A stretch of 64,000 bases of DNA from NCBI GenBank assembly GCA_964016885.1, contig OZ024741.1:104594001-104658000 (forward strand), in the 5' to 3' direction. The notes under the pieces are model-generated. The model searched no databases and was not told the DNA's origin. It saw only the letters and a list, made by a program, of their open reading frames with translations. This document shows positions 1 to 64,000 of the stretch, piece after piece. How positions within the stretch are numbered: the first letter of the stretch is position 1; every line of letters starts with the position of its first letter. A program made the position numbers and the translations under genes. This stretch comes from Eledone cirrhosa. Lineage: Eukaryota.

Positions 1-480
1 TTTTTCACTAACATTCTTATAGTAAAACTTTAGTCACCTTAGATATTTGTATTGGCATTACTATTTTATAACAGCAACTGCTTGTATACCTTTTACTGAC
101 CACCTGACCTATTTTCACCCCTAAAATAAGCTTCAATTACTACTATTTTACCATTTGGCCAATTATTAACTTTCTATTGGTTAATTCTAAACCTCTTACC
201 AAACAGACAGAATATATTAGATCTTTGTTGGTTTTATTCAATGAACAAATAAAATTATTTCTGAGGTCAGCATAAGACCTATTTCTTCCCTAAAATAATC
301 CTTCATTCATAATATTCTTTTCCTTCCAAAACTGAAATCTACCTTCCTCTACCCATAATTTAAGGTTCTTCTACTACTATATTACTACCTTGACCCTCAC
401 TATCTCTCTATTGGTCAATTCAAAACCTGTTCCCAAACAGACCTATTGTATTGAATCTTTGTTTTTTCAATAAACAAATA

Positions 481-622
481 TCATTATTTCTGAAGACAGC
501 ATATATATGTGTAGGTATGTATATTCCCTCTGATAGTTTGTATAAATATTGTACATAGATCTATAGAATATGCATACCAACTCTAACACATATATATCCT
601 AGAAACGATCGTAAAATGATGA
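481..622 (+). ncRNA. Type I hammerhead ribozyme with long stem II (probable PLE 3' end)
   Basis: Stem I TCATTATTT/AAATGATGA; core CTGAAGA 490-496; GAAA 602-605; palindromic stem III ACGATCGT; cleavage triplet GTA (611-613). Stem II of about 105 nt with ATATATATGTGT/ACACATATATAT and GGTATGTATATTC/GAATATGCATACC arms. Confidence 0.8.
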
Positions 623-1233
623 ATTTTTTTTAATATAAGGAACTGTTTCTTTGTTTATTCATTATTTTATTAATTTACATATACATATATATATATACAT
701 ATACATATACATATATATACATATACATATATATACTGAATTAGCAATTGAACTAAAACCTGTTGATAAAGTGGTTTCCTTGTTCAATTATCTTACCAGA
801 AGCCTAACATTTTTTCTGTAAGCGGACAGTACTTGATTTAGGAGTCGCAGAAACCCAAATACTGGATTTTACCAACCTTCCAGGGGTCCGGGTAAATTTT
901 CAATCACATATATTTTTATTGTTTGACCCGATTTACTTGGTCGTTTCTTTGGCTGTGCGGATGTTTGTTTAACCATCGTCTCAGTGTGTTTGGCCTTTAA
1001 CATATGTTGTAGCTCTGATTCATCTGAATCATCGAGCGCTTGCCACACATCTCAGAAGTTGTTTTTCGTTAATTCCTAAGCCGAAATACGATTCTCGCTA
1101 ATTTATATTTGTATTAATCTCCAGAGTCTAGCTATTGACCAGTTAATTTTCTTGATTTGTTTTAGTTGATTCTATTGACTGATGAATAGCTTTAACCATT
1201 GTTTGTGACTTGTACTTGTACTTGTGTTGACAT

Positions 1234-2628
1234 TCACCTTGGACGGGTTGAGCCGGCTTCTTCCCTTGTCCTGACGGCATCCCGAACCATGGCAGCCCAC
1301 GCACGACGATCCCGGGCTAGGCCACTGGAGATAACGAGCCAGTCACGGTTCAATCGGCGCAGGCCGACCACATGCGGACCTGAGAGTTCGGAGTGCTGTG
1401 TTGAGAGTGTAGTCAATGGCGTAGTTAAAGAGAGTTGGCGATACCACACACCCCTGCCGAACACCGGTCCCAACATCGAAGACTCCATCTCCTCACCTTA
1501 GCCCCTCACTCGAGCCCGAGTACACTGGTAGTAGCCTTGTATGAGACGAAGCAGTTTCACTGGGATGCCGTCCACCTGCATTATATGCCATAGGGCTTCC
1601 TGATCTACCGAGTCGTAGGCAGCTGCAAAGTCGATGAAGCAGAGGACGATAGGCTGTTGATGTGCCCACCGTTGTTCCAGGACATGCCGGGGAATGAAGA
1701 TTTGATCAACTCACCCCCTCTCCGGACGGAAGCCGCCCTGAGAAGGATGGGTATGGTCATCACAGATGGCCTGGAACCTCTTCAGCAGAAGAATTGCGAA
1801 GGTTTTGGCAGCAACGTCAATTAAACTGATACCCTGTAGTTGGAACAGTTTCCTGTTGCTCTTTTTGAAGAAGGGAAGGAGAGTTGCCTCGCTCCAGTCA
1901 CCAGGGAACCGCTCCGTCGCCCACACCGAGGAGAAGACTCGATGGAGCCAAGCTGTGAAAATATCAGGCTCGGCCTTGTAGACCTCAGCTGGAACGCCAT
2001 CCTCGCCCGGTGCCTTGTTGTTCCGGAGATGTGTCAGGACACCACGTACCTCCTCGACCGTTGGAGGGGCAGTGCTGCACCCGTATTCTCCTCCGGAAGG
2101 CTGCACGTAGGTTGGCATGGATGGTAGCGGTTGGTTGAGCAGCTCAGAGAAATGGTCCCGCCATCGGTCTAGCCAGTCATTAAGATTGGTAATGACCGCC
2201 CCGTTCCAATCACGGATCGTCTCGCTTATACCCGTACTGCTTCAGCTGGTCCACTTCACCAGTTGGTAGAGCTTGCGCGAGTCACCACAGGCTGCTGTGC
2301 TCTCCGTCTGCTGCGCAAACTCGCGCCAGTGTGCATTCCAATCGTCCCGAATAGCCCGAGATGTGCGACGTCGGAGATCTCGAAGATTGGATGCATACTC
2401 GAGTCGGACCACTCTCGCTCTCTCCGCGAGTTCAAGAGTGCCGCCAGAGATCCAGTCCCAATGGCGTCTTTGGGTCGACCCGAGATGCTCCCTGGCCACC
2501 TCAACCCTCGCCGCCCTGAGCGCATTCCACTCCTGCTCTGGTAGCTGTTCCACTTCGTTACTCAGCATTTGGAATCGGTTTCGCAGCTCTAGCCGGAAAG
2601 CATTTCCAGCATCGAGCTTGAGTCGTGC
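1234..2628 (-). mobile_element. Decayed RTE-clade LINE reverse transcriptase fragment
   Basis: Minus-strand ORF pieces: NNKAPGEDGVPAEVYK, W..ATLLPFFKK, GISLIDVAAK, QGGFRPERG, downstream CFIDFAAAYDSVDQ and GVRQG-like motifs; frameshifts present. Confidence 0.85.
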
Positions 2629-3568
2629 GGATGTGTGACTTAGTAAGATTATTCCTTCTCCACACACTTAAAGAGAAATTTCCTTCCCATAATATCGGTT
2701 TATACCGTGACGACGGATTGGCAGTTTCTCATACCACCAACGACCATAACCTTGATAAATTCCGTAAAGATTTAATCAATACTTTTGCTAATCTTAACCT
2801 TAAAATCACTATAGATACGAACCTTACCAATGCTAACTTTCTTGATATTAATCTTGATCTACTTACTGCCTCTTTTAAACCTTATCATAAACCTAACGAG
2901 AATCTAAAATATATACACAAAGAGTCTTGCCATCCCCCTATAGTTTTTAAAAATCTTATTCCCAATATTAGCCGTAGGATTTCTACTTTAACTTCTTCTC
3001 TAGACATTTTTAATAAAGCTGCCCCTTATTATAATAAAGCCCTCACTAACAGCGGCTTTACAGAACAGATTACATATTTACCTACCCCTCCCCCTAAAAC
3101 TAATCACAATAATAGGAAAAGGAAAATTATGTGGTTTACACCCCCCTTCTCTCTAACTGTCAAAACTAATGTAGGAAGGAAATTCCTTGACCTCCTAGAT
3201 AAGCATTTTCCCCCTAATCATAGATATTATAAGATATTTAATAGAAATGTAGTTAAAATTAGTTACTCTTGCTGCCCATCTATGAGGTCTAAAATCACCA
3301 ACTCTAATCGTACGAGAATAAATCCAGGATGCAGTTGCAGAAAGCCGGATGAATGCCCATTACAGGGCAAATGTAACACCAAATCCATTGTATATGAGGC
3401 CAAAGTAACACCTTTGATTAACAACCAGCCGGCCAGGAGTGAATGATATGTTGGTATGACTCAAGACAGGTTCAAAACCAGGTTTTATGCACATGTCACT
3501 TCTTTTAAACACTCCGATAAAAGAACAGCAACGGCCCTCGCTAATAAGGTGTGGCAATTCAAAATTAA

Positions 3569-3689
3569 TAATGTTCTCTTAAGTGGTGCATAGAGACGTT
3601 CTCTGGCGATGAACGAAATATGACTTATTATCTTCGTTTTTTCGTTCATTGCCAGAGAACGTCTCTATACACCACTTAAGAGAACATTA
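3569..3689. repeat. Inverted repeat (about 50-bp arms) at the PLE ORF/3' region junction
   Basis: TAATGTTCTCTTAAGTGGTGCATAGAGACGTTCTCTGGCGATGAACGAAA is the near reverse complement of TTTCGTTCATTGCCAGAGAACGTCTCTATACACCACTTAAGAGAACATTA. Confidence 0.9.
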
Positions 3690-3878
3690 GTCTACGACCT
3701 CTTTTATACCATAAACGTGGTTTTGTCTTTGCGCGTAATTGTTTTTCACCGCTCCTATTAATGACGTATTATTCGTTTTTCCCCGTTCTTTGCCAGCGAA
3801 CGTTACCACGAACCAAAGTATCGTCTTCCTGTCTTCCTCCGGTTGCAACGTTTTTTGAAATATCCAGTTCTGCGTTTA

Positions 3879-3952
3879 CAGATTGACTTTGTTAGTTTCA
3901 GAAGATCCCGTTAAGGGTGAAAGCAGCGATTCTTTGCTTAAACTTTAATCTG
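3879..3952 (+). ncRNA. Type I hammerhead ribozyme, core variant CAGAAGA
   Basis: Stem I AGTTT/AAACT extended by CAGATTGA/TTAATCTG; CAGAAGA 3899-3905; stem II CCC-GTTAA-GGG; GAAA 3919-3922; full stem III AGCA/TGCT. Confidence 0.65.
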
Positions 3953-4142
3953 TTATTTTAATAAATATTTGCTCTACGGTTCTTATATATTTGATATATA
4001 TTTTCCTTATCGAGCCCTCTGGATTTTAGTCTTCAATTTTATTATTATTACTATATATATGTATATATATATATATATATGTGTACATAAAATTGAAAAT
4101 AAATTTTTATGTATTTCTTTTATATATATATGTGTGTATATA

Positions 4143-4496
4143 TCATCATCATCATCATCATCACCGTTTTACGTCCGTTCTTCCACGCTAGCATGGGTTA
4201 GACGGGTTGTCCTGTTGTGGGCAGTGTCTGGTCGGCTGACCATGCCTTGCTCATACAGGAACTGATCTGGCTTGATTTCTACAGCTGGATGCCCTTCCTA
4301 ACACCAACCTCATTTACAGTGAGTGCTGGGTGCTTTTTCGTGGCGCCTACACGTCCACTTTACAGTGTGGGCTGGGTGCTTTTTTGCCGTGGCACCTCCA
4401 CGACCACCTTGCGGTGGGGGGGGGGGGGGGGGCATATTGTTTATATGCTTCAGCATGTACCCATGGGAGGTCGGGTACCCTGTATTACTGCGTGAC

Positions 4497-4497
<1 letters not shown>
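4143..4497 (-). mobile_element. RTE LINE 3' end fragment with (ATG)n tail
   Basis: Same tail as other RTE copies here (CTGGATGCCCTTCCTAAC, CCACGCTAGCATGGG, (CAT)n). Confidence 0.7.
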
Positions 4498-4582
<85 letters not shown>

Positions 4583-4588
<6 letters not shown>

Positions 4589-6680
4589 GGAAAAAATGAA
4601 ACGAAATTTCATTTCCCACTCTTAGTACGGCTATTACTTAAATATAAGTATCATCATCATCATCATCATCATCAACGTTTAACGTCCGTGTTCCACGCTT
4701 GCATGGGTTTGGACGGGGGTAGTCCCACTTGAGGCAAGAGTGATTGTCTTGCTCGCATAGGACTGTCTGGCAGGTTTTCTACAGTTGGATGCCCTTCCTA
4801 ACACCAACCACATTTACAGTGTGGGTCTGGGAGGTTTTTACCGTGTTGCCTACACGGCCACATTACAGCGTGGACTGTGTGTTTTTTTTGTCGTGACACC
4901 TACACGATCTCATTTGTTTCGGCCTCGATGGCGCGGCACCAACATAACTTTACATAGAACGGGGTGGTGCGGATGGGGTAGGGGTGGGGGTGGTGGGACG
5001 GGGTGTATTTTGTTAGGGATGCCTACTGGCTGGAGTAGGTTTTACTATATATTTAGGTAAGGCGGGTCTTCTCTGTTACTGAGTACCGCCAAAGGTCTCG
5101 GTCCAGTGACATTGTCTTGGAGAGGTGTAAGTGTGTGATGTCGGAGTTTATCAGCTCGTCCCAGGTTTTTCTAGGTCTGCCTATTCCGTGACTACCGTCT
5201 ATCTTTATTGCCCTGCACTTTGTTATACAGCTATCGACTTTCATGCGCATCACGTGTCCATACCAACGTAGCCTTCTCTCGAGTAAACAACATCTGATCC
5301 CTCTTATCTCTAATTTTTTCCTTAGTTCGTTTATGCTTTGCCGTTCACGTATATTACTGTTACACATCCAGCGGAGCATGCAAGCTTCGTTCCTCTCTAG
5401 TCTGCGTATATCCTCTGCACACAATGCCCAGGTCTCACTGCCATGCAGCATTGCTGTTCGTATGCAGGCATCGTACAACCTGCCTTTCATTTTTAGTGAG
5501 AACCCTTTAGCAGCTAATAGTGGTATAAGCTCTCTGAACTTTTTCCAACCAGTTCTGACTCTAGCTACAGTACTTTCAGAGCACCCTCCCCCACTGCTGA
5601 TTTTATCGCCCAGGTAACGGAAGCTGTCCACTATTTCTATAGAACCCTCTGGGCAATTGAAAGAGCTAGTAGCTTGTGGGCACTTGCTGCTACTTATTGC
5701 ACCAGAGCACCGGCCACATGTAAAATCTATGTTCTTAGTTAGCTTACCTGTGATCCCACTACATCTTTTATGCACCCATACTTTGCATTTAGGACATAAA
5801 ATGGAGTTTCTACCTACGCCTTTCCTACACACCGAGCACGACCATTTCCCAGAAGGGACCGCCGCCTTGTTTTCTTTCCTACAAACTAGTACTTTGGTCT
5901 TAGCCAGGTTAATTTTAAGTCCTTTTGACTCTAGGCCGTGCTTCCATGTTTGGAATTTCTTCTCTAGCTCGGCCATTGATTCCGCTATGAGTGTCAGGTC
6001 GTCTGCGTATAGGAGTTCCCATGGGCAGCCTGTCTTGAACTCCTCTGTTATAGCCTGAAGGGCAATAATAAATAGTAGTGGGCTGAGAACAGAGCCCTGA
6101 TGGACGCCAACTTTTACGCTAAACTCTTCACTATATTCGTTGTTAATTCTAACCTTGCTGACTGTTTCTTTATACATGGCTTGTATAGCCCTCACAAGCC
6201 ATTCGTCAACGCCTAGTTTTCTAAGAGCCCACCAGATAATGGAGTGGGGGACTCTGTCGAAGGCTTTCTCCAAGTCGACAAAAGCTAAGTAGAGGGGTTT
6301 ACCTTTAGCTAGGTACTTCTCCTGTAGTTGTCGTACTATGAAAAGAGCGTCTGTGGTACTTTTGCCTGACACAAACCCGAACTGCATTTCATCTAGGTCA
6401 ATTCTCTCTCTGATTAGTTGCGCTATTACTTTTTCCGTGACCTTCATGACCTGGTCGATTAATTTAATGCCTCTATAGTTACTCCTATCTAGGGCGTCTC
6501 CTTTACCCTTATAACAGTTAACGATGATGCTGCTATGCCAAGTATGTATACGCATATACATATATGTACACAGACGTACAGTAGTATGTATATATATATA
6601 TACATACATGCACACATATATATATGTACGTATGGATTCACCGAACATTTATTATAATGCTCGGTGTGTTTGTAAAATAA
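4583..6680 (-). repeat. Partial family-A HHR repeat (4583-4651 and 6540-6680) split by an RTE insertion
   Basis: Both pieces match the 32078-32280 copy; AAGTAT is duplicated at both sides of the RTE. Confidence 0.75.
4652..6540 (-). mobile_element. 5'-truncated RTE LINE with open RT (YADD) region and 3' tail
   Basis: ORF 5053-6540: NYRGIKL, QFGF, FVDLEKAFD, GVHQGSVLSP, LLYADD, Cys-rich C..C insert, FRYLG, RRLRWYGHV, GRPRKTW. The N-terminal MFGES.. residues come from the flanking repeat. Confidence 0.95.
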
Positions 6681-8038
6681 TGATCTCAATAATGATCTCT
6701 CAAGCCCAGGGCCTGTAGTAGCTTTAATCTGGCCATTTGCATATTTCATAATCAAACATGTATAAAGATAATCTCTCAGGACTTTGTAGTTAGGAAATGG
6801 GATTAGATCGGATAAAATACCAGCTATATACCCTACAGAATTTTCCGTTGTCACTTGTGGTGGGCGGCCGATTGTCTCATTTAGTGACGAATTGATGTTT
6901 TTTGTTTTTTTCCTCTCGCTTTGATCATATATTTTTCTGCATTACATTTGTGAGGGTCCTAGCTATAATCAATTGTATTTATTATTTGTGTTTATATTTT
7001 CATTCCGTAATGTTATTTATAAAAATATGAACAAAACCTATGATTTATTCCCATTTAAATTTTGAAAGAACTACCTAGCAGGTAACAATTATGAATTTGC
7101 GTAGCAACTATTTTATATTGAATAAATACGGTACGTTAATTGTGAATCAAATTGGAAAAGTATGTGAAACAAGAGTTATAATGAACAATACTTGGGTATG
7201 AATCGAAGTTGTAGCTGCCAAGCTAATCATTATCATCCAGAATAAAATACGAGAGTTAAAAAGTGTGACACCAGAATGTATCAAAAAGAATCGACCGATT
7301 TTATTTACAAATGCTCAATATGTAAATAACTTTATAAAAAGAAAAAAGAATTAAATTTTATATTCAGACGTGTATTGTACAAGTTACCGCATGATTATAT
7401 GGCCATTTGTTTAAAAATATATACCTTTTTCGAAACATCCTGTATGTATATATATATACAATATATTAATAAATTAATAAATATACAATATATTAATTAC
7501 TCCAGTAAACTGATGAGTGCTTTATGTCAGTTATAAACTTTTAAGCTTGTTGGAATCCCAACAAATTAAATATAACTTCTACATATTTATATATATTTAT
7601 ATAGAAACAAATTATATAGAAACGAAATGAATACATTACATATTTTCCATAATGAAACATGTACAAAGTCCGGCTTGATAAGAGAAATTATACAAGAATT
7701 ATGAGGACAAATGTTCGTATTACATGTAGAAATTGCCAGGTATATATTGTATGGGTGTGTGCTGTGATATGTGTGTGTGTATGTGTATATATATATATAT
7801 ATATATATGCGTATAAATGTGTGTGTGTATATATATATATATATGCGTATAAATGTGAGTATGTGTATATTATATATATATATATATATATATACTATAT
7901 GTATGTGTGTGTGTGAAAATGATTGGGTAAGCCACCACCGATATGTCAACTATTAACACCCAATGACGATACAGGACTTAAATTATTGTATTTCTATTCA
8001 TTAGTGAAACGATAAAAAATATCAACCTCACTTCATTA

Positions 8039-8220
8039 TTGGCAGTATCGGTAGAGGGTTGGATGCCATGCTTTGATGCATAGAGTTACGGCCCTTGCCA
8101 TTCTGAGTTCAAATCGCGCCTAGGTTAACTTTGCCTTTCATCCTTACGGGGTCGATAAAATAAAGTACCAGTAATGCACTGGGTATTGGCTGGCCTTGTG
8201 CCAAAAGTAGAAACAATTAT
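8039..8220 (+). mobile_element. tRNA-derived SINE family B; other copies at about 25642-25825(-), 31702-31857, 32633-32760(-), 37000-37188, 39290-39445, 45014-45165, 45222-45450, 47116-47215(-), 47220-47430
   Basis: A-box-like TGGCAGTATCGG, B-box GAGTTCAAATC, conserved GCCTTTCATCCTTACGGGGTCGATAAA core, tail GGCCTTGTGCC..AGAAACAATT. Confidence 0.85.
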
Positions 8221-8886
8221 TTCCATACATACAAATAGAAAAAAATATATATATATTATATTGTCTGTTCTTATTGTTGTTTAAAAATATATCAGTGTTA
8301 TATATAATATATATATGGTGTTTCCAAAAAATGTATACACACTTCAACAGCATTCATTTTTGGGGGACATCCTGTATATATATATATATATTGCATCTCT
8401 CAAAGTCAATGACAGAGGATCGAGATCTTTGGTGTTATGCAGTAATACAGAAGATACGCCCCCCCCCCCCCCCAACATGCGCATGGGCTCAAGTATACAG
8501 CTAGTAGGCACCTGTTAACCACTATACCCCCACACCATCCTTACACTGTAAAAATATGTTGCTATCACAACAAAAAGAATCCAGCCCACATTGTAAAGTT
8601 GTCACCATGTAGGAGTCACAAAAAAAGCACTCTGCACACATTGTAAGTGTGGTTGGCATTAGGAAGAGCGTTCAGCCATAGAAACCTATCCAGAAACAGC
8701 CTTTAATAGGACAACCCGCCTAACTCATACTACTTATATATATTATCTACTTATATATTAACTACTTATATATATTATATATATATTTATATAATATATA
8801 TATAATATATATGTATAATGGTTTCTGATCTAAACATAAGGCCCACAATTTTAGGGGAGGGGAAAGGCGATTAAATCGACTCCAGT

Positions 8887-8949
<63 letters not shown>

Positions 8950-8952
<3 letters not shown>

Positions 8953-11900
8953 TTGTTTAACGTCTATCTTCCACGCTAGCATGGGTTAGATGGGAGTTGT
9001 CCCAATTTGAGACAAGATTGGTTGCGTGACCATGTCTCGCTCGTATAGAACTATCTGGCATGTTTTCTACGGCTGGATGCCCTTCCTAACAGCAACCACG
9101 TTTACAGTGTGGACTGGGAACTTTTTACTGTGTTACCTACACGACCAGTGACATTGTCTTAGAGAGGTGCAAGTGTGTAAGGTCGGAATTTATCAAATCG
9201 TCCCAGGTTTTTCTGGGTCTACCTACTCCGTAACTTCCATCAATTTTGATCGCCCTGCACTTTTTTATACAGCTGTCGTCTTTCATGCGCATCACGTGAC
9301 CATACCAACGTAGTCTTCTCTCAAGTAAACAGCATCTGATCCCTCTTGTTCCTAATTTTTCACTTAGTTCATTTATGTTTTGACATTCACGTATATTACT
9401 ATTACACATCCAACGGAGCATGCATGCTTCGTTCCTTTCTTGTCTGCGCAGGTCCTCTGCACGCAACGCCCATGTCTCACTGCCATGTAACATTGGTGTT
9501 CGTATACAGGCATCATACAATTTAGCTTTCGTTTTTAGAGAGAAACCTTTTGTGGCCAACAGCGGTATAAGCTCTCTGAACTTTTTCCATCCCATTCTGA
9601 CACTGGCTACTGTACTTTCATAGCACCTTCCACCACTGCTGATTCTGTCACCCAGGTAACGGAAAGTGTCCACTATTTCTATAGAACCATCTGGGCAATA
9701 GAAGGGGCTAGTATCCTGTGGGCACTTGCTACTTATTGCACCCGAGCATCGGCCACATAAAATCTACGTTCTTAGATAGCTTACCTGTGATTCCACTACA
9801 TCTTTTATGTACCCATAGTTTGCAGTTGGGACATAACATGGAATTTCGACCTACACCCTTCCTACACACTGAGCATGGCCATTTCCCAGAGGGCACCTGT
9901 GCTCTATTTTCCTTTCTACATACTAGAACTTTAGTCTTAGACAAGTTAACTTTAAGGCCTTTTGATTCTAGGCCATGCTTCAATATTTGGAATTTCTTCT
10001 TTAGTTCAGCCATAGATTCAGCTATGAGAGTTAGGTCATCTGCATATAGAAGTCCCCATGGGCAGCCGGTCTTAAACTCTTCTGTTATAGCGTGAAGGGC
10101 AATAATAAATAGGAAGGGGCTAAGGACAGAGCCTTGATGAACACTAACTTTTACACTATATTCATTATTAATTCTAATCTTACTGACTGTTTCTTTATAC
10201 ATGGCTTGTATAGCTCTCACAAGCCATTCATCAACACCTAGTTTTCTAAGAGCCCACCAGATAATGGAGCGGGGGCTCTGTCAAAGGCTTTCTCCAAGTC
10301 AACAAAAGCTAAGTATAGGGGTTTACTTTTAGCTAGGTACTTCTCCTGTAGTTGTCGTACAATGAAAAGAGCGTCTGTGGTACTTTTACCTGACACAAAC
10401 CCGAACTGCATTTCATCTAGATCAATTCTCTCTCTGATTAGTTGCGCTATTACTTTTTCTGTGACCTTCATGACCTGGTCGATTAATTTAATGCCTCTAT
10501 AGTTACCCCTATCTAGGGCATCTCCTTTACCCTTGTAGCAGTTAATGATGATGCTGCTACGCCAGTCCTTCGGAACGACCCCATTCTGTATGACTTGGTT
10601 TACTATCCGGATGACCATAGTGTGTCCCACCGTTCCAGATGCTTTCAGCATTTCAGCAACTATTTCCGAAGGCCCAGCCGCCTTACCTGTCTTTATATCT
10701 TTGATTGCCTTACTTATTATACTACCTTCAACTAGCATTGCTGCTCCCTCTATTGGATCGATGTGGGGGAGACTGTCTTTCTCCCATTTATTCTCCTCAT
10801 TTAGGAGCCTTTCGTAGTGACACTTCCAAGCTACCTTCTTATCAGCGTCAGAGATGGCAAGTACACCATCATCATTAAGGACACACTTCTCCCCGACAAT
10901 ATCACGGTTTTCCTTGACACATTGCCTAGCAATCCTGAATACCTCACGTTTTTGGTCCTCGCGTTGTAGAACATGCTTGAACTTTCTTTCCTCTGCTGCC
11001 CTTCTTGTGAAGTACACTTGTCTCCTAGCTTCCCCCCTGGCCACTTGATAGTCTTCTCTACTTCCCCCATCCCGCCATAATTTCTAAGCCTGCTTTTTGG
11101 CCTTAATTGACTCCTCCACCTTACTGTTCCACCACCACGTTACTCTCCTCCTGCCTGCCCCAGCCACAGACATCATCTGCCCCCTTCAGCAGGTTAGCTT
11201 TCAGGAATTCCCACTGTTCCTCTATATTGTACGACTCTAATTGCACTTCCTTACTGTCAAAAGCATCAAGTAATATGCTTTAAAATTTATTACTCATTGT
11301 GGGGTCCTTTAGCTTCCATATTTTTCTCCTGAGGATAGTCCTCCTCTGTTGTCGAGTACGTCTTGTCCTGACTACGAGGTCGCTGACTATGAGTCCATGT
11401 TGGGATGTGGATTCTTCATGGGGGAGGGATTTAGTGTTTACGACAGACACTCTATCACGTCTTCTGGTAAGGATATAATCTATCTGACTGGCGTGTTCCC
11501 CTGATCTATAGGTGATCAAGTGATTGTCTCGTTTTTTGAAGTTAGTGTTACAGACAGTTAGGTTATTTGCGTCACAGAATTCCAGGATTCTGGCGCCTTC
11601 CTCATTTCTAGTACCAAACCCATAGCCTCCATGGATTCCGTCATAGCCATCACAATGTTGTCCAACGTGACCATTTAGGTCGCCAGCAATAATTATGTAG
11701 TCACTGTCGGTTATTTGGGAGGTCGTGAGCATCAATGTCTCATAGAATCTGTCTTTTATAACGCCAGGCAGTCCGGAATGGAGTGCGTACGCAGATATTA
11801 CTGTCACCGTAGTTCTATTTAAGACAAGTCTTATTTTAATTATTCTGTCGATCACTCTATTTACGTCTATTACCTTATCTACCCATTTTTCTGCTAATAT

Positions 11901-12400
11901 GATTCCTACTCCACCCAGCCCATTGTCATTTCCCGCCCAGAAAAGCTTATAGCATCGTTTTTTACCCACAATGAATCTAGCAGACCCGCCCCTCCACCTA
12001 GTCTCTTGGATACAGCAAACATCAACCTCCTTACGTTCAAGCATTTCTACAACCTCGTTAGAGCGACCTTTTAAGGTGCCTACATTCATGGTACCAACTC
12101 TGAAGTTTTGGATTGCGTTTGGTGGGTGGGAACGGTGGGGCGCGGGGAGGGGTGAGGGGGCTGGGGTTGCGGTTATGTTGGCCATCCGCGGCCGAAACAA
12201 AGAGGAGGAGTCCTTGCCTTTTCGTTCGGCAGCATGAGGTGAATTTGTCTTTATCTTTGGCATTGTCACTCAGTGTCCAGATTTTTTTCAGACTCTCCAG
12301 AATTTCCTAGTCCATCCATCATATCGAAAGGCAACCGGAAGAAGTGATAGCATAGGCCGCTGACTTATGATTGGTTGAAATAATAATAATAGTGGTGAGT
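8950..12400 (-). mobile_element. Near full-length RTE LINE (AP endonuclease plus RT), frameshifted
   Basis: 11280-12269 APE motifs (GTMNVGTL, CIQETRW, GDLNGHVG, SQIDY); 10238-11044, 9729-10220 and 9137-9673 carry RT motifs with YADD; shared 3' tail. Confidence 0.95.
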
Positions 12401-12472
12401 GGGGGCGGGTGAGAGGGGTATGGGGTAGTTAGCGAGAAGGTAAAATCCTCGAAATTTGGGCATAATTGGACA

Positions 12473-12591
12473 AGCATATAACAGTAATAAGCGAATAATA
12501 TTTAGTACAACCTGACAGAATTATAGAATAGCATATAACAGTAATAAGCGAATAATATTTAGAACAACCTGACAGAATTATAGAATAGCAT
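12473..12591. repeat. Tandem duplication, about 57-bp unit x2
   Basis: AGCATATAACAGTAATAAGCGAATAATATTTAG(T/A)ACAACCTGACAGAATTATAGAAT occurs twice. Confidence 0.85.
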
Positions 12592-12912
12592 TGAGATGGA
12601 CCGGGAAATGGAGAAATCGGAAAAAAATGGCATTTTACATTACATTTCACAGGAGACGAACAATGTGACCATTAATAAGATTTGACAAATTCTGAGATTC
12701 GTACCTCATAACAGGTTTATTTTATATTTGGTGAGAGAAGGGAGGGGAGGGGATAGTAAAGATTAGGAGGGGCAAGGAGACCATTTTATAAACCCTAGGA
12801 TTTTCGGCCAAAATTAAATGAACGGGATCGAGGAAGAGAAGGTTATAAAACATCAGAATTTTCGGCCAAAATTAAACAACGAGATTGTTAATTTAGAAAA
12901 ACAAACGAGGTT

Positions 12913-12967
<55 letters not shown>

Positions 12968-12970
<3 letters not shown>

Positions 12971-13740
12971 AGAGTTCTATTTAAATTGTTGGGATACAAC
13001 AAGCAAATATTTTTATAACTGATATAAAGCACTCAACAAATATTTGGAGTAAAAATACGATATTAACAAATGGAAACTATATTTATAAAACCATATTTAT
13101 TTCATTATACATATTTCAAGGACACCAAGTTAAATTATGGTGTGCTTTCATCAGATAAAATATAATATAGATCAGTTTTATAAATAAATATTGACATACC
13201 CTTACTGTTGGAAGCTCCCGGATAGTGGAGTTATAGCGTTAATTATTAGTATTGGATATTTTTAAAATAAGCCGTTGGGTTACGGAGAAATAGAAAGACA
13301 AAGAAGGAGAGAGAGCGGAATAAAGAGAGAGAGAAATATGGAGAGAGAGAGGAGACGGAAAAATGAGAGAGAACGAAAAACTCTAAGTCATATCTTGTTG
13401 AGTTAACTTAACAATTGAGATGAAATGAATAAATAAAAATTAATCATGAATGGAATATACATATATAATATGAGAAATTTAACCATTGTTTAAATATGAT
13501 AAGATGTTTGGTTAATCAGTTAAATATTGAGATCAATATATTAAAAATTGGGATCTATATATTAAGAAATCCATATTTAAAGATCTATATATTACATAAC
13601 ATATACACACGTAAAAAATACGTACATATAAATATATATACACACTTATAAAAATACATATACATATCTAACTACGTATATAACATACATACAAAATATA
13701 AAGGATTCTTTAATTTAAGTTAAGATATAGGAATCTTATA
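12968..13740 (-). mobile_element. Family-B PLE 3' UTR/pLTR fragment
   Basis: 12968-13200 is near-identical (reverse complement) to 61135-61350; on the minus strand a pyrimidine tract lies upstream of the HHR; abuts (TA)n. Confidence 0.7.
13098..13162 (-). ncRNA. Type I hammerhead ribozyme, family B
   Basis: Minus strand: TATTTTAT CTGATGA AAGCACACCA..TGGTGTCCTT GAAA TATGTA TA ATGAAATA. Confidence 0.85.
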
Positions 13741-13893
13741 AAATGTTAAGGGGAAATTTTATGTTATACACACTTTATGTTATTAAACAAAATTTATATA
13801 AGTTTTATAAGATTACCTGTTATGCATTTATGGCAGTTATTATATGTCTTTTTGTCACGAATCTTGGGGTAATCACTATACATAAGTGCGATC

Positions 13894-13922
<29 letters not shown>

Positions 13923-13925
<3 letters not shown>

Positions 13926-14645
13926 AATGGAATAGAATGAAACGAAATTTCATTTCTCACTCTTAGTACGGCACTTACTTAAATGTAAGTATGTATGTAT
14001 ACGTACATACATATATGTATACAGACGTACAGTAGCATGCATATATATACATACAGGCACACATATATATATATATGCACGTATCAGTTTACCGAACATT
14101 TATTATAATGCTCGGTTTGTTCGTTTGTAAACAAACAAACAGCCTGAATTACGCCGTACAGTGTTTAGGCAACCACGTCACCTTTTTGTTCAACACTGAC
14201 ACAGGAACGATGTACTAGTTTCAAGCTTATTAGCTATCGTCAGCACCGTATACCTTTCTGCCAGATGGTTGAACGTCCGAAAGTATATACTTTCCTTATG
14301 AAAATTAACGGCTGAGCAGCCTAATTTGCATATCGAGTGAGTTCAGTCGGCCAGGCGCACCGAAAACGATAAATGGAATAGAATGAAACGAAATTTCATT
14401 TCTCACTCTTAGTATGGCACTTACTTAAATGTAAGTATGTATGTATACGTACATACATATATGTATGTATACAGACGTACAGGCAATTCAGGCTGTTTGT
14501 TTGTTTACAAACGAACAAACCGAGCATTATAATAAATGTTCGGTAAACTGATACGTGCATATATATATGTGTGCCTGTATGTATATATATACATGCTACT
14601 GTACGTCTGTATACATATATGTATGTACGTATACATACATACTTA
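13923..14645 (-). mobile_element. Family-A ORF-less HHR element: 446-bp unit, partial tandem copy and inverted fragment
   Basis: TGGAATAGAATGAAACGAAATTTC at 13928 and 14374; 14485-14645 is the reverse complement of about 13985-14150; flanked by (TA)n. Confidence 0.8.
14207..14249 (-). ncRNA. Minimal type I hammerhead ribozyme, family A
   Basis: Minus strand: ACGGTG CTGACGA TAGCTAATAAGCTT GAAA CTAG TA CATCGT. Confidence 0.85.
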
Positions 14646-14647
14646 TT

Positions 14648-14744
<97 letters not shown>

Positions 14745-14759
14745 GTTTCTACTTTAGGC

Positions 14760-15160
14760 ATATTAAAATCCAAAAATAAACTACTTAACGATAGAATCGA
14801 ACGATCATTATACTGCAACCAAAAACCCCTACCATAACATTTTGATTAAGATATCTACAAACCACTCTCTCCAACCCCTGCATATCTTTCTCTCTCTCTC
14901 CCTCTCCCCTACTTTTCTCTCTTCCTTTTCTACTCTATCTTCTCCAATAACCTCACTTAAGGCTATTCACATTGTACATTTTAACCATTCTGCTCTGATG
15001 ATACAGTGGTCACACACAGCATTTGATATTTGAGTTCTGCAAATAGTTGAAAATTTGCACATAGCATAACTAGGCTGTATTACCACCGTGGAAACATTTG
15101 TAAGCACACGGAATAAATTACCTTTTTTATGATGTCTACCTGTTATTATTCATTCTTTAT
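14760..15160 (+). mobile_element. PLE 3' fragment (ORF C-terminus, pyrimidine tract, HHR)
   Basis: [19 protein letters not shown] resembles the C-terminus ILKSKNSLNLRTNLFSCC of the PLE ending at 16867. Confidence 0.6.
14987..15114 (+). ncRNA. Type I hammerhead ribozyme with long branched stem II
   Basis: Stem I TGCT/AGCA plus ATTC/GAAT; CTGATGA 14995-15001; stem II TACAGTGGT/ACCACCGTG, ACAGC/GCTGT, TGCAAAT/ATTTGCA; GAAA 15091; stem III ACATTTGT; GTA site. Confidence 0.75.
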
Positions 15161-15165
15161 ATATT

Positions 15166-15236
<71 letters not shown>

Positions 15237-15238
<2 letters not shown>

Positions 15239-16867
15239 CATACGTTAAGACGGGCGTTCTGACCTGGGTAAACTTAGCAAGAACATTCTAGACAGAGTGA
15301 TACAGCAAATTAAGGACTTGAATTGTTTACCTGGCTTGACCTTGTGGAAGGGAACTGGGGAGGTCATTGAGTGGTTTAATGAAATTAAATATAACAATAA
15401 TAATAAATTTATTCAACTAGATATTGCTAACTACTATTCATCCATTACCCCTAATCTACTTAATAAGGCACTAAATTACGCATTCAAGCATACAGACCTA
15501 ACTAGCAATGAAATGCACATTATATTATCGGCAAGGAAAACTTTGATAGAATTTAATAATGGACTAGGGCAGATAGAGATAATAATTTTGACATTACTAT
15601 GGGATCATCAGACTCAGCTCAGGTAACGGACCTTGTGGGCCTATTTATAATTAATTCGCTGCATAGGAAAATACCCGGTGTTACCGGAGGTTTATATAGA
15701 GATGACATGCTTTTACTTATTGAAAATAATAACTCTGAACTAAATAAGAAAAGAAAACAAATTATACAATTTTTTAATTACCTTAATCTAAAAATAGAAA
15801 TTGAGAATAACCATAGAATAGTCAATTTCCTAGACGTAACATTTAATCTCAACACATGTCTTCACTATCCATTTCACAAGTTAAATGAAAACTTGAATTA
15901 TGTCAATTTTAGCTCCAATCACCCCAGATCTGTCAAAAATACTATAGTGAACTCTGTTCAAAAACGTATCTCTAGAATCTCTTCCAATAAAAATATTTTT
16001 GACGAAAAAGCCCAGTATTATAATGAAGCTTTAGCTAGAGCAGGATATAGTGATACAATTATGTACATCGATAATAGACAAACTAACCAAAATAACAACA
16101 ATTTTAATTACAGTAACAACTTTAACAACTATAATAGAAAGCACTACAATAATTTCAAAAACCAGAAAAGAAATAGAACTAGAAATATAATATGGTTTGC
16201 CCCCCCCCCCCCTTTCTCACTAAACATTAAAACCCACATCGCTAAACTATTTTTTAATGCTCTTGACAAACGCTTCCCTAGAACACATAAGTATCACTCA
16301 ATTTTTAATAGACATACTATAAAATTAACGTACTCGTCCACCAAAAATTTAGCACAAAATATTAATAGAATAAATAATAGGAATCTAAAACCTAGCCAAA
16401 ATACCGAAAATAGCCTAAACAATATTCAACTAAAAAACTGTAACTGTAGAGATAGATCTAAATGTCCGCTAAATAACAATTGCTTAGTTAAAAATATAAT
16501 ATACAACTGTAATGTTAGAACTGATTTAAATTCTTTTAATTATGTTGGTTCCACCTCGACAGAATTTAAACTTCGCTATAATAATCACAAAAATTCTTTC
16601 ACGGATCCAAATAAAAAATCCTCAACATCGCTGTCAGGGTTACTCTGGCAACTTAAGCATGATAAAGTTGGATATTCGATGGTTTGGAATATAGTCTCAA
16701 AAGGGATTCCTTTTAATTCCTCTTCTGAGACATGTGACCTCTGCGCGGAGGAGATATTCTTTATACTAAAATCTAAAAATTCCCTTAATTTACGAACCAA
16801 TTTATTCAGCTGTTGCAGACATAGATTGAACTCAACATTTAAATATAAATATAAATTTAAAATGTAG
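15237..16867 (+). mobile_element. Penelope-like element (Naiad-like) RT plus GIY-YIG, 5'-truncated, one frameshift near 15560
   Basis: FIQLDIANYYSSI, MGSSDSAQVTDLVG, GLYRDD, NFLDV, CNCR..CPL..C, NIIY..YVGST..FK.RY.NH..SF, CDLC.EE, CRH C-terminus. Confidence 0.92.
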
Positions 16868-18086
16868 TATAAAATGTAGTATATTTACTTAAGGTATTTG
16901 ACTATTTATGAAACTTGGCGATAAATCTTTCGATTCCTTCAATTTTTTTTAAAACCTTTCTGCATGAATATATAATTAATGAGATTAAATAAACTACCCT
17001 AAAATTGGCGTTGTTCCCAATCTTTTGAATAAATTTTTAAGCTGGATAAACTTCTATAATAAATATAAGAGCATTTGTAGAATAAGTTTTGAATGATTTC
17101 TGCTAAATAAGGCTTGGTGAACAATTTTGGTTTTGTTTGCTTTTGATTCTGATTCTATGTGACCGATATGCGTGGCATACTATGTTCTCTTGCGTCCCTA
17201 GATACTCTGTGGATTGACGAAGATATTCTTGGCGTTTTTAATTTTAATATTGATATCTGTTGTCTACTCTATGCTTGATCGATGATCATGCAAGTGAGGC
17301 TGGAATGTTATTTTAGATGTTAATGTATATCTTATATATTTTGTGTCTATATATATGTATATATGTATGTAAATGTATGTAGGGTGGAATCTTTTGTAAC
17401 GCATTGAAGTTTTTCATGAAATATAAGAATCTGTGCAGCGTATCACGTAGGTTCACATGTGCGTCTATATTTATCAACTTGAATTTGAGATAACCTTCTC
17501 TTTTCTCTTTTTTTTTCACGAGAATGCATATATACTTATGTTTGAAGTTTTATCTCAGATTTTGCTTATAGACCTAAGAATTTTTAAACTGAGCATGTGG
17601 TCATTTTTTCACACATTATGGATATGTGTCTCATTCATGAATACTGATATTTACATTATAATACCTAATTCATAAAAATTGATAATTCAAATGGATGAGA
17701 CATAATATATTTTTAATATATTTTAAATATATCATCTTTCTTTCTTTTTCTCCAATACACTAGTTTAACTGTATCCCTTCCCTTAACCTCTCATATATAC
17801 GATGATCATCTGTCCAAAAGCAGCCTACTATATTTTTTCACCTCCTCAATGTATTTCTCTCTCCCATATCTCCTTGTCTCTCTATCTCGCTCCGTTGTTT
17901 TTCTTTACATACATCTCTTCATCTTCTTTTTTTATTTACATACATCTCTTCATCTTCTTCTTCTCATCTTCGTTTTTCTTTCTATATAACTGTCATAACA
18001 GTTTCACTACCAAATCAACTTTTTAAATGGAAGTTGCATTATTACAAGGTATGTCACTAATTATTTATAAAACAGCTTATGTATTG

Positions 18087-18152
18087 TATTTTGTCTGAGG
18101 AAGGAATACCATATTTTTAATATGATATCCCAGAAATATATATAACGAAATA
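18087..18152 (+). ncRNA. Type I hammerhead ribozyme, family B variant
   Basis: TATTTTGT CTGAGGA AGGAATACCATAT..ATATGATATCCCA GAAA TATATA TA ACGAAATA; G-C replaces the A-T pair of other family-B copies in stem I. Confidence 0.82.
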
Positions 18153-18232
18153 AATATGGTTTTATAAATATAGTTTCCATTTGTTTAATATCGTATATAT
18201 ATATATATATATATATATATAATCATCATAGT

Positions 18233-18533
18233 GGAGGCACATGGCTTAGTGGTTAGAGCATTGGCCTTGCAACCGAAAGGTTGTGAGTTCAATTCTCAGA
18301 CCGGGTGATGTGTTGTTTCCTTGAGCAAGACACTTTATTTCACATTGCTTCAGTTTACTCAGTTGTAAAGTGGTCGTGGAGGTGCCACGGCAAAAAAGCA
18401 CCCAGCACTCACTGTAAATGAGGTTGGTGTTAGGAAGGGCATCCAGCTGTAGAAATCAAGCCAGAATCAGTTCCCGTCCCATCCTTGCAAGCAGGGAAAA
18501 AGCGGACGTAAAATGAAATGATGATGATGATGA
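18233..18533 (+). mobile_element. tRNA-derived SINE family A with RTE-like 3' tail; other copies 20846-21186(-), 35944-36291(-), 49362-49714(+)
   Basis: A-box TGGCTTAGTGG, B-box GAGTTCAATTC, CCTTGAGCAAGACACTT core, tail GTTAGGAAGGGCATCCAG..GGACGTAAAA(TGA)n shared with the local RTE. Confidence 0.88.
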
Positions 18534-18544
18534 TATATATATAT

Positions 18545-20545
18545 CAGGATCGCAAGATAGAAAAGAAGGTAGCATGGAAGTGCCACTATGAAACATTACT
18601 GAATGAGGAAAATGCATGGGAAGAATCAAGTTTGTCACAAGTCGACCAAAGAGAGGGTCCAACTATACAAATTAGCAGTAGTAAGTAAGGTAATCAAGGA
18701 TATGAAGTCAGGCAGGGCAGCTGGTCCCTCAGAGATAGTTGCTGAGATGTTGAAAGCTTCAGGTATGGTGGGCTACACCATAGTCTTCCACATTGTAAAT
18801 CAAGTTATACAAAGTGGTATTATACCCAATGACTGGTGTAGCAGTATCATGATAAACTGATACAAGGGCAAAGGTGATGTTTTAGATAGAGAAAACTATA
18901 GAGACATTAAGTTAGTTTACCAGGTTATGAAGGTCTCTAAAAGAGTCATAGCTCAGCTGATTAGGGACCGAGTTAAATTTGTTCCAGGTAAACGTACCAC
19001 AGATGCCCTCTTCCTTGTAAGACAACTGCAGAAGTACCTAGCTAAGAATATCCCCCCACTTGGCTTTCGTAAACCTTTTGACAGAATCGCTGTTCCATTA
19101 TCTGGTGGGCTCTTAGAAAACTAGGAATTGATGAATGACTTGTAAAGGCAGTACAAGCCATGTATAGAAGAACAGTCAGAATTAACAATGACTATAGTGA
19201 AGAATTTAGCATGCAGGTTGGTTTCCCTCAGAGCTCAATTCTTAGCCCTCTTCTGTTTATTATCATTCTGCTGGCAATAACAGATGAGTTTAAGACTGGC
19301 TGCTCATGAGAACTCCTGTATGCTGAATTAGAGAAAGAATTCCAAATAGGGAAGCATAGCCTAGAATCAAAAGGTCTTAAAGTCAACTTGGCAAAGACTA
19401 AAGTCCTAGTAAGTAGAAGGGAAAAAAGGGCCCAGATCTCCTCTGGGAAATGGCCCTGCTCAGTGTACAGAAAAGGAGTAGGTAGAAATTCCATTCTATG
19501 TCTCATATGCAAGCAATGGGTACACAAGATATGTAGTGGGATCTCAGGCAGGTTAACAAAGAATGTAGGTTTTAAATGTAGCCAGTGCACAGGGGCAGCA
19601 AGTAGCAAGAGCCCTGAGGATACCATCACCTTCAAATGTCCAGAGGCCTCGGTAGAAGTGGTAGATAGTTTCTGTTATCTGGGTGACCAAATCAGCAGTG
19701 GGAGAGGGTGTTCTGAAAGCACAGTAACCAAAGTGATATTGAGTTGGAGAAAGTTCAGGGAGCTACTACCGCTGCTAACTACAAAAGGTTTTTTCCTCAA
19801 AATGTAAGGTAGTCTGTATGATGCATGTATACGAACAACAATGTTGTACAGTAGCAAGACCTGGGTGCTATGTGCTGAGGATCTGCAAAGATTGGAAAGA
19901 AATGAAGTCTCCATGCTTCAATGGATGTGCAATAGCAATATACGTGAACGGCAAAGCATAAACATACTGCATAAGAAATTAGACATAAGAGGGACCAGAT
20001 GCAATGTACAGGAGAGGAGATTGCGTTGGTATGGATATGTGATGCATATGAAGGATGACAGCTGTATAAAAAGTTGATGGTAGCCATGGAGTAGGCAGGT
20101 CTAGGAAAATTTAGGATAAGTTAATAAAAGCTGACCTTGCACAATTACACCTCACCAAGACGATGACGCAGGACTGCGACCTCTGGCACTATGCAGTACT
20201 ATAGAAGACCCACCCTTCCATATGCTTGAGCCGAGGCATGTATCTAATAGGCAACACCTTCTTCTACTATTTTCTCTCCCATACACCTTCCTTGCTGTAA
20301 CTGTCCCTATTACCTATGTCCTCAATTTCCCCAACCCTCCCTAGTTCCCACCCAAGACTATGAAGTGGTCGTGTAGGTGCCACGACAAAAAGCATCCAGC
20401 ACACACTGTAAATGTGGTTGGCGTTAGGAAGGGTATCCAGCTGTAGAAACGAAGCCAAAATCAGCCCTGTGTGAATGCAACAAGGTCCTCTGACCTGATC
20501 TCTCTGAAAGGGTCAACCCATCCTACTCATGCTAGCGTGGAAAGT
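18545..20545 (+). mobile_element. Degenerate RTE LINE copy
   Basis: Fragmented ORFs homologous to 5053-6540 (GPSEIVAEMLK, GKWPCSV, RRLRWYG) with stops and frameshifts; 3' tail present. Confidence 0.9.
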
Positions 20546-21714
20546 TTTCTGAGCCCACCAGATAATGGAACAGAGACTCTGTCAACAGCTTTCACCAGGT
20601 TTACGAAAGCCAAGTGGGGGAGGGGTATTCTTAGCTAGGTAATGATGATGATTATATATATATATAAAAGGTAAACAGAAATAACAACACAATTGGTACA
20701 GTATGTGGAAGGAGTATATTAGGTTAATGCTTGAAATAGCAGGAAGAGGTGGATTTTCACTCTGAAACTGGATATAAACCCAGAGTTTACCTGAACTTCC
20801 ACCAGGAAATCTTTTCATGTCACTGAAATTTTTTTTACTTCTTATATCATCATCATCATCATCATTTTACGTCCACTTTTCCCTGCTTGCAAGGGTGGGA
20901 CGGGAACTGATTCTGGCTTGATTTCTACAGCTGGATGCCCTTCCTAACACCAACCTCATTTATATTGAGTGCTGGGTGGTTTTTGCCGTGGAACCTACAC
21001 GACCACTTTGCAGTGGAATGATATGGACCCCAGTCCCTATCATCTCATTTCTACAGCTGAGTAAACTGGAGCAATGTGAAATAAAGTGTCTTGCTCAAGG
21101 AAACAACACATCACCCGGTCTGAGAATTGAACTCACAACCTTTCGATTGCAAGGCCAATGCTCTAACCACTAAGCCATGTGCCTCCATATATATTGGAAA
21201 ATGTGAGATCCTTGGTACAGTTAGGTATATTTGAAAAAAAGGAAATGAATGACTTCACTTGTAGAGTTAAAAAATTTTGATTTAATTTTATAATATTATG
21301 AGTTGGTAGATCTAGTAAGTTCTTTGTTAACTTCGGTGGGAAGAATTTTAAAGATTCCTGGTTAACTTGGGCTGGAGAACTTTCTCGCATTCGTCTGTGG
21401 CAATTGTCAAACTGAGATCAGGTGGTGTTGAGATGTGTGACTATATATGAGAGAGATTTGATATGACTTTTCAATCCACTAACTGAGGTATATTCTTTTC
21501 CACACTCCCTGCAAACAGGAATGCTACAATGCATAGTTAACAGGGTCCTTGTGCATGTGGCGTTTTAGATGACTTTTAAGGCCTGCTTTACTTAGACATA
21601 ACTGACCACATTCTTTACTCGTCAAATTGACCTATATGTCAAGATACAGGCAAACTGACCTCAAGGTCTTTATGAGCACACTGCTTGAGCTGTTCATGCT
21701 CAACATGGTTTCTT

Positions 21715-22885
21715 TCAAATTCTCTCCTCCCAAGTGTCATTAAATAGTGCTGTTGCACATCCAGTTGCAACCTTTTCTGGGTGTTTCTTTTGAATAAAGT
21801 CTGAAAGTTTCTCCCACATTCCCAATATTTTCTTTATCTCACTTGTACAGATAACCTCCTCCACATCACCTATTTTCTGCAAAACCTTTGTATGCTGCTG
21901 TGTCTGTAGCTCCTTTAGCTCCTCCATTGTCAATTCCTCAGAGTGCTCCTCAATGAGCTCATTGATCTCACATTCATCCATGTCCAGGCACATGGACTTG
22001 CTGAGGGATACAATCTCCTCCATCACTGCTGCTTTGGGTTTGAGTCTTTCAGAGTCTGTTTCAGACACAACCTCAGGCCACAGCTTCTTCCATGCAGAGG
22101 TCAAGGTCCTGCCAGGCCATATTGATAATTCTGAGGCATATCATGATGTTATAGTGGTCCTTCCAGAACTATCAAAGGGTGAGGTTTGTGCTCTCCATCA
22201 CCTCAAACCAGCAGCGGATAGGTGCTTCGTGAAGAGCTTCTTGAAATTAGAAATCACCTGCTGGTCCATGGGCTGCAGGATAGGGATGGTGTTGGGAGGA
22301 AGGTAGAGAACCTTAACTCTTCGAGGATGTCATCTTCGAGGTTAGGTGGGTGAGCAGGTGCATTGTCCAGGATGAGAAAGGCTTGCAGGTGTAGATTTTT
22401 TTCCTTGAGATATTTCTTAAAGTCAGGACCTAAGACCAAATTCATCCACTCCACAAAGAACTGCCTGGTGACCCACGCCCTCGGGTTTGCCCTCCACATA
22501 ACCTGCAGTTTTTCTCTCAGAATCTTATATGACTTAAAGGCTCTGGGATTTACTGAATAATAAATGAGCAGTGGCTTAATCTTGCTGTTGCCGCTTGCAT
22601 TGGCACACAGTGCAACGGTTAGCATATCCTTCATGGCCTGGCATCCTCTCCTCCTCTGCTGTTATATAAGTCCTCCTTGGCATCTTCTTCCAAAAAAGTC
22701 CTGTCTCATCACAGTTGAAGACTTGCTGGGGGATGTATCCTTTGGCTGATATAATTCTGGCAAAAGGTTTGAGGTAATCCTCTGCCTTCATATCCACGCT
22801 CGCTGCCTCACCATGCTTTACATGGAGTGAATGCCAGTCCTCTTTTAAAAATTCTTGGACCAGCCCCGACTGGCTTTAAACACTT
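21715..22885 (-). mobile_element. Tigger/pogo DDE transposase remnant
   Basis: FKASRGW, QVFNCDETGLFWKKMPRRTYI, LCANASG..KPLLIY, AWVT, LILDNAPAHP, AWKKLWP; frameshifted. Confidence 0.9.
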
Positions 22886-22997
22886 CAGTATACAGAGTAG
22901 AGCACCTGAATTATGCAGATGGGTCTGTTTACTCCGAAGTATATTCATAAATATGAAGTACAAGTCAACTGGTTAAAATTAACTTTGTTTATTTATA

Positions 22998-23062
22998 GTT
23001 GCTGTTATGTATATTTCGGTGATAACCATTATACAACCACTATGACCTCATCAGACAGCTAC
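22998..23062 (-). ncRNA. Type I hammerhead ribozyme (isolated)
   Basis: Minus strand: GTAGCTGT CTGATGA GGTCATAG..TTATCACC GAAA TATACA TA ACAGCAAC; canonical G-C at the base of stem II. Confidence 0.8.
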
Positions 23063-24759
23063 AATTTGAACATAAAAATCAGAAAAACAAAGATGAAATA
23101 AAGTTTACTTCTGTTGTTTCAATTCATTGATATACTCTGAGCTGAAGTTTGGTGTTGCTTTCTCAAGATGGTTGTGCTGATGATACAACAAAAAGCATCT
23201 AATCCGCCATGTAAGGTGGTCATGATAGTGACACAACAAAAAGCACCCAGCCTCCCTGTAAGGTGGTCATGCTCGTGACATGACAAAAGCACCCAGTCCA
23301 CCCTCTTAGATGGTCGGATCAGTGTCATGATAAAAAGCACGCACTTCACACTATAACATTGTTGGCATTAGGAAGAGCATCCAGCCATAGAAACCAAGCC
23401 AAAATACATGACATGGTCTCAAAATGTGAATACTCATATAATGAGTGGGTATGTGAATTAGTACAAAATGAAGGGGAACAAATTTTCCATTTAAATTTCC
23501 TTAATTCTGTTTTTATTTTTGGTAAATTCCTTTTTTTACCATTTTATTGTATTTCAAGGGTATATTGCAATAAATTGTACTATAAATATCAAAAACAGGG
23601 AAAACAAAATTGTTGTCTTAGAGGATCATATTAACCGTTTGGTTGGAATAATAGGATTTGGTTAAATATACATGTTAGATGAAAATAGATGTGGAAATCA
23701 AACACTTACCTCATTTTTTATGAAGATTAATACGTTTTGTAAATGGATTTATCTGCAATGTAGATCAGAGTGGAATTATATCAAAAATAAATAAATAAAT
23801 GAAATAAATAACATTACTATTAACGATGATTAGGTTCATGAGCATGGCATCACATGTTCTCATTTATCTGATGTGTGGAACATAACTTAAAATATAAAAT
23901 ATGATGGAAGATTTTTTGATAAACACTTTAAAATAAAAAAGTTTTGTATTAGGGTTAGTTACAGGCAGTTTGGTATCAAAAGGCCTCAAAACAGTAAAAG
24001 TGAAACAATTAATTGGCAAGATAGAATCATTACATTAGGCTTAGATAAATCTGGTTTTCTATTGCAGCTTGAAATCAGTAATGGCAAAAGACCAGACAGC
24101 ATCACAATGTTCTTGTTTTACGGTGATAAATCTCTTATCTGAAATATGACCAACAGCGATATCTTTTCCAGTAGCTAACTGGCGAAAGCAGTATCATACC
24201 TCATACCATGGAGTTCAAAATGAAAGGTTTAATAATCTGGAATAAAATACATCCCTGTCAGTATCAATCAAATAACCAAGTCATGAAATTGACATTGTGA
24301 TCACTAAGCATATCACACACATTTACTCTGAACTCTTTAGCATTTACATTACTCTATATATACTATTATATTTTCACAGTAAAAACTTTACCTTACATAA
24401 TTATCTCACATAATATCGAATCTATGAGATTTTGATACTATTTATTTTGAGAACAATACCTTAACATCAGTATGAGCAGCCAGTTACAGCTGGTTTGAAC
24501 AGAAAAAGGTGAGAAAATTCTGGCTGGATACAGCCAGTTTAAAGGAAGAATCAGTGTAGTAGTGTGTGTGATAAGTTTGGGCCTTTCAATTACAGGTAGT
24601 CTATCCAACAAGCTTCCAAACAGTTTTCATCTACCCAATGTTTAAGATGTCACATGGTAGGATTGATCAAGACCTTATGATTGCAAAGTTAACTTCTTAA
24701 ACATTCAGCATCCACGTTAGATAATCTAATAATGCTATTAACTATTTCCACTATATATA

Positions 24760-25130
24760 TATAATTTAAAACTACTAAACAACAGACAACAGCCAGCTGG
24801 AGAAGCTACTAAAGTTGCACATAATTATTGCAGAGCTATCAAAATGAGTATAATGTTACATAAACATGCCAAAGCTAATCTAAGTAGAGGCACATTAATC
24901 AAAACTCAAAATATATATTTATATTTAGATTGTGAAACTAGAGAAGGAGAATCAGCCATTACAAGTATTTAGAAGATGTAATTGATAAAGGAAGGGGAAA
25001 TGTATAAAAGAATTTTACAGATGAAACAGAAAATCTAACTGGATATCAAGGAAAAATTGCTGTAGATATAAAAAAGTAGTTATTGGAAACTGTAAACTTT
25101 AGCTTCAATATAATGCCAATATTCTCAGAG
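24760..25130 (+). mobile_element. Highly decayed RT fragment, possibly R4/Dong-like LINE
   Basis: Broken frames give NLKL, QLEKLLK, HAKANLSRG.LIKTQNI and YKYL, resembling the region after YxDD. Confidence 0.35.
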
Positions 25131-25899
25131 TCCAAATTTTACCTATCAGTACAATAATGGTGGATTTTTTTTATTGGTTTTGATGAAGAGATGCCCAATT
25201 GTGAATTAATGTATAAATGGTTCAATATTCCACAGACATGTACCTATAACATAATTTCCAAACTGAATCAGCATGGCACAGTATGTGAAAAGGTACAGTA
25301 CATCTGATGGGTATCTCCACAATTTCACTCATGAGGCTTGGATCGACTCAAGGCTATGGTAAAGATACTAACCTAAGACAGGCATCAAACTTAGGGTCTC
25401 ATTATTATGAAGCAAACTTCTTAAAAACTTAGCCATACCTGTGCCTGCACCCTCATATATTTAATTACTATGGGAAACACAATAGATCATCTCTAATCCA
25501 AAGGCTGACCAACAAGTGGGTCATTGAAGTGTTCTGTATGATGCCCTTCCCCCAGTTTGGTGGAAGGAAACAGTGGTAGTCCATAATCTTGAGATGCCAG
25601 AGCTCTCAACAGCAACCAACACAAAAGACAAACTGTCCATTAATTGTTTCTACTTTTGGCACAAGGCCAGCAATTACCCAGTGCATTACTGGTACTTTAT
25701 TTTATCGACCCCGTAAGGATGAAAGGCAAAGTCAACCTCGGCGGGATTTGAACTCAGATCGTAAAGGGACGTAACTATGCTGGAAAGCATGGCGTCCGAC
25801 CCTCTACCGATACTGCCAATCCACCGGTCCATTAATGCCTGGTATTTAGTCATCATCCACACTGCTTGGGAGATTTGAAATCTTAAGGGGGAATTCCAC

Positions 25900-26900
25900 T
25901 TGAAATGGGTTATAGGAGGGCCATGTTTGCATTTGCAGATGATGACATAATCATGGTGCTGGATACTTCAGCTGTAGAAGCAGACAGCACCATAATGAAA
26001 GATTATCAGTAGGTAATGGAGCTTGCAACAACAGGGACAAGATTGCAACATAGCACATGGAGTGGAAAGCCTATGCTATCTAGTGGCAATTTCTTCCTCT
26101 GGACAGATGGCACTGTTGTGGCACTGTTGAAGTGCTGAGAGTCTGCTTTAGTCTAGACCTCCAGCTAGAAAAGAACTGGTAGGAGATCATAATCAGGGTA
26201 GTCAATCTCATTTAGAAATGAGCAGTGAGAAGGCTGTCTCTGAAAGGTCAGGTGGAAGTGGCCAACATCTACATTGCTTTCACAATGGCCAATATACTAT
26301 CACCTAACCATCACCTTGGTGATATACAACCACTTGACCATCATGCCATACCCAAATAAACACCTGACCAGCATGGAACACATGCCCTTTCTCTTTTCAT
26401 GGAAAAGACAAGTAGCATTAGTCAGAAAATCCATCTGCTACCAATACCTTAGAATGCTATAACTACAGTTAACATACATGTAAAAAGCAGTGTGGGGACC
26501 TTTTGTGTGACTCCTCTTTCTGCAGCTCTTCTTTACATTGCTGTAGACTTGTATCTAACAGTTGCTATCATGTATAGGACAGATTGTGTTATTAGCTGGG
26601 ACTATAGTCAAAACTGAACCATCATTTTCCTTTAGAAGTGAAGTGCAGCAAGTCATCTTCTATCTGGTTTCTATGACAAAGGAAGCTGTATGATGGACAT
26701 ATTTAAAGGGTTTGAGGGCATAAATCTTCCTCTCTTGCCAGGCCCTCATCAATTTTGTCAAGTACCACCCGAGGAAGAAGGTGAGGGGATAGAACAGGAA
26801 TCTCAAACACATAGCCTGCAAACTACTTTTCTATGGTTCATTGCAGAGCAATTTTTGTGACTAATTGAGGAACATTTTAAACAGAAAATTTGTCCTCCAA
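25900..26900 (+). mobile_element. Decayed Tx1/L1-like RT fragment
   Basis: AFADD, RRLSLKGQVEVANIYI, LFSWK; homologous to 45830-46690. Confidence 0.6.
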
Positions 26901-27909
26901 CATTTTGTATTAATTCACATATCCAACTTACTGTCATATGCATATTCATTTTGATGGGAAAAAAAAAAAAAAATACCAGCATATCAGCCATATTGCAGAT
27001 ATTATAACTGGTGGAAATCACGTCCCTCACCATATAACCTTTGGTTTGCTGTGCCTTTCCCCCAGAATGTAATGGCCCTTTTGAGTCCTTGAGTTTGAGA
27101 CTATGGTTGTCTAAGCAGGAGAAAAGAAACCAGGAGAGTACACTTTTAATACTTGTTATGTGACAGAGCTAAGGGGGGGGGGGGGGTATAAAGGGTTTTC
27201 CTAAAATTACCCTAAAGTACAGTCTCCTCCTATTAGGGTATTATTTCTTGTTGACATTGTTATTGTTTTGTATTGTTATCATGACTATTTATTACAATTA
27301 TTGTTATTATCTCATGTTTTCATTTTGGTGATGTCCCCTTTCATTTATTAGATGTCAACTCCATTCTGTGTTGTTTTTGTCCTTGTATTGTTCCTGATGT
27401 CTTGGATCTTTCTAATCTTTCTCTGCCTTCAACCTTGTTGCTGCAGCTGCAAACCCGGGCACCACTGCCCAAAATGCAGAGGAGAGGAAAATAAACAAAT
27501 ATTGGGGCTTGTCCAACTGCTTCCTTTCTGTACCAGTCACCGTTGAGACCTCTGCTGTCCTAAGTCCTGCACTGCCAATTTCTTCCACTAATTTGGAAAG
27601 ATAGCAGCCAATTTGAGGAAGGAGCCTTGTGAGGTGGGGTAGCTGTTTCAGTGGGCGTTGCTGGCCATTCTGCATGGCAATGCCTTTGCCAGTCTGTCTG
27701 TGGGGAATGACCGAATCACCACAAGACAACGGTGCAGAGGCTGTCCCTCCCTCCTTCTCCACCTTTCATTTACTGGTTCATTTTCTTTTTTTCTTCTTCC
27801 TTCTCTTTTTTTATTTCATTTAGATATTATTTTGTCTAACTTTACATTTTGGTAATATTTATGTAAATAAAATACATTCTTCATTATCTATGAGGCTTGG
27901 TTGAAATGT

Positions 27910-29760
27910 TCATAGGGTGAGCAAGATACCCTCATGGAATGAGACCGAATGAGGTTTATTTTTCAATATGATCCCCCTTGCAGTCCACACACTTTTTCCA
28001 TCATTGTTGCAGTGCTTGGATCCCATTGGTGAAGAAGCTTTCATCCTGTTGGTCAAAAAAGTTATCAACAGCACATATATTGTGTTAACAGGTTGATGTG
28101 TCGGCTATCCCCTCAAGGTGGGGAGACAGGAAGCGATAGCTATATAAAGCCTATATTTTCCCACTTTACACACAGAGACATCGGAGTGATAGGATACACA
28201 ACTAACTATGTAAAGATTAACCACTAACTTCAGACCCGAGAGGTCTACAGAAAACACGACATTGGAGCGATAGGATACACAACTAACTATGTAAAGATTA
28301 ACTGCTAACTTCAGACCCCAGAGGTCTACAGAAAAGCCAGAGACATCAGAGCATTATGCTAGCAATTAACTATGTAAGGATTCACCACTATCAACAGACC
28401 CCATGAGGTCTACAGATACACACACAGAGATTGGAGCCATACTCTACAAACCATGTACAAGCCACAGTGGTCTACAACTAATTACAGACCATTCAGAGAT
28501 ATACAAACCATATCTCTCTCTCTCTTACTAACTACTGTCTCACAACTACTACCACGGACTCCAAATTCCAACAACAACAATTATCTGTCGCTCGCTGTTT
28601 TCACACCAACAACAACAGACTACAATAGCCTCACATCAGCAGCAATAACAACATTAACAACTCTTGGTAACTGTTTTATATGTACTTTTTAATTGATTCA
28701 CGTGAATTAAACTATATAACCAAATCATTTATTCTTTATATTCTTTATATTCTCGTTATTACATTTACACATATTCTTATTATTCATGTTATTTCCTCTA
28801 ACAATTTTGTTATTACATTTAACAATCTTGTTATTATCACATATCTAAATAACCACATATATCCATCTAACTTTTCATATTTAACCTTTCGTTAAATGAT
28901 GTCCACTGCGGTACTGGTTCCCATCCAAGTAGATTTTCATGTTGGGGAGCAGATGATAGTCAGATGGAGCCAAATCAGGAGAATAGGTAGGGTGATCACC
29001 CACTTCAAAGCCATAATCATGCACAGCAGCCATTGAAACCAAAGACTTGTGTGTTGGAGCATCGTCCTGATGAAACAAGACCCCTTTCATCAGTTTTCCT
29101 GGACGTTTGGTCTAGATAACCTTTTGTAACTATCTCAGTATGTTGGCATACCACTCTGCATTGATGGTGTGGCCCTTTTGAAGATAGTCAATAAACACAA
29201 TACCTTTTGCATCCCAAAAAACTGAGGCCATCATCTTCCCTGCAGATGAAACATCATTGGCCTTCTTTGGACAAAGAGACAATCCACTGCATGGATTGTC
29301 TCTGACTCAAAGTGATGAACCCAACACTCATCCTGGGTGAGGAAATCTTCAAGAAAACCAGCTATATTTGACTTCAACAATGTCAGATTTTCCCCGTGAT
29401 TTGATCAGCTTGGTGCACTTTTGATCAGAAACCTTCATCATGCCAAGACTATTGAGCAGATTATTCTTAACTCTCTCATGGATATGCTAATAGCATTGGC
29501 TATTTGATTTATAGTCAATCGCCTGTCATTCATCATCATGTGGTGACCATGATTAATGTTTTCCTCAGTGGTGGCACTTGCAGCATGTCAAGACTCTTCA
29601 TGACTCTCCCTTCCTTTCCTAAATTTAGCTGCCCACTTTTACACTGTTAATAAAGCTGGAGTGTCATCCCCTAATCTAGTAACCATGTCAGAATGAATGC
29701 CCTTGGGGTCTAAACTGTAGGTGCTTGATAACACCACAAGGCCAAATTTTGTCTATTTTC
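27910..29760 (-). mobile_element. Mariner transposase remnant interrupted at about 28078-28896
   Basis: GVLFHQDDAPTH, HPTYSPDLAPSDY; C-terminus FFTNGIQAL..WKKCV..KGDHIEK lies on the other side of the insertion. Confidence 0.88.
28080..28897. mobile_element. Probable solo LTR with internal tandem repeats of about 70-75 bp
   Basis: Homologous to 55020-55899; repeated GATAGGATACACAACTAACTATGTAAAGATT..GAGGTCTACAG units; ends TTCGTTAAA; inserted in the mariner. Confidence 0.5.
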
Positions 29761-31074
29761 CACCTTAGCATGAGTTAGATGTTGTGAGATAAGCCAGGCC
29801 AGATGACCCTGTCTTGCTCATACAGAACCGATTTGGTTTCTATGGTTGCATGCCCTTCCCAATACCAACCGCATTTACAGTGTGTACTGGGTACTTTTTG
29901 TCATGACACCTACACGACCACTTTACAGTGTGGACTGGGAACTCTTTGTTGTGACACCTACATGTTATTAATAGGAAGAGTTGCAATTAATGAATGCAAT
30001 ATTTCACAGATCTAGCACTACTCCTTCATAGTCAGCCTAAGAACTTTTCAGCCCACTCTCATACCCTAACTCTAGGGCAATGAATTAGCAGAATCTGTAA
30101 AGAAATATTTATTATTAGTATTACTTTCACTTGTAATTCACCTCTGGGCAGTTCCTTAATGCTTCTCAAAATTAAGCTTAAATTCCATATATAAATTTTT
30201 TATGAATAGATTTACAGAAGGGGAGAGAATAAGAGAGTGTGAGAAGGAGTAAGAGAGGAAGGGAAGAGGAGAGAGGAAGGGAGGGATTGTGTGTCTGTGT
30301 GTGTGTGTGAATGTATGTGTATTTAAATGTATTTTGTGTGTGAGAATGTATGTGTATTTAAATGTACTTGTGTGTGTGAATGTATGTGTATTTAAATGTA
30401 TTTGTGTGTGTGAATGTACATGTATGTGTCTGAATATATGTATGTGTGAACGTATATGTGTGCGAATGTGTGCGAACATATATGTGTGTGAATGTATGTG
30501 TGTGTGTGAATGTATATGTATATGTGAGTGTGTGTGAATATATATATATATATATGAGTATTTGTGAAATAACATGACATTTTTTCTGGAATGCATTGTT
30601 TTGTGTGTGTGTAAGTTGTGTTGTGTGTGTGTGTGTGTTGAGTGTAGTTCTAAGTGTGTCATTTCTATTGGAGAAGGTGAAAGCAGAAGAATGGGATGGT
30701 GGCAATGCAGGTGCTTGTTGTTGAGTTGGTGGTGGCGGCGGTATTAAAAATACTAGTAGTAGTATTTAGTTGTACTCCATTACCTCCTAAGTGACAGTGG
30801 GAGTTTGGTTCTTTTGTGTTCAACCTGGTGTATATGTGTATGTTTAAGGAACACATTCATACATTTAAACCTAATTATAACATTTACTCACTATCCATTT
30901 TTAAAAACTAAAAACTACAACTACCCATTATAATATCAAAAGCATGAACAATGTACTATTGTTCAGATGGTGAAAATAATTTAAAGTATTTCATCCACAT
31001 TTATTTTTAAACCTCAGATCTCATATAATGATAAAAAAAGTTGGATAGTGTAAACTTTATACCAGTGGCTAGAT

Positions 31075-31315
31075 CAGAGTTCCCAAAGCTGGGCGATGAA
31101 GCAATGATTGGTGGATGATATAGGATTTTGAGCCTTAAGGTATTTCAACATATGTTACCCAAAAACAAATATTTAAAGGAGATATAGAAAGAACCTGTAT
31201 AAAACAAAAGAAAACAGGAGACTCAAACATTTTTGGTGTTTTTGAATATATACTCTAAAGGTGAGTGGTGAAAAATTTTTCCATGTGATGAGGCAAAAAA
31301 GGTTGGGAATCCCTG
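31075..31315. mobile_element. hAT/Charlie-type MITE
   Basis: TIRs CAGAGTTCCCAA / TTGGGAATCCCTG; 8-bp TSD GGCTAGAT / GGCCAGAT. Confidence 0.75.
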
Positions 31316-31470
31316 GGCCAGATGGTATATCTCAGCAGGACTCCTCTCACAAGATGGCTAAAGTATTACCTCAGAAAAACCAGTGATGTCTGTTGCATCA
31401 GCCATTCCTCTTTTCAGGCCTTGGAGGAAGAACACCTCTGGTGGCAGTCCAGAGACCAAAGTCATATAAG

Positions 31471-31967
31471 CAGTGGTTGCCAACCAGTGGTGGTCCACAG
31501 AAAAATTCGGACATTATTTGCAATTTTATTAATAATAAAACAAAAATATTTGGTTAAAATATATTTTATGACACCCCTAAAAACTGTTTCTCCTCAGTAA
31601 AGAATTTTATACATATGTATCATCTATCAACAATATGACAAACGTATGCTTCAGTATTGTTTAATAATATGGAAGTTCTCTGATCATTATTTTACAAATG
31701 TCGGACGCCATGCTTTGACGCATAGAGTTACGGGCCTTGCCATTCTGAGTTCAAATCCCGCCGAGGTTAACTTTGCCTTTCATCCTTATGGGGTCGATAA
31801 AATAAAGTACCAGTAATACACTGGGTAATTGCTGGCCTTGTGCCAAAAGTAGAAACAATTATTTTACAAATGTATTTATCTTTTTAAAAAAAATCATATT
31901 AGTTGTCCGCGGGATTTAAAATTATGAATTTAGTGGTCCGTGAAGTACGAAAGGTTGGAGACCCCTG
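31471..31967. mobile_element. hAT-type MITE with a nested 5'-truncated SINE B
   Basis: TIRs CAGTGGTTGCCAACC / GGTTGGAGACCCCTG; the SINE at 31702-31857 is flanked by a 16-bp TSD ATTATTTTACAAATGT. Confidence 0.7.
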
Positions 31968-32077
31968 CACTAGCCATCTTAACAGTGACCAGCACAAAAA
32001 GCAAACAAGCAGTCAGTCACCTTCTGCTTCCTTTGCACTGTAGTCAGAAATATATGTGCGTGTGAGCATATATATAT

Positions 32078-32502
32078 AAACGGAAAAAATGAAACGAAAT
32101 TTCATTTCCCACTCTTGGTACGGCTGTTACTTAAATATAAGTATGTACACGTACATACATATATGTATACAGACGTACAGTAGTATGTATATATATATAC
32201 ATACATGCACACATATATATATATGTACGTATGGATTCACCGAACATTTATTATAATGCTCGGTGTGCTTGTAAAATAACATCCCGTATTAAGCCGTAGT
32301 GTCTAACAACCATCGTTGCTCGTTTGTTCAACACTGACAAAGGAACGCTGTACTAGTTTCAAGCTTATTAGCTATCGCCAGCAACGTATACCTTCCTGCC
32401 AGATGATTGAACGTCTGAAAATATATACTTTCCTTATGCATATTAACGGCTGAGCAGTCTAATTTGCATATCGAGTGGGTTAATCGGCCGGGTGCACCGA
32501 AA
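32078..32502 (-). mobile_element. Family-A HHR element, single monomer
   Basis: Colinear with 13925-14365; (TA)n on both sides. Confidence 0.8.
32345..32387 (-). ncRNA. Family-A hammerhead with core mutation (CTGGCGA)
   Basis: Minus strand: ACGTTG CTGGCGA TAGCTAATAAGCTT GAAA CTAG TA CAGCGT. Confidence 0.7.
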
Positions 32503-33115
32503 TATATATATATATACTAGCCTTGTTGCGTTTCACACATTTTTTGGTAAAAAAAATGATGATTGATTTTAAATAAGTGATATAATTTATGGAGAAAAAC
32601 TCTGCATTTCAATATTACTCAATGTAAAATATAATTGTTTCTACTTTAGGCACAAGGCCAGCAATTACCCAGTGCATTACTGGTACTTTATTTTATCGAC
32701 CCCGTAAGGATGAAAGGCAAAGTCAACCTCGGCAGGATTTGAACTCAGATCGTAAAGGGACTATAATGCATGAAAAATTGGAAAACATTATTTTTTGTAA
32801 TATATCAAATCAAAATTACATTATTAAATCTTATTCTTATTTTGTTTCTTGTAAATAATTTTTTTCAAAATAACAATTCAAAACTTTTGTGAGTAGGCAT
32901 CATATCTTGTCATTTACCTATGATTTAAATTTCATATAAATCGAAGGGAAACAATTTTCAGTGAGGGTTTGTGCCCCAGGGAACCCTTTGATTAAAATGA
33001 AATATACTTATCCAAGTATCCTGGGTAATGTAGTTTCAGAATATATATGGTTATGGGGGTCTATCTCCAAAACCATAGGAGGAGTTTGTGAACAAACAAA
33101 CAGACAGGAACTTCA

Positions 33116-33156
<41 letters not shown>

Positions 33157-33251
33157 TTGACCCCTCCCTCAGTATTTGCAGGGGTTACCTTCCTACAACA
33201 CTCACAAAGAGTGAAAAACCGCAAATATTAAATGTGGTTTCTGAAGATGCC

Positions 33252-33785
33252 TCATCATCACCGTTTTACATCCGTTCTTCCACGCTAGCATGGGTTAGAC
33301 GGGTTGTCCTGTTGTGAGCAGTGTCCAGTCGGCTGACCATGTCTTGCTCATACAGGAACTGATTCTGGGTTGATTTCTACAGCTGGATGCTCTTCCTAAC
33401 ACCAACCTCATTTACAGTGTGGGCTGGGTGCTTTTTTGCCATGGCACCTCCACGACCACTTTGCAGTGGGGGGGGGGGGCATATTGTCTATATGCTTCAG
33501 CTTCGGCTTGTTCCTGTGGGGGGTCGGATCTTCTGTATTACTGCGTGACGCCAGAAGTTACGGTTGTGTGTCATTGCCCTTGAGAGGTGCAATTGAGTAA
33601 GGTCGGCCTTTATCACCTCATCCCAGGTCTTCTTGGGTCTCCCCACTCCGTGGCTTCCATCAACTTCATGTGCTCTGCACCTTTTTATGCAGCTGTCATG
33701 CTTCATACGCATCACATGTCCATATCAACGTAACCTCCTCTCCTGCACACAGCATTTGATTCTTCTTATGCTCAGTCTCTCTCAA
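33252..33785 (-). mobile_element. RTE LINE 3' fragment
   Basis: GRPKKTWDEVI C-terminus plus shared tail. Confidence 0.85.
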
Positions 33786-33929
33786 ACAAAGTAAAATATA
33801 GGTCAGCAAATACAGTGTATTGTTATTAATAATTTAGTGTTAAAAAGCGTGAAAAAATATATCTCGTCATGAAAACAGCCATTAAAAAATTGCATAAGTT
33901 ATATACAATTCTGTGGATATGCAGTGGTT

Positions 33930-35745
33930 GTTACACGACCACTTTACATTATAGGGGTGGGCGAATTTTGTTGTGGCACACGACCACTTTACATTATAGG
34001 GGTGGGCGAATTTTGTTGTGGCACACGACCACTTTACAGTGTGTGCTGGGTGCTTTTTGTCCTCATACTTACATGATTACTTTACTGTGTGAGCTGGGTG
34101 CTTTTTGTCGTGAACCTACAAAAACACTTTACAGTGTGTGTTGGGTGCTCATCATGGCACCAAAATGACCTCTTTATGGTGTGGGTTGGGGATTTGGGGA
34201 GGTAGATCTAGGGATGTGGTGTTAGGACATGGGATGGGTACTAGGACGTGGGAGGGGTGATGGAAAGGAAGGGGGAACATACTAGATGTATGCCTGAGCC
34301 CTTGCATATGGGAAGGCGGGTCATCTGTATTACTGCATAATGCCAGAGAACATGGTCCTGTGTCATCGCCTTTGAGAGGTGCAATGGTGCAAGGTCAGCT
34401 TTTATCACTTCTACCCAAGTCTTCCTACTCCATAGATTCCATCAACTTTGAGCGTTCTGCACCTTTTTATACAACTGTCATCCTTCATATGGCCATACCA
34501 ACACAATCTCCTCTCTTGCACACTGCATCTGATCCCTCTTATGCCCAATGTATCTCTCAGTTCATGTATATTACTATTACACTCCATTGGTGCCTGCAGG
34601 CTTCATGTATTTCCAATCTTTGCAGGTCCTCTGCACACAGCATCTGCCTTTCATTTTGAGGGAAAACCCTTTTGTAGTTAGCAGCAGCAGTAGCTCACTG
34701 AACTTTCTCTATCCTGTTCTTTCAGATACTCTCCTCTACTGCTGATTTGGTCACCCAGGTAATGGAAACTTATTTCTACAGAGCTGTCTGGGAATTTGAA
34801 GGAGCTAGTATCCTATGGGCTCTTGCTATTTACTGCACCTGTGCATCGGCCACATATAAAACCTACATTCTTGATAGACTGCCTGTGATCCCACTATATT
34901 TTTTATGTACTTATAGCTTGCATTTGGAACATAGGGTGGAATTTCTACCTATTTATTTCCTGCACACTGAGTAATGCCATTTCTGTAAGTTAATTTGAAG
35001 ACCTATTGATTCTAGGCCATGCTTTCAGACTTAGAATTTCTTCTTTAATTCTGCCATAGATTCAGCTATAAGGGTTAGATCATCTGCATACAGAAGTTCC
35101 AATGGACAGCCAGTTTTACACCACTCTGTTATAGCCTTTAGGGTAATAAACAGGAGAGGGCTAATGACGGAGCCCTGATGGACACCTATCCGTATGCTAA
35201 ATTCTTCACTGTAGTCACTGTTAATTATAACCTTGCTGACTGCTCCTCTATACATGGCTTCTACTGCCTTCACAAGCCACACATCTACCCTTAGTTTTCT
35301 AAAAGCTCACCAGATAATGGAAAGGGGAAATCTTTTTTCCAGGTCCACAAAAGACAAGTAGAGGCGTTTACCTTTAACTAAGTACTTCTCCTGCAGTTGC
35401 CTCACAAGGAAGAGGGCATCTGTGGTACCTTTACCTGGTACAAATCCAAACTGCATCTAATCTAGGTTAACTTGATCCCTAATCAGCTGTGCAATAACTT
35501 TTGTTGTGGCCTTCATAACCTGGTCATCCAACTTAATGCCTCTATAGCTTTCTCTGTCTAGAGATTCTCCTTTGCCCGTGTAGTAGTTGATGCTGCTGCT
35601 ATGCCAGTCATTTGGTATGACACCATTTTGTATAACTTGGTTAACAATACAGGTGACTATGGCATAACCCACCATTCCTGATGCTTTTCAGCATCTTGGC
35701 AACTATCCCCGATGGTCCAGTTGCCTTGCCTGTCTTCATATCCCG
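33930..35745 (-). mobile_element. Degenerate RTE LINE copy
   Basis: GVHQGSVISP, LLYADD, YRGIKL fragments; tail with short internal tandem repeats. Confidence 0.88.
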
Positions 35746-37233
35746 CATTTGTTCTGGCTATTCAAATCCCCCTGTGGTCAACTTTGTCTTTTATTCTCCT
35801 AGAGTCAATGAAATAAAGTACCAGTAAAGGACTCGGGTTGATATAATCAACTTCTTCTTCCTTAAAATTGCTGGCCTTGTGCCTAAAATAGAATTCATTA
35901 TTAGTCAGGTAACTAATCCATTCCTTGGTAATTTAGTAACCAGATCATCATCATCATCATCATTCCATTTTACGTCCACTTTTCCCTGCTTGCAAGGGTG
36001 GGACGGGGACCTGATGCTGGCTTGATTTCTACAGCTGGATGCCCTTCCTAACACCAACCTCATTTACAGTGAGTGCTGGGTGCTTTTTTGCCGTGGCACC
36101 TCCACGACCACTTTGCAGTGGAATGATAGGGACCCCAGTCCCTATCATCTCATTTCTACAGCTGAGTAAACTGGAGCAATGTGAAATAAAGTGTCTTGCT
36201 CAAGGAAACAACACATCACCCGGTCTGAGAATTGAACTCACAACCTTTTGATTGCAAGGCCAATGCTCTAACCACTAAGCCATGTGCCTCCATGGTGGTA
36301 ATTAAATGTGCCTCCAGATGGTAATTTAATTGTCAAAAAGCTCTTTCGTTACCTGACTACTAATAAAACCCAAAGTTAAACTGAACTGAGATAATAACAA
36401 CATACATATATGTGTGTGTATAAAATAAGGTACTCAATACATTAGTAGAGAAAAGTACATATTTCATATGTACCCTTGTTAATTTGTTCAATTATTGCCA
36501 CTACACTACTAAATTTGTAGGAGTATACACTATTTCCTCAATTCATTTCAGTTATCATTCAGTAAGAGAGTGTGGCATGGTGTTACAATGCCATAGATGC
36601 ACAAAGCATCTTGTAGTAGTGTGGTTTTATAGATATATTATTTAATATAGAAATGGCTTCTACAGGACTAGAACTGTTTCATTCGAAGGAAATCATCAGA
36701 AAGGGCTTTCCTGATGAGTTTCTTTGAATGAAACATTGTATATATTCTACTATGTATTGAGTACATTACTTACTATAGTTACCCCCGATTGAACCCGGGG
36801 TACATACACATATATATATACACAAATAATGGATCAAAACATAAATATGTTTAGAATTTTGTGTTTCTCAATAACCAAGCTCAATAGACATTATCTATAG
36901 CAATAATAACCAAATGAAAAAGATATATGGCTCTTTCTCTATATATACATATATCTTTTTCATTTGGTTATATCATTATCTATATATATATATATATATG
37001 GCGGTGGATTGGCAGTATCGGTAGAGGGTCGGACGTCATGCTTTCCAGCATAGTTACGTCCCTTTACGATCTGAGTTCAAATCCAGCCGAGGTTGACTTT
37101 GCCTTTCATCCTTACGGGGTCGATAAAATAAAGTACCAGTAATGCACTGGGTAATTGCTGGCCTTGTGCCTAAAGTAGAAACAATTATCTATCTATATAT
37201 ATATATATATATATATATATCATGTTTAATATA

Positions 37234-37323
37234 CAAGGAGTCCCCCCAAAATGTATACACACTTTGATTATCTGTATATACAATATTTATTAGAACGGTG
37301 TATACATTTTTGAGGACACCCTG
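37234..37323. mobile_element. Small Tc1/mariner-type MITE (related remnant at 8316-8375)
   Basis: Imperfect TIRs CAAGGAGTCCCCCCAAAATGTATACAC / GTGTATACATTTTTGAGGACACCCTG flanked by TA. Confidence 0.6.
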
Positions 37324-40300
37324 TAGAAATGGCTTCCACTGGACTAGAACGGTGTTTGTACTCTACTAATGCATTGCTTACTAACTGTGGTTACCCCCAT
37401 TGAACCCCGACACACACACACACATATGTATATATATACTCGATGGACATATTTCATATAAATTTGTAGAAAGGGACGAAAAAACCTCTTAGATACTTGT
37501 AATCGACTTTTTTTCTCGGATTAGGGTTAGGGTTAGTTTTAAGGTTAAAATTAGGGCTTCCGTTTTCCGGGAAAACAATTCTATAGCAAGCATCTGAGAG
37601 GTCCAGGCAAAAAACAAAACTAGGAAAGATAATTATTTTCCACTGAATACATACGAGAGTTGTGTAGATCTCCGAAACTCCGATGGTCTTTTCGCCCCCT
37701 TCCATTCCCGTTCTTCTACAAATCTAGTCGTTTCCGACTAGCTTGGGGATCATATTCGACGATAACACGCGAAAAAGAAAAAAATTCTGTAGAGCGGGGT
37801 TATCCGAGAGCAGAAGACACCCTATTTCCTCCGTTCTCCGGGAAAAAAACTTAATAACCAGAATATTGGAGATTAGATTAGCTGATAGCACACGAAAAAA
37901 AAAGTTTTCCCACTGAAATTGAGTTGGGTGTTCTACTGCGATTGACCATTTCAAAAACACGTGATTCTCAGGGAGATTCAGCGTGACTGTGTGTGTGACT
38001 GGCCCTTTGAATTACAGCTACAGTCCACCCGATAGAATTCCAAATAGTTTCTGTTTACACAGTTTCACGCAGAAGACGTGGTTTTACCCGAAGCTAAGGT
38101 GCCACGTAGTGAGATCGAACCCGGAACCTAATGAGTGTGATGCTAATTCTTAAACCGCACACATTTACATATGTATAAATACACATATATTCAAGCATGC
38201 ATGTACACATATATATAATGGCAAAAGAAGTAAATTTAGATATGTCAGAATTTGGTGTCTTACCTGTGACCTGGTAATGTGCCTGATTGGTGGTATACAT
38301 AGTCCAGGAAATTAATTGTATTATTAACATGTATCTATTGAAGGAAGGTGTCTGCTGTTGTCAGCATTCGTCACCTCACACACATATATATATATCCAGT
38401 AAAATAGGACTTGCTTTGTGTATGTGTGTATATATATAAGGAGAGAGAGAAAGAGAGAGATAGATGTAAAATCCCGACCGCGGCGCCAAGCGGTTTCGGC
38501 TCGTATGTTCAGCCCCTCACACTCTCTCTCTCTAAATATATATATATATATATAAATGAAAAACCATTGTACTTTTGAAATATGTATAATAAAATATATA
38601 TTTTGATTATATATATATATATATATATATATGTGCGTGTGTTATATATCTGTCGTCAAAGAAGTTGTTAACATTTAAACCAAGGCTAATTTTTTTAGAA
38701 AAAAACTTTTGGTCCTCTTTTTAAAAAATAAAGTCATTCTTAACTGTTTGCTGGTGCCGCGTGTGTGTATCTGTCTATCTGTTGGTGTGTTTGTGTCTAT
38801 CTATTAGCCCTATCTATATGTTTGTGTATCTATTGTATGTTTGTGAATCTATTGTTTGTTTATGTCTATATGTTGGTCCTATCTGTGTATTTGCTTGTCT
38901 GTCTATCTGTTAGTTCGTCTTCTGCGCGATGATAAAAAAAAATAAAAGAAAGAAATTGTAAGCCGTGGGTGTGCGATAAATTCTTCCCATGTAAGCATAC
39001 ACCCTTAACTAACAATACAGCGCTTCGCTATTACTAAACATCACATCACACACAATTTTAACTCACTAAATACAGTACGACACGGGTAAAGAAAGATATA
39101 TGAAAAAGAAATATATATATTCTTACACACATACACCTCATATATATATATATAATGTATGTGTGTATTATTTTCGCACGCACTTAATTTGACGAGTTTA
39201 GTATATTTTCTTTCCTTTATTTTATTTTGGTCATTAATCTTCGTTTCGTTTAATATATTTTATTTTATTTTATTTTATTTTATAAAGGCTGAGTCGCTCG
39301 TACGTACGATAGAATTCTTTGCAGCATTCGTTCCGGCTCTTTATGTTCTGAGTTCTAATCCTGCTGTGGTCAACATTACCTTTCGTCCTTTCGGGGTTGT
39401 TAAAAGAAAAGTACCAGTCCAGTACTGGGTCGATTCTCTTTCTCTCTCTGAAAGATATGTTCATAAATGGAGAGGGTTGGGCTCCACCAGGTTTAAACCC
39501 CAAGACACGATATGAAACACTACGCTGCACGCTATGACCTCGTAGAAAGGTAAGACTTCATCATGTAGTAGGGTAGTTTTAGATGCAGCGCAGCTAACTA
39601 ACGTTCAGATACTTTCTACTACTACCAGCACCACTACTACCACTATCACCACCATCAACTCACACACATCCATAGCCACGCCTTGTGGGGGGAGCGGACG
39701 AATGGTGGTAAATTATAGAACTGTTTGTGTAGAATTTATAAAACAATTGAAAGTAAGGTTAAAAAAGGAAAACGAGAAGAAAAGTCTACTAGATTTGTTG
39801 GACATCATAACTCAGCTTTAACCATGCGGCGGACATGGCGAAAGCGTTGTGGTGAATAAACAGCCCGCGAGATCTGCTTTGTTGTGAATTAATCGGAAAA
39901 TATTAGAAGAAAACGAGGAACTTTCGGAGATTTCACAATATAGCTGAGGAAAAAACTCCAAGGGGGCGTATTGCAAAATAAATAAACATACATTAGGGTT
40001 TCTTGTATATAAGTTTCCACAGCTGAATTAAGTACTTAAACAATTATGCCCCCCCTACACACACACACTCCTTATATGTGTGTATTGACCTGTCACTCCC
40101 GATAGAGTCGCAGTGGTGCTGTAGCGTGTCATGAGCATTTAAAATAGGATGAAATGCGAACATTGACCTCAGTTAGTTTTGAACTTAGAGCTGGAAAAAA
40201 TACCGCAAAACATTTTATCCGACGTTCTAACAATTCTGCCAAAACGCTGCATTTTCCATATATATATTTTATTGGATGGGGGTGAGACTGAGTTGGGATA

Positions 40301-40763
40301 AAGTGTAGCCGCCGTTTCAAACTAGTCATTTAGTATTTTAGCAATCAATGCTAAATAAACATGAGTTATGTGTTGGTTACAGGTGTAAATATATATATAT
40401 GTGATATACATATGTAGTTTCAGTTGTATATAGATATATTTATAATACACATGTTATATCATTAAAAACACGTGGGACATATAAAAGGAAACAAAACTCA
40501 GAAAATACATGCACATGGACAGTTCTCACTCGTCGGCTGTCTATATATATATGTGTGTGTGTATGTGTTATTGATGTATTTAACCCTGTCATACGATACT
40601 ATATCAAAATTGCTAGAATACAAATGACGTCGAGTGCTCTTTTCATATTACACTATAATTTTCTTAATCATAGCAGCTGCTACCAGTTAGGAAACACCCT
40701 ATAACACAAGTATGTATATATATATATATTTAAATAAATAGAGGTGTGACACACGAGTTGTGA

Positions 40764-41737
40764 TATATTAGTAAAAAGGAAAAGAAAATGCTGACAAATT
40801 TTTCCCAGTGAAAAATAGTTTAATTAGGAATAAGTATAAATTAGTAATAAGTATTAGTTAGTATTCCGTTTTAGTTTTAAGTTTTTACCGGTTGCGCATT
40901 TCTTATGCTTTTCAAAAATAATTTTGAGATAGTGTGCTCGTGATTTTTGCTCTAATCTGATCAGTTTTATATGAAAAATGTGGCTTGGGAGGTATTAAGA
41001 TTTGGTTGGTCGTTGAATGTCACGTGAATAAGCACTATAAATTTCGCGTCAATTCGTGTTGCAAAAATTCTTGTAGTCAAAACAATTTTGATTCGTCGGT
41101 AGGAGTCACGTGAATGTTTAAATTGATTTAAACTTGTTTCGCACCAAATGTAGGTTTGTCGAAAAGTGTCCTTTTCCGCTTGATTGAGTTGCAGGAGAGG
41201 TCAACAGTTCAGGTGTCTATTAAGACAAATATGTGTGGGTTTTTTTATTATGTGTGTGTAGCAAAGTGGTTCATAGTTGTGATAATGGAAATTAATCGGT
41301 CAGTAGGAATGTGTGTGGAGGGGGGGGGGGGGGGGATTTTAACATGTCTTATACGGAGAAATGTGTGTGTGTGTGGGTGTATGTCTGTCTGTATGTTAGT
41401 GTGCGCGTGTGTGTTTGGGTGGATAGACCAGTATTTTTGTGGTACTGGTAAAAATGGCGTACATTATTCGATATTTTCAGTCATTTTCAAAAACGATTCT
41501 CTAAAAAGAACATCAATAAGATCAATAACAAAAGAGGACACTCACACACGCCTTGTTGTTATGACAATACTATACATCATTTCACCTCTTTTGTTAAGAA
41601 ATGCGCAACCGGTAAAAACTTAAAACTAAAACTGAATACTAACTAATACTTATTACTAATTTATACTTATTCCTAATTCAACTATTTTTCACTGGGAAAA
41701 ATTTGTCAGCATTTTCTTTTCCTTTTTACTAATATAT
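40764..41737. repeat. Element bounded by inverted repeats of about 140 bp
   Basis: 40764-40905 is the near-perfect reverse complement of 41595-41737. Confidence 0.85.
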
Positions 41738-41830
41738 ATATATATATATGAATCATTGAGCACTTGCCACACATCTCGGAGGTTGTTTTTCGTTATTTCG
41801 TGGGCCGAAATGCGAATCTCGATAATTTAT

Positions 41831-41892
<62 letters not shown>

Positions 41893-42079
41893 GAGATGTA
41901 TATATACAGTAAGAAGTGTGCTAGCAGCCGAAGCGTATGATAAAGTTATATCTGTATAAATATAGAGTATGTAACCGAGACTGCATCGACATTTATAATA
42001 TACACGCGTATCTAATATGTAAGCGTGTAAATACGTGAAGAAATAAAATTTCCCTGTAAATTGAAAAATATGAGAGAGT

Positions 42080-43272
42080 AAAGGCGTCCAAAGTTAAGAC
42101 ATGGTTGGACTTTGGTGTTAAGCTGGAATCCGACTTTAGATCAGCAAATAAAGTGTTCTCGCGGACCAATCGCCGACATCGTAATAAGAAGTCCTCCTCC
42201 ACATCTGTTATAAGGAATGCGTCTGAGATGCTCCTCTCTTCGGAGAGTTGCATCCTCATGAGGTGGAGAGAATACTTTGTTGGTCTCCTGAACCTGATCA
42301 CAACAGCATCTTCTGATGTACCTGAGGTATGTCTGGGAGTGATGACTTATCTCACAGAGGCTGAGGTCACAAGAGCAGTTAAAGAGCTCAAATATGGCAA
42401 AGCCACTGGGGAAGATAAAATTCAACTCGAGATGTTAAAAGTACTAAATAGAGAAGGTATTCTCTGGATGACTCGTGTGTGCCGGGTGGCCTGAATCTCT
42501 TGAAAGGCATCTAAGCAATGGCAATCGGGACTGATAATCTCAATTTTCAAAAAATGGTTTGGTGCCGAGTGCTGCATGGCTGGAATGAAAATCAGTGCTG
42601 CGAAGACTGAGACACTTGTCCTCTCAAGTAGCTTGCGCAGTGAACTCTACAAATGAATGGAGTTCCACCGAAGCAGGTGGAAAAGTTCAAGTATCTCGGG
42701 GCCGTGTTCACGCGTGGTGGGAGGAATGAGACTGAATTAAATGCAAGAATTGCAGGAGCTGTTGCAGTAATGTGTCAGCTTTAGCATTCGGTAATCAGAA
42801 GAAAGGAGGTGGGTGTAAAAAACAAACACGCTATCTTCAATTCAGTATTCATGCCAACCTTTATTTATGGTTATGAATCTTTGGTAATGACCGAAGGAAT
42901 ACGATCGGTTCCTCCGATGGGTCTTTAGAGTAACGTTTCTCGATAAAGTGCGTAGATCGGAGTTCAGAGGGTCACTCCAGGTAGACCAGCTACTTCTCCA
43001 AATTGAGAGATCACAGCTTTGAAACTATGGGCATGTAATTAGAATGTCCCAGGAAAGAATCACTGGACAGATTTTACGGGCAAAACCAACCGGCAGAAGA
43101 CCCATGATAGATCCCGAGCAAGATTGTTGGATAACATCCATGAGCTGGACTGGTTTCGCTTGGGGATCCAGTTGGATCAATTGGGGACGGTTGCTTCTGA
43201 CAGGATCCGCAGGTAGGAGTGATTGAGGGCTCTGCTCCCACGACCCTATCAGGAATAAGTGGGCGAAGAAGA
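42080..43272 (+). mobile_element. Decayed RTE/BovB-like LINE with internal deletion
   Basis: RWREYF, GKATGEDKI..EMLK, KFKYLG, YGYES, YGHV.RM..ER; (GAA)n tail. Confidence 0.8.
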
Positions 43273-43332
<60 letters not shown>

Positions 43333-43539
43333 GCGCGCGCGTTCACATGTAGTGTACATGATGTAGATACGATATAAAAGGACTAGAATTTGAATGGAGT
43401 CGAGATCACAACATCCTGATCACCTACACCCATCCTGTTTAGTCTGAATGTATATAACACAGGGAGCTGTAAAGATTCATATGTCGAATGAATTGGCAAG
43501 ACTGTATCTTCGGGATACATTTCTGTTTTCTAGTACTTT

Positions 43540-45000
43540 CCGTAGTTAAGCAATGAATGACCTGGTTCTTGTGATGAAGGATTTAAAAGGTTCAATATGT
43601 ATATATGTTTTGTTATGTTATTGTTTAGTCTCAGGTCATCACTAATCGAGCTGATCTGTATTTTTTTTAAGCTCTTCCATCTCTTTTCGGTTTATAACAG
43701 AAATGTCCTTCAAGAACGTATTTATACTGACCTCTATTCTTCTTTTCCACCTTGGCTCTTTTCTCTGATCTACCCAATTGTCTTTTTTTCCTTGACATCT
43801 ACACCCATGTTTTCTGCTACAACAATGCTTGCTGACTTTATCAGATTATTCGTTTCTGTGCTGTTATTTGTTCTGGTGTATTTCGGAATTTCATTCACCT
43901 TTTTTATTTTTTCTAGGTTCAACTTCCATAGGTCAACCTTTTTAAGGTTGTAAATAATGTTACTATTGTCCTCCCGTAACCTTGTCTTTATTCTGTCACA
44001 CATTACCTTCTGTTCATCTGCCACGTCTCCATTAATTCCATTGTCTTCCAGATCATCTATATTTCTTCCACCGAACAAGTTACCATTCACCTTTATTGTT
44101 GGTTACCAAAAATTTATTCATCCTTGTCCTCTACTGTAGTTTCTCATTCCTCAGTACTAGCTGCATTTTAATCATTTTTTCCACAACTGTTTTCTAATAC
44201 CCGTCTTTTGATAGCTTTGAATTTCACTTCTGTCAACCAGTTAATTTTTCTTATTGCTCTGGCTTGGTCATATAACTTCTGCTCTCTGAGTTGAAAGAAG
44301 CCTCTTTCTCTCCATTGTTTATGCATACGTTGTCGGCATCTTTTAATAGCAACACTTTTTTCGTCTACAAGATTACTCGGGTACTAACATTCTATGACCT
44401 CAACATTTAATTGTTTACTACACCCCCGTCGTGTTTGCTGGTCCATTACTAGATAACGACCTGTTGGAGCCGGACCAGGTACTCCAAGCTTGTCGGGCGT
44501 GACACCTTCACCATCAAGGGTTCCAGTCCTCTCAAAAGTTTAATTTGACATTATCACTCATATGCAGTAGCGATTGTCAGGTTGTGCAACTACTAGTGTT
44601 TTTATCGTGACACAATCACTAAGTGGACCATTGATTAAGACTTCATCTAGAGACGTTATATCGTAGCTCATCCGCCTTCATCACAAGGATGAAGCCGTTG
44701 GCAACTTGAAAAGTTGTCACCTAAGTGCCTTAGGTGTGCCATCTACCCCGGTTTTGAAATCAGACTGATTCTTTTCCTAGACATACTGTCAACCAAGTCT
44801 AACTGTCTACCCAAATTGGATGGCCGTTAACTCTCCTGATTTCCACCGCCCTTTGACGAGTTTTGTTTTTTCTCCTGCGGGGTATCCAAAAATCACCCTC
44901 CTCATCAAGAAAACTTGGTGGGGTTGTCGGTTTAGTCGCTCACGCGACAGGTTGTACTGGGTTACATGTTACCAGTAGCATTCGAGAACGATGTGACCCT
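43540..45000 (-). mobile_element. 5' part of an R4/Dong-like LINE (N-terminal ORF remnant plus 5' region)
   Basis: Minus strand: RQRMHKQWRERGFFQLREQKLYDQARAIRKINWLT, TNN.TETNNLI, KPRWKRRIE; upstream region homologous to 57200-57410. Confidence 0.6.
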
Positions 45001-45819
45001 AATTATTATTATTACGTTCTGAGTTCAAATCCCGCCGAGGTTAGCTTTGCCTTTCATCCCTACGGGGTCGATAAAATAAAGTACCAGTAATGCACTGAGT
45101 TTGGTGCAATCGACTTTCCCCTTCCCCAGCATTACTGGCCTTGTGCCTAAATCAAAAACCATTATTAAAAAAAATAAAGAAAGAAAGAAATCATTATTAT
45201 TATTATCATTATTACAAGGGCGGGGGATTGGCAGTATCGGTAGAGGGTTGGACGCCATGCTTTGCAGCATAGAGTTAGGGCTCTTTATCATCTAAGTCCA
45301 ATCCCCCCCCCCCCCCCCCCCCCGGTTAATTTCGCCTTTCATCGTTACGGGATCGATAAAATAAAGTACCAGTCACGCACTGGGGTCGATTTAATAGAGT
45401 TTCCCCTTCCCAAAACTGCTGGCCTTGTGCCTATATAAGAAACCATTATTACAGATCACTCTCGTAAGTTTGTTATTATTCCCATTCTTATCCAGTGTAT
45501 TTTGTGAACATTTGATATTCTTTTATAGTTAAACCAACCGGTATCTTCTTGAACTAATTAGTTTTATCTCTACTTGTAGCCCTTGGGGACTAAACCTGGT
45601 TTTGAAAAATAGAATGGCAAACAATGATTTTTCTTCCGCAATGCAAAACAGCCGGCTCTCCACAGGATAGAAGAGCCTAAAATTCACAAAACAACGACAG
45701 CAGCAGTAGCAGTAACAACAAAGACAATAACTGCACGGGAAAAGTATGAAATAAATTTCCCTCAATTACAACATTCAACACCGCTGCCACCATTAAAAGA
45801 ATCACAACAAAATACAAGG

Positions 45820-46690
45820 AACTGTGACGAGATAACGAGCAGGGTAGTCATTCATACCCAGAAATGGGCCGAGAGGAAACTATCCCTGAAAGGTCGGGTG
45901 GAGATGGTGAACGCGTATATAGCTTCCATCATCTATTGTCGTCTGACCGCCATGCCTTGCCCCAGTTCGCACCTTCTCTTCCACTTCTTGTGGAAGGGAC
46001 AGGTTCCACTTATTAGGCGGTTCATCTACTGCCAACACTCTTTGTGCAGAGGGCTGACCATGCCGTGGCTGGTGAAGGGCAAATATGAGCTGAGACTACG
46101 GCATTTGCAGATATTCCTAATCGGTGAACAGGTATGACCGCCCTTTGTTAAGCATGTCTTTCCGCAGCTCGTCACTTTAACTGCAGTCCTGAGTCCAGCG
46201 AGGATCGAGACTGGGCGCTTGGTATTTCGAATGTTGTTAGGCACTTCACAGCCCTTTACTAATCTGGCAATGCGATCAGTGGAAATTCCATTCTAGCGTT
46301 CTATAGACGATTAGTGGAGGGCAAGAGCGACGACGGCCTTGAGGAGACTCTAGGCGCCGATGAGAACGAACCAGCCAGTCTATCCCGGAGGACTTTCGAT
46401 CCGGGTTCTATGGATGATTACCAGAAATCCCTGGCATGGTAGTGCTACAGGGGAAACTGCCGGTTCGAAACAAACTCTACAGGCATGGAAGTGCTGTCAG
46501 ACGGAGCTGTCCGGGGTGCTCGCAGAGTGATAAAACCGTTCTGCACACACTCGTCCAGTGTCCGGGTATTGCTGGCTTATGGAGTTTTGTCAAGCCACTA
46601 TTGTCACGCGTGGGACGGATCCGGCTATCGACTTCATCGTGAAGACCGCGCCAGCATCTTCTTTTGACTGAGGACAGACAGTTTTCCTGT
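45820..46690 (+). mobile_element. Tx1/L1-like LINE 3' fragment (zf-RVT-like)
   Basis: WAERKLSLKGRVEMVNAYI, FHFLWKG, LPVR.KL.RHG..SCPGC..TVLH..QCP. Confidence 0.75.
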
Positions 46691-48128
46691 GTTTAGAGAG
46701 GAGAGGGGCACCTTCCTAGGGCGTTTAGGGGGGGGGGGGTAGAATCTATGGGATTCTTAACTTACACTATTGGGGAATTTAATTATTATTAATTTGTTGT
46801 TAATTGATATCTGTTATTTTTTATACACGTTTTAAAACTATTTGTAAATACCCACTGTCTTTTTTCTTGTCCCCCATGTTTCGGTCTTAGCGGCCAACAA
46901 AAATATTTATTACGGCCCCTATCTGACTATACTTTTCTAAGGGGGAAGAAACCCGAAAGAAGACACTTTCAAATGCCCGAGAGACAACATAGTAATCTGG
47001 GGCGTTTTGTCGAAATTACTCTAAAGTGCAGTCACCCACTGGTCCTTGTTGACAATTGTTATTGTTTCTATTGTTATGTATATTTATTACAATTTCTATA
47101 ATTGTTATTCCTATTGGGGGTCGATGAAATAAAGTACCAGCTAAATACTGTGGTCGATATAATCGAATTTCCCCTCCCTTCAATTTCTGGCCTTGTGTCA
47201 AAATTTGAAATCATTATCGTGGATTGGCAGTATCGTTAGATCATAGGACATTATGCTTTGCGGCATATAGTTACAACCTTTTACATTCTGAGTTCGAATC
47301 CTACCGAAGTTAACTTTGCCTTTCATCCTTACGAGGTCAGTAAAATAAAGCACCAGTAACATACTGGTTCGATTTAATCGACTGTTCCCTTTCGCCTAAA
47401 TTGTTGGCCTAAATCAGAAACCATTATCATAATTATGATTTGGTGGAGGGTGGCTGCTACGTGTAGCAAGTCAAGGGACTCCGTAAAAGCAGTCTTGTTG
47501 ATAATTTTTTTTACTCCAGTGCATTTAATTACCGTGATGAATGTAACGTCTCCCTCACTCACATGGATATTTCCCCCAATAGGTAAGAAGGAAGTGGTTT
47601 ACGGTGGTGAGGGTAAGGTGAAGAGGGTAGGGTGATAGAGCAAGAGCCGTGATAGAAGGGGTGGAGGAGAAAGGAAGTTACTGAAGTGACACAGCTTGGG
47701 GGGTGGGAAGTTGGGAGTACCTGCTAGATGATGAATGGCGAGTACATAATTAACAAGCGGAAATGGGAGAGAATACAATGGTGTTGGTGGTGATGGGGGA
47801 TAATGCTGGTGATGATAATGGTGTTGATAGTGTTGATGGTGGTGATGGTAGGGCTGGTGATGATAATGGTGGTGATAGTGATGATGGTCATGGTCATGAT
47901 GATGAAGGCGGTGGAGGATTTGGTGGGAGTGGTTGAGATGGTGGTGATGAGGCGCTTGATTTTAGAAGGTTATGTGGTAAGGGAATGAAGTGGTTCAGTA
48001 AAGTCTCAGCGAATGAGTTGAGATGAAGAGAGAGAAAGAGAAGTTGAGAATATAAATTTCAACAGGGTACAAAAATTGGCAAGGTCGTTTGAGTGTAAAA
48101 AACAACAATGTTGGACATTGTAAGACAG

Positions 48129-48207
<79 letters not shown>

Positions 48208-48212
<5 letters not shown>

Positions 48213-48725
48213 TGGAATAGAATGAAACGAAATTTCATTTCTCACTCTTATTACGGCACTTACTTAAATGTAAGTATGTATGTATACGTACATACATATA
48301 TGTATACAGACGTACAGTAGTATGTATATATATACATACATGCACACATATATATATGCACGTATCGGTTTAACGAACATTTATTATAATGCTCGGGTTG
48401 TTTGTTTGTAAACAAATTACGCCGTACAGTGTTTAGGCAACCACGTCACCTTTTTGTTCAACACTGACACAGGAACGATGTACTAGTTTCAAGCTTATTA
48501 GCTATCGTCAGCATCGTATACCTTCCTGCCAGATGGTTGAACGTCTGAAAGTATATACTTTCCTTATGCATATTAACGGCTGAGCAGCCTAATTTGCATA
48601 TCGAGTGAGTTAAGTCGGCCGGGCACACCGAAAACGATAACTGGAATAGAATGAAACGAAATTTCATTTCTCACTCTTAGTACGACAGTTACTTAAATGT
48701 AAGTATGTATGTACGTATACATACA
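48208..48725 (-). mobile_element. Family-A HHR element: 429-bp unit plus partial tandem copy
   Basis: TGGAATAGAATGAAACG at 48213 and 48642; lies between (TA)n tracts. Confidence 0.8.
48475..48517 (-). ncRNA. Minimal type I hammerhead ribozyme, family A (perfect stem I)
   Basis: Minus strand: ACGATG CTGACGA TAGCTAATAAGCTT GAAA CTAG TA CATCGT. Confidence 0.88.
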
Positions 48726-48733
48726 TACATGCT

Positions 48734-48773
<40 letters not shown>

Positions 48774-49063
48774 AAAGTATGAACATAGAATCATTTGATA
48801 AAATATATACACCATCTCCTCTCCCAATCAGCATAATCAACCACACAATAAACCAATTAAACCAGGCTATAAGATTAAAAGGCACCTATGAAGAAATAAT
48901 AGATAAATAAACGACAGCCATCTATCCGCGATCAACAGCTATAGAATATTTAGCCAGCATTTTAATAGCACGTGGAAATCTATTAAATATATCGTCAACC
49001 ATACAAAATAAGGTATAAAATTAAAGTTAGAAGAAAAAATGTATATAAACATACCAAGATTAC

Positions 49064-49117
<54 letters not shown>

Positions 49118-49277
49118 AGGGAGTGTAACTTGGAGTTACTGTACGTTCACCCGGGTGAGCACTCAATGTTTGGGTTCACTTCAGTGTCGAGGTATAGAGC
49201 TAGACAGTGTGTATTATAGTGAAATAAAATAACAAGGACGATTGGTTACTCCTTCATTACGTTTATTGGTATTTCAC

Positions 49278-49316
<39 letters not shown>

Positions 49317-49683
49317 ATGTTTCTATATTTGGCACAAGGCCAGTAATATTTACAAAGGAAAGGAGGCACATGGCTTAGTGGTTAGAACATTGGGCTTGCA
49401 ATCGAAAGGTTGTGAGTTCAATTCTCAGACCGAGTGATGTGTTATTTCCTTGAACAAGACACTTTATTTCACATTGCTCCATTTTACTCAGCTGTAGAAA
49501 TGAGATGATAGGGACTGGGGTCCACATCATTCCACTGCAAAGTGGTCGTGGAGGTGCCACGGCAAAAACACACCCAGCACTCACTGTAAATGAGGTTGGT
49601 GTTAGGAAGGGCATCCAACTGTAGAAATCAAGCCAGAATCAGTTCCCGTCCCACCCTTGCAAGCAGGGAAAAGTGGACGTAAA

Positions 49684-49715
<32 letters not shown>

Positions 49716-50583
49716 GAAAGTCGATTATATCGACTCCAGTACATAACTAGTATTTTATTTTATCGATGAAAGGCAAAGCTCACTTCAGCTATGCCCGTTT
49801 TACTATATCTCAGTAACTAATTATTAGACAAAATATCCAAATATAGTTTAACACATAGATTGTCACCAATAACAACAACAACAACAACAGCAAAATCATA
49901 TCAACAACAGCAAAACAAGGGGCAATGACCAAAAAAGCAGCAGCAGCAACATAGCAGCAGCAGCAACAGTAATAGTGACAGCAACGAACATGAGAAAGTA
50001 GCTAGCCAACCAACAAGCGAGGTGATCCCAGGTACCACCTTGGTTAATAGCAGCTGCTCTCGCAGATATCGAGTACAAGACGCCCATTCTAGACGTCTAT
50101 AAAATAAGAAAAGAAAATTAGTCCGGGGATGGAACTATTTATCCAAACGGACCATGACTGCATCGAGGCCATCCCCGATATAATAGGTCTAGCAGATGGC
50201 AGCTACCTTCCCAGAACCGTGGAAGGGACAAAAACCCACAAGAAAAGAAAAGGCCCTTCTCCTTCCACCCTCACCCGGCACGCAAAGATTTCAAAAGTTG
50301 TATTGGGCTATGGACGGAGGCAACCGTCAACAATAGATGCTGGATCGCCTTGAAAAGGTTTAGTAAAGCAGTAGCGACAGTGAAAACTAAACTAGAATTA
50401 GGACTAGTTAGAAAGCTAGATGAAGTCCTTAGGAAATTGCAGTCGACATGCTCGCGGCAAGATTGGCGCTCAACTAATTCTTCAAGGCGATCCATGGTCG
50501 GGGGAACTATAAAAGTAAAAGCCGACTTATTTTAGCTGATCTAGCTTATATCCCCCCAAACTGAGATTTTGGCTTAAGTTTAA

Positions 50584-52056
<1,473 letters not shown>

Positions 52057-52277
52057 ATATATATTTTTTTTTCTGTGTGGTCTGCCCTTGGTGGTAGGGT
52101 CTGTAGTCCGTACCGTAGATAGAACTCAATGTAATCCGATGGCGAGTAATCCAGTGATTCTATAGAAAAGTTCCGTGTTCCGCCGAGTTAATTCCTTTGA
52201 TACAGAGTCAGATATTAGGTATTAAATTAAGAATGAAAATAAAAACAACAAAGTCAATTATTTTACCTATTCATATC

Positions 52278-52404
52278 ATTGTTTGACTATCGTTTCGGTG
52301 GGTTGATCATATTGACATATTGTCTGATCTATAGCAATTATATAACTGTATACTATCAGAACCTCATATACAGGTTCGATCAGACCGTCTTCTTCGGAAA
52401 CAAT
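52278..52404 (-). ncRNA. Type I hammerhead-like motif, core variant CCGAAGA, long stem II
   Basis: Minus strand: ATTGTTT CCGAAGA [about 95 nt including GTCTGATC/GATCAGAC] GAAA CGATAG TC AAACAAT. Confidence 0.65.
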
Positions 52405-53486
52405 CGCACGTCCATACCAGAATGAAAGGCGCTCTTGTGACCTTTGTGTGATGGAGCTAATGGAAATTATGTCTAGCTCTGATCTGTTAAACTCTCGCCA
52501 GGACAGAATTATTAATAGCCAACATAGGAATTTACGTACCTTCGCCAGGTACCACCCAGATTAGCCTAATTGTTTTCTCCTATCTAGATATCCTACTCCT
52601 ATAATATATTTCCTTTATATATTTCCTTTAGCTGCATAAATTAAACTTTAATTTTTGACAAGCATTAGATTCGATCCTACATTTCATTTTCCACCTTACA
52701 TTTGCTCCTGCCCAATGTCCGATTGTTATATCTTAGGTTGCAAATTTTTTTTACTAATAATTTAACCTTTCATTTATGGCAGTCTCGTAAAAAAACAATT
52801 ATTACTGCCATCAACTTTCAGACACTTCGACCAGGGAAATTCATCCCCCTTCCTATTTCTTTACTGACATGTTACTCGCTACTTAACTTTTAACAAGTGT
52901 GAAGATATTTATATATATATATGTGCGCTTAAGAGCATATATATGAATATGTATATATGTGCGCGAGTGTGTATGTGTATATATGTATTTATATATGTGT
53001 GCAGTGGTGGGCTGGCCAGATTGCCAGGTTGCCCAATGGTAAGTGGGCTCCAGGGAAGCCTACGGTAGCATTGCAAGAGCCCACAGTAGCATTGCAGGGT
53101 TCACTGTAGTATTTTAGGAGCCAATGCTTTGCTTTCAAAAAATACCTAAAATCTAAGACAAAGAATAAATAAAAAAAAAAATAAATAAATAAAACAATTA
53201 AGCAAAGCATTTGGTCAACCAATTCCCCAGGGAATTAATAGAAACCAAAATATACGATAGTGCAGATAGCTGGAATCACTGGTTGTACATTCTACTAAAT
53301 CTAAAGCTTAGTGTATTCGTTCATACGTGCAAACATACATATATAGACACAGACACACAAGCATATATATACGGATTGAGCTCAGCCGTCGGGGTCTTAC
53401 TTGTTCCTATTACCCACTCTACTACCCTAAGTATTGAGTACTTTGGTGCGTTATGGTCCACCTGGTTCCTTACCACATTTCCTTCG

Positions 53487-53541
<55 letters not shown>

Positions 53542-54898
53542 AATTTTAGTATAGCATTAACGAAGCTTTAGGCTGCGGCTAAGCTAACGAATGCAAATTT
53601 GGAATGTATCTTTAGCACTCGATGGAGAATAATACCCAAGAGTAATAACAATACGTTTAGGCAGCTTTGCAAATGAAATATAGCGATCGGCAATCCAGCC
53701 GAATTGCCATAGCAACGAAAAGGACTGGACTCAGGAAAAGATTTTTGACTGACCTGGACCATCACGCGGAGACCGAATGCAATACATAATGCATATCGTA
53801 TAGCATACGATATACATCACATACAACATACAACATCCACGCTAGGTTTCTGTAAATTCGAGATCGACTAATTCCGCTTGCAGGGGTCTGCAAGTTAATG
53901 GCCTTTGACGACAGAACAAAGGATTTACTTCGTCAACAAGTCTTGCGTTCTATAGCCTCAGCGGGTGTGTTCTAGCAGTAAATTTCGCTATAGACACGTG
54001 GTTTTCTCCAAGGGAAGTAACCCCCGTTTTGGCGGTGAATTCGAAATTTGAGACAAAGGAATGAAATTCCCTTATAACAAAGGAATTGTGGTAAGGAACC
54101 AGATGGACCATAACGCACCAGAGTACTCAATACTTAGGGTAGTAGAGTGGGAAATAGGGTAGTAGAGTGGGAAATACCCAGCTTACATAGGTAGTTGTAT
54201 CTCTTTTCTTTTACTCTTTGTCTTCTTCTTCCCCTGTCTCATCTTAACACTTCCTTCCACCCCCTATTTTCTTCCTCGTCTGATTTTCCCCTTTCGCCTA
54301 CCCCGATGCAGCCCATCGAGCCTCGGTAGCATCAGTTCCCCCACCCCTGTAATTTTAAGATAGAATTGGCCTAATACCTTTTATTAACTACTTATAGCAG
54401 ATGTGTTAAACCCCTTAAATTTTGTATCAGTTTTGTAATTTCTACAAGTTTTTTCTATTCTCAACTTATTAACCTGTAATTGTAAGATAGCATTGTGATT
54501 TTTTTATTCGTTTCTCACTATCAAATTTTATATATTTTTTTATTTATTTCTAGTTTCTTTTATTGTCTCCTACTCTCATTCGATTTACCTATTCTATAAC
54601 CTCCCTCCTCCACTTCATACACTATCCTTAGAATCTGCTATCACTTTCAACGCCTGACCGCTCCACTCACTCCCTTATTGTTCTACAGGCAAGTTCAGCC
54701 ACCCCTATCTCCCACCAAATGCCATGGTAGACTTATTTGTGTTTACAACAAATTTTAACCAATCCTCTTGACAATTCCCATATAAGGAAGTACCCCCTTG
54801 ACAAGTTCGGCTATTTATTCACCAGGCTAAAAATTCTAATTTAGTCCAGAAATAGCTGTCTAAACGGCTTGAGCTCTGCCATCGGGGTCATACTTTTT

Positions 54899-54976
<78 letters not shown>

Positions 54977-55019
54977 TAAATCTACCACTCAATTATATTT
55001 ATATATATATATATATACA

Positions 55020-55899
55020 TGTAGCGAAATCTGTCTGCGCCTTGAACTTTGGGTGATACCTAAAGGTTAAATCCTAGGTCAACACTCTCTTTGGTATAGA
55101 CAGGTGGATTCTTTGGCTGTCCTCTCAAGGTGGGGGACAGGAAGTGACAGCTATACACAGACCATGTACAAGCCATTCCACACAGAGACATAGGATATAC
55201 AACTATATATATAAAAGGATTTACTGCTATCAATAGACCTCCAGGGGTCTACACACAGAGATATCGAAGCGATAGGATACACAACTAATATGTAAGGATT
55301 TACTGCTATAATAGACCCCCAGTGGTCTACAGCCAGAGACATCGGAGCACCCCCACTACAGAACAAGCTATGTAAAGATTCACCACTATTCAACAGACCC
55401 CATGAAGTTTACAGATACACCCAGAGCGATTGGAACCCTGCTATACAGAACACATGTGGAAGATTTACCGCTGTATGCAGTTCACGGTATTTCTCAGTTA
55501 CTACAGACCATTCAGAGCTATACATACCATACTCTCTTATGACAGCAACGAACTATTACCACGAATTCCAACAACAACAACAACAACAATTATCTATCGC
55601 TCGCTGTTTTCACAACAACAGCCTACACATCAACAACAAAATAATATTGTCAATCTTTGCAACTTATGGTTGTTTATTGTACCTTTTAATTGATTCACGT
55701 GAAGTAAAATATATAACCAAATCATATATTCTTTATATTCTTTATATTCACGTTATTAATCCTTATATTATATTCATATTATCTCTTCTAACAACATTTT
55801 TATTATCATAACAACTAAATAACCAACATATCTATTCTATACATATTACCATACCATCCATTATATAACTATTTCTTTATTATTCATACCCTTCGTTAA
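55020..55899. mobile_element. Probable solo LTR with internal tandem repeats
   Basis: Starts TGTAGCGAA, ends TTCGTTAAA (imperfect terminal inverted match); homologous to 28080-28897. Confidence 0.5.
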
Positions 55900-55914
55900 A
55901 TATATATATATGTG

Positions 55915-56373
55915 TAAATGAAGTAATTCCGTCGAAAGGTCCAGGAAAAAAGAGTGCTCAATGTAGGTTACAGAGCTTAATAGTTATGTAATAAACAACA
56001 TAAGGCAATTATTTCATTTACCAGTGGTTTCTTAAAAGCAAACAAATTTTGCTTTCAATCATCAGAATGAAAAAATCCTGGTGTATTTATTGACATTGGA
56101 TTTTAAAAACAAAAATATAATCCATATGAAAGTGAGGCTGGAAAAGGAAGAAGGAAAGGAAAAATAAACACACATGCACACACACACACACAATTACATA
56201 TACACACATATATACATACACATATATATACACATACATACGCACACACACACATATATATGTATATCTATATATATATACATATACACATACATATATA
56301 CACATATATATCAACATATACATACATACACAGGCACACAAATACACAAACACGCACACACACACATGCATAT

Positions 56374-56404
<31 letters not shown>

Positions 56405-57604
56405 CACATACATACACACAATCATACTTATATACACACGTACATACATACACACATACATACACACATATATACACGCATACATACGCATGCACAAATA
56501 TAGATATATGTACACACACCTACATACGCACACACAAATAATTATAAGAAAAAATATAATAAAAATACCGTCACATAAGAAGAAAAATGAATGTAAAAAT
56601 TATTATACAGTTGACAGCGATACAGGCAACAAATAAATGAACAAACACACGTGGTAAGCAATACACACAATTGCACATACACATACATACATAAAAATAA
56701 ATACATACATACACATATACATACACACACACATATATACATATATATATATATATACATATACACATATATACATACATATACACAAACACATACATAC
56801 ACACATGGTGGCTGCCAACTCGTTTTCGAGTAGGGCCACTACTTTATATCCATGTAGGAGAACCCCTACTGATGCGCTAAACGAGTGTGACTTTTCAGTC
56901 CAGCCAGCGACTTGAAAACTCGGGTACAAACACTACACTTGTGACAATTATTGACACATAGTGCTGGGCCCATGGTACCATGTCACGACAAGTGCAGAGA
57001 GATCTCCAGATATAAAGCAATGCCTGTGCCGTGAAGCTTTTATAGTGAGCAAAGGCACTGCACAAAGCCAGTCCCACTCTCTTAACCAAGATGATATTTA
57101 CCAAAAAGAAGAACAAGTCAACATCATTGGATACCATCAGAGTTGCAGGTGTTATATCAGAGTTTTCCTTCTCCTAGAATTCTGCCTTGACAAAGGCTAA
57201 GGGGTCATCTCTCCCGGTGATTTTGGATGGCCATTGACTATTAAGAGCTCCTTTGCCCTTTGACAGGTTTTGTTTTTAGTCCTGCAGGATGTCCAAAGTC
57301 ACCCTCCTCACCAAGCAACCTTGGTGGGGTTGCCAGTTTAGTCGCCAACGACCCGTCCATGAGACAGGTTGTACTGGGATACATGTTACCAGTAGCACCA
57401 ACTGGTGACCTGACATACACACATACACATATACATACACACACATATACATATATATATATATATATATACATATATATATACATATACACATATATAT
57501 ACATACATATACACAAACACATACATACAAATTCATACACACATATATGTATGTGTGTAAAACTGATTCTTAGATGTATTCATATGAACCTTGTTTAACT
57601 CTTA
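55915..57604 (-). mobile_element. Family-C ORF-less HHR element interrupted by an insertion at about 56805-57412
   Basis: Reverse complement of 62030-63005, including the cryptic TG/TA-rich body. Confidence 0.8.
56012..56072 (-). ncRNA. Type I hammerhead ribozyme, family C
   Basis: Minus strand: TTTCATT CTGATGA TTGAAAGCAAA ATTTG TTTGCTTTTAA GAAA CCACTGG TA AATGAAA. Confidence 0.87.
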
Positions 57605-57624
57605 AAAAAATATATATATATATA

Positions 57625-60140
57625 CAATGGGAGCATCCGATTCATCCCAATTGACAGATTTAATTGGTATCTTTATTTTGAACTCTTTGAATCGGAAAAT
57701 TCCTCAACTTCGCGGTGGAATTTATCGTGACGATGGACTCTTTTCTATCTTAAATTGCAACATAATTAACCTCAATATTATTAAGAACTATATACGTAAT
57801 CTCTTTAACCAACATAACTTAAAAATTGAATTTGATAACAGCATCAAACTAGCTAATTTCTTGGATGTATCTCTTAATCTTGACACAGGCCTATATTACC
57901 CTTACCATAAAAACAATGAGAACCTAAATTATGTTAATTTTAAATTTAACCACCCCACTAATATTAAGAATGCTATAGTTAGTAATATTGGAAAAAGAAT
58001 ATCTAACCTATCTTCTAATAAAAACATCTTTGATGCTAACGCCAATTACTATAATAACGCGCTTTCTAAAGCCGGTTATCCTGATAAAATCAAATATAGT
58101 AAAGAAACAAATTCTAGATCTTACAGTAGAATAATTAATCATGATCATTCCAATAACTTTAATAAAAGACCTAGATACAAAAACATAATCTGGTATAATG
58201 CTCCTTTCTCCATCTCTATTAATAATAATATTCCTAAATTATTCTTTAGTGCCTTAAATAAATGCTTCCTCCCTCACATATCTATAGTAAAATATTTAAC
58301 AAACACACTATAAAATTTTCCTATTCTACCTCCTCCAACATCTCCAACATTATCTCTAAACACAACAATAAAATACTAAATACTAAATCTCTTCCTTCCA
58401 ACACTGAATATCATAATAATAGTAATAGTACTCCCGACGTCATTGTTAACTCTAGGCTAATTTCTGCAAACCCAAATACAACGTCAAACGCAACTTCGCT
58501 AAATGTTCTTAATCCCATTCTAAATCAAGAAACTATTATTCCTATCGTAAATAACTTCTCCAATCCAATTCCTTCTATAGATAACACTAGGTCATTTGTT
58601 AATAACTCTGTTAATCTCACTAATCGCAATTGCAATTGCCCTGTTAAAAATAAATGTCCTCTCAACAACCATTGTCTTGAAAAAAACTTAATCTACGAAT
58701 GTAAAGTTATAACTGACACCAATTCCTTTACCTATTTTGGCTCCACTTCCACCTCCTTTAAAGCTCGTCTTTATAATCATCATTCGTCTTTTAAATACCA
58801 ACTTAAAAGAACCAACACGGCCCTGTCAGAACTCATATGGTCCTTAAAAGACAAAAATATTAACTATAACATCTCTTGGAAGAAGGTTTTTTCTGCTTCT
58901 CCATACTTGAATAGTTCTCTATCCAAGACATGCAATCTCTGTTTATGTGAAAAATTTACCATTATATCTAATTTAGATTCTATAATAAATAGACGCACTG
59001 ACTTGTTTTCTCTCTGCTTTCATAAATTCCACAGAACATTCCATAAAGTATACAGCTAATATCTAATACTTTATCAATTTAAAATCCTTTTCTCAAAGGC
59101 ACACATATATATACATATATATTTCTTTAAAAATATACCCATCTTTCTACCTTATTTCAATGTTATTTATTATACATTATATAATACCAGTTACTCATTC
59201 TATATCACTCCTATTTATCACTTCCCTTTCTTTCTTTTTTCCTTTTTTTCTTTTCTTTTTTTCTTTTTCTTTTAATTTCTAACCTCTAATCTGTACCTTT
59301 TCTTCCTAGACACTTCTCAATTATCATTGTGCCTAACGTAGAAACAATTATTACTCAGCACAATATATTCTTACTTCATATCACCTTTAAAAAATCCTTC
59401 GTAAACATAAACATTTTTTTGACGTTAGATTATTCATCCTCAATTCATTATTTTTTCTCCCTTTCATGCTCATCTAACTTATACATATTACACTTATTCA
59501 TCACTCTTCTACTTCTTTCACAATATATCCTTAATCACATTACTATTGCTACATTTTTATATTTTTTAATAATACATATCAACAATTTCTTTCCATCGCA
59601 CATATTATTAAACCCTTAAATATTATTCTTAATACATATTAACAATTTCTTTTCATCGCACATATTATTAAACCCTTAAATATACAAACCTTAATTTAAC
59701 ATTATTCTAAAATTTTTCTCTTCGTTAATTTTCAAATTCTTTTAATTTATATATTATCTTCCAACGGTTTTTTAACCTCTCTATGTAAAACAATATATTT
59801 TTCTCAGTTATAAAAGCTATTTCTCTCTCTCTATCACCCATCTCTCCTCCTATCTCATCCTTCCTCATTATACTCCTCCCCTCCACTTTTTACTCTCATC
59901 TCCTCCTCTTTTTCATCTTTTCCACCCCCACCCTCAATTTTTCCCAATATCACACATCAATCTAAAACTACTTTTCATATGTTGATTTAAAACGGCACCA
60001 TTCACAAGTGTGTTTTAACCTTCATATCATGTCTCCCTATTTTATCTGACGAAAACGCAAATGTTATTGCATGATGATATTTGTTTTTGAAATGCGCATA
60101 ATAAAATACATGGAACTCTTTTAACCATCTTTTGATCTTA
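57625..60140 (+). mobile_element. Penelope-like element (Naiad-like), 5'-truncated, with 3' UTR and HHR
   Basis: MGASDS, GIYRDDGL, NFLDV, frameshift near 58270, CNCP..CPL..C, NLIY..YFGST..FK.R.YNH, CNLCLCEK; HHR about 1 kb downstream. Confidence 0.92.
60038..60108 (+). ncRNA. Type I hammerhead ribozyme in PLE 3' end
   Basis: TATTTTAT CTGACGA AAACGCAAATGTTATT GCAT GATGATATTTGTTTTT GAAA TGCGCA TA ATAAAATA; palindromic stem III ATGCGCAT. Confidence 0.87.
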
Positions 60141-60342
60141 TGTATTATATACATATATATATACATACATACACACACATATATACATACATACATATAC
60201 GTATATATATACACATATAGGAAAAAGTATGACCCCACGGCAGAGCTCAAGCCGTTTCTGAGGCTATTATATATATATACACACATAAACAAATATATAA
60301 AAATACACACAGACAAATATACACACGCACACACACACACAC

Positions 60343-60935
<593 letters not shown>

Positions 60936-61014
60936 GTATGTATGTATATATATATATGTGTATATATATATATACGATATTAACAAATGGAAACTATATT
61001 TATAAAACCATATT

Positions 61015-61079
61015 TATTTCATTATACATATTTCAAGGACACCAAGTTAAATTATGGTGTGCTTTCATCAGATAAAATA
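61015..61079 (-). ncRNA. Family-B hammerhead (inverted arm)
   Basis: Reverse complement of 61176-61240. Confidence 0.85.
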
Positions 61080-61175
61080 TAATATATAGAGCAGTTTTAT
61101 CCGGGAGCTTCCAACAGTAATGGTTGCATTCTTTAAGGGTATGTCAATATTTATTTATAAAACTGCTCTATATTA

Positions 61176-61240
61176 TATTTTATCTGATGAAAGCACACCA
61201 TAATTTAACTTGGTGTCCTTGAAATATGTATAATGAAATA
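61176..61240 (+). ncRNA. Family-B hammerhead
   Basis: TATTTTAT CTGATGA AAGCACACCA TAATTTAACT TGGTGTCCTT GAAA TATGTA TA ATGAAATA. Confidence 0.85.
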
Positions 61241-61367
61241 AATATGGTTTTATAAATATAGTTTCCATTTGTTAATATCGTATTTTTACTCCAAATATTT
61301 GTTGAGTGCTTTATATCAGTTATAAAAATATTTGCTTGTTGTATCCCCAAAATTTAAATAGAACTTT

Positions 61368-61439
<72 letters not shown>

Positions 61440-61566
61440 AAAGTTTTATTTAACATTTTTGGGTTACAACGAGTAAATATTTTATAACTGATATAAAAGC
61501 ACTCAACAAGTTTTGGAGTATTTCACGATATTAAACAAATGGAAACTACATTTATAAAACCATATT

Positions 61567-61632
61567 TATTTCATTATATATATTTCAGGGATATCATATT
61601 AAAAATATGGTATGCCCTCTTCAGACAAAATA
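61567..61632 (-). ncRNA. Family-B hammerhead, second subfamily
   Basis: Reverse complement of 61700-61765. Confidence 0.83.
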
Positions 61633-61699
61633 CAATATATAAACAGTTTTATAAATAAACAGTTTTGTCAAATTTATTTATAAAACTGTTTATATATTG

Positions 61700-61765
61700 T
61701 ATTTTGTCTGAAGAGGGCATACCATATTTTTAATATGATATCCCTGAAATATATATAATGAAATA
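61700..61765 (+). ncRNA. Family-B hammerhead, second subfamily
   Basis: TATTTTGT CTGAAGA GGGCATACCATAT..ATATGATATCCCT GAAA TATATA TA ATGAAATA. Confidence 0.83.
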
Positions 61766-61805
61766 AATATGGTTTTATAAATGTAGTTTCCATTTGTTTA
61801 ATATC

Positions 61806-61856
<51 letters not shown>

Positions 61857-62029
61857 ACAATGTTCGATTTGTCAAGCTATTTAAACGTATGTTATTACTC
61901 TAAGGTCCTATCTTATCGAGTGCTTTGCTAACTCATCATTTCATATAAGTAGGCCGAATTTACTTGCAAACCGCCAGAGATTCGATTTTACTGATTTCCA
62001 ATTATATATATATATATATATATATATAT

Positions 62030-62534
62030 TTAAGGGTTAAACAAGGTTCATATGAATACATCTAAGAATCAGTTTTACACACATACATATATGTGTGTGT
62101 ATGTATTTGTATGTATGTGCTTGTGTATATGTATGTATATATGTGTATATGTATATATATATGTATATATGTGTGTGTATATGTGTATGTGTATGTATGT
62201 GTATATGTATATGTATATGTGTATGTGTGTGTGTGTATGTATTTATTTTTATGTATGTATGTGTATGTGCAATTGTGTGTATTGCTTACCACGTGTGTTT
62301 GTTCATTTATTTGTTGCCTGTATCGCTGTCAACTGTATAATAATTTTTACATTCATTTTTCTTCTTATGTGACGGTATTTTTATTATTATATTTTTCTTA
62401 TAATTATTTGTGTGTGTGCGTATGTAGGTGTGTGTACATATATCTATATTTGTACATGCATATGTATGCGTGTATATATGTGTGTATGTATGTGTGTGTA
62501 TGTACGTGTGTATATAAGTATGATTGTGTGTATG

Positions 62535-62582
<48 letters not shown>

Positions 62583-62734
62583 TATGTGTGTGTGTGCGTG
62601 TTTGTGTGTCTGTGTATGTATGGATATGTTGATATATATGTGTGTATATATGTATGTGTATATGTATGTGTATGTATATATAGATATACATATATATGTG
62701 TGTGTGCGTAAATATGTGTATATATATGTGTATG

Positions 62735-62825
<91 letters not shown>

Positions 62826-63000
62826 GTGTTTATTTTTCCTTTCCTTCTTTTTCCAGCCTCACTTTCATATGGATTATATTTTTGTTTTTAAAATCCAATG
62901 TCAATAAATACACCAGGATTTTTTCATTCTGATGATTGAAATCAAAATTTGTTTGCTTTTAAGAAACCACTGGTAAATGAAATAATTGCCTTATGTTGTT

Positions 63001-63005
<5 letters not shown>
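62030..63005 (+). mobile_element. Family-C ORF-less HHR element
   Basis: Matches 55990-57604 in inverted orientation; starts next to (TA)n and ends in (CA)n. Confidence 0.8.
62922..62982 (+). ncRNA. Type I hammerhead ribozyme, family C
   Basis: TTTCATT CTGATGA TTGAAATCAAA..TTTGCTTTTAA GAAA CCACTGG TA AATGAAA. Confidence 0.85.
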
Positions 63006-63072
<67 letters not shown>

Positions 63073-63203
63073 TAATTTTGCGAGGTTTTTGATATGAAAT
63101 CGTGTGTCGAAACAAATATTGTTATACTTGGGAGGGTCATATTTGTGTAATAATATTACCAGAATTAATAACAGAACACACTCAAGTTTGATTTAGAACG
63201 TAG

Positions 63204-64000
63204 CACAATGGAACGCATCCAGCAGATAGCGATTCCATACCCCAGAGTATAACTGTAACTATCGACTACCCTTCCAAACACCCTAACAATAGACTATCTG
63301 TATTAGACACGGAACTCTGGATTAACACTATAGACGAGAGAGCCCATTTTCTCCACCCACACTACGCTAAACCAATGGCCTCCAAATACCTGATACTCAA
63401 AAACTCAGCAATGTCCAGTAGTGCTAAGTTTAATATTCTGATCGCAGACTTGGTACGAGTGATGAAGAACGTGTCCCGCATGTGCGACCCAACAGAAATG
63501 GAAAGACACATCCAACACTTCATCAACCGCATGCAGTTCTCTGGCTACAACCAAAGAGACAGAATCAGAGTATACGAAGGAGTCACGGAGAAGTATAAGA
63601 CCATCCTAAAACTGGACATGAAAGGAATTTTCCCATTATACAGGAGCAAATCATGGAATAGCTTAGATAGGACTAGACATAAGATAGGGAAAGCCACCTC
63701 ATGGTACGACAACCAGAGATACCAGAGTGTCATGTTTGTGGACGCTACCTCTGGAGGGAAATTAGCTAACCAGTGTAGAAAGGCCCTGAGAAAGACCCAC
63801 TTAAAGATTAAGGTGGTAGAAAAGCCAGGAACCACCATAAAATCCCTGATCAGCAAAACCTACCCTTTTAAGAAAAGCCACTGTACTAATAGGAAATGTA
63901 TTATATGTAAAGTAAACCCCCGGATAAACTGTAAAACTAGAAAGGGAGTCTATAGCATAAGAAGTACAGAGGGTACTTGCAGAAAGATGACAACAACATA
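63204..64000 (+). mobile_element. Second-lineage Penelope-like ORF (RT C-terminus to Cys-rich linker), open to the window end
   Basis: Manual translation from 63243: QSITVTIDYPSKHPNNRLSVLD..HYAKPMAS..SAM..KFNIL.ADLVR..FSGY..PLYR..VMFVDAT..GKLA..VVEKPG..C...C..C...C..GVY. Confidence 0.75.

Follow-up and report, generated by a model that had tools for sequence, protein, structure and literature searches.

A repeat that carries a hammerhead ribozyme motif and no credible protein-coding frame occurs several times in a 64-kb stretch of the genome of Eledone cirrhosa (GCA_964016885.1, contig OZ024741.1, positions 104,594,001 to 104,658,000; here called the window; the assembly measures 3.0 Gb), which raises the question of what kind of element it is and by which enzyme, and from which form of RNA, it has been copied. 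A reading made from the sequence only had regarded this repeat, family A, as a non-autonomous element mobilised by a Penelope-like element (PLE). The analysis described here points the same way. Family A, a non-coding hammerhead repeat with two (TA)n ends, is likely a retrozyme of the non-autonomous kind, for which a PLE reverse transcriptase/endonuclease would do the copying, on a unit-length and probably circular RNA template. By the sequence features tested it would join the animal non-LTR retrozymes and non-autonomous PLEs, a class that is itself already known.

Layout and abundance of family A

BLAST of positions 13923-14645 against the window, together with inspection of the sequence, gave four family A copies (Table 1). 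Unit numbering follows the minus strand of window 14370-13925, so that unit position p equals window position 14371 - p. The shared end of all four copies abuts (TA)n, as the sequence-only reading had described, but two fixed ends exist rather than one. The copies at 13923 and 48208 indeed contain a full unit followed by a partial one in tandem, joined in both at the same junction apart from one differing base. The inverted fragment noted for the copy at 13923 (14485-14645) is present as well, but it is not the sole case, because the copy at 48208 also has a short inverted arm. The copy at 32078 had been called an exact monomer; it lacks the first 5 bases and represents one point in a broad length distribution (30-1937 nt), not a special class. 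The fourth copy consists of unit 236-446 only, interrupted between 4651 and 6540 by a LINE piece of 1.9 kb (RVT_1) with a 6-bp duplication. The LINE family, with a reverse transcriptase and a PHD-finger match, has several fragments in the window (4652-6539, 9137-12269, 18560-20412 and 34128-35743), one of which is the piece splitting the copy at 4583.

Table 1 Features of family A copies in the window
Feature	Position in window	Strand	Remark
Long-end arm: partial unit (339-446), then full 446-nt unit, long 3' end in (TA)n	13925..14482	-	
Short-end (inverted) arm: unit 221-385/391, short 3' end in (TA)n	14485..14645	+	
55-nt 'tail' between short and long 3' ends, holding hairpin 13936-13956	13925..13980	-	
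Head-to-tail junction of units	14362..14381	-	9,882 exact matches genome-wide
12-nt block (unit 39-50), octamer-containing, identical to -78 element of a host U6 gene	14321..14332	-	
TATA-like box, 42 nt after the block	14283..14290	-	
Type I hammerhead motif, predicted cut between 14213 and 14212	14207..14249	-	Pattern; cleavage predicted
Second copy: full 429-nt unit, partial tandem unit and short inverted arm at about 48704-48738	48211..48738	-	
Hammerhead of second copy	48475-48517	-	Pattern
Third copy: near-monomer of the older subfamily, without first 5 unit bases	32078..32502	-	
Hammerhead of third copy, core CUGG in place of CUGA	32345-32387	-	Pattern
Fourth copy, 3' piece (unit 379-446); copy 5'-truncated, without hammerhead	4585..4651	-	
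Fourth copy, 5' piece (unit 236-384), beyond the inserted LINE fragment	6540..6676	-	

The claim that the unit holds no credible ORF was borne out, since ATG-started frames span 30-69 codons and differ between copies. The unit has a GC content of 36-38 %, and it folds far better than shuffled sequences (z -7.05), to which a TA-rich hairpin contributes in part. Weak Rfam matches of microRNA type to this hairpin were taken as chance.

One 43-nt hammerhead per complete unit had been proposed. The motif is present on the minus strand, but the core of the copy at 32078 is altered, by a change that we take to be inactivating, and the fragment at 4583 lacks a hammerhead. The motif was called by pattern and not by a library model: Rfam returned no match in the window at gathering score, and no hammerhead family was among the 73 weak matches over 13900-14700. 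The motif at 14207..14249 has a 6-bp stem I, an intact core and a U.U pair under a 4-bp stem II. Helix III is self-complementary (palindromic) and minimal, too short to hold in a monomer; published hammerheads with such a short palindromic helix III cleave as dimers. At one pair of stem I, 310 of 326 segments were G-U (128), U-G (114) or A-U (68), besides 7 other pairs and 9 non-pairs, a variation that probably reflects two or three events only. At loci not chosen on the hammerhead, minor alleles amounted to 4.0 % in the hammerhead core, a figure that owes part to one array, against 6.7-12.4 % in four other regions.

The genome-wide count that the sequence-only reading had called for gave 9,756 exact matches to the 32-nt hammerhead core, 17,487 to the 21-nt 3' hairpin and 9,882 to the 20-nt tandem junction, with none for the reversed control of each; these figures, which count motifs and not insertions, far exceed chance. 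Recurrence of the tandem junction, on which that reading had been staked, is thus clear. Family A is present as thousands of dispersed copies, and a clear family piece was met in 3 of 20 arbitrary 10-kb stretches of the genome. Identity was complete over 289 nt at seven of 40 scored loci. The 65 full units, 417-472 nt in length, contain two main subfamilies of 30 and 24 members with 96-97 % identity within each; in one array the units measure 460-511 nt. Insertions are mostly smaller than 2.5 units, while arrays of at least nine units are also present (L459, L460, L462). Short family pieces were seen at low depth in two sequencing runs of other organisms.

Insertion ends and the RNA template

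A total of 277 insertions was chained from BLAST pieces after removal of overlapping loci. A first set gave 142 of them, and another 125 loci, of which 121 had hits, added 135. The loci were chosen by similarity, exact motifs or 5'-end patterns, and the sample is therefore not random. In 129 insertions the copies are arranged head to head, 144 have a single orientation and 4 are irregular; an LTR layout was not seen in any of them. Two fixed 3' ends were found, at unit 446 (long) and unit 391 (short), 55 nt apart, and TATA follows within 12 nt of the 3' end in 315 of 359 typed ends. Both ends could be typed in 103 of the 129 head-to-head insertions, 26 having an untyped end, and these comprise 99 with one long and one short end, 3 with two long ends and 1 with two short ends. 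In the first set alone, this pairing of a long with a short end was seen in 45 of the 46 that could be typed (p = 7e-13). Truncation at the 5' side is variable, and partial tandems accompany the head-to-head inverted copies. Arms that stop at 44-70 nt, near the short start, were more frequent among long-end arms (13/99) than among short-end arms (2/99), as if both starts sometimes collided on one RNA.

The paired long and short ends match the 'tail' known from one of the inverted ends of PLEs (PMC3846280). In vitro, a PLE used two internal start sites for reverse transcription, and both target strands were cut and extended (PMC11167929). PLE-type mobilisation of family A is thus supported by the (TA)n targeting, the partial tandems, the head-to-head arms and the paired long and short ends taken together, in line with the proposal of the sequence-only reading. 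What looked like a cluster of 5' ends at unit position 1 was mostly a BLAST artefact, at least 5 matching bases running past the junction in 22 of 29 such arms. The idea that one arm is a snap-back copy of the other was rejected because arms span parts absent from their partners.

The form of the RNA template was approached through the predicted cut site. Only 1 of 200 5' ends lies near it (unit 150-166), in a set in which most loci had been chosen for an intact core, which biases one arm. A genome-wide pattern test found 38 copies starting exactly at the cut site and 60 at a control position, counts that are not normalised. Among segments with both anchors the cut site is seamless in 103 of 104; 15 further segments lack one anchor. 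Opposite arms of one insertion were discordant at 176 of 3,622 polymorphic positions (4.9 %), compared to 23 % in same-subfamily controls, and tandem units of one insertion at 169 of 3,883 (4.4 %), compared to 22 %. Pairs of different subfamilies within an insertion numbered 5 of 161 for arms and 6 of 167 for tandem units (11/328 in total).

Rare variants, present in at most 4 insertions, were tested in 162 insertions with overlapping segments. Of the 46 variants common to all covering segments, 22 were A>G and 3 were T>C (p = 1.6e-4), the A>G changes falling at 14 loci and 19 sites, whereas the 657 variants seen in one segment only included 63 A>G and 58 T>C. The total counts of such editing-like changes are small. 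The shared excess was found between tandem units only (13 A>G vs 3 T>C, p = 0.02) as well as across arms (9 vs 0). It persisted when loci picked on a stem II change were excluded (18 vs 2 in the 144 insertions left, p = 4e-4); in the first, smaller sample alone it was not significant (9 vs 3, p = 0.15). A 5' T or A precedes 20 of the 22 shared A>G sites, compared to 69/100 in the unit, which we take to be the preference of ADAR. One hyper-changed segment among 632 (L356) has 19 A>G and 2 T>C changes, four of them in both arms, and no mirror case was met among these segments; L301 has 11 A>G but also 6 T>C changes common to its units. We read the A>G bias as marking the minus strand as the RNA strand, and the shared changes as traces of one edited monomer RNA that was copied more than once, in the present insertion or in its ancestor; shared edits may also have been inherited from a parent locus. 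Repeated copying of a single edited monomer RNA, which is likely a circle, would be expected to give an excess of shared A>G without a unit-specific excess.

Unit-by-unit editing of a linear multimer should give the opposite split, an A>G excess specific to units. It is therefore rather unlikely that family A is a PLE passenger for which long source arrays supply an uncut linear multimer RNA as template, with a hammerhead incidental to insertion: the predicted excess is absent, the shared excess is seen even between tandem units only, and the core and the stem I pairing are kept across subfamilies. There are points in favour of such a template. A PLE in vitro used uncut RNA as its main template, and ribozyme mutants inserted normally (PMC11167929). 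Arrays of at least nine units exist, and the scarcity of 5' ends at the cut site fits an uncut multimer too. Furthermore, two-unit periodicity was found in L141 and L459, mixed variants in L462 and a unit of another lineage in L001; such higher-order periods and mixed or foreign units need multimer templates or later local duplication and, like the 11 of 328 pairs of different subfamilies, are at odds with copying from one monomer circle only. Some units in the L141, L459 and L462 arrays have a weakened stem I or changed cut sites. These higher-order arrays could come from circles that skip a weak ribozyme, or from later duplication.

Still less probable is a ribozyme-cut linear monomer on which the reverse transcriptase jumps from the 5' end to the 3' end of the same molecule and so makes multimers without ligation. 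Such jumping predicts the same sharing of edits as a circle, and a few arrays (L462, L459) have substitutions right at the cut site. However, 5' ends do not pile up at the cut site in either test and indels are absent there, so that the jumps would need to be both near-perfect and near-obligate. The sequence-only reading had allowed a unit-length RNA that was linear or circular. A linear RNA read to its cut end is disfavoured by the results at the cut site, and a circle would be the favoured form.

Proposed cycle and search for a partner element

Copying from a circle could proceed as follows. An arm with two hammerheads would give rise to a minus-strand transcript, either through read-through or from a U6-like block. 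Two hammerheads lie within one arm in 43 of the 277 sampled insertions, and these insertions could serve as monomer-releasing loci. The hammerheads, probably acting as a dimer via the palindromic helix III, would excise the monomer, which a host ligase would close into a circle, by analogy with published retrozymes. The RNA would at times be A-to-I edited, as the strand-biased A>G changes suggest. A PLE protein would then nick both (TA)n strands, and for each strand reverse transcription would begin at a separate internal site, the two sites lying 55 nt apart; the ends are observed and the enzyme is presumed. The two cDNAs would extend for differing lengths round the template and past the sealed cut site, to be joined head to head unless one of them is lost, the products of this last step being those observed.

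The U6-like block is a lead for a promoter, suggested by sequence likeness. Its 12 nt match the -78 block of one host U6 gene exactly and those of two others closely, and they are absent from the upstream regions of U1 and U2 (0/8 loci). The spacing from block to TATA-like box is 42 nt in the unit and 46-48 nt in three host U6 promoters, thus 4-6 nt shorter in family A. The alignment of the block has a p of 0.01-0.05 over the first 125 nt and is not significant over the whole unit. No excess of 5' ends was found at the predicted transcription start near unit 110, and T-runs in the unit are such that Pol III could stop before the next hammerhead. In the host U6 genes themselves (L464-L466 upstream) the octamer-like block sits at -77 to -79 and the TATA box at about -31, and host U1 and U2 have a different, TCAGT-containing block near -57. 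It is a tentative proposal, on balance doubtful, that family A is a self-promoted circular SINE, with an internal U6-type promoter, a circle made by ribozyme cutting and ligation, and a pair of PLE enzymes starting at two fixed sites on one circle, one for each target strand. If this were true, the genome would document, in the manner of fossils, single edited RNA circles as well as the formation of PLE head-to-head copies and tails.

A partner was sought by tblastn of six PLE protein pieces against the sampled loci, 60 of which were fetched with longer stretches (mostly about 4.5 kb upstream), the rest with about 1.5 kb. Same-strand PLE protein matches within 2.5 kb upstream were found at 10 sampled loci, at variable distance and in 9 cases behind a microsatellite run. 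The sequence-only reading had asked whether any copy joins a reverse transcriptase ORF; no sampled copy forms the terminus of a PLE ORF, and the arrangement of an RT plus GIY-YIG ORF between pLTRs was not seen in the sample. At one locus (L392:1310-3001) a fragment of a PLE ORF, truncated on either side, lies between two head-to-head family A arms with no microsatellite between. The hammerhead of this PLE family is a different one, and its 66-nt tail is likewise unrelated to the family A unit. The locus may be a template-switch chimera and is the sole lead to a partner. That the unit is instead the terminal repeat or 3' UTR of an autonomous PLE, and the copies its 5'-truncated products, is highly improbable, for although hammerheads and tails of this kind occur at PLE termini (PMC3846280), Xenopus retrozymes are homologous to pLTRs (bioRxiv 10.64898/2026.07.22.740005) and in the L392 chimera a PLE ORF fragment abuts the unit with no microsatellite between them, what lies upstream of a unit is another unit (9,882 exact junctions vs 9,756 exact cores), the upstream PLE matches lie at variable distances and nearly all behind microsatellites, and the hammerhead and ends of the L392 family are unrelated to the unit.

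Termini shared with an autonomous PLE were found in none of four families compared by BLAST and of two more compared by eye, in a genome that holds more families than were sampled. The candidates set aside on this ground are three Hydra-like families of the window, a family with C-terminal GIY-YIG, the L392 family and the L180 family. A tail motif common to family A and Hydra-like families was noticed by eye and dropped, as it is not kept in the older subfamily. Two relaxed hammerhead patterns returned a second mini-element and point variants of family A, and no ORF-linked relative. Intact (TA)n-targeting PLE ORFs of 714-821 aa are abundant in the genome. The window holds three Hydra-like PLE ORF fragments (2622-3446, 15560-16867 and 57606-59059), each with many intact genome relatives of that length. 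For the window ORFs Pfam gave no family at E 0.001, and their Hydra clade label rests on RWK-like, DKT and CxCX5C motifs, judged by eye and not by a tree. Hammerhead cores of other PLE families were seen at window positions 13154, 18095, 23054, 56065, 60046, 61071, 61184, 61624, 61708 and 62929, several of them in inverted pairs with long and short ends.

Relation to known elements

Family A resembles the metazoan non-LTR retrozymes of coral, mussel and axolotl in its non-coding head-to-tail units of a few hundred bases, for which about 150-450 bp is the range of the class, with a GC content below 50 % (Cervera and de la Pena 2020, PMC7229834; PMC7761336), and in having one type I hammerhead per unit and thousands of copies beside autonomous PLEs (PMC7229834). 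The weak palindromic helix III is shared with HHR_Amex1 and the U.U pair at the base of stem II with HHR_Amex2 (PMC7229834). Family A differs in that most insertions have 1-2.5 units and are often two-armed, with PLE-type long and short ends in (TA)n; the words 'inverted', 'head-to-head' and 'microsatellite' have 0 occurrences in the available part of PMC7229834. Retrozymes seem promoter-less (PMC7761336 (review)), in contrast to the U6-like block of family A. Circular RNA and cleavage were shown for metazoan retrozymes (PMC7229834) and are predicted for family A. Newt satellite 2 is also a hammerhead repeat with an internal snRNA-type promoter, cited as Pol II (Coats, Zhang and Epstein 1994, as cited in PMC2220036), while the block of family A matches the region upstream of host U6 and not that of U1 or U2.

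The EN+ PLEs (PMC3846280; PMC8557442; PMC11167929) share with family A the partial tandem, the head-to-head inverted copy, the tail and the two internal starts of reverse transcription, and PLEs of the Hydra and Naiad clades share its (TA)n target (PMC8557442). However, family A has no ORF, and its tail measures 55 nt compared to 30-40 nt in EN+ PLEs. Its hammerhead lies about 230 nt upstream of the short end, a distance that is about 35-50 nt in Hydra-like PLE families from the same genome. In Chlamydomonas, MRC1 and further non-autonomous PLEs of the Chlamys type are likewise ORF-less passengers, with pLTRs and multicopy head-to-tail insertions, but they have 3' sequence in common with autonomous families and belong to a clade mostly without canonical hammerheads (PMC8557442).

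That PLEs mobilise retrozymes is an idea put forward in 2014 and again in 2020, and a 2026 preprint argues for it on grounds of homology (bioRxiv 10.64898/2026.07.22.740005). In that study Li, Clavereau and Pollet reached the same conclusion on PLE dependence and described monomers and dimers dispersed over chromosomes; their case was built on co-occurrence and pLTR homology in Xenopus, with no mollusc in the part available, and local tandem growth was proposed. The present case rests on insertion anatomy and the sharing of edits, and the families compared yielded no homologous pLTR. In the literature consulted, both the enzyme that spreads animal retrozymes and the circle as template are proposals. 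No account of family A, or of edit-sharing among retrozyme units, was found in the texts consulted, whose supplements could list cephalopod families. Thousands of young family A copies bear the insertion signature of PLEs, and the long-noted tail of PLEs is now quantified as a near-strict rule of one long and one short end. Two sharp predictions follow, namely a circle of 420-470 nt sealed at one known site, and two reverse transcription starts 55 nt apart, one per strand.

The second mini-element lies outside the window (L029:1925-2708 and L247-L276, e.g. G000:C1:5388706-5392670) and has no alignable similarity to family A. It has a 310-bp unit, with 15,017 pattern matches, and the same hammerhead build as family A, with a U.U under stem II and a palindromic loop III. 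It forms long head-to-head arrays with a tail of 36-41 nt at one end.
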